Positions 1 through 64,000 of a stretch of DNA of 64,000 bases are shown piece after piece (positions within the stretch are counted from its first letter, which is position 1; each line of letters begins with the position of its first letter). The position numbers were made by a program, and so were the translations under genes. This stretch comes from an uncultured Lentisphaeraceae bacterium (GTDB taxonomy: Bacteria > Verrucomicrobiota > Kiritimatiellia > RFP12 > UBA1067), in NCBI GenBank assembly GCA_964567665.1, contig CAZMNN010000009.1, positions 902 through 64,901 of the forward strand, given 5' to 3'. The notes below the pieces were generated by a model. That model was not told where the DNA came from. It searched no databases and worked only from the letters and a program-made list of their open reading frames with translations.

Positions 1-1
1 C

Positions 2-655
2 GGTTCCATGGTCGATCTCGGTTCCCACCAGATAGACCTCTTCTTCTGGGCATGGGGCGTTCCGCCGTCGAGCGTGACGGCGATAGGCGGAACGGATGCG
101 TTCACGCCGCGCCGCCAGACGTACGACCGCGTCTACTGCATATACGAGTTCGCAATGCCCGACGGCACGAAGAACGAGGCCGTGTACCAGGTCATCTCCT
201 CCAACGCGCGCGGCGGATTCTACGAACAGTTCATGGGCGTGAACGCGGCGCTCACGATCGCCGAGATATCTGCGCGCGGCAATACCGTGCAGAGGGAGCT
301 TCGCGAGGGCGGATATTCGGACGTCGAGTGGCAGAAGTTCATAGACAAGGGCTGGATACTTCCCACCGAGGGCGACAAGGTGAAGAAGGAGGTCACGAAG
401 GACATAGCGGTCGATACGCGCATCTCCGCACAGGCGACAGGCAACCCGCTTGCGGTCGAGATGAACAAGCCTGCGCATATGCCGCATCTTGAGAACTTCT
501 TTGCGGCCTGCCGCCACGGGGCGAAGCTCAACTGCCCTGCGGAGCTTGCGTACGAATCCGCAGTAGCGGTCCTTGCGGCGAACGTCGCCGCCGATACGCG
601 CAAGACGCACTACTTCAAGCCTGAAGACTTCAAGGTGCCGCCGCGCAAGGCTTGA
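2..655 (+). CDS. Gfo/Idh/MocA-family oxidoreductase, C-terminal part (5' end lies outside the window)
   Basis: The ORF runs from the window edge to a stop at 655. The HQIDLFFWAWG motif matches the H-x-IDxxxW-xxG signature of the Gfo/Idh/MocA C-terminal domain. Confidence 0.6.
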   Translation, partial: GSMVDLGSHQIDLFFWAWGVPPSSVTAIGGTDAFTPRRQTYDRVYCIYEFAMPDGTKNEAVYQVISSNARGGFYEQFMGVNAALTIAEISARGNTVQRELREGGYSDVEWQKFIDKGWILPTEGDKVKKEVTKDIAVDTRISAQATGNPLAVEMNKPAHMPHLENFFAACRHGAKLNCPAELAYESAVAVLAANVAADTRKTHYFKPEDFKVPPRKA

Positions 656-671
656 ATTGCAATGTGATTTG

Positions 672-680
672 TGGTAGATT
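672..680 (+). promoter_or_regulatory. putative extended -10 element (TGgTAGATT) upstream of the TPR gene
   Basis: TG-n-TAGATT lies 35 nt upstream of the ATG at 715. It is one instance of a recurring TGGTAnAAT motif in this window. Confidence 0.3.
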
Positions 681-714
681 TACCGGCAACTTGTACAAGA
701 AAGGCATAGTCGAC

Positions 715-2109
715 ATGGCGAATGACGCAGCGGCCCAGAAGGCCCAGAATTTCACGAACCGGGGAAGGCAGGCTCTTGAGGCGAGAAAGTTCGATCTTGC
801 GGCCGAGATGTTCATGCAGGCGCTTGCCCTGGTGCCGGATGCGCTTGAGACGAGGCGTATGCTCCGTGCTGCGCAGATAGGCAAGTTCAAAAGCAATCCG
901 CCGAGCGCCCTGGCGCAGAAGATGCAGGGGCTTGGCGGCTACTTTGCCCGGCAGAAGGTGCTTGGCCTTGCGAAGAAGGGGCAGGGGCTTGAGGCGATGG
1001 ACGAGGCGGAGAAGCTGCTGATGCAGAACCCGCTCGATCCCGGCAACATCGAGTGCGCAGTGAAGGCCGCTGAGGCGGCCGGTAAGCCGGAGGCGGCCGC
1101 CATAACGATCGAGGCGGCGTACAACTGCGGCAACAACGATCCTGCGCTTCTCGAAAGGATTGCCACGTACTACACCATCGCCAAGCGGTTCGACAAGGCC
1201 CGTGACGCATACCAGAAGCTTTCGGCGCTCAAGCCGGGCGACCAGCGCATCCTTCAGCTTCTCAAGAACACCGAGGCGCAGGCCACGATGTCCGCAGGAT
1301 GGAACGATGCCGTCGGCAAGAAGGGTGGATTCCAGCAGCTTATCGCCAACAAGGAGCAGGCGAAGAAGCTCGATCAGGCGAACAAGGCGATGGTTGTAGG
1401 GGACGATGCGGATGCGCTCATAGCGGAGAAGCTTGCGCAGATCGAGAAGGAACCAGCCAACATGAACTTCTACCGCGCCCTTGCCCGCATATACACGCAG
1501 AACAAGCGGTTTGGCGAAGCCATCGCCATATTGGAGAAGGCGATTCAGCTCAACAGCTCCGATCCGGAGCTCGACAGGATGCTTTCGTCCACGCGCACGG
1601 CGGACTATGAGCATCGCATCGAGCAGCTCAAGGCCGAAGGCAAGACGGCGGAGGCCGAGGAGCTTGAGGCGGAGAAGAACCAGTTCGTGTTCGACGACCT
1701 CGCCGCCCGCGTGGAACGCTATCCGAACGATCTTCACCTCCATTTTGAACTTGGTCTGCAATACTACACGTACGAGTACTACGATGAGGCAGTGCAGCAC
1801 TTCCAGCTCGCGCAGAAGAGTCCGAAAGACCGTCTTGAAGCGCTCTACTACCTTGCGATGTGCTTCGTGCACAAGGGTCAGATAGACATGGGCGTGATGC
1901 AGCTTGAGACGGCCCGCGACCAGATTCCGACGATGGACGAACTCAAGAAGAAGATCGTCTACCAGCTTGGCCTCTGCGCCGAGCAGTCCGGCGATTTTGA
2001 GAAGGCGTACGCATACTACAAGGATGTCTACTCCACTGACGTCACGTTCGCGGATCTCAACACCCGAATGCTCGATGTGGCGGCGAAGTTGAAGAACGTC
2101 AAGTCCTGA
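715..2109 (+). CDS. tetratricopeptide (TPR) repeat protein
   Basis: A 465-aa ORF with multiple 34-aa helical repeats rich in A/L/Y/E. The ATG at 715 follows the upstream stop, and the gene ends 15 nt before rmuC. Confidence 0.75.
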   Translation: MANDAAAQKAQNFTNRGRQALEARKFDLAAEMFMQALALVPDALETRRMLRAAQIGKFKSNPPSALAQKMQGLGGYFARQKVLGLAKKGQGLEAMDEAEKLLMQNPLDPGNIECAVKAAEAAGKPEAAAITIEAAYNCGNNDPALLERIATYYTIAKRFDKARDAYQKLSALKPGDQRILQLLKNTEAQATMSAGWNDAVGKKGGFQQLIANKEQAKKLDQANKAMVVGDDADALIAEKLAQIEKEPANMNFYRALARIYTQNKRFGEAIAILEKAIQLNSSDPELDRMLSSTRTADYEHRIEQLKAEGKTAEAEELEAEKNQFVFDDLAARVERYPNDLHLHFELGLQYYTYEYYDEAVQHFQLAQKSPKDRLEALYYLAMCFVHKGQIDMGVMQLETARDQIPTMDELKKKIVYQLGLCAEQSGDFEKAYAYYKDVYSTDVTFADLNTRMLDVAAKLKNVKS

Positions 2110-2123
2110 TTTCCGGAGTTGGC

Positions 2124-3410
2124 GTGATTCAGCTGTTGCTTGTGTTCCTTGCGGTATTCTTCGCGGCGGCGTTTGCCGTCGCGATTCGTCTGCTGCTCAA
2201 TGCTCGCGCCGTAGCAAATGCCGCCGAACTGGCCAAGGTTGAGCTGGAGGGCGCGAACTCAAATCTCCGTGCGCTTCTTGCCGCGAAGGATGAGAACCTT
2301 GCAGTCCGCATTGCGGACAAGGAGCGTTCCTGCGCAGAGCGTCTTGAGGAGCAGCGCAACACGTTCAAAGCGGCGATTGAAAGCCTGAAGAGCGAGTTTT
2401 CTGCTCTCGCGGCGGAGAAGCTCGGGGAGAAGGCATCTGCGCTGTCCGAAAAAAACGCCAAGGACGTCAAGCCGCTCTTCGATGCGCTCAAGGAAAAGAT
2501 AGCGGAGCTGAAGGCCTCCGCCGAAAGTTCGCGGGAGGCGAACGTCAAGCTGGGCGCAGAGCTGAAGTCAACGCTTGGCGAGGTCGGCGAGAAGGCGCAG
2601 AGCCTTGGGCGTCAGGCGGAGAACTTCATATCGGCGCTCAAAGGCGGAAACAAGAATCAGGGCAACTGGGGCGAGGGCATTGTTCGCAACGCCCTCGAAA
2701 AGGCGGGACTGAAGCCAGGGTTTGACTTCGTGGAGCAGGAAGGCGTCTCCGGGGCAGGGCTGCCGGACTTCACGGTGTCTGTAGGTCTCCACCGGAAGGT
2801 GGTGATCGACGCGAAGGTGAACATTGACGCATTCCTTGATGCCGTCAGGGCTGCTGACGAGGGACGGTCGGCAGATGCGGAAAGCCTCATGAAGGTTCAT
2901 GCCGAAAACGTCCGGAGACAGATCAAGGGTCTTGCATCAAAGGACTATCCCGCAAGGCTCAAAGAGAAGGACGGGACTGCGGAGTATTCCCCGATAGTCA
3001 TAATGGCGATGCCGAGCGAAGCGACATATGCCGCCGCGCTGTCGTCGGATCCGAAGATAGGTGCGTTCGCCAACGAAAACAACATTGTCCTTGCGTCTCC
3101 GCAGATGCTTTTCGGCTATCTCGTCCTTTTCAAGATGGTGCTGGACAGGTTGAAGCTTGACCGCGACAGCAAGGAGATATCGAAGCGGGCCTTGCAGATC
3201 GTCACGCGCATGGATCAGGCCTTTCATGCGCTTGAGAAGGTCGGCAAGTCGCTTGAGGATGCCCAGACGCAGTATCATTTATCCATGAAGAAACTTGGCG
3301 GCGAAACCGGCGGGCTGAACGTCCTTGTGCCCGCCAAGGAACTGGCGAGGCTCGCGAATCTCGACAAGGAATGCAAGTCCGCCGCGATGAATCCGCATGA
3401 TGAAGAGTGA
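2124..3410 (+). CDS. rmuC: DNA recombination protein RmuC
   Basis: N-terminal hydrophobic segment, then a long coiled-coil, then an RmuC-type C-terminal domain with the GNWGEGIVRNALE motif. GTG start. Confidence 0.75.
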   Translation: MIQLLLVFLAVFFAAAFAVAIRLLLNARAVANAAELAKVELEGANSNLRALLAAKDENLAVRIADKERSCAERLEEQRNTFKAAIESLKSEFSALAAEKLGEKASALSEKNAKDVKPLFDALKEKIAELKASAESSREANVKLGAELKSTLGEVGEKAQSLGRQAENFISALKGGNKNQGNWGEGIVRNALEKAGLKPGFDFVEQEGVSGAGLPDFTVSVGLHRKVVIDAKVNIDAFLDAVRAADEGRSADAESLMKVHAENVRRQIKGLASKDYPARLKEKDGTAEYSPIVIMAMPSEATYAAALSSDPKIGAFANENNIVLASPQMLFGYLVLFKMVLDRLKLDRDSKEISKRALQIVTRMDQAFHALEKVGKSLEDAQTQYHLSMKKLGGETGGLNVLVPAKELARLANLDKECKSAAMNPHDEE

Positions 3411-3448
3411 GATGCGGCGGCGCGTTCTCGGTGCGTCGTGCGCAAGTA

Positions 3449-3457
3449 TGGTAGAAT
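3449..3457 (+). promoter_or_regulatory. putative extended -10 promoter (TGgTAGAAT) for prfB
   Basis: TG-n-TAGAAT lies 30 nt upstream of the prfB ATG. GGAAGAGG sits between as the ribosome-binding site. Confidence 0.35.
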
Positions 3458-3486
3458 ACGCAGCGGTTTAACTTGGAAGAGGTAGA

Positions 3487-4629
3487 ATGGCTGAAGAAAC
3501 GAAAGAGAGGCTTCTTGAAACTGAAGCCGTGCGCGACCGAGTGGGAGCGCTTAAGGCATCCGTGGCGGAGATGTCGGAATACATCGGCATAGAGGATCGC
3601 CGCAAGCGGCTCGCGGAACTTGAGGCTCAGCAGGCGGATCCAGATTTCTGGGGGAATCAGGCGAAGGCCAAGGACGTAATCGCCGCAACGAATGCGGAGA
3701 GGGCGTATACCGTGCCGTTTGACGCGCTCGTCAAGACCGTTGAGGATGCCGGCGTAATGCTGGAGCTGGCCGAGATGGAGGAGGGCGAGGCTCAGCAGGA
3801 TGCCCTCAAGGACACTCTCGCCGAATGCGCGAAGGCGGACGGATATTTCTCCAAGATACGTCTTCAGTCGCTTCTCGGCGGCAAGTTCGATGCCTGCAAC
3901 GTGTTCGTGAAGCTCCATGCCGGGCAGGGCGGCACCGAGGCCTGCGACTGGGTCTCGATGCTGTACCGGATGTACAAGCGCTATGCGGAAGACCAGGGAT
4001 GGAAGATTGAGGAGTACGACAGCCAGCCGGGCGAAGAGGCGGGGCTTAAGGATGTCTACTTCCGCGTCGAAGGCCCGTACTCGTTCGGGATGCTGAAAGC
4101 GGAGCGCGGAATACACCGTCTCGTCCGCATATCGCCGTTCGACGCGAACAAGCGCAGACAGACGTCATTCGCATCGATGGAAACCGTCGCGGAGATCAAC
4201 GATGACATCGACGTGGAGATCAAGGACGAGGATCTGCGCATCGATACGTACCGCAGCGGCGGCGCCGGCGGACAGCACGTTAACAAGACGGATTCCGCAG
4301 TGCGCCTCACGCATCTTCCCACAGGAATCGTGGTGGCCTGCCAGAAGGAGCGTTCGCAGCACATGAACAAGGAAAAGGCGATGAACATGCTCCGCGCCCA
4401 GCTGTACGAATACTATGAAGACCAGAAGAAGGCGGAGATGGATCGCTTCTACGGAGCGAAGAGCGAGAACGGCTGGGGCAGCCAGATACGCTCGTACGTG
4501 TTCTGTCCGTACACGATGGTGAAGGATTTGCGCACGGAATACGAGACAAGCGACGTGAACGGTGTGATGGACGGACACATCCAGCCGTTCATTGAGGCCT
4601 GGCTTCAGATGAAGGCCAAGCAGAGCTGA
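3487..4629 (+). CDS. prfB: peptide chain release factor 2
   Basis: GGQ motif (RSGGAGGQHVNKT) and the RF2-specific SPF motif (ISPFDANKRRQTSF). It is a continuous 380-aa ORF with no programmed +1 frameshift site. Confidence 0.9.
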   Translation: MAEETKERLLETEAVRDRVGALKASVAEMSEYIGIEDRRKRLAELEAQQADPDFWGNQAKAKDVIAATNAERAYTVPFDALVKTVEDAGVMLELAEMEEGEAQQDALKDTLAECAKADGYFSKIRLQSLLGGKFDACNVFVKLHAGQGGTEACDWVSMLYRMYKRYAEDQGWKIEEYDSQPGEEAGLKDVYFRVEGPYSFGMLKAERGIHRLVRISPFDANKRRQTSFASMETVAEINDDIDVEIKDEDLRIDTYRSGGAGGQHVNKTDSAVRLTHLPTGIVVACQKERSQHMNKEKAMNMLRAQLYEYYEDQKKAEMDRFYGAKSENGWGSQIRSYVFCPYTMVKDLRTEYETSDVNGVMDGHIQPFIEAWLQMKAKQS

Positions 4630-4710
4630 CGTATCCCGCATGGAAAGACCATGCAATCCTTGGTTTTGCCGTGTTGTCATGGTGACGAGCAAGCGCACAG
4701 GGAGAACCGC

Positions 4711-5355
4711 GTGACGGTCATATTGGCATCAGGCGCCGCACCGACGCATGAGATTCCGCTTTCACATCTGCGCACGGCGGATGGTCTTGTCGCCTGTGAC
4801 GGAGCCTGGCGGACGGCGATCGCCCTTGGACGAATGCCTGATGCTGTAGTCGGCGACGGTGATTCGCTTGGCGGCGGCGATCGGGAGGAGCTTGCCGCCC
4901 TTGGAATACCGCTTGTGATCGACAGCGAACAGGATACGAACGACCTCTGCAAGGCATTTCGCCATGTCATGTCAAAGTCCTCTGAGGATGGAGACGGCAT
5001 TGTCATCCTCGGCGCCACCGGCAAACGCGACGACCATATGATCGGAAACATATTCCACCTTGCTGATTTCGCAATGCTGAAGCCTGACGTATCGATTGTG
5101 ACGGATAGCGGAGTGTTCGAGCCGCTTCTTCCGCCGGGGCGATCCTGGCCGGCGTATGCAGGGATGCCTGTTAGCGTGTTTGCACCATTTCCCGATACCG
5201 AAATCGGATCAGAGGGATTGGAGTGGAAGCTGGACGGTGTCTCACTCAAGACGCTGTGGAGCGGAACGCTCAATAGGGCGACCGGGGATTCGTTTTCCCT
5301 GCGCACGAACAGTCCGGCGATAGTGTATCGTCCGCATCCGGGATGCGTCCGTTGA
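4711..5355 (+). CDS. thiN: thiamine pyrophosphokinase
   Basis: Shows the GDGDS, EQDTND and GKRDDH motifs that match the TPK GDFDS / (E/D)KD(Q/E)TD / GGRxDH motifs. GTG at 4711 is preferred because GGAG lies 6 nt upstream; an in-frame ATG at 4651 is the alternative start. Confidence 0.7.
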   Translation: MTVILASGAAPTHEIPLSHLRTADGLVACDGAWRTAIALGRMPDAVVGDGDSLGGGDREELAALGIPLVIDSEQDTNDLCKAFRHVMSKSSEDGDGIVILGATGKRDDHMIGNIFHLADFAMLKPDVSIVTDSGVFEPLLPPGRSWPAYAGMPVSVFAPFPDTEIGSEGLEWKLDGVSLKTLWSGTLNRATGDSFSLRTNSPAIVYRPHPGCVR

Positions 5356-5363
5356 ACTGCTTG

Positions 5364-5381
5364 GACCGCAGATTTGCGGTC
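5364..5381. promoter_or_regulatory. perfect 7-bp inverted repeat (GACCGCA-gatt-TGCGGTC), a candidate operator or weak terminator
   Basis: Read directly. It overlaps the -35 region of the nagA-like promoter and lies 9 nt after the thiN stop. Confidence 0.3.
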
Positions 5382-5390
5382 AGGCGTTTG

Positions 5391-5399
5391 TGGTATAAT
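5391..5399 (+). promoter_or_regulatory. putative extended -10 promoter (TGgTATAAT) for the nagA-like gene
   Basis: A consensus TATAAT with a TG two bases upstream lies 47 nt before the ATG at 5446. Confidence 0.4.
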
Positions 5400-5445
5400 T
5401 TGCCGCTGACATGCGGTGTTGGATGTCAGCAAGGAGGATGATGCC

Positions 5446-6363
5446 ATGATGGAGAAGTGGGTTGATCTGCAGGTGAACGGGTACGGCGGCGTGGATTTCA
5501 ACGCTCCCGGACTTACGGTTGCGCAGGTGATGGCTGTCACAGAGCGTCTTGAGCAGGATGGTACGCACGGCTATCTGCCTACGATAATCACAGGCAATCC
5601 TGAGACGTCGGTGCAGACTCTGCGTACGATAGCGCAGGCGCGCCGGGAAAGCGCCAGATGCGAGCGCAACATCCTTGGCATCCACCTTGAAGGGCCGTTC
5701 ATATCTGCGGAGCCTGGAGCCGTCGGAACGCACCCGATCGAGTGGGTGGCGAAGCCGTCCGTTGAACTCTTCGGACGTCTCCAGGACGCCAGCGGCGGCA
5801 TTGTGCGGATAGTCACCGTCGCGGCGGAGATACCGGGGATGTCTGAGTTCGTGAAGCGACTTTCGTCCGAGGGTATCGTTGTCTCCCTTGGACATCAGAT
5901 GGCCGCGACACCGGAGGATGTAGCCCCGTGCATCGAGGCCGGCGCAAAGGCGTTCACGCATCTCGGAAACGGCATCCCCAACATGATTCCCCGCCACAGC
6001 AACATCATATTCACGGCTCTTGCCGAGGATCGCGCCAGCGTCATGTTCATTCCCGACGGACATCATCTGCCGGACGCGATGTTGAAGGTCTACACTCGCG
6101 CTGTGCCGCTCAAGCGGCTCATCGCGGTATCGGATGCCCAGTACCCGGCCGGGATGCCGCCGGGCGAATATGATGTCTGCGGTGCCCACGCCAGGCTTGA
6201 GCCGAACGGCCTTCTGTGGAATCCGGCGCGGAACTGTCTTGTGGGCGCCACAACGCCCATGGCGGCCATGATGCGGCTTCTTCGCGACCGCATCGGTCTT
6301 ACCATGGATGAATGCATTGCCATTGGCCGCGAGAATCCGCTGGCGCTCATCGGGATGCGGTAG
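5446..6363 (+). CDS. nagA: N-acetylglucosamine-6-phosphate deacetylase-like amidohydrolase, TIM-barrel core only
   Basis: VDLQVNGYGGVDFN, YLPTIITG, LGIHLEGPF and GTHP align with E. coli NagA. The ATG at 5446 has a perfect AAGGAGG 8 nt upstream. The protein lacks both the N- and C-terminal beta-sandwich segments. Confidence 0.7.
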   Translation: MMEKWVDLQVNGYGGVDFNAPGLTVAQVMAVTERLEQDGTHGYLPTIITGNPETSVQTLRTIAQARRESARCERNILGIHLEGPFISAEPGAVGTHPIEWVAKPSVELFGRLQDASGGIVRIVTVAAEIPGMSEFVKRLSSEGIVVSLGHQMAATPEDVAPCIEAGAKAFTHLGNGIPNMIPRHSNIIFTALAEDRASVMFIPDGHHLPDAMLKVYTRAVPLKRLIAVSDAQYPAGMPPGEYDVCGAHARLEPNGLLWNPARNCLVGATTPMAAMMRLLRDRIGLTMDECIAIGRENPLALIGMR

Positions 6364-6609
6364 ACTGACTTTCGGTAAACTTCCTTCGACGATGCTCCCA
6401 CGCCAGATCTGCATACGATGTGTGTGGTGGTGGGTATCTCTGCTTGGCGGGTGGTCATCCACACGAGGACGGCGGTCGTCCGTATGGGATGGTGGTGAAA
6501 CTGCGCCGATAGATACCCCCCTGAATGCTTAAGCGTTCTCTGTGTGAGATAGAAACTCCCCAAAATCGAAAAATCCACTCACTACGAACTATTCACTGCC
6601 ATCTGTCAA

Positions 6610-7975
6610 CTGGTTTGTTGTTTTATTTAACGCAAAGAACGCAAAGAGAACGCAGAGGACGCAAAGGTTTTTGGGCTGGGATTGAACGGATTTAAAGGGT
6701 TGGTTTTTGCTTGTCTGCCCGCTACCCGCTACCATCTACGAACTATCAACTGCTCACTGCCAACTGGTTTGCTGTTTTATTTAACGCAAAGGGCGCAAAG
6801 AGAACGCAGAGAACGCAAAGGTTTTGGGATAGGATTGAACGGATTTACAGGGTTGTTTTTTTGTCTGTGCTTTGCGCTACCCACTACTACGAACAGCCAA
6901 CTACGAACAGCCAGCTGGTTTGTTGTTTTATTAACGCAAAGGTCGCAAAGAGAACGCAGAGGGCGCAAAGGTTTTTGGGATAGGATTGAACGGATTAAGG
7001 GATTGGTTTTTGCCTGTGCTTTGCGCTATCCACTACTACGAACAGCCAACTACGAACAGCCAGCTGGTTTGTTGTTTTATTAACGCAAAGGTCGCAAAGA
7101 GAACGCAGAGAACGCAAAGGTTTTTGGGATAGGATTGAACGGATTTACAAGGTTGTTTTTTGCCTGTGCTTTGCGCCACGCCCTACCGAATGGCGAAACA
7201 TCAGCCCGGCTACCGCATGGCGAGGCGTCTGCCCATCCGGCGGAGCGTCTGCCCATCCGGTAGGGCGCGACGTCCCTGTCGCGCCGGGTTGTATAGTGCG
7301 GGCGCGGAAGTTCGTTGCTTCCGCTGCGTGGAGTTCAGGAGTCCCGGAGTTCGTGGAGAATTGTGGAACGCCCTTACGTCTCCAAGCCTCCTAAACTCCC
7401 AGTGGCGAAAGCAGCAACACCCCTACGGCAACTGCTCACTACCAACTGGTTTGTTTTTTTTTATTTAACGCAAAGAACGCAAAGGCTTTGGGATAGTTAA
7501 GGGGTTGTTTTTTGTCTGTGCTTCGCGCAGGGCAGTTTCAGCCGAAAGAACTTTGCGCCTCTGCGTGAGGCATAAACTCCCCAGAATCGAAGAATCCACC
7601 CACTGCCAATTGATTGGTAATGGGTAGAGGACAGATAGGTAAAAAGAATAATCCTATCCAAAAACTTTGCGTTCTTCGCGCCCCTTTGCGCCCTTAGCGT
7701 TAAAATGAAATTACCACTGCCCGCGAACAACTGCCATCTGCTGACTGTTTGTTGTTTTATTTAACGCAAAGAACGCAAAGAGAACGCAGAGGACGCAAAG
7801 GTTTTTGGGGGATAGAATTGAACGGATTTAGGGGGTTGGTTTTTGCCTGTCTGCCCGCCAACAACTGCCATCTGCTAACTGTTTGCATTTTTCAACGCAA
7901 AGAGCGCAAAGAGAACGCAGAGGACGCAAAGGTTTTTGGGATAGGGTTGAACGGATTTAAGGGATTGGTTTTTGT
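6610..7975. repeat. noncoding repeat array of about 8 imperfect ~100-bp cores (~150-bp period) with iteron-like 10-bp subrepeats
   Basis: The core ctggtttgttgttttatttaacgcaaagaacgcaaagagaacgcagaggacgcaaaggtttttgggataggattgaacggatttaaagggttggtttttgc occurs at 6610, 6764, 6914, 7064, in degenerate form at 7446, inverted at 7641-7708, and at 7747 and 7870. No credible CDS is present. Confidence 0.85.
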
Positions 7976-8080
7976 CAGTGCATCCGCCCATATGGTATAA
8001 TTCATGGATATTCATTTTCAAGAAAAGCATGGTCGGAAAATGCAGAGTAGAATGTTCATAAAGGCTGGAGCGGCTGCGCA

Positions 8081-11000
8081 GTGTACCTGAAACAACTTGA
8101 CATAGTCGGCTTCAAGAGTTTCGCCGACAAGACCCGGCTCACGTTCGAGCCGGGAATGATTGCGATCGTCGGTCCGAACGGATGCGGAAAGTCGAACGTG
8201 TCCGATGCGATCCGCTGGGTTCTCGGTGAGCAGCGCCCCACGGCACTCCGCTGCACGAAGCTTGCCGACGTGGTCTTCAACGGCACAGACACCCGCAAGC
8301 CGCTTGGGCTTTGCGAAGTCTCGATCATGTTCGCAGACTGCGAGAAGGAGCTTGGCACCGAGTATGACGAGGTGACGGTGACGCGCCGCGTGTACCGCGA
8401 CGGCAGCGGCGAATATTTCATCAACAAGGTGCGGTGCGGACTGAAGGACGTGAAGAGGCTGTTCATGGGGACGGGCATCGGCACGACTTCATATTCAGTG
8501 ATGGCGCAGGGGCAGATCGACCAGATTCTTTCGTCCAAGCCGGAGGACCGGCGGGCGGTATTCGAGGAGGCTGCCGGGATAACCAAGTTCAAGGCAGACC
8601 GCAAAGAGGCGATACGGAAGATAGAGCAGACGGAGCAGAATCTCCTGCGAGAGGCCGACGTGCTCCGCGAAATGAAGCGGCAGATCGGATCTCTGCAGCG
8701 TCAGGTCGGAAAGGCGCAGAAGTACAAGGAGCTTCGCGACGAGGTGCGGGGGCTGGACATCTACGTCTCCCGCAACAAGATACGCACATTCGATCTCGCC
8801 CTTGAGCTGAACGCCTCAAAGCGTGTTGAGACAGACGCCCTGATCGAAGATGCGCTGCGGGCTGTCGCGGATGCCGAGGAGTTCGGCCGTCAACTGCATC
8901 AGGACATACACGCCGTAGAGGAGCGGCTTGGCGCACTTGCGACGGAGGCTGCGGCGGCGGAGGCCGGATATCGCCGTGCGCAGGAGATGATATCCGTAAA
9001 TACGCAGCGCATAGCGGAGTACAGGGCATTCTCCGATCGCGACGGGCGCGAGATCGCCGATGCGAGACGTCTTCTGGAAGAGGCGGAGATGCAGCTTGAG
9101 TCGCTGGAGCAGAAGGCGACGCTCCTTGAGACGGGCGTGGAACGCGCACAGTCTGAGCTTGATGATGCGCAGGCGGCGTTCGACGCATCGCAAAAGGCGA
9201 TAGACGCGCTCAGGTTCGAGCTTCAGAGCGGCAGGTCAGAATCGGCGGCCTGTGACAGGCGGGCGACCGAAGTGCGGGACGCGATAGCGAAGATCGAGTA
9301 CGAGACCCGCGAGGCGATTCTCAAGAAGGAGCGTCTTTCGTCCGAGGCGGCGCAGCTCAAGGAGGCCGTTGCGGCATCGGAGGCGAATCTTGCCGACGTC
9401 ACGGCGAGGCTTGAGGCCGCACAGACGTTGGAGGGCGAACTTTCCGCGTCACTTGACGCAAAGTCGGCGGAGGCCGAGGCGTTCAGGAACGAAGTCGAGG
9501 ACTTGAGGGCCAATTTCGGCAAGATGCAGTCCGAAGCGGCGGCGAAGGAGGCCGAACTCAACTATCTGAACGATGCGCAGGATGCCGCCGCCGCGTTCTC
9601 CGCCGGTGCGCAGGCGCTTCTCGACGGAAAGCTCGGTCTGCCGGCGGATGCCGTGATCGGATCGCTCGCAGACAGGTTCGATGCTCCGGCCGAGTGCAGG
9701 ATTGCGCTTGAGGCGGCATTGCGGAACTGGCTTGACGCCGTTGTCGTGAAGGATGCCGCCGCTGCGGCGTTGGCAGTGGATGCACTTGTGAAGGGCGATG
9801 CCGGCAGCGCGAGGATAGTGTGTCTCGATTCCGGAACAGCGCCGGAGACGCGCAACGCAGAAGCGCAGCCAGGAACGAGACTGATCGATATTGTGCAGGT
9901 GGACGATGCGTTCAGGCAGTCCGCCGAAACGCTCATCGGCAACGTCTATGTGGTTGACGACCGGACGGCGTTGCCGCCGGACGGGCTGATCTTCGTTTCA
10001 AGGGACGGCGTGATCCGGAGGTCTGACGGAATTTTCGAGGTGTGGCAACCGGGGACTGCGGCCGCATCGCCGCTTTCAAGGAAGATGCTCGTCTCCGAGA
10101 CGCAGAAATCGCTGGACGAGCTTCGCCGCAGGATCGAGGCGGGGGAGGCTACGCTTTCCACGGCATCCGAAAAATCCGCAAGGCTATCCGACGAGTTGAG
10201 GAGCATTCAGGAGCGCCTTTCAGAGGCTCGCCGCGCCGCTGCGCAGGCTCAGGGCGAGCATGTGTCGCTTGAAAGGGACGCAAATCAGCTGAAGGCGCGT
10301 CAGGCGAGCGTGTCTGCGGCGCTCAGCGAAACGCTTGCCGCAAATGCGGACAGCGACGCGAGACGTGCGGAACTCTCCGAGGAGCTTGACGCCGTGGTTG
10401 CCAAGAGGGATGCGCTTCTCGATGCGACTGCGCGGAAGCAGGACGAATTGGTTGAACTTGAGACGTCCAACGCCGAGAAGAGCCGTCTTCTCACCGAGAA
10501 GCGCGTCGCCGCAGGGCAGATGGAGAGCGAGCTTGCCTTCACCAGCAGACAGCGGGAGGATGTGGATCGGCGCAAGGGAGAGCTTCTCAAGACCGTGGCC
10601 GGCCGCGAAAGCGGAATCAAGGGGTACGAGGAGTCGATCGCTCGTCTGACAGACGAGACGGTGGAGCTGAAGTCGTCGCTGCAGCCATTGCAGGAGAAGT
10701 TCGCGGAGGTGAGGGCGCGCACCGACGATGAACGCGCAAGGCGCGAAGGGCTTAACGCGGAGCTTGCGAAGTCCGACGCCGAGATTGGCGCGAAGCGGAC
10801 GGCTCTCGATCAGGCGCGTGACACGAAATCGCGGCTTGAGGTCTCCGCCACGGAATCCACCATGCTGCGGCAGAACCTTTACGACCATCTCAGCCAGGAA
10901 TACGGGCTTGACGCCCAGCAGGTGATGCGCGAACCAGATCCGGTCTTCAAGGGCGAACCGCCGCCACCGGAGCAGCTGGAGGCGAAGGTCAACGACATAA

Positions 11001-11641
11001 ACGCCCGAATAGCCGCCCTTGGCCCGGTGAACATGGTTGCCATCGACGAGTTCCGCGAGCTGGAGGAGCGCTACACGAAGGAGAAGGCGCAGGAGGCGGA
11101 TCTGCTCGCCGCCAAGGCTCAGATCCTCGAACTCATCACGGATTTGAACGGGAAGTCCGGGGAGATGTTCAAGGCGACGTTTGAAAAGGCGAACGAGAAC
11201 TTCCAGAAGATGTTCACAAAGCTCTTCAACGGCGGCGAGGCGAGGCTTGTTCTGCTTGAGAACGAGCAGGATCCGCTTGAGTGCGGCATCGACATAATTG
11301 CGCGTCCTCCGGGGAAGCGTCCGCAGAGTGTCACGCTCCTTTCCGGCGGCGAGCGCACCATGACGGCCGTGGCGCTGCTCTTCGCCATCTTCAGGATCAA
11401 GCCTGCTCCGTTCACGATGCTGGACGAACTTGACGCCGCACTTGACGACGCGAACATCGGGCGATTCGTCGATGCGCTCAAGGAGTTCCTCGACCGGTCG
11501 CAGTTCCTCATCATCACGCACAACCAGCACACGATCGCCGGTTCGGATCTTGTATATGGCGTAAGCCAGCAGGAGAAGGGCGTGTCCCGCGTAATATCCA
11601 TGAAGCTTTCGGATATCGGCGTAAAGAAGGTGCAGGATTGA
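8081..11641 (+). CDS. smc: chromosome segregation protein SMC
   Basis: 1186 aa. N-terminal Walker A (GPNGCGKSN), long coiled coils with a hinge, a C-terminal signature motif (LSGGERTMTAVALLFAIF) and Walker B (FTMLDELDAALDD). Confidence 0.95.
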   Translation: MYLKQLDIVGFKSFADKTRLTFEPGMIAIVGPNGCGKSNVSDAIRWVLGEQRPTALRCTKLADVVFNGTDTRKPLGLCEVSIMFADCEKELGTEYDEVTVTRRVYRDGSGEYFINKVRCGLKDVKRLFMGTGIGTTSYSVMAQGQIDQILSSKPEDRRAVFEEAAGITKFKADRKEAIRKIEQTEQNLLREADVLREMKRQIGSLQRQVGKAQKYKELRDEVRGLDIYVSRNKIRTFDLALELNASKRVETDALIEDALRAVADAEEFGRQLHQDIHAVEERLGALATEAAAAEAGYRRAQEMISVNTQRIAEYRAFSDRDGREIADARRLLEEAEMQLESLEQKATLLETGVERAQSELDDAQAAFDASQKAIDALRFELQSGRSESAACDRRATEVRDAIAKIEYETREAILKKERLSSEAAQLKEAVAASEANLADVTARLEAAQTLEGELSASLDAKSAEAEAFRNEVEDLRANFGKMQSEAAAKEAELNYLNDAQDAAAAFSAGAQALLDGKLGLPADAVIGSLADRFDAPAECRIALEAALRNWLDAVVVKDAAAAALAVDALVKGDAGSARIVCLDSGTAPETRNAEAQPGTRLIDIVQVDDAFRQSAETLIGNVYVVDDRTALPPDGLIFVSRDGVIRRSDGIFEVWQPGTAAASPLSRKMLVSETQKSLDELRRRIEAGEATLSTASEKSARLSDELRSIQERLSEARRAAAQAQGEHVSLERDANQLKARQASVSAALSETLAANADSDARRAELSEELDAVVAKRDALLDATARKQDELVELETSNAEKSRLLTEKRVAAGQMESELAFTSRQREDVDRRKGELLKTVAGRESGIKGYEESIARLTDETVELKSSLQPLQEKFAEVRARTDDERARREGLNAELAKSDAEIGAKRTALDQARDTKSRLEVSATESTMLRQNLYDHLSQEYGLDAQQVMREPDPVFKGEPPPPEQLEAKVNDINARIAALGPVNMVAIDEFRELEERYTKEKAQEADLLAAKAQILELITDLNGKSGEMFKATFEKANENFQKMFTKLFNGGEARLVLLENEQDPLECGIDIIARPPGKRPQSVTLLSGGERTMTAVALLFAIFRIKPAPFTMLDELDAALDDANIGRFVDALKEFLDRSQFLIITHNQHTIAGSDLVYGVSQQEKGVSRVISMKLSDIGVKKVQD

Positions 11642-11646
11642 CGGCC

Positions 11647-12333
11647 ATGTTTACGGGGCTTGTCGAACGTATCGGCACTGTCCGGCGGATCAGCCGGGGA
11701 CGCGGTCTTGTAATCGAGGTCGCCTTCGAGCCTTGGCCTGAACCGCTGACGCCTGGCGAATCGGTGGCAGTGAACGGTGCGTGTCTCACCGTCGCAAGAT
11801 GCGATGCGACGCGATTCACCGCCGACGTGCTGAGGGAGACGGAGGAGCGCACCCTGCTGGGCGGACTCAAGCCCGGCGACAAAGTCAATCTCGAACGGGC
11901 GCTCAAGGCCGGGGCGAGACTTGGCGGACACATTGTGCAGGGTCATGTGGATGGACGCGGGAAACTTCTTTCCAAGACTCCGAAGGGACGCGATTTCGCG
12001 TTCCGATTCCATTGCGGACGCATCATTGCCGCCTCGTGCGTGATGAAGGGGTCAATCGCGGTCAACGGCGTTTCGCTCACCGTGAGCGGTCTTGGACAGG
12101 ATTGGCTTCAGGTAGACGTGATTCCCACGACGCTGCGCGAGACGAATCTCGGAACGCTTGCGCCAGGCGATGGCGTGAACCTCGAAACGGACGTTCTCGG
12201 CAAGTATGCAAGGGCGTCCTGCGGCGGCGGTTCGTGCGGCGGTTCGTGCGGCGGTTCGTGCGGCGGCGATGCGGCGGACGGTTGCGGCGGAGGTCTCACG
12301 ATGGAGACGCTGGTGGAAAACGGTTTCGCATGA
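11647..12333 (+). CDS. ribE: riboflavin synthase (alpha subunit) with a Cys/Gly-rich C-terminal tail
   Basis: MFTGLVE start and two lumazine-binding repeats (the second with the canonical GVSLTV motif). The ATG at 11647 lies 6 nt after the smc stop. The tail ends SCGGGSCGGSCGGSCGGDAADGCGGG. Confidence 0.85.
   Translation: MFTGLVERIGTVRRISRGRGLVIEVAFEPWPEPLTPGESVAVNGACLTVARCDATRFTADVLRETEERTLLGGLKPGDKVNLERALKAGARLGGHIVQGHVDGRGKLLSKTPKGRDFAFRFHCGRIIAASCVMKGSIAVNGVSLTVSGLGQDWLQVDVIPTTLRETNLGTLAPGDGVNLETDVLGKYARASCGGGSCGGSCGGSCGGDAADGCGGGLTMETLVENGFA
12217..12276 (+). repeat. in-frame 12-nt tandem repeat (ggttcgtgcggc, about 4 copies) encoding (SCGG)n
   Basis: Read directly in the ribE 3' end. 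Confidence 0.7.
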
Positions 12334-13136
12334 TGAAAAGGATTGCCATCATTCTCGTGCTGGCCGCCATGGGCGGCATTGCGTGGTTCTGCCAGCGCAA
12401 CGCCGGTTCGCGGTCTGCCGAAGCGGACATGATAGTTGCCGGGCTTGGCGGGTTCAGGGGCATCATCGCGGAGGTGGTGTGGTTCCGGGCGGACAGGCTG
12501 CAGGATGAGGGACGGTATTCGGAGATGGCGCAGCTGGCCAACGTGCTCACGTCCCTTGAACCACACACGCCAGAGGTGTGGACGTATGCGGCGTGGAATC
12601 TTGCATACAACATATCCGTCATGATGCCGACTTCGGAGGACAGGTGGCGCTGGGTGAAGGCGGCTCTCACGCTTTTGCGTGACGACGGGCTGCGCCTCAA
12701 CCCGGAGAGTCCGGAGCTTCACCGTGAGATTGCCTGGCTGTTTCTCTCCAAGATAGGCGGCACAATCGACGAGGCCTCATCACTCTACACACGGAAATGG
12801 AACGCGGAGGTCGATGCTGCGGCGGGCGATTGGGCGTCGCTCAAGATGGACGCTTCGCTGCTGGCGTACATCGACCGCAAGTACGGGAGGCAGGACTGGA
12901 GAAGCCCAAAGGCCTCTGCGCTCTATTGGGCGCATTACGGACTTGCGCTGAAGCCGAAGGGACGGGCAAGGGCGGAACTCCGGCAGGTGCTGTACCAGAC
13001 GCTGATGATGGAGTCGCTTGAGGATCCCAGGTTCGCTCCAAGTGCATTGCGGGCCATGCGAGACGCCTACGTTGAAGAGCCGTCCCCTGCTCTCAAGGAC
13101 ATGATGCTGCGATTCCGCGCGAAGTTCGCACTTTGA
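12330..13136 (+). CDS. hypothetical membrane-anchored protein
   Basis: The ATG overlaps the ribE stop (ATGA). There is an N-terminal TM helix (IAIILVLAAMGGIAWF), and the remainder looks helical. The track ORF 11781..13136 is the same frame read through ribE. Confidence 0.5.
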   Translation: MMKRIAIILVLAAMGGIAWFCQRNAGSRSAEADMIVAGLGGFRGIIAEVVWFRADRLQDEGRYSEMAQLANVLTSLEPHTPEVWTYAAWNLAYNISVMMPTSEDRWRWVKAALTLLRDDGLRLNPESPELHREIAWLFLSKIGGTIDEASSLYTRKWNAEVDAAAGDWASLKMDASLLAYIDRKYGRQDWRSPKASALYWAHYGLALKPKGRARAELRQVLYQTLMMESLEDPRFAPSALRAMRDAYVEEPSPALKDMMLRFRAKFAL

Positions 13137-13151
13137 TGATTGGTGCCGGTG

Positions 13152-14276
13152 ATGAAAAAACGCCTACATATTCTTCTGCCGGTTCTTGCGGTGCTTTCCG
13201 CATGGACGGCGGCCGCCGTCGATGTGAACGTCGGACCGCTTTTCGAGTACGATTCCGAAAGGGATTTCGTTGCGGTTCGCCCGCTCTGGTCGTCAACTCC
13301 CAAGACCGAGGACTTCGTCTGGCCGCTCGGAACGTGGCACACGGCCGACGATGCGTTCTGGTACAGGTTCCTTTTCCTTGTGTACGGACACGAGCGCAGC
13401 GTCAACGTGTTTCCGCTCTGGTTCTCCGGACGCGACCGCGAGACGGACGAGTTCCATTGGGCGGCGTTCCCGTTCTACGGCGAACATCCGCACATGCTCT
13501 TCATGGATGACATTCATTTTGTCCTTTGGCCGCTGTACATGGACTATTCGGTCAAGGATGTGAAATCCCATGCGGTCTTGTGGCCGATATTCTCGTGGAA
13601 GGATTCGCCACGGGAGGCGGTCGGCATATGGCCGGCGTGGGGATGGTCAAGGTTGCGCGAATCCATCCACTACTACATGCTCTGGCCGATATTCACCTGC
13701 GCCGACTACGGCAAGGACAGAGACACCTCCGGTGCCGGACGAAGCTACATGATATGGCCGCTGTATGGTGAGGTGCAGAGGGAGCGTGAGCGCCAAAGGC
13801 TGATTCTGCCGCCGCTCTTCTCGGTTGCGGAAACGCCGCAGACATGGCGTCTGCGCTGTCCGTGGCCGTTCGTGGACATAGAGTTGGGCGCCCGCAGAGA
13901 CAGATGGAGCGTATGGCCGCTTGTCGAGCACAGCGTACAGAAGCGGTATGCCGACGGTCGGGCGGATGACAGCATATGGCGTTTCGGGTGGCAACTGGTT
14001 GAGAAGACGAACTCACGTCTGAACGTATTTCCGTTCTTCACGATGGAAAAGGATTTTATCCGTGTGTGGCCGTTCTGGAGCAAACGTACGGACGGCGGCT
14101 GCGAGAAGGTGAAGGTTCCGGACATCGTGCCGATCCGAAACGCCGATGGGCTTGTGCGGAACTGGGAGCCGTTCTGGACGCTCTACTCGTCAGAAGACCT
14201 TCCGGACGGGTCTGTCCGCCGCAGGTTCCTGTGCAACATATTCTGGTGGACGTCTAAACCGGACACTCCGAAATGA
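13152..14276 (+). CDS. secreted repeat protein with about 15 copies of a ~23-aa W-P-(L/I)-(F/Y) motif
   Basis: Signal peptide MKKRLHILLPVLAVLSAWTAAA. Recurring VWPLG, LWPLY, LWPIF, IWPAW, IWPLY, VWPLV, VWPFW and WEPFW at regular spacing. No recognisable family. Confidence 0.55.
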   Translation: MKKRLHILLPVLAVLSAWTAAAVDVNVGPLFEYDSERDFVAVRPLWSSTPKTEDFVWPLGTWHTADDAFWYRFLFLVYGHERSVNVFPLWFSGRDRETDEFHWAAFPFYGEHPHMLFMDDIHFVLWPLYMDYSVKDVKSHAVLWPIFSWKDSPREAVGIWPAWGWSRLRESIHYYMLWPIFTCADYGKDRDTSGAGRSYMIWPLYGEVQRERERQRLILPPLFSVAETPQTWRLRCPWPFVDIELGARRDRWSVWPLVEHSVQKRYADGRADDSIWRFGWQLVEKTNSRLNVFPFFTMEKDFIRVWPFWSKRTDGGCEKVKVPDIVPIRNADGLVRNWEPFWTLYSSEDLPDGSVRRRFLCNIFWWTSKPDTPK

Positions 14277-14285
14277 GGTGATTGC

Positions 14286-15017
14286 ATGAGGTTCGATCTG
14301 CACATTCATTCATGCCTGTCGCCGTGCGCGAACCTCGAAATGTCGCCGTCGGATATCGTCAAGAGGGCGGCATCCGCCGGAGTCGAATGCGTGGCGCTCA
14401 CAGACCACCAGTCGGCGCTGAACGCACCAGCCATTGCCGAATGTGCGAAACGGGCTGGGATCGGATGTCTCTACGGAATCGAGGTATGCACCGCCGAGGA
14501 AGCGCACACGCTTGCGATATTCGACACTCCGGAACAGGCGCTCGCGATGACGGAGTGGGTGTATTCTGCGATGCCGAAGCGGGTCAACGATCCGGACGTG
14601 TTCGGCGATCAGCCGATTGTCACATGGGACGATGAAATCGTGGACATGGAATGGCGCATACTCGCCATGGCGTGCCGAAGAACAGTCCAGGAGGTGTCGG
14701 CCAAGTGCCATGAACTCGATGGCGTATACGTTGCCGCACACATCGACAGGCCGAGCTTCAGCGTATATTCGCAGTTCGGGTGCATTCCGGACGGATGCTT
14801 CGATGCGGTTGAGTTCAGCCGGACGGCGGACGAGACGATCTGGCTGCCGAAGGCGGACGGGTACGCCGTCACAAGATCGTCGGACGCCCACAACCTCGAC
14901 GATGTTGCAAAGGTATGGACAGAGATAGACACAGACTCTCCGTCGGTTGCGGGGCTGAAAGCGGCATTCAAAAGAAAAGCCACGAAGATTTCCCCGCGCC
15001 TCACGGCTTTCGTGTGA
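14286..15017 (+). CDS. PHP-domain (polymerase/histidinol phosphatase-like) metal-dependent phosphoesterase
   Basis: FDLHIHSCLSPC N-terminal motif, TDHQ, and a C-terminal SSDAHN motif. RBS GAGGTGA. Confidence 0.7.
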   Translation: MRFDLHIHSCLSPCANLEMSPSDIVKRAASAGVECVALTDHQSALNAPAIAECAKRAGIGCLYGIEVCTAEEAHTLAIFDTPEQALAMTEWVYSAMPKRVNDPDVFGDQPIVTWDDEIVDMEWRILAMACRRTVQEVSAKCHELDGVYVAAHIDRPSFSVYSQFGCIPDGCFDAVEFSRTADETIWLPKADGYAVTRSSDAHNLDDVAKVWTEIDTDSPSVAGLKAAFKRKATKISPRLTAFV

Positions 15018-15055
15018 TATAATTCTCCACTCACAACCGCAAAGGATATTTCGAG

Positions 15056-15736
15056 ATGGCTCTCAACATCGTAAAAGACATCGACAGCCGCGTGGCTGTC
15101 AAGAACGTGCTTATGTCCGTATCGGACAAGACTGGACTTGAGACGTTTGTACCTGCTCTCATAAAGGCCTGCCCCGGCGTGAAGATTTTTTCGACCGGCG
15201 GCACGTACGCGAAGATCAAGGAACTGCTTGGTGCGGAAGCGGACAAGACGCTTGTCGCCGTGAGCGACTACACCGGGCAGCCGGAGATGCAGGGCGGGCT
15301 TGTGAAGACGCTTGACTTCAAAATCTATCTTGGACTTCTCTCCGAGACGTACAACGATGCCCATCAGGCGGATCTGAAGCGGCTCTCCGCTCTCCCGATC
15401 GACATGGTGGTTGTCAACCTCTATCCGTTCCAGCAGACCGTAGCGAAGCCTGATGTCACGCCGGAGATGGCGCGGACGAACATCGACATCGGCGGCCCCT
15501 GCATGGTACGGGCATCTGCGAAGAACTATCTTCGCGTCGCATCTGTCACCGATCCTCTCGACTACGGCAGCATCGTCGCCGAACTTGAGGCACACAGCGG
15601 CACACTTGGGCTTGCGACGCGCTTCAAGCTGATGAAGAAGGCCTTTGCCCACACGGCGGCGTACGACACTGCGATATCGCAGTTCTTCGCATCCCGTACG
15701 TGGGAGGAAATCGACGGCACGTACGTTCAAAAGTGA
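15056..15736 (+). CDS. stand-alone PurH-type IMP cyclohydrolase (MGS-like) domain protein
   Basis: SVSDKTGL, GGT, DYTGQPEM, VVNLYPF, IDIGGPCMVRASAKN and LATRFKLMKKAFAHTAAYD align with the PurH N-terminal domain. It is 226 aa with no AICAR-transformylase domain, and a terminator follows. Confidence 0.75.
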   Translation: MALNIVKDIDSRVAVKNVLMSVSDKTGLETFVPALIKACPGVKIFSTGGTYAKIKELLGAEADKTLVAVSDYTGQPEMQGGLVKTLDFKIYLGLLSETYNDAHQADLKRLSALPIDMVVVNLYPFQQTVAKPDVTPEMARTNIDIGGPCMVRASAKNYLRVASVTDPLDYGSIVAELEAHSGTLGLATRFKLMKKAFAHTAAYDTAISQFFASRTWEEIDGTYVQK

Positions 15737-15784
15737 CGCAGCTTGCGATTTGGCCCGGCGGATGTGCTTCTGCCCGGCGATAAA

Positions 15785-15829
15785 GAAAAGAGAACGGCCG
15801 ATGAGCATAGCATCGACCGTTCTCTTTTC
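15785..15829. terminator. bidirectional rho-independent terminator between convergent purH-like and gyrA
   Basis: An aaaagagaacgg ... ccgttctctttt stem with a 19-nt loop, flanked by T-runs on both strands. Confidence 0.5.
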
Positions 15830-15848
15830 CGCATTAAGCCAGTCAGCG

Positions 15849-18461
15849 TCACTGCTGCTCTGCGTTTGCCCCGGTGCCTTCAGCAGGGCTGTCTGCAATT
15901 TCAACTCCGTCGTCTTCAGCAGGGGTGTTGACGGTGTTTTCTGCCGTATCGGCGACCGCAGTTTGTGCGGCCTCTCCATCATCCTTGTCTTCTGCCTCGC
16001 AGACCGAAACGGAGGCCAACTGTGCGCCGTCCGAGAGCCGCACAAGCTTTACGCCCTTGGCTGTACGTCCCTGTACGCTGAAGTCAGACACTGCGCTGCG
16101 CACCATCTGCTGGTCGCTGGTGATTGAAATCACGTTCTCATCCTCGGAGACGGCGTGTGCCGCCACGACTTCGCCGTTGCGGTCTTCGCCCTTGATTCCG
16201 ATCATGCCCTTGCCGCCGCGATGGTGCGGCGAGAAGTCCTTAAATGCGCAGCGTTTCCCGTAGCCGTTGGATGTGGCGATGAACAGCGTCTTTGCGTCAT
16301 CGACGGCATCAAGCGAGACGACCTGATCACCCTCGCGCAGCCTGATTCCGGTCACGCCGGTGGCTGTGCGGCCCATGCGCCTTACTTCCGATGACGGGAA
16401 GCGCATCGCCAATCCCTGACGGGTGAGCATGATCACGTCTTCGCCGGGCTTGACGAGACGCACCTCGACAAGCTGGTCGCCATCCTCGATGTTCAGTGCG
16501 CGGATGCCGTTCCGGTTGACGTTTCTGTAGTCCGAAAGCAGCGTCTTCTTCACAGTGCCAAGCTTCGTCGCGAAGAACACGTCCACATCGCCGTCAAAGC
16601 TGCGAATCGGAAGAAGCTGGAGAGCCTGCTCGCCCTCTTGAAGGTTCAGGAAGTTTATGAGCGGCTTGCCGAAGCTCGTTCTCGGCGCTTCCGGAATCTC
16701 ATAGGCGTCCTTCAGGAAGAGACGGCCGGTGTTCGTGAAGAACAGAAGGGAGTCGTGCGTCTGCGCGACGAAGACGAGACGTATGAAGTCCTCCTCCTTC
16801 ACCTGCGCACCTTTTACTCCGTGGCCGCCGCGCTTCTGCTCGCGGTATTCCGAAAGCGGAACGCGCTTCACGTACCCACGGTTGGAAAGGGTGATCACGC
16901 ACGGTTCGTCCGCGATGAGATCCCTTATTGAGACTTCGTTTTCGTCCGGGACAATCTCCGTGCGGCGGCGTGACGATTCCTTGTTGGCGAACTTCTCCTT
17001 GATGTAGGCGAGGTCGTCCTTGATTATCTGGTAGATGCGTGCGGGATCCGCAAGGATTGCCTGAAGGTCTGCGATCTTCGCGAGGAGTTCGGCAAGTTCC
17101 GCCTCAAGCTTTTCGCGTTCAAGTCCGGTGAGCTGGTAGAGCCTCATGTCGAGGATCGCGTTCACCTGAAGTTCGCTGAACATGAAGCGCTGCACGAGCG
17201 CGTTCTTGGCGTCTTCGCGGTTCTTCGACCCACGGATGATCCGCACCACTTCGTCAAGGTTCGCGATCGCGACAAGCAGACCGTCAAGGATGTGCTTCCG
17301 CGCCTCGGCCTTCTTCAGCTCGAACTGCGTCCGCCGTGTGATGACTTCGAAGCGGTGGTCTACATAGCACTTGAAGAAGTCCTTGAGGTTGAGGATTCGC
17401 GGCCGCCCCTTGTCGATGGCGAGCATGATCGCGCCGAAGGTGGTCTGGAGTTCCGTGTGCTTGTAGAGGTGGTTCAGAACGATCTGACCGACGGCGTCGC
17501 GCTTGAGGTCGATGACGATGCGCACATCCGCCTTGGAGAGGTCGTGGATGTCGGATATGCCCTCGATGACCTTCTCCTTGACGAGATTGGTCATGTGTAT
17601 GAGCATTTCGCGCTTGTTGACGTTGTACGGAATCTCCGTTATGACGATGCGTTCGCGTCCGTTTTTCTCCGTCTCTATCGTCGCCTTGCCGCGAACGCGG
17701 AGCTGTCCGCGCCCCAGCTTGTACATTGCGGAGATGCCGTTGTATCCGCAGATCTGCGCACCGGTCGGGAAGTCCGGGCCTTTGACGTACTTCATCAGGT
17801 CGTCTATCGTGCAGTCCGGGTTGCCGACGTAGAAGGTGAGAGCGTCGCACAGTTCGCCGAGGTTGTGCGGCGGGATGTTCGTGGCCATGCCGACGGCGAT
17901 TCCGGACGAGCCGTTGAGAAGGAGGTTCGGCAGCTTGCCTGGCAGCACGGACGGCTCCTTCGTGGTCTCGTCGTAGTTGGGCACCATGTCCACGGTGTCC
18001 TTTTCGAGATCGCCGAGCATTTCGTCCGTGATTCTCTGCATACGGACTTCGGTGTAACGCATTGCTGCGGCGCCGTCGCCGTCTATGGAGCCGAAGTTTC
18101 CGTGTCCGTCGACGAGCGGATAGCGGAGAGAGAAGTCCTGCGCCATCCGGACAATCGTGTCGTACACGGCGGAATCGCCGTGCGGGTGGTACTTACCGAT
18201 CACGTCACCGACGACGCGGGCGCTTTTGAGATGCTTCGAGTTCCACGTGTTGTTCAGCATGTACATTGCGTACAGGCAGCGACGGTGCACAGGCTTCAAT
18301 CCGTCGCGCACGTCTGGAAGGGCGCGTCCGACAATGACCGACATGGAGTAGTCGATGTAGTCACGCGCCATCTCGTCCTCGATGCTCACATCCTCAAGCG
18401 TCCCTGTCGGCACCGCAGGCATCTGCTCCAGATCAGTCTCGTTCTTCTCTTCTTCTGACAT
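15849..18461 (-). CDS. gyrA: DNA gyrase subunit A
   Basis: [15 protein letters not shown] and an active-site Tyr region, C-terminal beta-pinwheel repeats and an acidic tail. The true start is MSEEEK at 18461, not the track's 18860. Confidence 0.95.
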
Positions 18462-18500
18462 TAATTCAACCCGTTCTTTTGGAATCAAATAAACCTGTAC

Positions 18501-18509
18501 ATTATACCA
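18501..18509 (-). promoter_or_regulatory. putative extended -10 (TGgTATAAT on the minus strand) for gyrA
   Basis: The reverse complement of attatacca lies about 40 nt upstream of the gyrA ATG. Confidence 0.35.
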
Positions 18510-18603
18510 TATTAACCAACGTGAATGTTGTGCCAGAGCAGTTGTGCAATGTTGCGCCGGGATTCTGATCGCAATGCGCAGATGCCACAAACGTAGCGGT
18601 TTG

Positions 18604-18612
18604 TGGTAAAAT
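18604..18612 (+). promoter_or_regulatory. putative extended -10 (TGgTAAAAT) for the ABC ATPase gene, implying a very short leader
   Basis: The element ends 12 nt before the ATG at 18625. Confidence 0.35.
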
Positions 18613-18624
18613 GCTCCCCCAGTT

Positions 18625-19647
18625 ATGGCGGCAGTTGTTTTCGACAGGGTCTGCAAAGTGTATTCGCGGGGAGACGCCCCTGCGGTTGACGGCTTTTCGC
18701 TTGAAATAGCGGATGGCGAGTTCGTAGTGCTGGTAGGCCCGTCCGGGTGCGGGAAGTCCACCACGCTGCGTATGGTCGCCGGGCTTGAGCTGCCGACATC
18801 CGGCAGCATATCCATTGCCGGACGCGACGTTACGGCACTGCCGCCGAAAGACCGGGACATAGCGATGGTCTTCCAGAACTATGCGCTGTATCCGCACATG
18901 ACGGTGCGCGAGAACCTTTCCTTTGCGCTGAAGCTGCGCCATGTGCCGAAGAGGGAGATTGCGCAGCGGGCCGATGCGGCGGCGGAGACGCTTGGGCTTA
19001 CGCCGTATATGGATCGTCTGCCAAAGGCGCTGTCCGGCGGACAGCGCCAGCGCGTCGCGCTTGGCCGGGCGATTGTGCGCAATCCGAGCGTATTCCTCTT
19101 CGACGAGCCGCTTTCCAACCTTGACGCCAAGATGCGCGTCGAAATGCGCGCCGAGATTGTTCGTCTGCACCGCAGGCTCGGATCCACGATGATATATGTG
19201 ACGCATGACCAGACAGAGGCCATGACGATGGGGACGCGCATCGTCGTGATGAACGGAGGGCGCATACAGCAGGCCGCCGCTCCGATGGACGTGTATCGGC
19301 ACCCCGCCAACACGTTTGTGGCCTCGTTCATCGGAACGCCGCCGATGAACCTCTTCCCGCCAGGAATGCTGGATCTTGGCCGCACGGTCGGAGTTCGTCC
19401 GGAAGACATCGCGATAGTGAGGTGCGCTCAAGCAAACGCATCCGGGGAGACCGCCGGCATTCCGGCGACAGTCGATCTTGTGGAGCCGCTCGGAAGCGAA
19501 ACGCTTGTGCATTGCGTAACGGCGGAACGCGGCGTCAAGGTCACTGTGCGTGTCTCCGACAGGGATGGAGATTCGTTCGTCGCGTCCGGCGGAGATGCGG
19601 TCGTGCTCGTGCCGGACATGAGAAAGGCGATCGTCTTTGAGCGCTGA
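18625..19647 (+). CDS. ABC transporter ATP-binding protein, MalK/UgpC/MsiK-like sugar importer ATPase with a C-terminal TOBE domain
   Basis: Walker [10 protein letters not shown], signature [14 protein letters not shown], Walker [11 protein letters not shown], plus a C-terminal regulatory domain. Confidence 0.85.
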
Positions 19648-19700
19648 CGGTTAGATGCCGGACGCACGAGATATGCGAATGCAAGAAAGGATTGAATGAC

Positions 19701-20519
19701 ATGGACGTACGTTGTTTTGACAAGGCCGCCGACTTTCTTCCGGACGAGTGCTTCAAATTGCCGCCTGACATCGCGATTGTGCTTGGGAGCGGCTGGGGGG
19801 ACGCCCTGAAGAAGGACAGGACGCTTTGCCGCATCTCCTATGCGGACATCCCCGGCATGGGCGAGACGACCGTCGTGGGGCACACGGGTGAGTTCATCCT
19901 GTACGAATACTGCGGGAAGCGCATCGTCGCGTTCTCTGGGCGTCGCCACTGGTACGAGGGTGTGGGCTGGGAGGCGGTCGTCATGCCGGTTGAGCTTGTC
20001 CGCAGGATGGGTGGAGAGACGCTGCTTCTCACGAATGCCTCTGGCGGAATCAACCCTGCGCTGCGTCCCGGCGATTTCGTCATCGTGAAGGATCACATAA
20101 ACACAATCTCGCTAAATCCGCTCATCGGACCTACTGTCGAGGGGTGGGGCGTGAGGTTTCCGGACATGACGGAAGTGTACGACAGGCATTGCCGCAGCGT
20201 CCTGATGGGGGCGGCGCATCGTCTCGGTCAGCGTGTGATGGAGGGCGTGTACGCATTCACGAGCGGGCCTGTCTACGAAACGCCGGCCGAGATACGCGCA
20301 TACGACCACATGGGGGCGGACATCGTAGGCATGAGCACCGTCCCGGAGGCAGTGTTCGCGAAGGCGTGCGGAATGCGCATTGCCGGGCTTTCGCTCGTAT
20401 CGAACTACGCGGCAGGCATATCATCGCATCCGCTCGCGCACGACGGGGTCATTGCCGCGTCAACGGCGGCGAAGCCGATGATGTCGGCGCTGCTTGACGA
20501 ATTCATCAGAACGATATAA
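19701..20519 (+). CDS. punA: purine nucleoside phosphorylase (PunA/PNP-MTAP trimeric family)
   Basis: LTNASGGIN, GPTVEGWGVRFPDMTEVYD and GMSTVPEAVFA align closely with B. subtilis PunA. Confidence 0.85.
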   Translation: MDVRCFDKAADFLPDECFKLPPDIAIVLGSGWGDALKKDRTLCRISYADIPGMGETTVVGHTGEFILYEYCGKRIVAFSGRRHWYEGVGWEAVVMPVELVRRMGGETLLLTNASGGINPALRPGDFVIVKDHINTISLNPLIGPTVEGWGVRFPDMTEVYDRHCRSVLMGAAHRLGQRVMEGVYAFTSGPVYETPAEIRAYDHMGADIVGMSTVPEAVFAKACGMRIAGLSLVSNYAAGISSHPLAHDGVIAASTAAKPMMSALLDEFIRTI

Positions 20520-20550
20520 AGACAAAGAACATTAAAGGAGGAGATTCATC

Positions 20551-21987
20551 ATGGCCATATTGATTGACAGAAGAGGATTTCTCGGCGGTGCGGCTGCGCT
20601 GCTCGGTGCGAGCGGATGCCGTTCGCTGGGCATAGGCGGCCCCACCCCAAATCTCGTCTTTGGCGTGATAAGCGACATTCACGTCACCACACCGGAATCC
20701 ACAGATGTGTTCCGGAGCATACTTGGATATTTCCGTGACCGCAAGGTGGATGCCGTTGTCGTGGCGGGCGATTTGACCGACTGGGGGCTTAAGAGCAGCC
20801 TCAAGTACGTGTCTGATGCGTGGGAAAGCGTGTTTCCGAACGGCGTTGCGCCTGACGGGCGCAAGGTGGAGCGTCTTTTCTGCACCGGAAACCACGACTA
20901 CGAAGGATGGCGGTACGGCGACATGACGCTCGACATGCACTCGCTCGGATACTCCGAGGACGAGGCGCTTGTGAAGCTTGGCATGAGAAGGTGCTGGGAG
21001 GAGATCTTCAACGAGCCGTTTGCAGCTGTGCGCCGCCGCACGGTGAAGGGCTACGACTTCATCTGCGCCGAATGGGATGGCTGGGACAAGGAGGCGGATG
21101 CCTGGTTCGCGAAGAACGGTTCGTCGCTCGACAAGAAAAAGCCGTTCTTCTTCTTCACGCACTGTCCGATCGGCGGAACGACGTCAAGCAGCGTCCGGGA
21201 CGACGGAAGCCCGCTGTATCCGCAGATCCCATCGCTTTCCGGGATGCCGAACGCAGTCGCGTTCACGGGGCACAGCCACTGGACGCTCAATGACGAGCGT
21301 TCCATCTGGCAGGATGGATTTACGTCCATTTCCGTGCCGTCCACGTCCTACACCACGGTTCCGCGTGGCTACGAAAACGGTGAAGATTCACGCGACGGAA
21401 CGTCCCGCCGGTCGATGGGGGTGCTTCCTGCCCGCAGGAATCTTGAACGGGCGCAGGGATTCGTCGTTTCGGTGTTCGACGACAGGATGGAGGTGGAGCG
21501 CCGGGACTTCGCGAAGGGCGTGGAGGCCGCACCTGCGTGGATTGTCACTCCACCAGCCGCCGGTGCGAGCAGGTACGCTTTCGCCAATTCGAGCAAGCGC
21601 ACTCCGGTGCCGCAGTTCCCCGCCGGCGCCGCACTGAAAGCCTACACGAGAAACTTCGAGACGCGGAGCTGCCGCTGGACGATAATGATGATGCTTGAGT
21701 TCCCGTCCGCCCGCGCCTTGAAGGGACGCGTCTACGACTATGAGGTCAGGATCGAGATGGAGGATGGGTCTGTTGCGGGCGTGAAGCGTTTCCTCGCCCC
21801 TGCGTTCTACATGCTTGAGCGCGAGGAGCCGGCCGTGCAGCACTTCGCGGTAGACGCGATGTCTCTTCCTGAACACGGCAAGTACCGTTTTCGCGTATAT
21901 CCGCGCAACTGCTTCGGCGTGTGCGGAAAGCCGATCGAATCTGCCGTCTTTGAAAGCAAGCCCGGAAAGGCGAAGGTGCGGTCGTGA
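20551..21987 (+). CDS. Tat-secreted (possibly lipoprotein) calcineurin-like metallophosphoesterase with a C-terminal beta-sandwich domain
   Basis: Twin-arginine motif DRRGFLGGAAALLGASGC, where ASGC is a possible lipobox. GDLTD and GNHDYE motifs. RBS AGGAGG. Confidence 0.7.
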   Translation: MAILIDRRGFLGGAAALLGASGCRSLGIGGPTPNLVFGVISDIHVTTPESTDVFRSILGYFRDRKVDAVVVAGDLTDWGLKSSLKYVSDAWESVFPNGVAPDGRKVERLFCTGNHDYEGWRYGDMTLDMHSLGYSEDEALVKLGMRRCWEEIFNEPFAAVRRRTVKGYDFICAEWDGWDKEADAWFAKNGSSLDKKKPFFFFTHCPIGGTTSSSVRDDGSPLYPQIPSLSGMPNAVAFTGHSHWTLNDERSIWQDGFTSISVPSTSYTTVPRGYENGEDSRDGTSRRSMGVLPARRNLERAQGFVVSVFDDRMEVERRDFAKGVEAAPAWIVTPPAAGASRYAFANSSKRTPVPQFPAGAALKAYTRNFETRSCRWTIMMMLEFPSARALKGRVYDYEVRIEMEDGSVAGVKRFLAPAFYMLEREEPAVQHFAVDAMSLPEHGKYRFRVYPRNCFGVCGKPIESAVFESKPGKAKVRS

Positions 21988-22460
21988 AGGGCATCGTTCG
22001 GGTTTTTGCGCTTGCGGCCGCGCTTGCGGCGACCTCCGCGTCTGCCGCAGACGAGGAGGAGTTCGATTTCGACCGCTGGTACGCCGGGGCGTCATGTTCG
22101 CTTGTGCTGCCGCAGGGCGGCGGCGGAATGCGCCGTCTCGGCGGCGGAACGGCGCGCATCGGCTACTACTGCACGGAGACTCTCGCCGTCGAGGCAGATG
22201 CCGCATGGCTTGAGGACTGCGCCGGAATCGGCGTTCAGGGGCTGTGGCATTTCTACGGCTACGAACGCTTCGACCCGTTTGCGACTTTTGGCGTGCGCGG
22301 ATGGATAGATGGCGACGTTGGCCCCACGGCAGGGCTTGGCGCGTTCTACCATCTCACCGACTCCTGGTCGCTCCGGGCTGACGCCCAGGCGACGCTCGGC
22401 ATCGACGGCGACTGCTCGATGGTCTATTCGCTTGGGGTCGGAGTGCAGTACAGCTGGTAG
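21984..22460 (+). CDS. small outer-membrane beta-barrel protein
   Basis: Signal peptide MKGIVRVFALAAALAATSASA, alternating amphipathic strands, and a C-terminal aromatic ...VQYSW. The GTG overlaps the upstream stop (GTGA). Confidence 0.5.
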   Translation: MKGIVRVFALAAALAATSASAADEEEFDFDRWYAGASCSLVLPQGGGGMRRLGGGTARIGYYCTETLAVEADAAWLEDCAGIGVQGLWHFYGYERFDPFATFGVRGWIDGDVGPTAGLGAFYHLTDSWSLRADAQATLGIDGDCSMVYSLGVGVQYSW

Positions 22461-22522
22461 CAGACTGCCAGGGCGGCAACGGAGAACGCGGGCCGTCTGT
22501 CAAGGAAAACGCAAGATGGCTG

Positions 22523-23908
22523 ATGGTGACTATGAAAGAGATTTCAGACGGAAAGCCGAACTCGAAAGAATCGGACGAATACTTCGCGCTGCTAAGGTTC
22601 CCGACCGTCGGTGCGGATCCGATGCATCTGCGCGACTGCGTCCAGTGCGCGATGTGGTTGAAGGGATGGCTCGAAGAGATCGGGGCTGACGTCGAGTTGC
22701 TGCTGCCTGAGGATGGCGGCCTTTCCGCCACTCCACCTGTGGTGTTCGCGGAGCGGACAGGGGACGAAGGCGCGCCTACAGTGCTTTTCTATGGACATTA
22801 CGACGTGCAGCCGCCGGATCCTGTCGAGGAGTGGAACACGCCGCCGTTCGAGCCGACTGAAAAGGATGGCCGCGTCTACTGCCGTGGAGCGCAGGACGAC
22901 AAAGGGCAGTTCTTTTCGTTCCTGTGCGGTCTGCGGGATTTCCTCGCTTCACATCACGGAGCGATGCCGACACTGAAGTTCGTCCTTGAAGGGCAGGAGG
23001 AGAGCGGAAGCGCGGCTGTCGCGAAAGTCGCCGCCAGGATCGGGGATAGGCTTCGCGCCGACATTCTGCTTGTGAGCGACACCGGCGCGGCGGCGGATCT
23101 GCGGCCGGCGATCGTTGCCGGACTGCGCGGCGTGAGCCATTTCACGGTGAACCTGACGGCTGCGGACTGCGATCTCCATTCCGGACGCTATGGCGGAATC
23201 GTGCCTAATGCGGCGCAAGGCATTGCCGAACTGATGGCGTCGCTCCACAATCCGGACGGTTCGATAGCGGTGCGAGGATTCTGCGACGGCATTGTGCCGC
23301 CGACCGACGACGAGCTTGCATTGGCGGAGGCATCCGCCATGGACGATGCCGCATACGAGAGGGAGACAGGAGTCGCCCCGGTCGGCGGCGAACGCGGACT
23401 GTCGGTGACGGAGCGGAATTCCTTCCGTCCGACGATTGAGGTTAACGGCATACATTCCGGATATGGCGGGCCAGGCTCAAAGACAGTGATTCCTTGTTCA
23501 GCGACGGCGAAGCTTTCGATGCGCCTTGTTCCCGGACAGAACCCCAACGACTGTTTTGAGCTTGTCGTCCGGCATCTTCGGCAACATCTCCCGATGGGCA
23601 TGAAGATGACGGTAGACGAAATTACCGGCGAGGCGCCGGCGATGAGGCTACCGCTAAAGAGTCCGGTGTTCCGGTTGGCGGCGGACGTGCTCGGCGAAAT
23701 CGACAGACGCGGTGCGGTGTTTCAGTGGGATGGAGCATCAATACCGATCGTCTCCACCCTCGCCCGCATCTCCGGGGCGGCTCCGCTTCTTGTGGGGTTC
23801 GGGCAGGGCGAGGACAGGATACACTCCCCGAACGAATCATTCTCATGGCGTCAGTTCTCGCTTTGCCGCCGTTGGGCGCATGGCATCCTGTCGGCGCTGT
23901 GCGGATAG
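22523..23908 (+). CDS. M20-family metallopeptidase/dipeptidase (ArgE/DapE/CPG2-like)
   Basis: Shows the FYGHYDVQP and GAQDDKG motifs typical of M20 enzymes, plus an internal dimerisation-domain-sized segment. Confidence 0.8.
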   Translation: MVTMKEISDGKPNSKESDEYFALLRFPTVGADPMHLRDCVQCAMWLKGWLEEIGADVELLLPEDGGLSATPPVVFAERTGDEGAPTVLFYGHYDVQPPDPVEEWNTPPFEPTEKDGRVYCRGAQDDKGQFFSFLCGLRDFLASHHGAMPTLKFVLEGQEESGSAAVAKVAARIGDRLRADILLVSDTGAAADLRPAIVAGLRGVSHFTVNLTAADCDLHSGRYGGIVPNAAQGIAELMASLHNPDGSIAVRGFCDGIVPPTDDELALAEASAMDDAAYERETGVAPVGGERGLSVTERNSFRPTIEVNGIHSGYGGPGSKTVIPCSATAKLSMRLVPGQNPNDCFELVVRHLRQHLPMGMKMTVDEITGEAPAMRLPLKSPVFRLAADVLGEIDRRGAVFQWDGASIPIVSTLARISGAAPLLVGFGQGEDRIHSPNESFSWRQFSLCRRWAHGILSALCG

Positions 23909-24022
23909 AATGCCGCTTATGCTATAATTCCCCCTTCCAACAAAAGGAGCAGAATGCACAGGCAGATGCCGCTGTCGGAGATTTGAGCGGCCGGGCGGCG
24001 TGGTGAGGTGCATGGAGCGCAA

Positions 24023-26005
24023 ATGGCCAAGGTAAAGTACAGAAAAGAGTTTTTCGATCGCGATTACACCGTGCGCGAGGCGTACAGGCGCGTGTGGAAG
24101 TACGTCAGAAAATACAGGTTCAGGCTTATCGTCGGGATATGCAGCGGAATGCTCACGGCGGGGACGCTCGTGCCGTTTTTCCAGATTGTCCAGCCGGCGC
24201 TGCAGCATGTCGAATCGCACGACAGCGGGATCGAGGCCTCAAAGGTGGAGCGGACGGTTGAAGTGCCGCAGACGGACCGCCATGGCGATGACGCCGCAAA
24301 GGCGAAGCCAGGCAACGTCTTTGAGAGGCAGATAGCGAAAAACTCCAAACTGCCGAGCTGGTATCCGAAGGTCGAAAGGCTTGCTGCGAAGGTCGGCATC
24401 AAACTTCAGGACGAGAACGGGAGCATGGGCGGCGCCCTCGCGCTCATCGTCTGCGTGATTGTGCCGCTTGTGGCTGTGATGCGCCTTGGACTGATGTACC
24501 TGAACAACTACTGTCTCAGCTGGTCTGGCGCTCACGCAGTGGCGGATCTGCGGCAGGAGATGCTTGAACACGTGCAGAGGCAGTCCCTGCAGTTTTTCGG
24601 GCGTGTCGATGTAGGACAGCTGATGTCCCGCATATCCGGGGATCCTCAACAGATCCAGACGATAATGACGGCCATTCTCACCGAAGTCGCGCTTGCGCCG
24701 TTCGAGATACTTGTGGCGTTCGGCTTCATAATATGGTTCGCCGTCTCCAACCATATGCTTCCCACGCTGATGCTCATCCTCATTGGTTTCCCGCTTTTCG
24801 TGCTTCCGGTGCAGATGCTTGGGCGGAAGATAAAGAAGTGGGCGCGGAAATCCCTTGAACGCGGCTCGATGATTGGCGCGAAGATACACGAGATACTCAC
24901 GTGCATCCGAGTGGTGAAAAGCTACCACACTGAGGAGTACGAAAACCGCAGCTACGCCGCGACGAACAGGTATCTTCTCAAGTCCACAATGCGCGGGCTG
25001 CGCATCGGGCTGATGGTTGGGCCGTCGGTGGAGACGGTGGGCATACTTTTGATATGCGCATTTGTCGTGTGGTGCTTCATGACGGGCGTAAAGATTTCCG
25101 ATGTGGTTCCGATGCTTGCGCCGCTCCTTGTGATCTACAAACCGGTGAAGCAGCTTTCAAAGCTGCAGGTGCAGGTCGAGAACTCTCTTGCCGCGCTGAG
25201 CCGAATCTATTCCGTCCTGGATCTCCACATGGAGCTTCCGGAAAAGGCCGATGCAGCAGTAAAGGCGAACTTTACGGACAGGATATGCTTCTCTGACGTG
25301 TCTTTCAGGTACGACACGGCCGATTGCGACGCAGTGTCGCACGTTTCGTTCGAGATTCCTCGCGGAAAGATGGTTGCGGTCGTAGGCGGCACCGGCAGCG
25401 GCAAATCGACGGTGAGCGGACTGCTCGCCCGGTTCTACGATCCGCGTGAGGGGCGTGTCACGATGGACGGCATAGATCTGCGGGATATGCGCATCTCCGA
25501 TCTGCGCAGCCTTGTCGGCGCGGTCATGCAGGAGACGCTGCTCTTCAACGATACGATAGAGGCTAACATCCGCTACGGCACTCCTGATGCGACGCATGAG
25601 CAGGTCGTATCCGCCGCGAAGATGGCGAACGCGCATGAATTTATCATGTCGCAGCCGGAGGGGTACGGGCGCATCGTAGGCGAAAAGGGCTTTGCGCTCT
25701 CCGGCGGCGAGCGGCAGCGCATAGCGATTGCGCGCGCGATACTGCGCAATCCGCCGATACTCATTCTTGACGAGGCGACGTCCGCGCTCGACACGGTGAC
25801 AGAGCGGCTTGTGCAGGATGCGCTGAACAACCTGATGAAGAACCGCACAACGTTCGCAATCGCCCATCGCCTTTCCACGATCAGGAACGCAGACATGATA
25901 CTTGTGATGCGGGAGGGGCGCATTGTCGAACGCGGCACCCACTCCGAGCTGTACGGCGCAAACGGTGTCTACCGCAAACTCTGCGATATGCAGCACCAAT
26001 CCTGA
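24023..26005 (+). CDS. ABC exporter (fused permease-ATPase, MsbA-like) with a ~100-aa insertion after TM1
   Basis: Six predicted TM helices. C-terminal NBD with GGTGSGKST, LSGGERQRIAIARA and ILILDEATSALD. The ATG at 24023 has GGAG 5 nt upstream. Confidence 0.85.
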   Translation: MAKVKYRKEFFDRDYTVREAYRRVWKYVRKYRFRLIVGICSGMLTAGTLVPFFQIVQPALQHVESHDSGIEASKVERTVEVPQTDRHGDDAAKAKPGNVFERQIAKNSKLPSWYPKVERLAAKVGIKLQDENGSMGGALALIVCVIVPLVAVMRLGLMYLNNYCLSWSGAHAVADLRQEMLEHVQRQSLQFFGRVDVGQLMSRISGDPQQIQTIMTAILTEVALAPFEILVAFGFIIWFAVSNHMLPTLMLILIGFPLFVLPVQMLGRKIKKWARKSLERGSMIGAKIHEILTCIRVVKSYHTEEYENRSYAATNRYLLKSTMRGLRIGLMVGPSVETVGILLICAFVVWCFMTGVKISDVVPMLAPLLVIYKPVKQLSKLQVQVENSLAALSRIYSVLDLHMELPEKADAAVKANFTDRICFSDVSFRYDTADCDAVSHVSFEIPRGKMVAVVGGTGSGKSTVSGLLARFYDPREGRVTMDGIDLRDMRISDLRSLVGAVMQETLLFNDTIEANIRYGTPDATHEQVVSAAKMANAHEFIMSQPEGYGRIVGEKGFALSGGERQRIAIARAILRNPPILILDEATSALDTVTERLVQDALNNLMKNRTTFAIAHRLSTIRNADMILVMREGRIVERGTHSELYGANGVYRKLCDMQHQS

Positions 26006-26216
26006 TGGACATTGTGGACATGGCGGATTTCTGCGCGGATTCGTTTGCGGCAGATCGCAGACGTTCTGTCGCCGCATTGGAATCGATGGTCGGCTGAATC
26101 GCAGGCATACGCAGTCTCTTCATCAAGGGATTTCAGGTGGATTGAGTTGATTCAGTCTGCCTTGCGTTTTTGGGCTGTCCGCATGGGCCACCGTGCAGGT
26201 GACGACTGTTGCCCTC

Positions 26217-26269
26217 CCCAACTCCGAAACTCCCGGTGGCGAAAGCAACAATACCTCTACGGCATCTGT
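26217..26269. repeat. dispersed fragment of the 6.6-8.0 kb repeat family
   Basis: gaaactcccggtggcgaaagcaacaatacctctacggcatctg is about 85% identical to 7393-7435. Nearby, gcgtttttgggctg (26164-26178) resembles core positions 6663-6680. Confidence 0.5.
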
Positions 26270-26436
26270 TCGCAGACGATCTCTTCGAGGGTGTGCAGTG
26301 GACGCGCTCCGCGTTCCTTCAGTCGAATTTTCACTTGGCGCAACGTGAAAACCGCGATGTCGCCCTTTGTGATTTTCTTGCCAGAAAAATCGGGGTATCT
26401 CCAACGATGCACCCCCTTGAAAAAAAAAAACACATT

Positions 26437-26445
26437 TGCTATACT
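26437..26445 (+). promoter_or_regulatory. putative extended -10 (TGcTATACT) promoter for the large secreted protein gene
   Basis: It follows an A11 tract. GGAGG lies 5 nt before the ATG at 26494. Confidence 0.35.
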
Positions 26446-26493
26446 TGTTGGCACTTAATTGTTGATCACTGATTTAACTCAACGGAGGTGTCC

Positions 26494-29400
26494 ATGACAG
26501 GCAAGGAATCTGTTTCAGCCATGACAGGCAGAGTGTCTGTTTCGACAGGCAGGAAATATGTTTCGGCGGTTTTGCTTCTTTTCGCAATTGCGTCAATGTC
26601 GGCATCGGCGGCCGATGTCGTATGGACGGGGGAAAGTGACAGCGTTTGGACGAATGCCGCAAACTGGGCTGGCGGCGTAGTCCCCTCCGGAGAAGATACG
26701 GCGGTGTTTGCCCCAGCCGGTGATATAGCCGTAAGCGTGAGGGATGGCGACAGGTTCCCGAAGACAATCAAGGTTGCGTCAGGATCGGTCTCGCTCGTCC
26801 TGCATTCCACGACATTTGCCTATCTGTCGTTCGGGAACAATGCGGAGGGAATCATTGATGTCGCCGAGGGCGCTGTGTTCTCGAATGCGTATGCGAGGAT
26901 AGAGAAAAAGAATCTCAGCATAGTCAAGCGAGGCAAGGGCAAATGGGTCAACAGGAATCAGATGGGCTGTGATGGCGACCCATCTTTCAGTCAGCTTGTC
27001 TCCATGAAGGTTGAGGAGGGGACGTTGGAGCTTTCAGGAAGAACCGGCAACATAAAGGCCGCGAAATTTTCCGTGGACGGCGATGCCAGATTCGTCGTTT
27101 CTGAAGGCAGCACCATCACCACCGCCAGTGACGGCGGCGTTTCGCTCGTCATAGACGGCGAGATGGAACTTGTCAATGCGAACACGCTCCGCGTAGCCAC
27201 GATGACAGGCTCAGGGCGAATTGTGGGTCTCGGCAAAGACAACCCAATCAGGTTTGAAAATCCTGACGGATGCAGCGCCTCCGTATCCATTCTCGGGAAT
27301 TGTCCTGTGTATTCCGGGCACGGATCGGTAACGGGTGCAGTGACGGTTGCAGATTTACGTAAGAGCGGCGGCGACATCAGGCTTTCCGCTCCATTCACGA
27401 TTCTGGACGGTGACGCAAGCCTCAATTTCGATTCGTTCCTTTTCTACAGACCTGTTCCGCTTGTGATTGAAGGTGGGCTTATGACAGCCAATCGTGGGCT
27501 TCCGGCCGCTGCAAACAGGTTGAGGTCTGCTCCAATTCCGAATGGTTGTCTCTTAAGGGGTGAAAACGGAAGCATCACGTGTCAAGTGCATGTCGTCCAG
27601 AACGGCGGCACCCTGTATCACGGCGAGTACTGGCGGGATGGGGAAAAACAGCACAACTCGCTTGCGAATCGGTATGACCTGAACGGTGGCACACTTGTGA
27701 TATCGACGGCGCAACGGTTGCGGCCGCACCTGCTGGCCACAACAGAAAGCCCCAGCGTATATTCGCTGAACGGCGGTCGCCTCGCCGTGGATGCCACAAG
27801 GGGTATGATAAGGAACGGAATCTTGAACGAGGCGGACGAAGATTCAGGAAGGACATATATTGAAGTGGGCGAGAAAGGCGGCTCTTTTGGGGGAGCACAT
27901 GTGGATGAGAAGGCTTTGCCGTGGGTGAGGTTCAACTGGCCGATGGTTGCAAAGACAGGCGTTTCCGATGGCGGCATATCCATCGAAGACGGTGTTGAAT
28001 ATGTCTTCTCCAAGCCGGTCGGCATATCCGGTGGCATACGTGTGAATGACGGCGGACTTGCTCTTGATTCCGCCGCCGACACAGAATCTGCTCCGTCCTT
28101 TTTCGGAACGGGGGCGATCACGCTGCACAATGCACCGCTCTCGTTTGTGTCATGCACGGAGGACAAGGGTCTTGAAATCGGCGAACTGCGGTTCGATGGG
28201 GCGGCATATATTCGCCTTCGCCGTGGCGGAATGAACGAGAACGGGATGTCGTGGTCGGCTTCATGCGCCGCGCAGACGCTGACGATCGGTTCAATCGTGC
28301 GCGGCGGCCTGGGTTCCGCTCTGTTCGTGACCGACGGAATATCGTCTTCGCTTGGTGAGACTGGTTCATCGAAGGTGATGGTGACTTCCGTCCCGGACAT
28401 GAGAGCGTCCGGCGTTCTGGACATTCCCATATTTGGCGTACGCCAGTATTCGCTCGACTTCATGACGTACAGTTCAGACGCCGGACTGATTCCATATGCG
28501 GGATATGTTGATGTCGGTGAAGCGACTACGGCGGAGACAATTGCTTCGGCGTCGGACAGCTTCACCATTGCGATCGGCGCAGAGAAGACTGTCGGCGGTT
28601 TCCGCTTCTGCGGAGAGTGGAAGACCGCCTATGTGAACGGACTGCTAAACGTCCGGGGAACGCGGACGATCCTTCTTCAGAACAGGTGCAATCTGATGGG
28701 TGCCGGTACGGTAGACTTTGGGGATGGAGAGGGCCTGATAGTGTTCGGTCCCAGCACAGATATGGCATGGAACTCCACTATATCGGCGTCGATAACCGGC
28801 TCCGGAGGGATCTCGTTCGCTTCAACTCCGGATTGCAACTATGGGCGGCGGCGCATTTCGCTTTCCGGTGCGAACGGCTGGACGGGCGGAACGCGCATCA
28901 ACTCGGTTCGCCTCGAACTGGCGAATGAATCCGCACTTGGCGGCGGCGATGTGATCGTGGGCGGAGGAACGCGCAACGGCGGGCGGTTGGCCTTCAATGC
29001 GCCGGGCGCGACGTTCGACAACAATTTCACCGTTTCCGGAAGCGGTTGCCGCGATACGCACTGGGATGGATTCAGCGGTGGAGCAATGGAGTTCATGGCG
29101 GACACTGCGATTTCGGGTGACGTTGAGCTTGCAGGGCATTCGCGGTGGACGGCTCCGACGCCGAACGTGACGGCTGTCGTGTCCGGTCAGGTTTCCGGCG
29201 ATTCGCTTGAGATAGTCTCCACGAATGTCGCTGCTGCCGGCACAATCAGATTCGACGGATGCAACAGCTATACAGGCGGCACTGAGGTTGTGCGCTCCGT
29301 CTTTGCGCTCAGCAAGGGCGATGGAGCCGGAACCGGGCCGATGCTGCTCGACAATTCGGTTCTTGTGTTCAATAACGTGGATCCGATAACAGTTGAGAAT

Positions 29401-29685
29401 TCAATCGGCGGTACAAACTCTGTGGTGCGGCTTACCGGGCTGGGTGAGGTGGAGCTGTCTGGACTGGATGGCGAACCAAAGGCTTTCACGCTCGATTTGG
29501 CTGCAAGGACGACGGCGATCGGTTCTCTCTCCGGATTCTCGCAGATTACGACCTCCCGCTCCGGCACGACACATTTGCTCGTCGGGGATGGAGACTTCTC
29601 CTTTGCGGGGGCGATTCCGTCCAACGTGCAGCTTCACAGGCGTGGCGAATACAGCGGAACATCGCTGAGGATAATAATCAGGTGA
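26494..29685 (+). CDS. large secreted protein with autotransporter-associated beta-strand repeats (pectin-lyase-like passenger type) and no obvious anchor domain
   Basis: Signal peptide ...AVLLLFAIASMSASA, followed by VVWTGESDSVWTNAANWAGGVVPSGEDTAVF, a hallmark of the ABS-repeat family. About 1063 aa, Gly/Ser/Thr-rich beta-solenoid. Confidence 0.7.
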   Translation: MTGKESVSAMTGRVSVSTGRKYVSAVLLLFAIASMSASAADVVWTGESDSVWTNAANWAGGVVPSGEDTAVFAPAGDIAVSVRDGDRFPKTIKVASGSVSLVLHSTTFAYLSFGNNAEGIIDVAEGAVFSNAYARIEKKNLSIVKRGKGKWVNRNQMGCDGDPSFSQLVSMKVEEGTLELSGRTGNIKAAKFSVDGDARFVVSEGSTITTASDGGVSLVIDGEMELVNANTLRVATMTGSGRIVGLGKDNPIRFENPDGCSASVSILGNCPVYSGHGSVTGAVTVADLRKSGGDIRLSAPFTILDGDASLNFDSFLFYRPVPLVIEGGLMTANRGLPAAANRLRSAPIPNGCLLRGENGSITCQVHVVQNGGTLYHGEYWRDGEKQHNSLANRYDLNGGTLVISTAQRLRPHLLATTESPSVYSLNGGRLAVDATRGMIRNGILNEADEDSGRTYIEVGEKGGSFGGAHVDEKALPWVRFNWPMVAKTGVSDGGISIEDGVEYVFSKPVGISGGIRVNDGGLALDSAADTESAPSFFGTGAITLHNAPLSFVSCTEDKGLEIGELRFDGAAYIRLRRGGMNENGMSWSASCAAQTLTIGSIVRGGLGSALFVTDGISSSLGETGSSKVMVTSVPDMRASGVLDIPIFGVRQYSLDFMTYSSDAGLIPYAGYVDVGEATTAETIASASDSFTIAIGAEKTVGGFRFCGEWKTAYVNGLLNVRGTRTILLQNRCNLMGAGTVDFGDGEGLIVFGPSTDMAWNSTISASITGSGGISFASTPDCNYGRRRISLSGANGWTGGTRINSVRLELANESALGGGDVIVGGGTRNGGRLAFNAPGATFDNNFTVSGSGCRDTHWDGFSGGAMEFMADTAISGDVELAGHSRWTAPTPNVTAVVSGQVSGDSLEIVSTNVAAAGTIRFDGCNSYTGGTEVVRSVFALSKGDGAGTGPMLLDNSVLVFNNVDPITVENSIGGTNSVVRLTGLGEVELSGLDGEPKAFTLDLAARTTAIGSLSGFSQITTSRSGTTHLLVGDGDFSFAGAIPSNVQLHRRGEYSGTSLRIIIR

Positions 29686-29700
29686 TTGCAGATCAAGGGA

Positions 29701-31974
29701 ATGATTGCGATGCGGTCTTGCGGTTTCAGGCGCGGCGTCTTTGAGGCGTTTGCGGCGGCGTTTGCGTTTGGCGGCATAGCCGCAGAGGCGGCGACAATCG
29801 ACTTCGCGGGGGCAAAGGAGAGCCTCGCTCCGTTTGTCTGCTCAAATCTCGGACGGATTCGCCTTGTGCGGGAGGAGCTGACATGGAACGAGTGCGGAGA
29901 GCTTGCGCTTGGAGCGCCGGCGACAAACCGTGAAGGGTTTGTGGTGTGGAACGCGGTGGCTATGATCGGCACGGACGGCAAAACGACCGGTTTCCCGGTG
30001 AAGGGCGGAAGGAGGTATTCATTCTCCATTGAGGTGAGAGGCGGTGTCCCGTCTGTCGGACTGTCCGCAAAGGCATGGAACGAGGGCTTGTGGAAGGATT
30101 CCGTCAACTTGAAGACCAACCTCAAGGATGTGCCGGTAAAGGGTGACTGGACGCTGTACAGGGGAATTGTCGATGTTCCTGACGGAAAGACGCGACTTGT
30201 TCTGCAGCTTCAGATGTGGTCATCTACGCAGTATCCGCCGGTGAAGTACAAGGAAGGCGATTCAGTGCGTTTCGACAATGTGACATTTGAGGAGATGCCG
30301 AATACGCACTATGTCGCTGAAATACGCGAAAGGTATGAACGTGCATCAAATGATGCCGAGAGGTCGGCGTTGAGGGGAAGGTACGGGAAGCTTCTTCGTC
30401 CGTTTACGGTATCGGTTGTTTCGCGCACGAGCGATTTCGCTGTGCCATTCGTCCCTAAGGAGGCGTTTGAGCCGCCGGATTCGATAGGCGTATGCGCTGC
30501 GGTGAATGAGCGCACCGGTGTTCCGGTGGCGATAATGAACCTCACAGATGCGCCGGAGACGTACGTCGTGCGGCTTGAAACGTCTACCGCCGACCAGCAG
30601 AAGCCGTGGGCGGAGAAGCAGTTCGACGGAGAGTTCGGTCTTTCAGGATTCCCGCAGGACAGGATTGAGATGCGGACGGCGATCAGGATGAAGGATAGCG
30701 ACAATGCACCCATTTCTCTGAGGCTTGAGCAGCTGGCGAAGATGGACGAAGCGAATTCCATCATTGTTCAGCCAAACGAAGCTGGGCTTGTGTGGATAGA
30801 TTTCGACACCACCGATGTTAAGGCCGGCGTATATCCGGGACGCTTGCGGGTTATTCCGCTGTCGCGACCGGCAAAATGGAAGTCATGGAAGGGCAGATAC
30901 CATGACCGCATCTATGAGGGGGATATGCAGGATGTCCCGTTCAGCCTCGAAGTCATTCCGGTGATCCTCCCGAAAGAGCCGTCAATGCCGTTCGGCTTCT
31001 TCCAGATGCCGACGACAAAAGGGCAGTTCGACCTCATGCGTACGCTTGGTACGCGGGATTTCCAGATAAGCCCCTGGAGCTTCGAGAATGACGCCGCAAT
31101 CGCCGAAGAGGGGAAGAATGTACGGAACATATTTGAGTGGTCCAAGGCGGAAGGAATGCACCCTACGTTTTTCATAGGCTTTTCGGCGTTTCACACTTTC
31201 CGCAGGACGACGCCGGGGATGCTCGACGCAGATTTCAAGACACAGCTTGAAAAGTGGCCGGATTGGATAAGGAAGGTGCAGAGAACGATGAACGCATGGG
31301 GCGTCGCCGACGCCGACTATGTGGTGGAGGTCTACGATGAGCCTGATCCGAAGATAGCGGACGACATCATGTCCGTGCTGTCTGCGGCAAAGGCCGCCGC
31401 TCCCGGCATCCGTCTTGCGCTTACGCTTGGTGCGCATGTCATGGATGCCGACACAATGCGAAGGTTCGCTCCGTGCGTAGATACGTGGATTCTATGGAGC
31501 CACGGGTATTTCAGGGATCAGGCGCACCTTGCGTTCATCGCGGAGACGTGCTCCAACGGCGGATCGGTGTGGCACTACACCTGTTCGACGTCCGGTCGCG
31601 CCCCGATATACGAAACCTACCGTCTGCATCCGTGGTTCGGATGGGCGCACAGATTGACCGGCAACCAGTTCTTCATATTCCAGGAGATGACGGGGGGATT
31701 CGGCCCGTACGATTTCAAGTGCGCCATGTCATCCGGAATCGCGTACCGCAACTTCAACGTGACGATGCCGTCTTTGCGGTACATGGCATTGCGTCGCGGC
31801 GTGTACGACGTGAAGTACTTAGAGGCGCTTGCCGCAGCAAGGGGTGGCGACCCCGATGTCAAGGCATTCCTTGAACGCGCACCGATGGAGGTGCTTCAGA
31901 ATCGCCACGACACCTCAACTCCCGATCGCATCCGTGATGAGGCGATCCGTCTTCTGCTGCAGCCCGGCAAGTGA
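29701..31974 (+). CDS. secreted protein with an N-terminal CBM4/9-like (galactose-binding-like) module and a C-terminal putative glycoside-hydrolase-like (DUF4091-like, by memory) domain
   Basis: Signal peptide. The GFVVWNAVAMIG...KGDWTLYRGIVDVPDGKTRLVLQLQMW region matches a CBM-type beta-sandwich. The start codon is uncertain (29686 TTG, 29701 ATG or 29710 ATG). Contiguous with the upstream gene. Confidence 0.55.
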   Translation: MIAMRSCGFRRGVFEAFAAAFAFGGIAAEAATIDFAGAKESLAPFVCSNLGRIRLVREELTWNECGELALGAPATNREGFVVWNAVAMIGTDGKTTGFPVKGGRRYSFSIEVRGGVPSVGLSAKAWNEGLWKDSVNLKTNLKDVPVKGDWTLYRGIVDVPDGKTRLVLQLQMWSSTQYPPVKYKEGDSVRFDNVTFEEMPNTHYVAEIRERYERASNDAERSALRGRYGKLLRPFTVSVVSRTSDFAVPFVPKEAFEPPDSIGVCAAVNERTGVPVAIMNLTDAPETYVVRLETSTADQQKPWAEKQFDGEFGLSGFPQDRIEMRTAIRMKDSDNAPISLRLEQLAKMDEANSIIVQPNEAGLVWIDFDTTDVKAGVYPGRLRVIPLSRPAKWKSWKGRYHDRIYEGDMQDVPFSLEVIPVILPKEPSMPFGFFQMPTTKGQFDLMRTLGTRDFQISPWSFENDAAIAEEGKNVRNIFEWSKAEGMHPTFFIGFSAFHTFRRTTPGMLDADFKTQLEKWPDWIRKVQRTMNAWGVADADYVVEVYDEPDPKIADDIMSVLSAAKAAAPGIRLALTLGAHVMDADTMRRFAPCVDTWILWSHGYFRDQAHLAFIAETCSNGGSVWHYTCSTSGRAPIYETYRLHPWFGWAHRLTGNQFFIFQEMTGGFGPYDFKCAMSSGIAYRNFNVTMPSLRYMALRRGVYDVKYLEALAAARGGDPDVKAFLERAPMEVLQNRHDTSTPDRIRDEAIRLLLQPGK

Positions 31975-32045
31975 TGGTTTTCGCTTGCTTGTTTTGCGCG
32001 GAAATGGGATAATCGCCACATTTCACAACTGAAAGGGTCTCAGGG

Positions 32046-35000
32046 ATGAACTTCAACATCAGGTTAGGTGCGGCGTTGGCTGCGGTTGCGGCTTTCGGGC
32101 TGTTTGCAGGTGCGGCACGCGGCGAAATGGTGCCGTATGCGCAGTTTGGGTTTGAGGAAGGGTGCGGTGCGTACACCGAGGATTCCGTTTCGGGATTGTG
32201 CGCAGAGCTTTCGCCGTCCGCAAAATGGGCATCCGGCGCGTTCGGCACCGCTCTTGCCGTCGGCGAGCGTGGCGCGTCGGCGACGGTCGCAGGACTTGAC
32301 GCGCTTGACGGCGCGGACAACGTCACCATGTTCATCCGCTTCCGCAGGAACGGCGTCGGAACCGGCAAGTACCCTAATCTGCTGACAAGCATGGGATGGG
32401 GGCCGAAAGGCGGCGTCATGCTTTTTGCGCCCGACGGCAAATCCCTCTCTCTCCGCCTGCGGGCTGGCGGCAACGGGCCTGAATGCGGATTCGTCGCGTT
32501 CAACGCGATGCCGCAGGAGAAATGGTCGTCCGTGGCGTTCGTGCTCAAGCGTCCCGACATCACGGTATATGCGAGCGGCAAGCCGGTGTACAGAGGCAAG
32601 TGGGATCATCCGTTCGTCTCCGGCGGAAAAATCCAGTTGGGCGGATGGGGTGCCGATTCATTCGGCGGGTTCATCGACGACTTCCGGATGTGGAAAGGCG
32701 CGTTGAACGACAGTCAGATGGCGGAACTTGCCGCCGATGCCCGCTATGACGAAATCGAGGGATATCAGGATGACGGCACGGGCGGCATCCGGAAGACGGA
32801 AGTGCGTGGCCAGGGCGGGACGCCGTTTGCCACCATCGACGGCGATTCCGCCACGCTCGTCCTCGACAATTTGGGTTCCATCGCGTCGCTGAAGGAGAAG
32901 GCGACGGGGCGCGAGCTGATATCGAACGCGACGGCGTTCGTCACGGCGACATTGACGGACGGTCGAAACATCGCCGTGCGGCGCATCGAAAAGCGCGGAG
33001 ACGGACGCTTCGCGTTCATCTTCGGAAAGGCCGGCGAGGCGGTCTTCTCCGTGACGCAGTTCAAGGGCGGCTGGACGTTCACGGTGGAGTCGTGCAGCGT
33101 CAAGGACGTGAAGCGGTTCGAGTTCTGCCGGGTGCAGCCAGTGTGCCGAAAGTGGATCGGGGACTTCGCCAACGCCTGGAGCGACGAGAAGTCCGCTGTG
33201 TGCGTAAGATCCTACGACCTGAAAGGCGAGCCTAAGTGCTACGGTACGCTTCGCATCGCAGTCGATTCGCCGTTCACCGTTATCGGACGCAAAGCGGGGC
33301 TGGCGGCAGGCCCGCGAGACGGGTTCCGCGAACAGCTGAAGGGCATGACCGTCGAGGCGGGCGTTCCGCGCAGTGACGCCGGCGGCGCCTGGTCGATGGA
33401 CAGCGAAGTGGCGCGGTGGAGCTACGTGTTCACGTCCGTACAGAATGGCGACATCGACAGCTGGATCGATTTCGTGAAGCGTCCCGGATTCGCGAATCTC
33501 CACATTAATTCAAGCTGGACGACCTGCCTTGGTCAGTGTCCCGTGAACAAACGCGCATTTCCGGGCGGGCTGGATGACATGAAGGCCTGCGCGGCGAAGG
33601 CGCACGAAGCGGGGCTGCGCGTCGGAATGCACACGCTCACCGCCTGCATCAATCCGCACGATTCGTGGATCACACCCGTCTGTCGCGAGGATCTTGTGGC
33701 GGACGCCACATACACGCTTGCGGCGGCGCTTGCGGACGACGCAACGGAGCTGCTCGTGAACGAGCGCCCGATAGACAAGCACGTGAACGTGTTCACGTAT
33801 TCGTCAAACGGAAACGTGCTGAGGATCGGCGGCGAACTCATCCAGTACAGCGACATCAGGCGCGACCGCACCCCGTATGCGTTCACAGGGCTGAAGCGCG
33901 GCGCTTTCGGCACGAAGAAGGGCGGTGCGTACGCCGCCGGGACGAAGGTCGACTACCTGCATCAGCGCTACATCGCGTTCTATCCGAAACCGGACTCGGA
34001 ACTTGCGGAGAAGCTTGCGTCACGGCTTGCCGAGGTGTACAACACGTGCAATCTCGACGAGTTCTATTTTGACGGTTCGGAAGGAATGGGAACCCGCTAC
34101 GGCATCGACGCAATGCGCCACAGGATATTCTCGAAGCTCAAGGCAAACAACGGACATTCGCCGTCCATCGAGGCCAGCTGCGGCGGTGCGAACAACTGGT
34201 GGTTCCAGACGCGCATGGCGACAACAGACCACGGCGTGTACGGAGTGAAGCGTTTCCACGACTGGCACGTTACGTGGGCGATAGACATCGGCCGCTACGC
34301 CAACTTCCTTGAGCCGCAGATGGGCTGGTGGATGCCGCGCACGGACATACCGAGGGCACGGGGGCACATGATCGATGAGATGGAGTATTTCGCCGGGAAG
34401 AATGCCGGACACGATGCGGCGATGTCGTTGCAGGGGATATCTCCGCGACAGGGCGTGACAGGGGTGCGCCGCCAGCTCACGGTGCTTGGATGGTACGAAT
34501 GGCCGCGCATTGCGAGGGCGTTCACAGACGAGGCGCAGAGACATCTTGCGACGCCACGCGCAGAGGCGCGTCTGCGTCAGAACACCAAGGGCGTATGGTC
34601 GCTCACGGATGTCGAATCGTTCGTGCACAGGGCCGGGCTGCCATGGACGAAGGCATGGACGGTAGACAGCGCATCGGCACGTCCGGCCGCACTTCGCGTG
34701 GAGGCCCTCTACGCGGCCGGAAGCGATGCGGACGGCGAGACGCTGCTGAAGGCTGACGCATTCGGCGAAATGAATAAGTCTTCAGCGCCGGGCGTGGAGG
34801 CGTCGTTCGATGCCGACGCTAAGGATGCAAAGGTTCGCGCATTCCGGCTTTCCGCTAAAAACGACACGGCGGCACAGAATGCCGCCTGGGCCTGCGCATC
34901 GAAGACGTTCGGCTTCAGCGGCGTAAACCTCGGCAAGGATCGCATCGCATTCGGCGCATGGGTGAAGGGCGATGGATCGGGCGCTCTCCTCAACCTGCAG

Positions 35001-35963
35001 TTCAGGACGCCCGGTGCGTTCACCGGCGGCATCTCCGACCACTACGTGAGGCTTGATTTCACCGGATGGAAATACATCACGGTGCTGCTGCGTGAACGCG
35101 ATGCCGACGGACACTGCGAGTACCGCTGGCCGTACGGCGGCTATGCGGCGGTATACCGTGACATGGTGAACCCTGAACATCTCGGCACGTTCAGCGCCTA
35201 CCTGAACGACATCCCGAAGGGCGGGAAGGCGACGGTGGAGATCGGCGAGGTGCGTGCGCTCAAGATGGTTGCGGCGAAGGCGGAGGATGTGGCCGTTTCC
35301 GTAAACGGCGAGCGTTTCGCGGTTCCGTTCGCAATGACATCCGGCGAGTACGCCGAACTGGATGACGGTTTCTGGACGCACTATTCGGCCAAGGGTGACG
35401 CTCTTCTGCGTGTCGCCGCCGCTGCAAAGCCCGTCCTCAAGGCCGGGCGGAATGAGATCGCCCTCACAGACGGAAAGGATGAGTCCGCCGTCCGTGCGGA
35501 GGTGACGCTTTTCGCGTTCGGAAAGAGCCGTCCGGCATTCGCCGCCAAGCTCACGCCAGAGATGAAGTTCGCGATGCGCTACGAAGGTGTGATGCCGTTC
35601 GAGTATGCGCCGTCGAAGGGGCTTGTTCCGCCGAAGTCGATACCGGTGCGTCCCGGCGAAAAGGCGAAGCTGTCCATGGACATCTACGGTCCTGCAAAGA
35701 ATCCCACGTTTACGTTCAAGCGATTCTTCGGGCTGAAGAAGACGGTCTGTGCATTTGCCGTGGAGATCGGTGCGGACGAGCGTCTGGTCTGCTCCGACGG
35801 ACGTAAATGGAAAGTCGAGAAGATGAAGGATGGAACGGTAGTCAAGGAGGGTGAACTTGCGATGCCGCTTCCTGTGCTGGGCAAGAGCACTGCGTTCGAA
35901 TTCTCCGCAGACCTGAACGGCGATACGCCTTGCGTGGTAGACATCCTCAAGGAATACAGGTAA
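32046..35963 (+). CDS. giant secreted protein (1305 aa) with an N-terminal LamG/concanavalin-A-like lectin domain
   Basis: Signal peptide MNFNIRLGAALAAVAAFGLFAGAA. The GFIDDFRMWKGALNDSQMAEL segment and its upstream portion are typical of LamG domains. Confidence 0.6.
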   Translation: MNFNIRLGAALAAVAAFGLFAGAARGEMVPYAQFGFEEGCGAYTEDSVSGLCAELSPSAKWASGAFGTALAVGERGASATVAGLDALDGADNVTMFIRFRRNGVGTGKYPNLLTSMGWGPKGGVMLFAPDGKSLSLRLRAGGNGPECGFVAFNAMPQEKWSSVAFVLKRPDITVYASGKPVYRGKWDHPFVSGGKIQLGGWGADSFGGFIDDFRMWKGALNDSQMAELAADARYDEIEGYQDDGTGGIRKTEVRGQGGTPFATIDGDSATLVLDNLGSIASLKEKATGRELISNATAFVTATLTDGRNIAVRRIEKRGDGRFAFIFGKAGEAVFSVTQFKGGWTFTVESCSVKDVKRFEFCRVQPVCRKWIGDFANAWSDEKSAVCVRSYDLKGEPKCYGTLRIAVDSPFTVIGRKAGLAAGPRDGFREQLKGMTVEAGVPRSDAGGAWSMDSEVARWSYVFTSVQNGDIDSWIDFVKRPGFANLHINSSWTTCLGQCPVNKRAFPGGLDDMKACAAKAHEAGLRVGMHTLTACINPHDSWITPVCREDLVADATYTLAAALADDATELLVNERPIDKHVNVFTYSSNGNVLRIGGELIQYSDIRRDRTPYAFTGLKRGAFGTKKGGAYAAGTKVDYLHQRYIAFYPKPDSELAEKLASRLAEVYNTCNLDEFYFDGSEGMGTRYGIDAMRHRIFSKLKANNGHSPSIEASCGGANNWWFQTRMATTDHGVYGVKRFHDWHVTWAIDIGRYANFLEPQMGWWMPRTDIPRARGHMIDEMEYFAGKNAGHDAAMSLQGISPRQGVTGVRRQLTVLGWYEWPRIARAFTDEAQRHLATPRAEARLRQNTKGVWSLTDVESFVHRAGLPWTKAWTVDSASARPAALRVEALYAAGSDADGETLLKADAFGEMNKSSAPGVEASFDADAKDAKVRAFRLSAKNDTAAQNAAWACASKTFGFSGVNLGKDRIAFGAWVKGDGSGALLNLQFRTPGAFTGGISDHYVRLDFTGWKYITVLLRERDADGHCEYRWPYGGYAAVYRDMVNPEHLGTFSAYLNDIPKGGKATVEIGEVRALKMVAAKAEDVAVSVNGERFAVPFAMTSGEYAELDDGFWTHYSAKGDALLRVAAAAKPVLKAGRNEIALTDGKDESAVRAEVTLFAFGKSRPAFAAKLTPEMKFAMRYEGVMPFEYAPSKGLVPPKSIPVRPGEKAKLSMDIYGPAKNPTFTFKRFFGLKKTVCAFAVEIGADERLVCSDGRKWKVEKMKDGTVVKEGELAMPLPVLGKSTAFEFSADLNGDTPCVVDILKEYR

Positions 35964-35987
35964 GATCGGCAAAGGCGGCACTGCGGT

Positions 35988-37184
35988 ATGGTTGACGGCA
36001 TGGATTTCATACCAAGCGACTATGCGGGGGTTGTGTTCGACTCGCGCATAGTGCGGCCGGGCTGTCTTTTTGCCGCCTTGCCGGGCGCTACGGCAGACGG
36101 CCATGTGTTTGTCCGCAAGGCGTTCGAGAAGGGCGCAAAGGGACTTCTCGTCAGGAAAGATCGCGCCGCAGAGTTCACCGGTCCTGAGCGGTCGGCTCTG
36201 ATTCCGGTCGATGACGTTAAGGTGTCTCTGACCGAGACTGCCACGAAATACCGTAGATCGCTCAAGGCGAAGGTTATAGGTGTGACCGGAAGCGCCGGCA
36301 AGACCACCGTCAAGGAGTTCACTGCGGCGTTCCTGCGGCGTATCGGCAAGACACACGCGACGTGCGGAAACTACAACAACGACCTTGGGCTTCCGATCAC
36401 GATTCTCGAATGTCCGCCAGACGCTGACTTTCTCGTTGTGGAGATGGGCACGAATCATCCCGGCGAGATCGCTCACCTTGTCGACATTGCGCGTCCGGAT
36501 GCCGGAATCATATCCTCCATCGGCACTGCGCACATTGAGTTCTTCGGTACGCAAGACGGAATCGCGGAGGAGAAGGGGACGCTTTTCCGGTCTCTGCCGC
36601 CGGACGGATTTGCCGTGCTCGGCACAAACAATGACCGCTACGACGCACTTGTTGAGATGTGTGGCTGCCGTGTCGTCTCGGTGGACGGCTTCTCTCCGTT
36701 TGCGTGTCCGCTCGTCGGCGACTACAACAGGTGGAATATGGCACTCGCGTGGAACTGTGCGAAGGAGTTTGGCGCAACGGATGAGATGGCCGCCTCTGCG
36801 CTTGCCGACTTCCGTCTTCCGGGAGACAGGTGGCGCAGAAGCGAACGCGACGGGGTGACGTTCATATCGGACTGCTACAACGCCAACCCCACATCCATGG
36901 CGGTTGCGCTTGAGACGTTCGCATCCGAGCCGTGCGCCGGGCGGCGGATTGCGGTGCTTGGCGATATGTTTGAGTTGGGTGAGGCGAGTGGACGGTTTCA
37001 CGCCGAAGTCCGGCGCAAGGCGGAGTCGCTGCCGCTCGATCTCGTGATATATGTTGGCCGGGAGTTCGGCGGCGTTTCGCGAGACGAGGCCAAGGCTCAG
37101 CTCTTCACTTTCGTAAGGCCAGGCGATGCGGTACTTCTGAAGGCTTCGCACGGCATGGAACTCAACAGGATCCTTGACCAATGA
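35988..37184 (+). CDS. murF: UDP-N-acetylmuramoyl-tripeptide--D-alanyl-D-alanine ligase
   Basis: PGCLFAALPGATADGH and VIGVTGSAGKTTVKE align with E. coli MurF. It is short at 398 aa. Confidence 0.85.
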   Translation: MVDGMDFIPSDYAGVVFDSRIVRPGCLFAALPGATADGHVFVRKAFEKGAKGLLVRKDRAAEFTGPERSALIPVDDVKVSLTETATKYRRSLKAKVIGVTGSAGKTTVKEFTAAFLRRIGKTHATCGNYNNDLGLPITILECPPDADFLVVEMGTNHPGEIAHLVDIARPDAGIISSIGTAHIEFFGTQDGIAEEKGTLFRSLPPDGFAVLGTNNDRYDALVEMCGCRVVSVDGFSPFACPLVGDYNRWNMALAWNCAKEFGATDEMAASALADFRLPGDRWRRSERDGVTFISDCYNANPTSMAVALETFASEPCAGRRIAVLGDMFELGEASGRFHAEVRRKAESLPLDLVIYVGREFGGVSRDEAKAQLFTFVRPGDAVLLKASHGMELNRILDQ

Positions 37185-38377
37185 ACGCAGTCGTCCTTGG
37201 CGCCGGAAGAAGCGGTCAGGCCGCTTCTGCGCTTCTGCGCCGCGAAGGGTGGAACGTGACGATTCTCAACGGTTCCGATCCGTGGGATGGAAGCGGATGC
37301 GACCTGTGCGTGACGAGCCCGGGCATTTCCATTGATCATCCGTGGCAGGCTGCGGCTCGCGCTGTCGGCGTACCGGTCATCTCCGAACTGCAGCTCGGAG
37401 CGGAGAGATACCGTTCGCTTGGCGGCAGAATGCTTGCCGTGACGGGAAGCAAGGGCAAGAGTTCGGTGGTGAAGCTTGTGTCCGATGCGCTTGGCGGCGT
37501 TCCGTGCGGAAACTACGGAACGCCTCTGTGCGAAGTCGTGAACGATTGGGTGCAGAACAGGAGCACGGGCGGCTACGTTCCGCCGTGGGCGGTGGTCGAG
37601 GTCAGCAGTTTTCAGATGGAGACTACGGAACTGCCGTCGGATGCGTTCGTGGCGGCGGCCATATTGAACCTGCAGGAGGATCATCTCGACAGGCACGGGT
37701 CTGTGGAGACGTATCATTCGCTCAAGCGCCGTCTGCTTGATTTCGCCGAACGCAGAATACAGTGGCGCGACGGGGCGGAGCGGAAGTCGGACGCAGAGCT
37801 TTTCGCCGGCGGGTATTTTGACAACGGAATCTTGAGGGACAATGCAATCTGTGCTGTGCGGCTGATGCGTGCCGCCGGGTTGTCCGATGACGCCATTCGC
37901 AGTGCATTCGCGAGGTTCGAGCCGCTGCCGCATCGTATGCAGGGCGTCGGGACGTTTGGCGGTGTCGTTTGGATCGACGACTCGAAGGCGACGAGCATAG
38001 CGGCGCTTGCCGCCGGCGTCGAGATGGCGGCATCACGCATCCGGCCGTCAACGACAAAGGCGGTTCACTTGATAGCGGGCGGACTGCCGAAGGGTGATGA
38101 TCCAAATGTTGCAGCGGAATGTCTATCGAGATATGTGCGAAAGGCGTATCTGATAGGCAAATCCGCCGAATCGCTTCAGTCGTCATGGAGCGGCATCGTG
38201 CAATGCGAGGTCTGCGAAACGCTTGAACGTGCAGTGAAGTCCGCAATGCGAAGTGCGGAGAGCGGCGAATGTGTGCTGCTTTCTCCCGGTGCCGCAAGCT
38301 TTGATCAGTTCAGAAGCTACGGTGAGCGCGGCGACCGGTTCAAGGCTCTCGTCTCGGAATTGTCGCAGTCGCGTTGA
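37181..38377 (+). CDS. murD: UDP-N-acetylmuramoylalanine--D-glutamate ligase
   Basis: AVTGSKGKSSV, VVEVSSFQMETT, WIDDSKAT and LLSPGAASFDQF align with MurD. The start overlaps the murF stop (ATGA). Confidence 0.85.
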   Translation: MNAVVLGAGRSGQAASALLRREGWNVTILNGSDPWDGSGCDLCVTSPGISIDHPWQAAARAVGVPVISELQLGAERYRSLGGRMLAVTGSKGKSSVVKLVSDALGGVPCGNYGTPLCEVVNDWVQNRSTGGYVPPWAVVEVSSFQMETTELPSDAFVAAAILNLQEDHLDRHGSVETYHSLKRRLLDFAERRIQWRDGAERKSDAELFAGGYFDNGILRDNAICAVRLMRAAGLSDDAIRSAFARFEPLPHRMQGVGTFGGVVWIDDSKATSIAALAAGVEMAASRIRPSTTKAVHLIAGGLPKGDDPNVAAECLSRYVRKAYLIGKSAESLQSSWSGIVQCEVCETLERAVKSAMRSAESGECVLLSPGAASFDQFRSYGERGDRFKALVSELSQSR

Positions 38378-38387
38378 GCCGAGCGAA

Positions 38388-39362
38388 TCATTCGCCACGC
38401 TGACGGAAGTATGCGATGGTCTTCGCCAAGCCGTCCTTCAGCGGGACTTCGGGCTGCCAGCCAAGCAGTTCCTTTGCGAGGGATATGTCGGGCTTGCGGC
38501 GCTTCGGATCGTCGGCAGGCACGGGCTTCCATGCGAGCTTTGACTTTGATTCAGGAATCTGCCGCAGCGTCTCTTCCGCGAGTTCGCGGATTGTGTACTC
38601 TCCGGGATTGCCGGTGTTTATCACCGGCGCCCCAAGACCTTTGGCGGCAAAGAACGTGCGGATGGCGTCAATCGGCAGCTCCATGTACCGTCTGAACGCC
38701 TCGATCAGGTCGTCACAATACTGGAAGGAGCGCGTCTGCGAGCCGTCACCGTAGATTGTGATGTCCTCGTTGCGCAGAGCCTGCATGATGAAGTTCGATA
38801 TCACACGTCCATCCTGCGGATGCATCGCCGGGCCATAGGTGTTGAATATGCGAACCATGCGCACATCGACCCCGAACTCCCTGATGTAGTCGGCGCACAG
38901 CGTCTCCGCGCAGCGCTTGCCTTCGTCGTAGCAGGAGCGGATTCCGATCGTATTCACGTTGCCCCAGTAGGTCTCGACTTGCGGGTGGACAATCGGATCG
39001 CCGTACACCTCGCTTGTGGAGGTGTGGAGAAGCCTTGCGCCGCACCGTTTCGCGAGTTCAAGCACATTGAGGATTCCAAGAACCGATGTGCGGGTGGTGA
39101 AGGTCGGCCGTGCCTGGTAGTGAACCGGCGAAGCGGGGCAGGCGAGATTGTATATCTGGTCGAAAGACTCGTCTGTGGCGAAATCGATCACGTCACCCTC
39201 AATCAGCCGGAACGCCGGATTGCCAAGCAGGTCATCCACGTTCCGGCGTGATCCGGTGTACAGATTGTCGAGCGCGACAACCCCAAATCCGTCGGACAGA
39301 AGCCGACGACAAAGGTGCGAACCGAGGAAACCGGCTCCGCCAGTGACAAGCGCCTTGCGCAT
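38388..39362 (-). CDS. UDP-glucuronate decarboxylase (UDP-xylose synthase) family SDR
   Basis: [31 protein letters not shown] and [10 protein letters not shown] closely match UXS. Confidence 0.85.
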
Positions 39363-39368
39363 TGAGGC

Positions 39369-40418
39369 TTACTTGGAGTATATCACCTGCGGACCGTTGT
39401 TCTTGCGGACGCGGATGACGCCTATCTGATACCACTTCTGGCGGATGTTCTTGAACACCGCCGCCATGCGCTTGAGCGAGGCTTTGGGCATGATGAGCAC
39501 ATAGCCGACACCCATGTTGAACACGCGGTACATCTCGTCGTGATCGACCTTGCCCTGACGCTCGATGAACTTGAAAATCGTCGGCGGATCCCATGTGGAG
39601 CGGTCGATCTCGGCGGTCACGGCCTTGGGCAGCACACGCGGAATGTTGTCCGGGAAGCCGCCGCCCGTGATGTGCGCCATGCCGTTGATCTTGATCTTGT
39701 TGTCAAGAAGCCGCGTGACGGGCTTGAGGAAGCTCTTGTGGACGGTGAGAAGTGCGGAGCCGATCGTCTGGCTGGTGCCGGGGAGCTTGTCGGATGGCGT
39801 CATTCCGCAGATGTCGAAGAACACGCGGCGGGCGAGCGAGAATCCGTTTGTCTGGAGACCGTCGGAGGGCAGACCGATGATGACGTCTCCGGCGCGGATC
39901 GACTGACCGGTGATGACGGCTTTCTTGGAAACAGTGCCGACGATGGTTCCGGTGAGATCGTATTCGCCGGCCGGATACAGGCCGGGAAGTTCAGCCGTTT
40001 CGCCGCCGAGAAGGGCCATCCCGTTCTCCTTGCAGGCCTTGCAGAGGCCGGAGACAATCTGCTGGAACACCGGGCCGTCGAACTTTGACGTTCCCACGTA
40101 GTCCATGAAGAAGAGCGGCCTTGCACCCTGCACAAGGATGTCGTTCACGCAGTGGTTCACGATGTCCTGACCGACGGTGTCGTGCTTCTTCATCATGCAC
40201 GCGATTTTGAGCTTCGTCCCAACGCCGTCCGTGGAAGCGACAAGCATCGGATCCTTCAGTCCCGCGGGAAGCCGGCACAGACCGCCGAACGACCCGATTC
40301 CGCCCGCGACATTGGCTGTCTTCGTTGAGCCTACCATTGTCTTGATGGCTTTCAACGCGGTCATTTTGTTATCGATATTCACGCCGGCGGCGGCGTAGGC
40401 AGATGAGGTTGCGCTCAC
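39369..40418 (-). CDS. purM: phosphoribosylformylglycinamidine cyclo-ligase (AIR synthase)
   Basis: SAYAAAGVNID and DGVGTKL motifs. GTG start at 40418 with AAGGAG 6 nt upstream. The track ORF extends further to 40451. Confidence 0.9.
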   Translation of the reverse strand: MSATSSAYAAAGVNIDNKMTALKAIKTMVGSTKTANVAGGIGSFGGLCRLPAGLKDPMLVASTDGVGTKLKIACMMKKHDTVGQDIVNHCVNDILVQGARPLFFMDYVGTSKFDGPVFQQIVSGLCKACKENGMALLGGETAELPGLYPAGEYDLTGTIVGTVSKKAVITGQSIRAGDVIIGLPSDGLQTNGFSLARRVFFDICGMTPSDKLPGTSQTIGSALLTVHKSFLKPVTRLLDNKIKINGMAHITGGGFPDNIPRVLPKAVTAEIDRSTWDPPTIFKFIERQGKVDHDEMYRVFNMGVGYVLIMPKASLKRMAAVFKNIRQKWYQIGVIRVRKNNGPQVIYSK

Positions 40419-40495
40419 TTGACACTCCTTGTGTGTGAAAAAACGCCACATAGTGTATCATTTTTCGCAATGGATTGCAATGCCATTGTTTTCCA

Positions 40496-40524
40496 TTGAC
40501 AACTTTGCCGTTTTTTCGTATTCT
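40496..40524 (+). promoter_or_regulatory. sigma-70-type promoter for the nusA-infB operon (TTGACA-17-TATTCT)
   Basis: A consensus -35, a 17-nt spacer and a -10 TATTCT lie about 80 nt upstream of the nusA ATG. Confidence 0.45.
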
Positions 40525-40604
40525 ACCGCAGATTTTTTATTGGAGACCAGTAGGGTCTTCATGCAGGAATCGATTTGTTTTTTGACAGACAAGGAGAGTG
40601 AAAA

Positions 40605-41873
40605 ATGGCGGACAACCAGTTGCTGGCGATGGTGAACTACATCGAGCGCGAGAACGGCGTGGATCAGGAGATCGTTCTTGTCGCGATTGAGCAGGCGATT
40701 CAGCAGGCAGCTCGCCGCAACCCTGGCGTCACGAACGATCTGCGCGTATCTATTGACCGCAAGACGATCACTCTCCATGTCTTCGATACGATGGTCGTGT
40801 CCGACGAGGATACCGGAACGGGTTTCATCTCCGTCGCCAAGGCGCGTCGCATCAACCCCGACGTGAATGAGGGTGACACCATAGAGATAGAGCTGCCCGC
40901 TTCGCGTCTTGGACGCATCGTTGCGCAGACGTCGCGCCAGATGATCATGCAGAAGCTGCGCGAGGCCATCCGCTCCAACACGTTCAACGACTTCAAGGGG
41001 CGCATCGGCGAAATCGTCTCCGGCACAGTCACCGGGCTTAACCGTCGCGACATCTACGTGATGGTCGGCAAGACGGAGATGGTGCTCCCGGCCAAGGAGT
41101 GCATCCCCACCGAGGAGTATTCGGTGGGCGATCCGATACGCGCAATCGTGCACCATGTGAAGCAGGATGCGACTGGGCCTGCCGTGACGCTCTCCCGCGC
41201 ATCGGGCGAATTTGTGAGGGCATTGTTCCGCTTGGAGGTATCTGAGATATCGGATGGCGTGGTCGAGATTGTCTCCGTTGCCCGCGACCCCGGCTACCGC
41301 AGCAAGATCTCCGTCAGGACGATGGACGAGAAGGTCGATCCGGTCGGCGCTTGCGTTGGACTGCGCGGTGCGCGTGTCCGCAACATCGTGCGCGAACTGA
41401 GCGGCGAGAAGATAGACATCGTCCGCTGGTCGGATGACGTGAAGAGCTACATCACACAGGCTCTTGCCCCGGCGAAGCTGGAATCCGTGGAGGTCGATCC
41501 GGAGCAGGACAACACGGTTCATGTGACGGTCGCTCCCGATCAGTATTCGCTCGCCATCGGCAAGCGCGGGCAGAACGTGCGACTTTCGACGAAGCTTACC
41601 GGGTGGCACATCGATGTGTCCAAGGCGATGAGCCTTGCGTCGTTCGAGGATCAGAAGGCCGAGGCGATCAAGTCCCTCGCAGATACGTTCTCGATATCCA
41701 CCGCACAGGCCACGCAGCTTGCGGACGCCGGATTCCTTTCGGTTGAGGGGATTCTTGAGACGGACGAGGCGGACTTCGCGGCGGCCACAGGTCTTGACGA
41801 CGTCACGGCAATCGGCATCTACGCCGCAGCGAAGGCGGTGTCCGAGCTGATCGGAGAAGGGGAGGCAGAATGA
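40605..41873 (+). CDS. nusA: transcription termination/antitermination factor NusA
   Basis: NusA N-terminal domain, S1 domain and KH domains. RBS AAGGAGAG. Confidence 0.9.
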   Translation: MADNQLLAMVNYIERENGVDQEIVLVAIEQAIQQAARRNPGVTNDLRVSIDRKTITLHVFDTMVVSDEDTGTGFISVAKARRINPDVNEGDTIEIELPASRLGRIVAQTSRQMIMQKLREAIRSNTFNDFKGRIGEIVSGTVTGLNRRDIYVMVGKTEMVLPAKECIPTEEYSVGDPIRAIVHHVKQDATGPAVTLSRASGEFVRALFRLEVSEISDGVVEIVSVARDPGYRSKISVRTMDEKVDPVGACVGLRGARVRNIVRELSGEKIDIVRWSDDVKSYITQALAPAKLESVEVDPEQDNTVHVTVAPDQYSLAIGKRGQNVRLSTKLTGWHIDVSKAMSLASFEDQKAEAIKSLADTFSISTAQATQLADAGFLSVEGILETDEADFAAATGLDDVTAIGIYAAAKAVSELIGEGEAE

Positions 41874-44485
41874 GAGTATACGAACTTGCCGCAAAGATCG
41901 GCACAACGTCCCTCGCGGTAATGCGCCTTGCCGACGAGAGCGGCGTGGAGGTCTATTCGCCTCTCAGCGCCCTTGAGCCGGATGAGGTTGATGCCGTAAA
42001 CAAGGCCTTTCTCGCCGCCGGCATGGAGAAGATGCGCGAAGATGCAATCTCCGCCCGCGATCGCCGCGCGAACAAGAAGCACAGGGCGCTCAAGGCTGCC
42101 GAGGAGATGAACAGACTCCAGGCCGATGCGCTCGAGGAGAAGCGTCAACGTGCGCTTGCGGCGTACAAGGAGCAGGGCGGCACGATTGTGATGCCCGACA
42201 CCAAGAAGGCTCCCGTCGCCGCCGCCAAGAAGCCGGTACAGGAGGAGATCAAACTTGACCTCCCCGAGGTTCCGAAGGTCAAGATAGACATCTCCGAGCC
42301 TGAAGACGACACCTGCGCCGAAGACGCACCCACCGTCGACGACTTTGAAGACGAGGACGAGGATGACGGGAGCGAGTGGCTTCAGGGGAAGGATCGCAGA
42401 GCGCAGGGTGGCAAGGGCCAGTCTCTGTCGATGAAGAAGCAGCAGACGTTCGACAAGAAGGAAAAAGGCAAGGATTCCAAGGAGAAAGGCAAAGACGCAA
42501 AGAAGGAGGCGGAGAGCAAGCCGGCGCCGAAACCCGTCGCCCCTGCGCCGAAGCCGGCTCCAGCCCCACGTCCGGCGACGCGCGTCGGCGGCATCCGTGC
42601 GGGATTTGCGTCCGTCTCGATGAAGACGGCGAACACGATGAGGATATCTACGGCGCAAGGCAGCGCACCTGTCGTGAAGCCGACGGTCACGATGAGCGTG
42701 AACGTGCGCGAGATATCGATTCGCGGTGCGGTCATCGTAAAGGAGCTGGCCGCCAAGCTGGGCATACGCCCCAACCGTCTCATCGCGGATCTCATGCAGC
42801 TTAAGGTGCTTGCCTCCATCAACCAGCGCGTTGAGCCGGAGATCGCCATCAAGGTGGCGCAGAAGTACGGCTACCGTGTCAACGTTGAACACGCCCGCGA
42901 TGCGGCGAACAAGAAGCCGGTGCTGAAGGCCATCGACGCCGATGACGAGATTCCGCAGGACAAGCCGGAGCAGATGATGCCGCGTCCGCCGGTCGTCACG
43001 TTCCTCGGCCATGTCGACCACGGCAAGACCACTCTCATGGACTACATCCGCCACACGAAGGTCGCCGCAGGTGAGGCCGGCGGAATCACTCAGGCGATCT
43101 CCGCGTATCAGGTGGATGTGCAGGGGCGCAAGATTACGTTCCTCGATACGCCGGGACACGCCGCGTTCAACGCAATGCGCCAGCGCGGTGCGCAGCTTAC
43201 GGACATCGCCGTGATAATCATCGCCGCCGATGACGGCATAATGCCGCAGACGCGTGAGGCGATCAAGTTCGCCCGTCAGGCAGGCGTTCAGATCATGGTG
43301 GCCATCACCAAGTGCGACAAGCCTACGGCGGATGTCATGCGCGTGAAGCAGATGCTCCAGAAGGAAGGGCTTACGCCTGAGGACTGGGGCGGCGACATCG
43401 TGTGCTGCGAGGTTTCCGGAGCCACCGGACAGGGTGTGGATTCATTGCTGGAGATGATTCTGCTTCAGGCCGATATGCTGGAGCTTACGGCGAATCCGTC
43501 TCGCCGTGCGAACGGCTATGTGATCGAGGCCGAGCTTGAGCAGGGCTTCGGCCCGTCTGCCGTCGTGCTTGTGACCGGCGGAACGCTGAATGTCGGCGAT
43601 GCAATCCTCGTCGGAGAGCATTTCGGAAAGGTGCGCTCGCTCATCGACGACCACGGTCGTCGCATAAAGTCCGCACCGCCATCCACACCGGTGAAGTGCA
43701 CCGGTCTTTCCGGAGTTCCGGAGGCGGGCGCCGAGTTCCGCGTGATGCTCAACGAGAAGCGTGCGCGTACGCTTGCGGAGGAGACTGCGCAGCGTCGCAA
43801 GGAGGAGGAGCTTTCGCAGTCCAAGGCCGTATCCCTCGACGATCTTCTTTCGAAGATGGGTGCAGACGGAAAGCGCGAGCTTTCTGTTGTCGTCAAGGCC
43901 GATACGCAGGGTTCGCTTGAGGCCATCGTCGGCGCTCTCCGCGAAATCAAGAGCGAGAAGGTCTCCCTCAAGATCATCGGCACCGGCACGGGCAGCGTGT
44001 CGATGACGGACGTCAAGTCCGCCGCCGCCGGCAAGGCCGTGATCGTCGGCTTCGACATCGGCAACGATTCTGGCGTTCAGGGGCAGGCGCGACATGACGG
44101 CGTGAAGATATCATCCTTCCGCATCATCTACGAGCTGATCGACCATGTGAAGAAGTGCATGCTCGACCTTCTCCCGCCGGAGTACAAGGAGACGGTCAAG
44201 GGTCATGCGGAGATCAAGGCCGTGTACGACATCGGCAAGGTCGGCAAGATCGCCGGTTCGCAGATGCTCGACGGTGTGCTTCTCGCCAACGGACGCTACC
44301 GCATCATTCGCGGCAAGGAGACGATTTGGGACGGCAAGCTCCAGTCACTCAAGCACTTCAAGGATGAGGTCAAGGAAGTAACCGGACAGCAGGAGTGCGG
44401 TGTGCACTTCGTCGGCTTCGAGAAGTTCGCCGAGGGCGATACAATCGAATGCTACACGCTTGAGGAACTTCCCCGCTCGCTGTAA
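41870..44485 (+). CDS. infB: translation initiation factor IF-2
   Basis: [13 protein letters not shown]-domain with a C-terminal beta-barrel. The start overlaps the nusA stop (ATGA). Confidence 0.95.
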
Positions 44486-44506
44486 ACCGACTGTGAAGGT
44501 GTCTGA

Positions 44507-44875
44507 ATGGCGGTAGACAGGATAGAGAGAATCGATTCGCTGCTCAAGCGCGTCATCGGCGATGCGATGTTCCGCGTGATGCAGACGGACGACATCGGGG
44601 CGGGGCTTGTCACGGTGACATCCGTGCAGTGTGCGAGGAATCTCCGAAACGCCACGGTTAGGGTGAGCGTGTTCGGGGAACCAGAAGTGCAGCAGCGGGC
44701 GCTTCACCATCTTGTGCACCACGCGCACGATTTCGAGCGGGCAATCAACCGCGAGGTGCGGATGAAGTTCACTCCACAGCTTCGCTTTGTGCTTGACCAC
44801 TCCATCGAGAAGGGCGACGCCGTGCTCGCCATGATCGACAGGCTTCCCGGCGCGAACGATGGCGAACATAGCTAA
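44507..44875 (+). CDS. rbfA: ribosome-binding factor A
   Basis: 122 aa in the conserved position after infB, with an RbfA-like KH fold sequence. Confidence 0.85.
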   Translation: MAVDRIERIDSLLKRVIGDAMFRVMQTDDIGAGLVTVTSVQCARNLRNATVRVSVFGEPEVQQRALHHLVHHAHDFERAINREVRMKFTPQLRFVLDHSIEKGDAVLAMIDRLPGANDGEHS

Positions 44876-45587
44876 CATAGCCATGCTGGCCGAGCTTGAC
44901 GGGGCGGTTCTTGTGGACAAGCCCGTCGGGATTTCGTCGCACGACATAATGAAGGCGGTGAAGACGCGCTTCAACCTCGTGAAGGTCGGACATGGCGGAA
45001 CGCTCGATGTCACTGCGACCGGGCTTTTCATCCTGCTGCTCGGCGATGCCACACGGTTCTCGAACGAGCTGATGGGCGGCGACCGGGCGTATGACGTCAC
45101 GCTCACCTTGGGACGCGAGACCGATACGTGCGACCGCGCCGGAAACTTGCTGCGCGAGGCGTCGTTTTCCGATGTGACGCGGGAGCGGTTCGATGCGGAG
45201 CTGAAGGAGCTGCGCGGGGACATCTACCAGTCGCCGCCGGAGTTTTCCGCCGTAAAGATTCCCGGAAGGCAGGGCTATGAGATTGTTCGCACGGCCGAGG
45301 GTGATGCGCTTCGCGAAAGGCTTGTGCACGTGTACAAGTATGATGTGCGCGAGTTTGCGCCGCCTTCCGTCGCTCTCTCCGTGGTGGCGACAAAAGGCGT
45401 GTCGGTGCGTTCCGTCGCCCGCGATCTCGGTCGCGCCCTGGGCTGCGGCGCATTGGTGGAGTCCTGCCGCCGCACAAGGTGCGGGCGTCTCTCCGTGGAT
45501 GGCGCAATTCCGTTCATGAAGCTGATGGAGCTTCATCCTGCCGATCTCGCCTCTGCCGTCATTCCGAAGAACAGGATTCTCGCGTGA
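44859..45587 (+). CDS. truB: tRNA pseudouridine(55) synthase
   Basis: VLVDKPVGISSHD and GHGGTLD motifs. The alternative start at 44883 would remove the overlap with rbfA. Confidence 0.85.
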   Translation: MANIANIAMLAELDGAVLVDKPVGISSHDIMKAVKTRFNLVKVGHGGTLDVTATGLFILLLGDATRFSNELMGGDRAYDVTLTLGRETDTCDRAGNLLREASFSDVTRERFDAELKELRGDIYQSPPEFSAVKIPGRQGYEIVRTAEGDALRERLVHVYKYDVREFAPPSVALSVVATKGVSVRSVARDLGRALGCGALVESCRRTRCGRLSVDGAIPFMKLMELHPADLASAVIPKNRILA

Positions 45588-46444
45588 ACCTTGCCGTCGG
45601 CTTTTTCGATGGCGTCCATGCCGGACACCAGCGGATTCTTGACGGCGCCGATTCCGTGTTCACGTTCATCAACCATCCGGACACGGTGCTTGACCCGGAT
45701 AACGCGCCGCCGCTTCTGATGGATCTCGACGAACGCATCAGATGCCTTGAAACGGCCGGGCTTCACGGCAGCGTCCCGCGCAAGGTGTTCGCCGTGGAGT
45801 TTACCCGCGATCTTGCCCAATGCCCCCCTCTGCGGTTCGCCGAACTCCTGCGCAGTGAACACCCTTCGCTCTCCCGCATACACTGCGGCGCAAACTGGCG
45901 TTTTGGTGCAAGAGGCGCAGGGACGCCGGAGACTCTGCGCGGCATGGGGTTCGACGTGAAGGTTGTTCCGTACGCAACATACAGAGGCGAGCGGATATCA
46001 TCTACACGCATACGCGAAACGCTGATGAATGGATGCGTGGAGGACGCCAACGCAATGCTTGGACGCCGTTTCTCGGTGACGGGGCGCGTATTCAGAGGAA
46101 AGGGCGTCGCCCACGGGCTTGGCGTCGCCACGGTCAATGTCGCCGTTTCGGCACCTTTGCGGCTGGGCGTGTATGCCGTAGGCACTTCGTTGGGATATGG
46201 CGTGGCGAACTACGGTGTGGCGCCGACGATGGGCGCCGATGCGTGGACTGCGCCGGTTCTTGAGATACATCTTCTCGACACCGGACGGACTGCGGAGTTC
46301 TCCGTTCCGCAGGTGTTGCGCACCGAATTTCATTCGTTCATCCGTCCGGAGATGAAATTTGCGTCCGTTTCCGCCCTGAAGTGCCAGATGGCGGAAGATG
46401 TCGCCGCCGTCCGCCGCATTTTCCGGCAGGGGAATCCTGATTGA
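45584..46444 (+). CDS. ribF: bifunctional riboflavin kinase / FAD synthetase
   Basis: GFFDGVHAGHQ nucleotidyltransferase motif and a C-terminal riboflavin-kinase domain. The GTG overlaps the truB stop (GTGA). Confidence 0.85.
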   Translation: MNLAVGFFDGVHAGHQRILDGADSVFTFINHPDTVLDPDNAPPLLMDLDERIRCLETAGLHGSVPRKVFAVEFTRDLAQCPPLRFAELLRSEHPSLSRIHCGANWRFGARGAGTPETLRGMGFDVKVVPYATYRGERISSTRIRETLMNGCVEDANAMLGRRFSVTGRVFRGKGVAHGLGVATVNVAVSAPLRLGVYAVGTSLGYGVANYGVAPTMGADAWTAPVLEIHLLDTGRTAEFSVPQVLRTEFHSFIRPEMKFASVSALKCQMAEDVAAVRRIFRQGNPD

Positions 46445-46462
46445 CCTGCGGAACGCCGGCGA

Positions 46463-47053
46463 TCAGGCGACGAAGTCGGAAATCACCGCTCCGAAGCGGC
46501 GCTTTGCGCGTGTAGGGTCTTTCTCCACGCCGAGCATCACGCGCAGGGCAACGGACTCCATAAGCGCATAGAGCGCTTCGGTGGCGGCTTCGGGATCGAC
46601 GTTGCGGCGGAACTCTCCGGTAGAGACGCCTTCCTTGACGAGATTGCGCAGGGCAACCTTGAACCCGCCCGTGAACTGCTCTATCCTCTCCGCCATGTCA
46701 TGTCCGGAGCGGGCCATGGAGAAGACGAACTCATATATGGCCGAGAAGAACTCCTTCTTGCCGTACATCGCGTCGATGACGGTTGAGCAGGATGCCTCCA
46801 TGCGCTTCGCGGCCGATGCATCCATGGCGGCGATCCTGCCAAGCTCGAACCTTATCCCTGACGTGATCGCATGGATGGCTTCGTCGAATATCTCCCGCTT
46901 CGTCTTGAAGTAGCGGTAGAGCGCAGTGCGGGCAAGCCCAGTGGATTTCGAGATGTCGAGAAACGAAACCTTCGCGAATCCCATGCTGGCGAAAAGCCGC
47001 ATTGCATTCGCGACTATGAGCCGCCGCCGTTCCTTGTGGTCTACCGTTGCCAT
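46463..47053 (-). CDS. TetR/AcrR-family transcriptional regulator, probably leaderless
   Basis: The HTH FAKVSFLDISKSTGLARTALYRYF. The ATG at 47053 lies immediately downstream of a TGGTATAAT element. Confidence 0.8.
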   Translation of the reverse strand: MATVDHKERRRLIVANAMRLFASMGFAKVSFLDISKSTGLARTALYRYFKTKREIFDEAIHAITSGIRFELGRIAAMDASAAKRMEASCSTVIDAMYGKKEFFSAIYEFVFSMARSGHDMAERIEQFTGGFKVALRNLVKEGVSTGEFRRNVDPEAATEALYALMESVALRVMLGVEKDPTRAKRRFGAVISDFVA

Positions 47054-47063
47054 GTGGCCGAGC

Positions 47064-47072
47064 ATTATACCA
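47064..47072 (-). promoter_or_regulatory. extended -10 (TGgTATAAT, minus strand) driving leaderless tetR
   Basis: Minus-strand sequence CATGTGGTATAATGCTCGGCCACATGGCA. The -10 ends 11 nt before the ATG at 47053. Confidence 0.4.
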
Positions 47073-47089
47073 CATGGCGCAAGAGTCCA

Positions 47090-48652
47090 TCATTCCCACT
47101 CGATTGTGGCGGGCGGTTTGGACGATATGTCGTACACCACGCGGTTGATGCCGCGCACCTCGTTGATGATCCTGTTCGACATAGTTGCGAGCGTATCGTA
47201 CGGCAGACGCGTCCAATCCGCCGTCATGGCGTCGATCGAGTTCACCGAGCGGATTGCGCAGGTGTACTCGTACGTGCGCTGGTCGCCCATCACGCCGACG
47301 GATCGGCAGGGCAGCAGCACCGCGAACGTCTGCCATATCGTCTTGTAGTCAGGAAGCTTGCGCACCTCCTCCTGAACCCGGAGATCCGCGAGCTGCAGAA
47401 TCTTGACCTTCTCTTCGGTCACTTCGCCCAGTATCCGTACGCCGAGACCCGGGCCTGGGAACGGCTGCCTGTCGAGAAGTTCGTCCGCCATGCCCATCAC
47501 CCTGCCGACGGCGCGAACCTCGTCCTTGAAAAGCTCCTTCAGCGGCTCGACCAGCTCGAACTTCAGGTCTGGCGGAAGCCCGCCTACGTTATGATGGCTC
47601 TTTATCGTGTGTGACGGGCCTTTGACGGGAGAGCGGCTCTCTATCACGTCCGGATATATCGTACCCTGGGCAAGGTAGCGGCAATGGCGGTAGCGGCGGG
47701 CCTCTTCGGCGAACACGTCGATGAACAGCTTTCCGATGGTCTTCCGTTTCGCCTCAGGTTCATCGATGCCTTTCAGCGCGGCGTAGAACCGCGGCGCCGC
47801 GCGTGCGATGGTGAGGTCGAGACCGATGTTCTTCCTGAACATCTCCTCCACCTGCTCCGGCTCGCGGTAGCGTCCGAGACCGTTGTCCACATAGATGCAG
47901 TGCAGTCTCTTTCCTATCGCCTTGTTGAGCAGCACGGCGACGACCGACGAATCTACGCCGCCGGAGAGGCCGAGTATCACCTCGTCGTCGCCGATCTGCC
48001 GTCTCAGGCGTTCGACGGTGGATTCGACCCAGCCGCCGAGATTCCAGTCCCGACTTGCGCCGCAGATCCGCAGTGTGAAGTTTTCGAGAATCTGCGTTCC
48101 GTACTGGGTGTGGACAACCTCAGGATGGAACTGGAGCGCATACATGCGCCTGTCGTTGTTGAACATGGCGGCGAACGGACACGTCGCCGACACCGCTCCA
48201 CGCTCAAAGTTCGCCGGGATGGCCTCAACCCTGTCGCCGTGGCTCATCCACACCGTGATTGTTCCGGGGATGCCCTCAAAGAGCGGATTGCCCGGCATGA
48301 CCTCTATCGTCATCTTGCCGTATTCGCGCTCCACGCCCGGCGCCACCTTGCCGCCGAGTTTCTGGCTCATGAGCTGCATCCCGTAGCATATGCCAAGCAC
48401 CGGCACCCCCAGCTCGAATATCTCAGGGTCGACGGTCGGCGCACCGTCCTCGAACACGCTGTTCGGGCCTCCGGAGAGGATTACGCCTATCGGCGGATTT
48501 TCGCGCAGGCTTTCCGCCGTAGTGCGGCAGCTCACGATTTCAGAGTATACGGACATCTCGCGTATGCGTCTCGCTATGAGCTGCGTATACTGCGATCCGT
48601 AGTCGAGGATCGCAATCCATTCGCGTCCTCCTTCGGGTATCTCCTTTTCCAT
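47090..48652 (-). CDS. guaA: glutamine-hydrolysing GMP synthase
   Basis: Aligns end to end with E. coli GuaA (GATase, SGGVDSSV PP-loop, and the C-terminal ...PPATIEWE). Start MEKEIPE, with GAAAGGA 8 nt upstream. Confidence 0.95.
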   Translation of the reverse strand: MEKEIPEGGREWIAILDYGSQYTQLIARRIREMSVYSEIVSCRTTAESLRENPPIGVILSGGPNSVFEDGAPTVDPEIFELGVPVLGICYGMQLMSQKLGGKVAPGVEREYGKMTIEVMPGNPLFEGIPGTITVWMSHGDRVEAIPANFERGAVSATCPFAAMFNNDRRMYALQFHPEVVHTQYGTQILENFTLRICGASRDWNLGGWVESTVERLRRQIGDDEVILGLSGGVDSSVVAVLLNKAIGKRLHCIYVDNGLGRYREPEQVEEMFRKNIGLDLTIARAAPRFYAALKGIDEPEAKRKTIGKLFIDVFAEEARRYRHCRYLAQGTIYPDVIESRSPVKGPSHTIKSHHNVGGLPPDLKFELVEPLKELFKDEVRAVGRVMGMADELLDRQPFPGPGLGVRILGEVTEEKVKILQLADLRVQEEVRKLPDYKTIWQTFAVLLPCRSVGVMGDQRTYEYTCAIRSVNSIDAMTADWTRLPYDTLATMSNRIINEVRGINRVVYDISSKPPATIEWE

Positions 48653-48695
48653 GACCGTCATCCTTTCAAACGCTCTGCCGCACAGTTCCGTGCGG

Positions 48696-50228
48696 CTATA
48701 TCCTGTCGGCAATGCCGAGTTTCGAGAGCCTGTAGTTCATCATGCGAGGGCTTACGCCAAGCTGCCGTCCGGCGGCGCTGCGGTTGCCGTCATTGCGGCG
48801 TATCGCCTCCTGGAGGACCCGTCTCTCGTACGCCGCCAGCTTCTCCGCCAGCGTTTCGCTTTCCCCGCTCTCCTTGCCGAACGGCGACTCCGCATACTCG
48901 TCGGACTGAAGCTGGGGCGGCAGGTTGTATCCGTGTATCGTGTCGTCCGTCGCGGTAAGCACTGCGCGTTCGATGCAGTTCTCCAGCTCACGCACGTTCC
49001 CCGGCCATTTCCAGGCGAGCAGCATGTTCACGGCGGGTTCGGAGAGCTTCGTGACCTTCTTCCCGTACTTGAGGCTCATCCTTCCCATGAAGTGCTCCGC
49101 AAGAAGCAGCAGGTCGCCCGTTCGCGACGCCAGATCCGGCATTGATATCGGGAACACGGAAAGCCGGTAGTACAGGTCTTCGCGGAAGCGTCCTTCAAGC
49201 ATCATCTTCTCAAGGTTACGGCTTGTCGCCGCGATGAACCGCACATCCGAGCGGATTTCGTCGTTGGATCCTATGCGCGAGAACGTCCTCTCCTGGAGAA
49301 AGCGCAGAAGCTTGACCTGCAGCGGAACGGAAAGGTCGCCAATCTCGTCGAGGAACAGTGTGCCGCCGTTCGCCGCCTCCGCACGGCCTATCCGGCGTTC
49401 ACGGGCGTCCGTGAACGCTCCCTTTTCGTGTCCGAACAGCTCCGATTCGACAAGCGCCTCCGGAAGGGCGGCGCAGTTCAGGGTGATGAACGGCCTGTCC
49501 TTGCGCTGCGACAGCTTCTGTATGGCTCTCGCCACAAGCTCCTTGCCCGTTCCGCTCGCTCCGCGTATCAGCACGGTGGCGTCCGATGGGGCGACCTGTC
49601 GTATCTGCTCGTACACGGCCCGCATTTCGCGGCAGTTGCCGATGATGTCTCCCGGCGTCTCGGTGAGCAGTCCACGCAGTTCGCGGTTCTCCGTCTCAAG
49701 CTTTTCGCGCTCTTCGCGCTCCTTCAGGCACACGCCGGCCGCATCGGCCGTGATGTTGGCGATTATCTGCAGAAGGGCGACGTCGCGGTTGAACGAATCC
49801 GCCGTTCCCTCCGGCGGATTCGAGCGGTCTATCGAAAGCGTTCCGATCACCTGGCCGAGATGCACAAGCGGTACGCATACGAACGCGATCGATTCCTTTC
49901 CGCTGCGCGCCCCCGTGCGGTTGAGAAAACGCCGATCCCGGCGGATGTCCGGCACGACTTCGGCGCGTCCTGTCTTCGCCACGATGCCGGTGATTCCCTC
50001 GCCGAGCCTGTAGTGTCCGTGTGCCTTGGCCGTCTCGCCAAGTCCGCGTGACGCCTCGATTGAGACTTCGTCGCCGTCCAGCAGCGTGAATGTGCCGCGA
50101 AGCGTACCCATCCGCACCTCAAGTATCTCGAGTACCTTTTCAAGGATGTCGCGCACGTTCCTCTCGCAGACGAGAACGGAACTGATCTCTTTCAATACAT
50201 CTATTTCCGGCGGCAACTTCGCTTTCAT
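48696..50228 (-). CDS. sigma-54-dependent transcriptional activator, NifA-like (GAF - AAA+ - Fis HTH, no receiver domain)
   Basis: N-terminal GAF domain. Central GASGTGKE Walker A and the ESELFGHEKGAFTDA (GAFTGA) motif. C-terminal HTH AGRQLGVSPRMMNYRLSKLGI. Confidence 0.85.
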   Translation of the reverse strand: MKAKLPPEIDVLKEISSVLVCERNVRDILEKVLEILEVRMGTLRGTFTLLDGDEVSIEASRGLGETAKAHGHYRLGEGITGIVAKTGRAEVVPDIRRDRRFLNRTGARSGKESIAFVCVPLVHLGQVIGTLSIDRSNPPEGTADSFNRDVALLQIIANITADAAGVCLKEREEREKLETENRELRGLLTETPGDIIGNCREMRAVYEQIRQVAPSDATVLIRGASGTGKELVARAIQKLSQRKDRPFITLNCAALPEALVESELFGHEKGAFTDARERRIGRAEAANGGTLFLDEIGDLSVPLQVKLLRFLQERTFSRIGSNDEIRSDVRFIAATSRNLEKMMLEGRFREDLYYRLSVFPISMPDLASRTGDLLLLAEHFMGRMSLKYGKKVTKLSEPAVNMLLAWKWPGNVRELENCIERAVLTATDDTIHGYNLPPQLQSDEYAESPFGKESGESETLAEKLAAYERRVLQEAIRRNDGNRSAAGRQLGVSPRMMNYRLSKLGIADRI

Positions 50229-50512
50229 GGGGGCAATATTTTATCAATTCTCAAGATGCCGGTCAATGCGCCGCCCCAGAACAGACATTTTCGCGCAAAA
50301 GTGCGCGTATGCTGCATGATTCCGGCATGAAATGCGACATTACGGCGCAATATTTCAAATCTGAAAAAATGTGCATAAAAAAAAACGATATTGCGCAGTT
50401 ATGGCGTTTGTGATATCTTACTTAAGCGATGTGTGGAGTGGGTGTCGGGGCTGTGGAATCTGAAGGCGATTCAGACGCTGCGCCGTGACGGAAATCAATC
50501 GTAAAACGAAAG

Positions 50513-53500
50513 GTGACTGACATGAAGGTTGGTGTTCTGCTGGCGTCGTTCGCGGCGGCGTTTGCCGCAGCGGCGGAGGTGAACCTTGACGGTGAAACGA
50601 CATGCGCCGTTGCCGGCGGCAGTGCGACAAACCGCATTTCCGAAAAGGTGACGGGGACAGGCTCGATACTCAAGACGGGGGCAGGGGTGCTTTCCCTCAC
50701 CAATCCAGGGAACGACTTTTCTGGCGGCATCGTCATATCGGAAGGTACAGTGTCTGCTGCGGCGGAGGGGGTTCTCGGCTCCGGAACCGTTACCGTTTCG
50801 TCTGCTTTGTCCAGGTCGGCAGGAGTTCACTTCAACGCCGCCGCATCGTCGGGCAGCTATGCGGTGTTCTCGAATCCGCTTGCCTTCACGGGAGACAAGG
50901 ACGTGGGCGACTATCGGTCGCTGTCCCATTCGGGAGGGTATGAACAGACCAACTTTAACGCCGTCTTCTACAAAAACACACGTCTCACGGGCGACATAAC
51001 CGGCACCCGCTCGTTCAGGCTTCGGCACAATCCGGTCAGCACGAGCAATCCGAAAAACGGAGGCCCCTCCACAATTTTCGATGGTGCTTTGAGTGCCGTA
51101 GAAAAGAGCATCTACCTTCACGTATATGGCACCATGACGGTAAACGGCCCAGTCACGGCCAAAATGCTCTGGGGCGGCGAACCGTGGTCAGGTGGGGGGA
51201 CGCTTGCGCTGAACAATTCTGAAAATGCAATCGGCACAATCATCATCAGCCACAACAATCTGTCATGCGGGGCGGCGAATGTCCTCGGCGGCGCGACCAT
51301 TGCCTGGCGGTTGACAGGAGAGTCGCCGCATCCTGGACTTTCGTGTGTCAACATGAACGGGTTCGACCAGACCGTCGCCGGTCTCTCTCAGGTGGTGTTT
51401 GACAATAATGGCTGGAACAAGGCATTTGTGCACCGGAATGTCGGGATGAACGAGAACACCTACTGCGTGACGTCGTCGGAAGCGGCGACTTTGACGATAA
51501 CCGGCGGGGTGGAGAACCTTACGACATACGCTCCGCTGATGGGTGCCGTTTCGCTTGTGATAGATTCCCAGAGCAACTCCGCATTCGTCCAGACGTTCAC
51601 GAACAACCTCAACACATTCACCGGCGCAACGGAGGTTCGAGCCGGCATACTTAAGATCACCGGAAATGCGAGGTTCAGCAAAACGCCATCCATAACCGTT
51701 GCGCAGGGCGCATCCCTCATCTGCGCATCCACCAATTCTCTGCCGGCGCTTGAATCCGTGAAGACGCTTGCCGTAAACGGAACGTTCGATGCCTCAACTG
51801 CTAAGACAGCACCGTTTTCGACGATAGAGAGCCTGTCCCTTGGCGCAGATGCATCGCTTTTGCTCCCGGCCGGCATGGTTCTCTATGTCAAGTCCATTAC
51901 CGTGAACGGTCAACCGAAGACGGGTCGGCTCTTCACTCCGGAGAATCTGCCGCAGTTGAAGTCCGGAACGATAATTGTGGATTCGGTCGGAATCGATGCG
52001 ACGTGGACGGGTGCGGAATCGCAGTCGCTTACGGCTGCCGGCAACTGGGATGCTTCACCGCTCGAATTTTCCAACGGCAGCATCAATGCAACGTTCGCCA
52101 GCGCCGGTGCAACGGCGATTGCCGACGATGACGCTGTATTCGGTTCAATCAGGTTCAGGGCGGCGGAAGGCGAGAACGGCTTTGCCATCAATAGGGGCGA
52201 TCCTGAACATACGGTCACTGTGCTGGACGGAATTTCCGCCGTGACGAACGGCGCGGACTGCACGGCGCACACCTACGTGATCGACACCCCGCTGAAGATC
52301 GCCGAGGCCATAACCTTCCATGCCGACACCAACCAGACGCTGACAGTGCGCAATGCACTGCGCGAGACGGCTGAGGATATGGGCAAGCACACCATTACGG
52401 TCGATGGACATGGGCCTTACGCGAACCGGATCGGCTCGGTGCGTTTTGAGGGCACAAACTGGTTCGGCGGCAAATTGGCGATGACGACGAGTCTTGTCCG
52501 CGTAAGCGGCGTACTGTCGAATCCGGGAAGACTGTACACGGGTGTTCCGGCGGGCAAGACTGCGGGCGACATAATCCACATCAAAATGAACACCAACAAT
52601 GATGCGACTCGGGCCGATGCCTCCAAAGGGAACATGGTGTACGGTCTGTTTCTCAACAACGCCACGATCGGAAAATCCATATGGGTGGACAGCATGATTG
52701 GATGCCGTTCGATCACCACAGAGAGCGGCACCACAAATGAAGTGACCGGGTACGTCCGCTATAACATCTACGACCATCAGGGAGTGGAGACCAAATGGAA
52801 CTCGGAGCTGATTCTCTCCGGCGGTCTCTACGGGAGCCATTCGTTCCGCAAATACAATTCCGGTACGCTGCGCATCCGGAACGTTCCGGTGAATTGCACA
52901 CAGTCCGCAGGGTTCAATCCGGAGGAAGGGCGTGTGGTGTTCGAGGTTCCTGACAATACGTTCAACTATTTCATTCTTGGATATAACTACAATAAGACGC
53001 TGACGGTTGAGATGACCGTGGACAACGTGCTGACCAACGGACTTGTGCAGATTGGCGGGAGTGGTGGAGACGCCAATAATTGCATGCCATTGTCAAAAGG
53101 AAACTATACGCTTGACGTCCATGGAACAAGGCAGCGCTGCGAGAAGCTGGCGGTCCTGCCGCGAGGTACCCTCACCGGCGAATATCCGGCGATGGTCGAG
53201 GTGTATGACGGATGGCACGACGGCAATCCCGCCGGGTACAGGTACGTGACCGGAAACATCACCGGCGGCGTGGGGCTTCTGCACAGCGGCACGGGTACGC
53301 TCACCCTGACGAACCGCGCATTTGCGTCGTGCGGAGATCTCGCCGTCACGAACGGCACTCTTGAGTTTGCGGCGAACGCAACATGGCTCAACGGCACAAA
53401 CATCACAGTTGCGGGTTCGGGGACGCTCAGGCTTGCCAAGGGCGGACATTTCAGCAGGAAGAACGCCATACTGTGGTTCGGTGCGGACGAAGATGCGTGG

Positions 53501-53689
53501 AAGATCGACATCCCGGCCGGAATGTCGCAGACGTTTTCGGCGGCATACGATGCCGACGGCAGACGGCTTTCCGCCGGAACGTACGGCAATGCCGCGTCAG
53601 GCGCCACGAACGTACGCTATGCCGGTCACTTCCCGAACGCCGGACGCGTCAACGTGAGCTATACCGGCACGATAGTGAGCATCCGTTAG
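50513..53689 (+). CDS. large secreted protein with autotransporter-associated beta-strand repeats (second copy of this family)
   Basis: Signal peptide MKVGVLLASFAAAFAAAA. Repeated GTGS.LKTGAGVLSLTN / GGIVISEGTVS motifs. 1058 aa. Confidence 0.7.
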   Translation: MTDMKVGVLLASFAAAFAAAAEVNLDGETTCAVAGGSATNRISEKVTGTGSILKTGAGVLSLTNPGNDFSGGIVISEGTVSAAAEGVLGSGTVTVSSALSRSAGVHFNAAASSGSYAVFSNPLAFTGDKDVGDYRSLSHSGGYEQTNFNAVFYKNTRLTGDITGTRSFRLRHNPVSTSNPKNGGPSTIFDGALSAVEKSIYLHVYGTMTVNGPVTAKMLWGGEPWSGGGTLALNNSENAIGTIIISHNNLSCGAANVLGGATIAWRLTGESPHPGLSCVNMNGFDQTVAGLSQVVFDNNGWNKAFVHRNVGMNENTYCVTSSEAATLTITGGVENLTTYAPLMGAVSLVIDSQSNSAFVQTFTNNLNTFTGATEVRAGILKITGNARFSKTPSITVAQGASLICASTNSLPALESVKTLAVNGTFDASTAKTAPFSTIESLSLGADASLLLPAGMVLYVKSITVNGQPKTGRLFTPENLPQLKSGTIIVDSVGIDATWTGAESQSLTAAGNWDASPLEFSNGSINATFASAGATAIADDDAVFGSIRFRAAEGENGFAINRGDPEHTVTVLDGISAVTNGADCTAHTYVIDTPLKIAEAITFHADTNQTLTVRNALRETAEDMGKHTITVDGHGPYANRIGSVRFEGTNWFGGKLAMTTSLVRVSGVLSNPGRLYTGVPAGKTAGDIIHIKMNTNNDATRADASKGNMVYGLFLNNATIGKSIWVDSMIGCRSITTESGTTNEVTGYVRYNIYDHQGVETKWNSELILSGGLYGSHSFRKYNSGTLRIRNVPVNCTQSAGFNPEEGRVVFEVPDNTFNYFILGYNYNKTLTVEMTVDNVLTNGLVQIGGSGGDANNCMPLSKGNYTLDVHGTRQRCEKLAVLPRGTLTGEYPAMVEVYDGWHDGNPAGYRYVTGNITGGVGLLHSGTGTLTLTNRAFASCGDLAVTNGTLEFAANATWLNGTNITVAGSGTLRLAKGGHFSRKNAILWFGADEDAWKIDIPAGMSQTFSAAYDADGRRLSAGTYGNAASGATNVRYAGHFPNAGRVNVSYTGTIVSIR

Positions 53690-53697
53690 CGATTGAG

Positions 53698-53730
53698 GCG
53701 CGGTGTATGCTATGATACCGCGCTGTTTTC
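53698..53730 (+). terminator. rho-independent terminator after the ABS-repeat gene
   Basis: A GCGCGGT - 12 nt - ACCGCGC stem followed by TGTTTTC. Confidence 0.55.
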
Positions 53731-53784
53731 GGGAATTGCAGGCCATCGGTCTTGCAGTCCAACCAGGACAGAAAGGGTAGAGGA

Positions 53785-56700
53785 ATGAAACCGTCTTTCG
53801 CAAAAACGCTGTCGGCGGCGCTGTTCGGCATCGCCATATGTTCAGAGATGTGCGCCGAAGTCAAGCCGATAGTGGTGGAGGGTGCGCCGTTTCCGCTTAC
53901 GGTGGCGGAGTGGACGCCGCCGCCACGCGACTTCCCCATCACTGAATACGGCGCGAAGCAGGACGGAAAGCCCGTCACGGAGGCGATCGACGCAGCGATT
54001 GCGGCGGCGTCGAAGGCGGGCGGCGGGCGCGTGGTTCTGCCGCCCGGCGAATGGCTCTCCGGCGCGTTCCGTCTCAAGAGCGACGTTGCGCTTGTTGTCG
54101 AGGACGGAGCGGTGCTGCATTTCCCGGATGATCCGGTGATTGTCATGCGCGCCCCGCTCAGGGCGAATGGACGTCCCGCGATTACGCATCAGGCGCTGAT
54201 CGGGGCGACGGGATGCACGAACGTGGCGGTCATGGGCGGCGGAACGATACTCAGTGACGTCGCCTACTGGCACGACAACTTCATGCTCAATCCGCAGGGC
54301 GGCTTTCCGCGTCCGCAGGTGATGCACTTCGAGAAGTGCAGGAACGTGCGCGTGGAGGGGGTCAAGGTTCGCGGTTCGCCGGCGTGGACGATGCACTTCC
54401 GGATATGCGAGGACGTTGTGATGCGCGGGGTCGATTCCGTATGCACCGGGCCGAACACGGACGGTCTTGACCTTGATTCGTGCAACCGCGCCTTGATTGA
54501 GAACTGCTCCCTCGACCAGACCGACGACACGTACACCATCAAGAGCGGGTTCAACGAAGAGGGGCGCAGACGCAACATCCCGACGCAGAATGTCGTGATC
54601 CGCAACTGCCGGGCGGTGCATGGACATACCCTGCTTGCTATCGGAAGCGAAGTCTCCGGCGGAATCCGCAACATCTACATGACGGACTGCACTGTCGAAT
54701 CCGACTGCTGGCGCTTCCTGTTCGTGAAGACCAACGCGAAGCGCGGCGCGTTTGTGGAGAACGTGTGGATGGAGAACATCAAGGGCGTCTCCGCCGGAAC
54801 CGCCGTTTTTGAGACGGAGATGTACTACGACGGGAATCCGGTCAAGGAGCTTACGAAGAAGGCGGCAAAGACGTGGCCAACCGCCATATCCAACATCGTT
54901 GTCCGGAACGTGACGTGCGCCGACGCCGGATACGCCGTCAAGGTGCGCGGCGATCCGGAGCTTCCGCCAAAGGGTCTGCATGCCGAGAACATCCGCATTG
55001 GGAAGATTCGCAGTCAGGCGGTCAAGGCGTCCAACGCACCTGAGCTTGAGGTGAAGGACGTGCGCGAAGATCCGTCCGTGGTGCGCGAGATCGCCGGAGT
55101 GCCGCCGCAGGTGCGTACGTTCGATGCGGCGATTGACGGAAGGGACGCACCCGCGTTCGACCTTGCGGCGCTTGAGACGCTTTCCGCGAACGAGGTTTGC
55201 CGCCGGGTGCTTGCGGCGCGAATCGCTGCCGAGATGAAGTGCGGACGGAACGTTGCGCCGCGTGTTACGCCGCAGACGGCATTGGAGAAGTCATACAGCG
55301 GGCAGTATTCCCGCCGTCTTGTGAAGATGCTTACGGATATCGGATGCGCATTGCCGGGCGCGTGGATAGCAGACGACGTGCGGCAGGTGTCGCGAAGCGG
55401 AAAGGACGTTGCGCTTGATGTCGTGCCAGACCGTGCAAAGGGCGTGGTGAAGGTGTGTCTGACAAACAACGGCGGCAAGGCTCTTGAGGACATATGGTGC
55501 GTGGTGCATCTCGCACCGGAGTGGATGACACGGCGGCAGACGTTCCGCGTCGGGCGCGTCGCCCCCGGCGAGACGCTTGTGCGTACGTTGGAGTGCGGCG
55601 CCGGGGCGCACTATCTGCCGCGTCCGCTTGGGGCCTCGCCCTATGCCGCATCGGTGGACTTCACGCAGGGTGGCGTTCGCCGCCGTGTGTGGGCAACGGC
55701 CGAGACGCCGGACGCGAAAAGGGCGCCGAACCTTGTGGACGCGGTTCTCCATGCGGGGCCGATGGATGTGCTGGATGCCGATGATGCAGTATTGTGCCGT
55801 GCGTCTGCGGACGGCGAATTGCCGCCGCTCGGACGGCACGGTTGGAAGCGTGTCCCGTTCGCCGGGGCGGCATGGTACAGCGCATCGCCTCAGCCGCGCC
55901 CATATACTGAGGCGGAACGTGCGCTTCTTCGCGGCAGCCGGGCCTACGAAGTCGCAGCCGTGCAATTCGAGACGCAGAGCAACACAGTGACCATCCTCCG
56001 CTGCACAGCGCCGAACTGGACAGACCGCGCCGTAGCGTTCCTCAACGGCGAGCGCATAAGGCTCACGTCCACAACGATGAACATCCCGGCGCGTATTGGA
56101 CTCAACCGCCTCGTCGTGAAATATCCATGCCGATCCGGCGACACGACCGCCGCATTCCAGATGTCCGTATATCCGTGGGACGCCTCGACCTGCTGGCCGT
56201 GCAGAGCATTCCCTCTCGCAAAGCTGGGACGGCAGATCGGGCAGATGCCGCAACCGAAGGATTCGCTTGAGTTCGCGCTGGAGTGGAACGAACGTCGTGA
56301 CGTCTCCGTTCCGTATGAGGTCGAGATATCCACCAACAAGTTGGCCAGGCTGATGAAGCGTCCGCCGTCCGGCTTTGCTGTCGGTGCGCTGTCCGCGAAA
56401 GGCGTGAAAAGGCTTTCAGCATCGATGCTGCCAGGACGGTCTGACGGCAGCGTATTCCTGCGCTTCAAGGTGCCGTCCGGAACGACCGGCCTCGTCTGCC
56501 GTGCAGTGTCCCGGACGAAGAACGTGCTTGCTGATCCGGATTCCACGGACAACCTTTTCGGCGGTGCGCTCACGTCGTCCGAGAAATGGGTCGGCACTCC
56601 GAGGATGAAGATTGAGTCCGCCGGCAAGGACGCACTTGTGTTCTCGGCGCGTTCCGACGGCGGGCCGGAGGCGACATACGACGTTCCGGTGCCGGCGGGG

Positions 56701-59700
56701 ATGTGCGGCAAGCCCGTTGCGTTCGAGACGGATGTGGAGAACCTTTCACCTGAAAGCTGGAGTTTTCTTCTTCGCGTCCGGCAGTTGGACGCGAAAGGCA
56801 ACGTTCTGCCGGAATCGGTCGTGGACAGGCGCTGGACAGGGCTTATGATGCCGGCGAACAAGCGGGTCAGGTTTGCGGAGCGCGGGCAGCTGCATACCGA
56901 GGCCAAGACGGTCAGGCTGTTCCTCAAGCTGGGATCGGCGGCGAAGAAGCATGACCGGTACGGGATGCCGAGCAGCGGAACTGTTCTGCCGCATCTGCGC
57001 ATGACGTCCCTTGCGCTGCGCCCTGCGTACAGCCTGCCGTTTCCGAAGTACGACGATTCGAATTTCGGGAAGGGCGTATCCGGCGAAAGCGGCGACGGCG
57101 CAATCCGTCTTGGCGGGTCGGACGAAAAGGCGTTCTGGTATCAGACGCGTTCGTTGGCGAGCTGGTCGGACGCGGTTCAGCAGCGTGACGGGCTGCAGAT
57201 GTTCTTCCCGACAAACGCCGGCACGGTGGAGGCCTGGTTCAAGAGCGACTGGAGGCCTGATGAGTACAAGGCCAACGGTGTAGTGAAAAGCCGCCCCATC
57301 GTTCTCTTCCAGTGCTACCAGAGCTTCCGTCAGCATATGTGCATCGGCGGGAAGGGTGCGATGCTCCAGCTTGCGTACCGTCCGAAGCCGGGTACGCTCG
57401 AACTTTCGCTCAAGGATCGGTTCAACACGGAATGCAAGGGAGCGGCCGACGCGAAACTGCCTTCCGGCAGGTGGTGCCATCTGGCGGTGCAGTGGATGCC
57501 GGGCGGCACGGCGCAGCTGTATGTGGACGGGCGGAAGGTCTTGGATCTGCCGGTCGAAAAGCTGCGCGGACTTGAGCTGCATGATCCGGACGTGAAGTGG
57601 CCGAGCGACGAAGGAGGGCTTGAGTTCTATCTCGGATCAACGTGGCAAAGCGCACGGGCGCATGGCGAGGTTGACGGTTCATGGCCGTTGTTCAGCGGAT
57701 TGGCCGATTCGCTGCGCGTCTCATCTGTCTGCCGGTATTCAGGTGATTTCAGTCCGGCGAAGTCGTTTGGGCTGGATGGCGACACGCGGGCGCTTTTTTC
57801 GTTCGACCGCAATTTCGACGGCGTTTCCGCCACTGGCGCCGGGCGGATACCCGCCACCACGCGCTCGATCGGTGTAGGGCGCGTAGCGCGTGACGTCATG
57901 GTTGGCGGCAAGCCACTGCCGTATTGGCCGAAGGGTGTTCCGCCGGAGAACGATCCCCGCGTTGTTCTGCGCGGCGACAACTTCTCTGATCTGCCGACGC
58001 CTGCTGACGTCGAGGCGGCGCGGCGTCCGTTCCGCAGATCGGCGACGCTGAAGCCGGGGGAGACGTTCTCGCTGAACTGTCCGGAGAAGGTGACGACGGA
58101 TTTCGTGGAGATCGAGAACGTAGGCGACAGTCCGCTTCTGTTCCCGATAGTCCTCAACGACGGCGACGTGGACACACGCAGCTATGGCGACCTTGCGGAC
58201 AGCATGGCTCTCGACGGGCTTACGGAGCGGCAGCGGGCGGACAAGGTGTTCGGCTTCGTGCTGTCGTCCATGGACTATTTCATGAACCACACCGCCATGT
58301 TCAATCCCGGAAGCGATGTGCCGCGTGACGTGGAATACAGCGCAATGCGTATGTTCAACGGCTACTGCGGGTTCGAGTGCGGGCCTCTCAACAACCTCGC
58401 CGTGAACCTGTTTGTCGAGGTAGCCGGCCTTCCGGCGGTACAGACCGCCGGATATGCACACAGCTTCCAGCAGGTCTTCTACGGCGGACGGAATCATGTG
58501 TACGACGTGTCGTTCAGGCGGTTCTTCCCGGCGATGGACAACGAGACGGCGGCGGGCCTTGCCGAAGGTGATGACGAGTGCGGAGTCTATCCGAGGCTTG
58601 GGGTTGCGGCGGAGTATTTCACGCGCAAGTCCACTCGCGGACATTGGATACAGCCGCCGGAGAGCCTTGCGAAGATCGGCGTCACGCTGAATCCCGGCGA
58701 AAGCTTCCGCGTGTGGCAGGTGAACGACGGGAACTGCAACGATCTTCTCGCCCGCACGAAGACGGGGCCGTACAGGGGGTATGAATCGCCGTTCCGCCCC
58801 GATGCGTCCGCACTTTGCCACGCCGACACAGCCAAGACGTTCCTGCAGCGCACGGAACGGTTCTTCCCGCAGTACCTGAACGGCTTCATCCGCTTTGACG
58901 GCGCACCCAAGCAGGGGAATCCTGCGTTCGAGGAAATTGCGGCGGACTCATTCTGCTACAGCGTCCGCAGCGGCTATCCGATCGTGTACGCCGAATATGC
59001 GGCGAAGAGGCGCGACGGCACATCGGTTCCGCTTGAGATATCCACAGACGGCGGAAAGACGTTCCGTGCGCTGTCAAGTCCAGCGGACTACGCCGTGCGG
59101 GCGCGGTATGCCTATCTCGTGAAGGTGAATGCGCCGATTGGCGACATCGTTCGCTTCACTGCCTCCACAGAGGTGCAGCTGAACCCGCGCATTTTCCCCG
59201 GTCGCCTCAAAGAGGGCGGGAACAGGCTTACGCTCAAGGCCTCCTCTGACGGACTGGCGAAGGTGACGGTGCAGGGCAGGGTTCCGGCGGGACGCATCTC
59301 GATCCCTGCCGCCGCATCCTCCGGTGCAGTCGTCGGCGCAGAGACGCTGTTCTATGCGTTCGACCCAGCGACAAGTCCCGTGCTGGATGTCATCGGCGCA
59401 TCTCCGTCTGCGACGGTGAGAACGTCCGGAGGGGTGAAGGCCAGCCTCTCCGGCGGCAGACTGACGCTTTCGGCCCAGCCCGGCAAGCCGCGCTTCGCCG
59501 CAGCGACGATTGTGGACGGCGGTGCGGAAAAGACGCTTACGGTGCTTGTCGGAACGGGTGTGCGCTTTGCCGTCGCAAAGGACGCCAAGATGAAGGACGG
59601 GGCGAAGATGATGCCGCCGGATGCGACAAGTCCGCAGTTCAGGGGGCGTCTTTCCCGCGCAAACCACGGCGCCGAGATATCGTTCATGTTTGATCCGCTG

Positions 59701-60129
59701 CCAGCGGGAAAATATGCGGTTCTCAACCTAAACCGGTTCATCAACGCCGACGGGCCGATGCCGGAGATGGGGCTGCACGATACGCAGTGCCTGAGGATGA
59801 TATGGCCGGGGCTTAAATCGACGGATGCCGGATCGTCGCACAACCTTGGATGCGCCTACAAACGCGCACGTTTCGGACGTCCCGGAGAGCCGGCAAACTT
59901 CAAGTGGGACTATCCGTGGGATCCGCGCACGTCATACCCGTATCCCGTGATACGTGTCGCGGAATATCCGGCTGGCGACGGCGTCCGTTTCAGGTCGTGG
60001 AGCAACGAGGAGACGGCGGAGATTGCGGCGGTGCTTGTCGTTCCGGAACCGGATCGGGAACTGCGTTGCGCACTTACGAAATTCCTCTGCGGGCTGAACT
60101 GCGACCCGTGGCGGATGTCCGTGCGCTGA
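53785..60129 (+). CDS. giant (about 2114 aa) secreted multidomain protein with an N-terminal GH28 polygalacturonase-like beta-helix domain, a LamG-like domain and about 1200 aa of uncharacterised sequence
   Basis: Signal peptide MKPSFAKTLSAALFGIAICS. GH28 motifs NTDGLDLDS, DQTDDTY, HGHT and R.LFVK. WFKSDWRP...GRWCHLAVQW is LamG-like. The track ORF starts at 53752. Confidence 0.7.
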   Translation: MKPSFAKTLSAALFGIAICSEMCAEVKPIVVEGAPFPLTVAEWTPPPRDFPITEYGAKQDGKPVTEAIDAAIAAASKAGGGRVVLPPGEWLSGAFRLKSDVALVVEDGAVLHFPDDPVIVMRAPLRANGRPAITHQALIGATGCTNVAVMGGGTILSDVAYWHDNFMLNPQGGFPRPQVMHFEKCRNVRVEGVKVRGSPAWTMHFRICEDVVMRGVDSVCTGPNTDGLDLDSCNRALIENCSLDQTDDTYTIKSGFNEEGRRRNIPTQNVVIRNCRAVHGHTLLAIGSEVSGGIRNIYMTDCTVESDCWRFLFVKTNAKRGAFVENVWMENIKGVSAGTAVFETEMYYDGNPVKELTKKAAKTWPTAISNIVVRNVTCADAGYAVKVRGDPELPPKGLHAENIRIGKIRSQAVKASNAPELEVKDVREDPSVVREIAGVPPQVRTFDAAIDGRDAPAFDLAALETLSANEVCRRVLAARIAAEMKCGRNVAPRVTPQTALEKSYSGQYSRRLVKMLTDIGCALPGAWIADDVRQVSRSGKDVALDVVPDRAKGVVKVCLTNNGGKALEDIWCVVHLAPEWMTRRQTFRVGRVAPGETLVRTLECGAGAHYLPRPLGASPYAASVDFTQGGVRRRVWATAETPDAKRAPNLVDAVLHAGPMDVLDADDAVLCRASADGELPPLGRHGWKRVPFAGAAWYSASPQPRPYTEAERALLRGSRAYEVAAVQFETQSNTVTILRCTAPNWTDRAVAFLNGERIRLTSTTMNIPARIGLNRLVVKYPCRSGDTTAAFQMSVYPWDASTCWPCRAFPLAKLGRQIGQMPQPKDSLEFALEWNERRDVSVPYEVEISTNKLARLMKRPPSGFAVGALSAKGVKRLSASMLPGRSDGSVFLRFKVPSGTTGLVCRAVSRTKNVLADPDSTDNLFGGALTSSEKWVGTPRMKIESAGKDALVFSARSDGGPEATYDVPVPAGMCGKPVAFETDVENLSPESWSFLLRVRQLDAKGNVLPESVVDRRWTGLMMPANKRVRFAERGQLHTEAKTVRLFLKLGSAAKKHDRYGMPSSGTVLPHLRMTSLALRPAYSLPFPKYDDSNFGKGVSGESGDGAIRLGGSDEKAFWYQTRSLASWSDAVQQRDGLQMFFPTNAGTVEAWFKSDWRPDEYKANGVVKSRPIVLFQCYQSFRQHMCIGGKGAMLQLAYRPKPGTLELSLKDRFNTECKGAADAKLPSGRWCHLAVQWMPGGTAQLYVDGRKVLDLPVEKLRGLELHDPDVKWPSDEGGLEFYLGSTWQSARAHGEVDGSWPLFSGLADSLRVSSVCRYSGDFSPAKSFGLDGDTRALFSFDRNFDGVSATGAGRIPATTRSIGVGRVARDVMVGGKPLPYWPKGVPPENDPRVVLRGDNFSDLPTPADVEAARRPFRRSATLKPGETFSLNCPEKVTTDFVEIENVGDSPLLFPIVLNDGDVDTRSYGDLADSMALDGLTERQRADKVFGFVLSSMDYFMNHTAMFNPGSDVPRDVEYSAMRMFNGYCGFECGPLNNLAVNLFVEVAGLPAVQTAGYAHSFQQVFYGGRNHVYDVSFRRFFPAMDNETAAGLAEGDDECGVYPRLGVAAEYFTRKSTRGHWIQPPESLAKIGVTLNPGESFRVWQVNDGNCNDLLARTKTGPYRGYESPFRPDASALCHADTAKTFLQRTERFFPQYLNGFIRFDGAPKQGNPAFEEIAADSFCYSVRSGYPIVYAEYAAKRRDGTSVPLEISTDGGKTFRALSSPADYAVRARYAYLVKVNAPIGDIVRFTASTEVQLNPRIFPGRLKEGGNRLTLKASSDGLAKVTVQGRVPAGRISIPAAASSGAVVGAETLFYAFDPATSPVLDVIGASPSATVRTSGGVKASLSGGRLTLSAQPGKPRFAAATIVDGGAEKTLTVLVGTGVRFAVAKDAKMKDGAKMMPPDATSPQFRGRLSRANHGAEISFMFDPLPAGKYAVLNLNRFINADGPMPEMGLHDTQCLRMIWPGLKSTDAGSSHNLGCAYKRARFGRPGEPANFKWDYPWDPRTSYPYPVIRVAEYPAGDGVRFRSWSNEETAEIAAVLVVPEPDRELRCALTKFLCGLNCDPWRMSVR

Positions 60130-60163
60130 ACGCTCTGCACGGATGTCGGCACCAAAGCGGCTT

Positions 60164-60210
60164 TTACATATTTTGTAATCGTAGACAACCTGCTTTTACA
60201 GGATGTGTAA
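60164..60210. promoter_or_regulatory. two copies of the dyad TTACA-N5-TGTAA, 32 bp apart: candidate enhancer (UAS) for a sigma-54 activator
   Basis: Read directly at 60164-60178 and 60196-60210. The dyad centres lie 128 and 96 bp upstream of the -24 element. Confidence 0.4.
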
Positions 60211-60297
60211 ATACGCTGCCAAGAGGCAAATGAGCAAAACATGAAAATGGCATCAAATCGGTCACAGGGATTCCAGTTGGGCGGAGTGGCTATGATT

Positions 60298-60313
60298 TGG
60301 CACGAAAACTGCT
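60298..60313 (+). promoter_or_regulatory. sigma-54 (-24/-12) promoter upstream of gdhA
   Basis: TGGCAC-gaaaa-CTGCT shows exact GG-N10-GC spacing. It lies 49 nt before the gdhA ATG. Confidence 0.55.
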
Positions 60314-60361
60314 TACACATTGACAAGGATATTGTATACCCGCAAAACTAAGGAATAGAAA

Positions 60362-61726
60362 ATGAGCAAGTATGTGCAGAATGTCTTGGCGGACGTCAAG
60401 GCGAAGAATCCGAACGAACCGGAATACATTCAGGCGGTGGAGGAGGTTCTCCTTACGCTTGATCCGGTGCTGGAGGCGAACAAGCAGTATGAGGCGTCGG
60501 CCATTCTTGAGCGCATTGTCGAGCCTGAGCGTGTGATCATGTTCCGCGTTCCGTGGATTGACGACAAGGGCTTCGTCCGCGTAAACCGTGGCTACCGCGT
60601 TCAGTACAACTCGGCGATCGGGCCTTACAAGGGCGGTCTCCGCTTCGACCCCACGGTGAACCTTTCCGTCCTCAAGTTCCTCGGCTTCGAGCAGGTCTTC
60701 AAGAACTCGCTCACCACGCTTCCGATGGGCGGCGGCAAGGGCGGTTCGGACTTCAATCCGAAGCAGAGCCCGCACACCCCCGGCGTCCGCTGCAGCGACA
60801 ACGAGGTGATGCGCTTCTGCCAGAGCTTCATGACCGAGTTGTACCGCCACATCGGGCCTGACACCGACGTTCCGGCGGGCGACATGAACGTAGGCGGCCG
60901 CGAGATCGGATATCTCTTCGGCCAGTACAAGCGCATCGCGAACGAGTGGACCGGCGTCCTCACCGGCAAGGCCCGCGAGTTCGGCGGATCGCTCGTCCGT
61001 CCCGAGGCAACCGGCTACGGCGACGTCTACTTCGCCGAGAACATGCTTGCGGTCAAGGGCGAGACGCTTGAAGGCAAGGTCTGCGCCGTTTCCGGATCCG
61101 GCAACGTCGCATCCTTCGCGACGCAGAAGCTCATCCGCCTTGGCGCGAAGGTCGTCACGCTCTCCGACCGCTCCGGTACGCTTTATGTCGAGAACGGCTA
61201 CACCGAGCAGCTTCTCAACGAGGTGATGAACCTCAAGAACGTGAAGCGCGGCGAGCTCTCCGAACTCGCTTCCGCCGGCAAGTTCTTCAAGGGCGCGAAT
61301 CCGTGGCAGATTGCGGACAAGCTTGACTGCGCGTTCCCCTGCTCGCGCCAGAACGAACTCAACGGCGAGGATGCCAAGTATCTGCTCGATCACGGCGTCA
61401 AGCTCGTCGGCGAAGGCGCGAACATGCCCTCCACCCCGGAGGCCGTCGAGGCGTTCCTCGGTGCGAACATCCTCTACTCGCCCGGCAAGGCCTCCAACGC
61501 CGGCGGCGTTGCGACGTCTGGCCTTGAGATGAGCCAGAACTCCGAGCGTCTCTCCTGGTCTGCCGAGGAGGTCGATGCGAAGCTTCGCGGCATCATGAAG
61601 GACATCCACGACAATGCGTACGAGGCGGCGGCCAAGTACGGCAAGAAGGGCAACTACGTCGTCGGCGCGAACATCGCAGGCTTCGTGAAGGTCGCCAACG
61701 CCATGGTCGCGCAGGGCGTCTGCTGA
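60362..61726 (+). CDS. gdhA: NADP-specific glutamate dehydrogenase
   Basis: A GGGKGG motif and a Rossmann GSGNVA motif, with overall strong similarity to GdhA. RBS AAGGAA. Confidence 0.95.
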   Translation: MSKYVQNVLADVKAKNPNEPEYIQAVEEVLLTLDPVLEANKQYEASAILERIVEPERVIMFRVPWIDDKGFVRVNRGYRVQYNSAIGPYKGGLRFDPTVNLSVLKFLGFEQVFKNSLTTLPMGGGKGGSDFNPKQSPHTPGVRCSDNEVMRFCQSFMTELYRHIGPDTDVPAGDMNVGGREIGYLFGQYKRIANEWTGVLTGKAREFGGSLVRPEATGYGDVYFAENMLAVKGETLEGKVCAVSGSGNVASFATQKLIRLGAKVVTLSDRSGTLYVENGYTEQLLNEVMNLKNVKRGELSELASAGKFFKGANPWQIADKLDCAFPCSRQNELNGEDAKYLLDHGVKLVGEGANMPSTPEAVEAFLGANILYSPGKASNAGGVATSGLEMSQNSERLSWSAEEVDAKLRGIMKDIHDNAYEAAAKYGKKGNYVVGANIAGFVKVANAMVAQGVC

Positions 61727-61755
61727 CGCTGACTGCACACCACTGTGCGTTCGGA

Positions 61756-61790
61756 AGGGAGGGCCGGCGACCGCTTGCCCTCCCTTTTTG
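61756..61790 (+). terminator. rho-independent terminator after gdhA
   Basis: A GGGAGGGC - 12 nt - GCCCTCCC stem followed by TTTTT. Confidence 0.7.
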
Positions 61791-61825
61791 TACGGAGCGT
61801 CGCTATTGAACGCAGTGGGGTGTTT

Positions 61826-61834
61826 TGGTAGAAT
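61826..61834 (+). promoter_or_regulatory. putative extended -10 (TGgTAGAAT) for rpiB-glyA
   Basis: It lies 34 nt upstream of the ATG at 61868. Confidence 0.35.
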
Positions 61835-61867
61835 ACCGCTCAAATTTCAGAAAGGTTTGCTACACTC

Positions 61868-63535
61868 ATGAAGATTGCTATCGGCGCCGATCATGGCGGA
61901 TTCGAACTCAAGGCCAGGCTGATGGCCGCATTCAGGGACTGTCAGGACATGGGGTGCTTCGATCCCGAGGCCTGCGACTATCCGGACTACGCCGAAGAGG
62001 TCGCCATGGCCGTGGCGAAGGGCGATGCCGACTTCGGAGTTCTCCTCTGCCGCACCGGCATCGGGATGTCGATGGCGGCAAACCGCTTCCACAATGTTCG
62101 TGCGGCTCTGTGCCGCACGGTAAAGGACGCCGAGACGGCGCGACGCCACAATGGCGCGAACGTGCTGTGCATCGGCGCCGACGTCACGGACGAGAAGACG
62201 GCGCGTGACATGCTTGCGGCGTTTGTCTCCACGTCCGCCGATGATGCGCCGCGTCACGTCATCCGCCGCCGGAAGGTCGAGCGCGCGAAGCGGCTCGCCG
62301 ATTTCTCGCTGCTCGCGTCCGAGGATGTCGAGGTCTGGCAGGCGATAAAGGATCAGGTCGTCCAGGAGGATACCGAGATTAACCTCATCGCATCGGAGAA
62401 CACTTCGTCGCGGGCGGTGAGGCTTGCGGCCGGAAGCGTTCTCATGAACAAGTACGCCGAGGGCTATCCGGGCAAGCGGTGGTATTCGGGATGCCTGCCG
62501 GTGGACGCCGCAGAGGAGCTGGCGCGTCAGAGGGCTTGCCAGCTTTTCGGCGCAGAGCACGCGAACGTGCAGCCGCACTGCGGAAGCTCGGCGAACATGG
62601 CCGTGTACCTTGCGACGATCAAGCCCGGCGACACGATCCTTTCGCTGTCGCTCGACCAGGGCGGACACCTTTCGCACGGCTCTCCGGTCAACTTCTCCGG
62701 AAAGCTCTACAACATAGTTCCGTACACGGTGGACAGGCAGACCGAACGCCTCGACTACGATGCGCTTGAGAGGCAGGCCATGGAGGTTCGTCCGAAGATA
62801 CTTCTTTCCGGCGCCAGCGCATACCCCCGTGCGATAGACTTCCGCCGCATACGCGAAATCTGCGACAAGTGCGGCGCGATAATGATGGTGGACATGGCGC
62901 ACATCGCCGGTCTTGTAGCCGGCGGCGCGCACGAATCCCCTGTGCCGTACGCCGACTTCGTCACCAGCACCACGCACAAGACCCTTCGCGGTCCGCGTGG
63001 CGGTCTCGTGCTCTGCAAGGAGAAGTATGCCAAGGCGCTCGACTCCGCAGTGTTTCCGGGAATGCAGGGCGGTCCGCTCGAAAACATAATCGCCGCCAAG
63101 GCGATCTGCTTCCGCGAGTGGATGAAGCCTGAGATGAAGGACTACGCCGCGCAGATCGTCAAGAACTGCAAGGCGATGTGCCAGGCGGTGCAGAGCCGCG
63201 GCTTCAGGATCGTCAGCGGCGGCACGGACAACCACCTCTTCCTCGTGGACGTGAAGGCGAAGGGCATGACCGGCAAGGATGCCGCCGCAGCGCTCGACGC
63301 CGCCGGAATCGTAGTGAACAAGAACACGATTCCGTACGACACCGAATCGCCTTTCAGGACGAGCGGCATCCGCGTGGGAACTGCGTCCATCACCACACGC
63401 GGAATGAAGGAGGCGGAGTCCGCCACAATCGGCGGATGGATTGCGGACATACTTTCCGACATCACCAACACCTCGCTCCAGCAGAAGATAAAGGCGGAGG
63501 CCGCAAAGCTCGTTGCCGGCTTCCCTGTGCCGTGA
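61868..63535 (+). CDS. glyA: in-frame fusion of ribose-5-phosphate isomerase B with serine hydroxymethyltransferase
   Basis: Residues 1-150 align with RpiB ([23 protein letters not shown]). Residues ~165-555 align end to end with SHMT ([40 protein letters not shown]). No stop or frameshift lies between them. Confidence 0.85.
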
Positions 63536-64000
63536 CCGTCGGTTTCGTGAGCCTTGGCTGCGCGAAGAACGCAGCCGATCTTGAAGTGCGGGCGGGGCGT
63601 TTCCTCTCCGAGGGATGGACGCTCGCACCTGATCCGGACAGGTGCGACACGCTTGTCGTGAACACTTGCGCGTTCATCGCCTCCGCCCGTGAGGAGGCGG
63701 AGCGCGAGATTCGCCGTGCGCTTGAGCTGAAGCGTCGCGGCGACGTGAAGTGCGTGGTCGTGGCCGGCTGCTACCCGGAACGCTATCCGGAACGCGCCGA
63801 GATGTTCCCCGGCGTTGATGCGTGGGAGGGTGTGCCGAAGAGGTTCGATTGCCAGCGCGTTCCGGGGCTGAGGTTCTCAGGGAAGGCGTATGCCTATCTC
63901 AAGATTGCTGAAGGATGCGCCCATCGCTGCGCGTACTGCGCAATCCCCGGCATACGCGGCGGCTACCGTTCGCGTCCGCTCAGGGCAGTCCTGCGGGATG
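63532..64000 (+). CDS. rimO: radical-SAM methylthiotransferase, RimO/MiaB family (3' end lies outside the window)
   Basis: [19 protein letters not shown], and [16 protein letters not shown] with the CxxxCxxC cluster. The GTG overlaps the glyA stop. Confidence 0.65.

What the first reader, a model, noticed from the sequence alone, without database searches (positions are those of the whole stretch)
6364..8080. 1.7-kb gene desert made of a structured ~150-bp repeat array between nagA-like and smc
In a genome where intergenic gaps are typically under 100 bp, this region has no credible ORF and is markedly more AT-rich than its surroundings. It holds about 8 copies of a ~100-bp conserved core (beginning 6610, 6764, 6914, 7064, 7446 degenerate, 7641-7708 inverted, 7747, 7870), separated by ~50-bp segments that are themselves related to one another (...ctacgaac...ctgcNcactgccaa). 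The first four copies keep an exact 150-154 bp period. The copies are imperfect, at roughly 85-95% identity. The possibilities include a cis-acting protein-binding array (centromere-like or origin-like), an array of small RNA genes, or a lineage-specific MITE/satellite family; none can be decided from sequence alone.
Basis: seen in the sequence. Interest (0 to 1): 0.75.

Follow-up and report, generated by a model that had tools for sequence, protein, structure and literature searches.

The report
Amplified heptad-repeat element cluster
A 1.7-kb non-coding gap in a Kiritimatiellia chromosome is a pile-up of short repeated DNA elements built on a seven-base motif (CGCARAG) that turns up in the same arrangement in many bacterial phyla and some phages; it is not RNA genes, a replication origin or a centromere, and the shared motif is unexplained.

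Summary
Window 6364-8080 has no credible gene, 48.8% G+C against 59.9% elsewhere, and six full plus two partial copies of a ~150-bp unit.

"Structured" is not supported. The units fold no better than shuffles and show no covariation. There is no Rfam hit, no promoter or terminator per unit, no DnaA-box cluster, no parS and no skew switch.

The region is a mosaic:
- A units, each carrying four CGCARAG heptads spaced 9-11-9;
- one ~250-bp foldback of that unit;
- a G+C-rich palindromic module;
- two smaller modules.

The same modules join other flanks in other assemblies of this lineage, and all differences between samples lie inside the array.

The heptad arm, with a TTTAAC-like flank, occurs as hairpins or solo arms in at least 120 loci across a dozen or more phyla, and in phages. 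Heptads are kept while spacers drift. In the window array, heptad columns show 0 of 168 changes against 9% elsewhere.

Best reading: an amplified cluster of a REP/BIME-like interspersed family, whose phased heptads are probably sites for an unidentified factor. The array itself is modestly interesting; the cross-phylum motif is the real lead.

The parts
5446..6363 (+). NagA-like gene (305 aa), left flank of the gap
   Evidence: Gene called at this position in the identical contig L121. Homologues are named N-acetylglucosamine-6-phosphate deacetylase in Kiritimatiellia MAGs. No Pfam hit.
6364..6537 (.). Unique 3' flank of the NagA-like gene, not part of the repeats
   Evidence: About 80% conserved up to ~6500 in the 94%-identical relative L168, whose contig then ends. 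No excess folding (z = +0.4).
6538..6588 (+). Module B, copy 1 (CTCTGYGTGAGRYATAAACTCCCCARAATCGAARAATCCAC)
   Evidence: Direct-repeat family D7, 82% identical to 7559-7609. Also present in L167, L170 and L171.
6582..7176 (+). Four tandem A units (A1 6582-6735, A2 6736-6886, A3 6887-7035, A4 7036-7176). Each carries a TTTAAC-flanked arm of four CGCARAG heptads (6631-6666, 6785-6820, 6935-6970, 7084-7119), then a unit-specific ~60 nt (GGGATAGGATTGAACGGATT...) and a decayed reverse arm (..TTTTGCCTGTGCTTTGCGC).
   Evidence: TRF period 149, 3.8 copies. Alignment A1. Heptad spacing 9-11-9 in every unit. No stable fold.
7177..7430 (.). Module C: G+C-rich (63.8%) palindromic insertion. It contains a GTAG-headed REP-like hairpin at 7260-7285 (GTAGGGCGCGAC-gtccct-GTCGCGCC).
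   Evidence: Folds far better than shuffles on both strands (z = -4.1 and -3.9), as a DNA palindrome would. Two copies in L167 at 82-89% identity. The hairpin occurs once in the window.
7388..7437 (+). Module E, a 50-nt sub-repeat at the right end of module C
   Evidence: 86% identical to window 26222-26271 in another intergenic region.
7455..7707 (.). Foldback (hairpin-type) copy of the heptad element. Left arm is TTTAAC + 2 heptads (A5short, 7469-7484). The loop includes module B copy 2 (7559-7609). Right arm is 4 reverse heptads + GTTAAA (A6inv, 7665-7699).
   Evidence: Inverted repeats I2 and I3. Region 7425-7740 folds as one long imperfect palindrome (DNA fold z = -3.0). Same architecture as the cross-phylum hairpins.
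7717..7992 (+). A units A7 (7717-7850, arm 7765-7800) and A8 (7851-7992, arm 7896-7931)
7972..8001 (+). Sigma-70-type promoter-like site for smc (TTGTCA - 18 nt - TG-TATAAT, 11 of 12). Its -35 hexamer lies in the last bases of unit A8.
   Evidence: position read against the sequence. Function not tested.
8081..11641 (+). smc (1186 aa), right flank
   Evidence: Pfam SMC_N and SMC_hinge. The identical protein is found on other contigs.

Best explanation
The gap is an amplified cluster of small non-coding interspersed DNA elements. It resembles a REP/BIME or MITE nest.

Its main component, the A unit, derives from a widely distributed element. The defining part of that element is an arm of four CGCARAG heptads spaced 9, 11 and 9 bp start to start, that is, two heptad pairs about two helical turns apart. 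The arm is preceded by a T-rich TTTAAC-like flank. Elsewhere the arm occurs either as an inverted pair (a hairpin or foldback) or alone.

In this Kiritimatiellia lineage three things happened:
- one solo arm plus ~110 bp of adjoining sequence was duplicated in tandem, presumably by unequal recombination or slippage between units;
- a foldback copy was retained;
- other small palindromic modules (B, C, E) were inserted or co-duplicated.

The same composite was copied to, or recombined with, other loci.

The heptads are most likely phased recognition sites on double-stranded DNA for an unidentified sequence-specific factor. That would explain why they stay intact while everything around them drifts. 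No locus-specific role needs to be assumed; a by-product is that the last unit supplies the -35 hexamer of the smc promoter-like site.

Shown here: the anatomy; the absence of coding or RNA signals; the different flanks in other assemblies; the constraint on the heptads; the cross-phylum distribution.
Inferred: the amplification mechanism; DNA-level protein binding; the lack of a locus-specific function.
For: - Anatomy and repeat statistics.
- There are 33 heptads in 1.7 kb (19 per kb) against 0.8 per kb elsewhere in the window.
- No coding potential.
- No RNA structure or covariation and no Rfam hit.
- No promoter or terminator in each unit.
- The same modules appear with other flanks: next to a tRNA-like 3' end in L167, after a PD-(D/E)XK_9 gene in L170, and before a different right flank in L122.
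- L121 is identical to the window over 7,453 bp; all 23 differences lie in 7454-7846.
- Relatives lack the array at NagA-like loci.
- The TTTnA[AC] flank was not part of the search pattern and is conserved.
- Second arms that were not part of the search pattern reproduce C-G-C-A-R-A-G at 81-100% per position.
- Paired arms are 94% complementary at heptad positions but 53% at spacers.
- Copies within one genome share spacers (57%) far more than copies from different genomes (21%). That pattern fits intragenomic proliferation or homogenisation.
- Hairpin copies avoid divergent promoter regions: 0 of 33.
- Within the window array, heptad columns show 0 of 168 deviations against 40 of 444 in other core columns (binomial P ~1e-7).
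- No transposase is enriched next to the family, as expected for non-autonomous REP-like elements.
Against: - No trans-acting enzyme or binding protein was identified. There is no transposase, integrase or RAYT in the 64-kb window.
- No target-site duplications or clear terminal inverted repeats were found for the A unit; only one heptad is shared between its ends.
- The unit-specific part was not found in JGI metagenomes (7 chance hits), in plasmids or in phages. Dispersal is therefore documented only by a few short contigs of the same or a close lineage, and these could reflect strain rearrangements or assembly ambiguity.
- Strict invariance of the heptads inside a supposedly neutral tandem array argues for ongoing selection or conversion, which fits a functional array as well.
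- The binomial test ignores shared ancestry of the copies.
Confidence: 0.5

Rival explanations
1. The array is a locus-specific functional binding platform. Its ~33 phased heptads, just upstream of smc, would be kept by selection as a high-density landing pad or sponge for a DNA-binding protein. The role could be regulation of smc or local chromosome organisation.
For: - Heptads are invariant in all six full units while other columns vary by 9%.
- Exact 9-11-9 phasing.
- Position directly upstream of the smc promoter-like site, whose -35 lies in the last unit.
- The left 7.4 kb, including units A1-A4, is identical in independent samples.
- Solo arms elsewhere show an orientation bias towards the downstream gene (18 against 5).
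- One solo arm is 100% conserved upstream of pyrF in two Flavobacteriaceae.
Against: - Relatives at 73-86% identity have no such array at NagA-like loci. Loci upstream of smc in relatives could not be fetched.
- Copy number and order differ between assemblies.
- The same composite sits at other, unrelated flanks.
- The six solo arms point away from smc, opposite to the orientation favoured by solo arms in other genomes.
Confidence: 0.2
2. The units are an array of small RNA genes, or one structured non-coding RNA, in the manner of the NsiR1 tandem array in Nostoc.
For: Regular ~150-bp units in one orientation within a non-coding gap. No expression data are available, so transcription cannot be excluded.
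Against: - Units fold no better than shuffled sequence (z from -0.2 to +2.1 on either strand).
- The 13-unit alignment gives a consensus structure of -1.9 kcal/mol with no compensatory pair.
- No Rfam match even at E = 10.
- Two promoter-like sites against 1.6 expected, and neither lies at the start of a unit. One terminator-like site against 2.8 expected, and it lies outside the array.
Confidence: 0.06
3. The region is a replication origin or a canonical ParB/parS-type centromere.
For: An AT-richer non-coding region with many direct repeats, next to smc and 8 kb from gyrA.
Against: - Only one near-consensus DnaA box in the gap, outside the units.
- No parS within 3 mismatches anywhere in the window.
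- Cumulative GC skew rises monotonically through the region.
- No dnaA, dnaN or parAB in the window.
- The heptad arm is dispersed at many sites per genome in other bacteria.
Confidence: 0.03
4. The arrangement is partly an assembly artefact. The repeats are real, but the join NagA-array-smc and the copy number result from collapsing or mis-joining several repeat-bearing loci.
For: - Contigs of the same species mostly end inside the array.
- In one sample, L121 (NagA side) and L170 (PD-(D/E)XK_9 gene, then array, then smc) give different left flanks.
- L122 leaves the array into another right flank.
- All differences between samples are inside the repeats.
Against: - Each half of the array is reproduced at 97-100% identity in two or more independent samples: L123 and L124 to 7091/7110, L121 to 7850, L171 and L170 from 7467/7497 into smc.
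- The L121 tail and the L171 head overlap in a unit variant they share, giving a continuous NagA-to-smc path with one extra A-B-Ainv block.
Confidence: 0.12

Closest known systems
REP elements and BIME clusters (Escherichia coli, Pseudomonas REPINs)
   Same: - Short extragenic, imperfectly palindromic repeats dispersed over the chromosome.
- Often found at 3' ends of genes or between convergent genes.
- Occur singly, as inverted pairs and as mosaic clusters with other short motifs.
- In E. coli, BIMEs are protein-binding sites (gyrase, IHF; established knowledge, not tested here).
- Copies within a genome resemble each other more than copies between genomes.
- No transposase gene adjacent to the copies.
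   Different: - REP sequences differ between species and co-evolve with a RAYT transposase. Here the same heptad is kept across a dozen or more phyla.
- The arm is built from four phased direct heptads, not a single 20-40-nt palindrome.
- Spacers between heptads are only 53% complementary in paired arms.
- The A unit has no GTAG or CGTC head; only module C has one.
- No RAYT was found.
- Here a solo arm was amplified as a 150-bp tandem repeat.
Modular MITE-like repeats such as pneumococcal BOX elements, Correia, ERIC and RUP
   Same: - Non-coding and non-autonomous, 100-300 bp.
- Modular, with variable numbers of internal subunits.
- Intergenic, and can contribute promoter elements to neighbouring genes.
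   Different: - No terminal inverted repeats beyond one heptad, and no target-site duplication detected.
- No related autonomous IS.
- Those families are restricted to a genus or family, whereas the heptad arm is cross-phylum.
Arrays of short phased protein-binding repeats: plasmid iterons, and the heptad arrays bound by the omega repressor/centromere protein of pSM19035
   Same: - Multiple 7-bp units in direct and inverted orientation.
- Periodicity close to the DNA helical repeat.
- Sequence rather than pairing is conserved.
- The ~20-21-bp double period resembles iteron spacing.
   Different: - Those arrays sit at one or a few sites on a replicon, next to the gene of their binding protein. 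The heptad arms here are scattered in core-gene neighbourhoods with no linked regulator.
- The omega heptads are contiguous with a 7-bp period, not 9 to 11 bp.
- No binding protein is known here.
Tandem small-RNA gene arrays (for example NsiR1 in Nostoc)
   Same: A tandem array of ~100-150-bp units in one orientation inside an intergenic region.
   Different: Each NsiR1 unit has its own promoter and terminator hairpin. The units here have neither, and they have no conserved fold.

Membership tests
REP / BIME | Unit is a 20-40-nt imperfect palindrome able to form a stable stem-loop | tested here: not met
   A units fold no better than shuffles. Only the composite 7425-7740 and module C are palindromic.
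REP / BIME | Conserved GTAG or CGTC tetranucleotide head next to the palindrome | tested here: not met
   Absent from the A unit and from the cross-phylum arm, whose flank is TTTnA[AC]. Present only in one hairpin of module C (7260-7285).
REP / BIME | Many extragenic copies dispersed in the same genome | tested here: inconclusive
   Only the 64-kb window and a few short contigs of this lineage could be read. At least three different flank contexts were seen. There is no other copy in the window. In other carrier genomes, several contigs per genome carry arms.
REP / BIME | A cognate RAYT (Y1 transposase) gene in the genome | not testable with these tools
   None in the window and none enriched near 46 family loci. 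The whole genome was not available.
MITE | Terminal inverted repeats and target-site duplication | tested here: not met
   The ends of the A unit share only one heptad (alignment A1). No direct repeats flank the units. The TTTAAC...GTTAAA flanks are palindromic and belong to the arm.
MITE | Sequence relationship to the ends of an autonomous IS | tested here: inconclusive
   No match in plasmids or phages. No transposase next to family members. No IS database was available.
Small-RNA gene array / Rfam family | Match to a curated covariance model, or a conserved fold with covariation | tested here: not met
   No Rfam hit in the window. For 8 family loci searched, only chance microRNA-precursor matches far below their gathering scores. 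No covarying pair.
Small-RNA gene array / Rfam family | Promoter and terminator in each unit | tested here: not met
   Promoter-like and terminator-like sites are at or below the shuffled expectation, and none is unit-phased. The scan covers only sigma-70-type promoters and intrinsic terminators.
Chromosomal origin (oriC) | Cluster of DnaA boxes, GC-skew switch, and dnaA/dnaN neighbourhood | tested here: not met
   One near-consensus DnaA box in the gap. Monotonic cumulative skew. Neighbours are RF2, thiamin pyrophosphokinase, NagA-like and SMC.
ParB/parS centromere | TGTTNCACGTGAAACA-like palindrome | tested here: not met
   No match with up to 3 mismatches in the window.
CRISPR array | Short identical repeats separated by unique spacers | tested here: not met
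   The segments between the cores are themselves repeated (families D3 and D5), and the period is ~150 bp.
Cross-phylum CGCARAG heptad-arm family (defined here) | Four CGCARAG heptads spaced 9, then 9 to 12, then 9 bp | tested here: met
   All six full units have spacing 9-11-9. This feature was used to define the search pattern, so it is not an independent test.
Cross-phylum CGCARAG heptad-arm family (defined here) | T-rich TTTnA[AC] flank immediately 5' of the first heptad | tested here: met
   The window units read TTTATTTAAC or TTATTAAC before the first heptad. The flank is conserved in about 75% of 136 arms although it was not part of the pattern.
Cross-phylum CGCARAG heptad-arm family (defined here) | Frequent inverted partner arm forming TTTAAC-arm-loop-arm-GTTAAA | tested here: met
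   7455-7707 has this form. The tandem units retain a decayed reverse arm (..TTTTGCCTGTGCTTTGCGC).

The most novel reading that the evidence does not exclude
The TTTAAC-flanked arm of four phased CGCARAG heptads is a cis element not described in the sources searched here. It would be shared by Bacteroidota, Acidobacteriota, Planctomycetota/PVC, Cyanobacteria, Chloroflexota, several proteobacterial classes, other phyla and some phages. An as yet unidentified conserved factor (DNA- or RNA-binding) would recognise it. It would act in gene-boundary functions: hairpin pairs at 3' ends of genes, and solo arms just upstream of start codons. On this reading the Kiritimatiellia array is a 33-site amplification of that element next to smc.
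Probability: 0.3. Interest if true: 0.8.

Novelty: new variant of a known kind. Interest (0 to 1): 0.5.

Why it matters
Taken alone, the array is a local curiosity. It is a recombination-prone repeat nest that breaks metagenome assemblies and happens to supply part of the smc promoter-like site.

What would matter is the motif it is built from. A 7-nt word with fixed phasing and a conserved flank is kept intact across a dozen or more phyla while its spacers track each genome's base composition. It is absent from Rfam and from the searched literature.

If a conserved factor reads this word, that would point to a shared layer of bacterial gene-boundary or chromosome biology, or to an unusually broad-host mobile element family. 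It could be tested directly in culturable carriers such as Flavobacterium, Pedobacter and Ramlibacter.

Tried and rejected
- **Rfam.** Searched on the region at E up to 10, on the whole window at gathering thresholds, and on 8 family loci. Only chance microRNA-type hairpin matches appeared.
- **RNA folding.** Folded six units on the + strand and two on the - strand, and ran alifold on 13 units. No signal.
- **Origin and centromere.** DnaA-box, parS and skew tests were negative.
- **Synteny.** NagA-like homologues at 86%, 80% and 73% identity have different neighbours and no array. The 94% relative keeps synteny, but its contig ends before the repeats.
- **Unit-specific 20-mer scan of JGI metagenomes.** Seven chance hits only.
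- **Translated-ORF trick to find more copies.** Queries were ORFs from the A units and from module C. The only hit was P0121 on L167.
- **BLAST against plasmids and phages.** No match.
- **Five literature searches** with the heptad, 16-mers and concept words. Nothing relevant.
- **Does the TAA/TGA in the flank serve as the stop codon of the upstream gene?** Only 8 of 122 arms do this, so it is not general.
- **Do genes downstream of solo arms form one regulon?** They are diverse housekeeping genes, including trpS, pyrF, accC and an E2 acyltransferase.
- **Transposase enrichment around family loci.** None among 143 neighbouring ORFs; the two further batches were not run.
- **Resemblances considered from memory and dropped as untestable or as coincidences of 6-9 nt:** Bacteroidetes -33/-7 promoter motifs, boxA, the PurR box, 16S rRNA positions 968-985, integron attC core sites, the pMV158 nick site, and the mycobacteriophage SAS.
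Full report
**Observation.** The repeat array is real.
- Tandem Repeats Finder reports 6607-7176 as 3.8 copies of a 149-bp unit at 88% identity.
- The repeat finder places six ~111-nt cores with spacings of 154, 150 and 149, plus two more near 7758 and 7887. It also finds a short copy near 7429-7530 and an inverted copy near 7640-7705.
- Core identities are 79-95%.
- The gap has 48.8% G+C against 59.9% for the rest of the window.
- Other intergenic gaps are mostly under 100 bp and never above ~284 bp.
- The longest ORF is 133 aa. The two longest ORFs have no homologue among 5.8 billion proteins except a spurious ORF on a paralogous repeat locus.
- Unit lengths are not multiples of three.
- The flanks are an NagA-like gene and smc.
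- The organism is an uncultured Kiritimatiellia (PVC group), judged from the names given to the closest homologues.

**Anatomy.** The gap is a mosaic, not a uniform array.
- *A unit* (~150 bp; A1-A4 at 6582-7176, A7-A8 at 7717-7992). It starts with a T-rich TTTAAC flank and an arm of four heptads, CGCAAAG-nn-CGCAAAG-agaa-CGCAGAG-nn-CGCAAAG. The start-to-start spacing is 9-11-9 in every unit. About 60 unit-specific bases follow (GGGATAGGATTGAACGGATT...), then a decayed reverse arm (TTTTGCCTGTGCTTTGCGC).
- *Foldback* (7455-7707). A left arm with two heptads and a right arm with four reverse heptads plus GTTAAA enclose ~170 nt that include module B.
- *Module C* (7177-7430). This is a G+C-rich palindromic insertion that folds strongly on both strands (z = -4.1 and -3.9). 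It contains a GTAG-headed REP-like hairpin.
- *Module E* (7388-7437). It recurs at window 26222-26271.
- In total the gap holds 33 heptads, 19 per kb against 0.8 per kb elsewhere.
- A sigma-70-type promoter-like site (TTGTCA-18-TATAAT with TG) lies at 7972-8001. Its -35 hexamer sits inside the last unit, 80 nt before the smc start.

**What it is not.**
- The units are not structured RNAs. Eight folds give z-scores from -0.2 to +2.1. A 13-unit alignment yields a consensus of -1.9 kcal/mol with no compensatory pair. Rfam finds nothing.
- There are no unit-phased promoter-like or terminator-like sites.
- It is not an origin or a parS centromere. The gap has one near-DnaA box and no parS, and the cumulative skew is monotonic.
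- The 64-kb window is ordinary core chromosome (RmuC, RF2, gyrA, IF-2, guaA and others) with no transposase, integrase or RAYT.

**Behaviour in other assemblies.**
- The same species occurs in several ENA and Logan assemblies, and most of its contigs end inside the array.
- L121 is identical to the window for 7,453 bp. All 23 differences then fall in 7454-7846.
- L122 carries extra A-B-Ainv blocks and leaves the array into a different right flank.
- L170, from the same sample as L121, has a PD-(D/E)XK_9 gene fragment followed by an A unit, then B, Ainv, A7, A8 and smc.
- L167 starts with a tRNA-like 3' end and continues with A, C, A, C, A, B, Ainv, A, B at 82-89% identity to the window.
- The modules therefore exist in at least three flank contexts. 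Whether these are separate loci, strain rearrangements or assembly ambiguity cannot be settled with short-read contigs.
- Relatives at 86%, 80% and 73% identity have the NagA-like gene in other neighbourhoods with small gaps and no heptad arms.
- The 94% relative keeps synteny and the unique flank 6364-6500, but its contig stops there.
- The unit-specific part was not found in JGI metagenomes, plasmids or phages.

**The unexpected part: a cross-phylum family.** I scanned one genome per species for CGCARAG-nn-CGCARAG-n(2-5)-CGCARAG-nn-CGCARAG.
- The loci come from Bacteroidota, Acidobacteriota, Planctomycetota, Lentisphaerota, Cyanobacteria, Chloroflexota, Ignavibacteriota, alpha-, beta-, gamma- and delta-proteobacteria, Bdellovibrionota, Spirochaetota and others.
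- By my own estimate (not a tool result), about 0.001 chance matches to this pattern are expected in 596 Gb.
- Several features outside the pattern are shared:
  - The 5' flank is TTT[AT]A[AC] in about three quarters of arms.
  - About 60% of arms have an inverted partner, giving TTTAAC-arm-loop(8-148 nt)-arm-GTTAAA.
  - Partner arms, which were not used in the search, reproduce C-G-C-A-R-A-G at 96, 96, 98, 81, 100, 100 and 98%.
- Paired arms are 94% complementary at heptad positions but only 53% at spacers. The word, more than the stem, is what is conserved.
- By inspection, spacers follow the host's base composition: T-rich in Flavobacterium, G/C-rich in Ramlibacter and Acidobacteria.
- Copies on different contigs of one genome share 57% of spacer positions, against 21% between genomes. 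This pattern is typical of a family that proliferates or is homogenised within genomes.
- Eleven or so of the 120 8-kb loci contain a second independent copy. That suggests tens of copies per carrier genome; this is a rough inference.
- Hairpin copies lie between tandem or convergent genes and never between divergent ones (0 of 33).
- Solo arms are often 12-45 nt upstream of a start codon, in the orientation CTTTGCG...GTTAAA-ATG (18 against 5).
- One solo arm is 100% conserved upstream of pyrF in two Flavobacteriaceae whose flanks are ~83% identical.
- Neighbouring genes are ordinary housekeeping genes with no transposase enrichment.
- Two bona fide phage regions (portal and terminase identified) carry three arms each within 11 kb.
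- Rfam has no family for the hairpin. Five full-text searches found no description. This does not prove that none exists.

**Constraint inside the window array.** In the six full units, heptad columns show 0 deviations in 168 cells. The other core columns show 40 in 444 (9%), giving a binomial P of about 1e-7. The test is not corrected for shared ancestry. Neutral decay of a tandem repeat would not spare the heptads, so they are maintained either by selection or by a copying process that requires them.

**Mechanism.**
- *Shown:* the anatomy; the lack of coding and RNA signals; flank variability; heptad constraint; the cross-phylum distribution.
- *Inferred, preferred reading (0.5):* a REP/BIME-like interspersed DNA family. 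Its phased heptads (two pairs about two helical turns apart) are recognition sites for a sequence-specific factor acting on duplex DNA. In this lineage one solo arm and its neighbourhood were amplified in tandem by unequal recombination, other small palindromic modules joined it, and the composite spread to or recombined with other loci.
- *Why DNA-level recognition is preferred:* solo arms exist without partners, spacers are poorly complementary, the window units do not fold, and the spacing matches the helical repeat.
- *Rivals:* a locus-specific binding platform next to smc (0.2); an assembly artefact affecting contiguity or copy number (0.12); sRNA genes (0.06); an origin or centromere (0.03).

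**Comparison with known systems.** It behaves most like REP/BIME clusters and modular MITE-like repeats such as BOX. It fails their membership tests: there is no single stable palindrome, no GTAG/CGTC head on the A unit, no terminal inverted repeats or target-site duplication, and no RAYT or IS partner was found. The phased heptads in direct and inverted orientation recall iterons and the omega-protein heptad arrays of pSM19035, but those sit at single sites next to their binding-protein gene. I therefore file it as a new variant of a known kind (interspersed extragenic repeats), not as a member of any named family.

**Verdict.** The array is real, non-coding and unusual for this compact genome. 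In itself it is probably amplified repeat DNA without a dedicated function. The lead worth following is the heptad arm shared across phyla. Interest is 0.5 overall. The most novel reading not excluded is a conserved, undescribed cis element read by an unknown factor; I give it a probability of about 0.3 and an interest of about 0.8 if true.

Noticed in passing
L017:7380-7620 and L018:3920-4160: In two Flavobacteriaceae species a solo four-heptad arm is 100% identical (37 nt, spacers included). It sits 15 nt upstream of the pyrF start codon, just after the upstream gene's terminator-like hairpin. The flanks are ~83% identical, and the sequence beyond the hairpin is unalignable. The TTTG spacing in the reverse arm would fit the Bacteroidetes -33/-7 promoter geometry (from memory, not tested).
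   Followed up: partly
L147 (2981-3015, 9175-9212, 10679-10714) and L159 (3186-3221, 7349-7375, 10731-10757): Two genuine phage regions (portal and large terminase by PHROGs) carry three heptad arms each within ~11 kb. That is a much higher density than in the bacterial loci. In L147 one arm fills the junction between the terminase and portal genes, and the TAA of its TTTAAC flank is the terminase stop codon.
   Followed up: partly
L139, L142, L144, L150, L156 (viral contigs of 47-270 kb): Runs of 14-15 consecutive CGCARAG heptads at a 9-nt period in viral contigs, four of which are 170-270 kb. These may be coding tandem repeats rather than members of the arm family.
   Followed up: no
window 26222-26271: A 50-nt copy (86%) of the right end of module C (7388-7437) lies in another intergenic region, downstream of an ABC transporter gene. 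The same sub-module occurs twice in L167.
   Followed up: partly
window 26492-26543: A 27-nt tandem duplication (ATGACAGGCAARGAATCTGTTTCAGCC-like) at the very start of a 1065-aa ORF (26488-29685) that has no Pfam hit. The start codon and the first residues appear to be duplicated.
   Followed up: no
L170:1-561: In sample ERZ27271066 a PD-(D/E)XK_9 (PF08011) gene fragment directly precedes an A unit and the right part of the array leading into smc. The contig ends inside that gene. This gene is not in the 64-kb window. It could mark a strain variant, a third repeat-bearing locus or a mis-join.
   Followed up: partly
L167:1-40: The second repeat-bearing contig begins with a tRNA-like 3' end (..GGTTCGACTCCCCTTATCTCCACCA). 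tRNA 3' ends are a classic integration site for mobile DNA. ARAGORN calls nothing because the gene is cut by the contig end.
   Followed up: partly
L081:600-700 (Ramlibacter cellulosilyticus) and 7 other arms: In 8 of 122 arms the stop codon of a long upstream ORF lies inside the arm's 5' flank (TAA, TGA or TAG). In L081 both flanks of one hairpin hold a stop codon closing a long ORF, one for each of two convergent ORFs.
   Followed up: yes
Even so, close homologues are named N-acetylglucosamine-6-phosphate deacetylase in NCBI records. Its genomic neighbours differ completely between relatives at 86%, 80% and 73% identity.
   Followed up: partly
L010 (labelled Bifidobacterium breve MAG) and L079 (labelled Bordetella parapertussis MAG): These contigs carry heptad arms under organism labels that look implausible. 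In L010 the sequence printed around the arm is visibly AT-rich, which would be odd for Bifidobacterium. They may be mis-binned.
   Followed up: no
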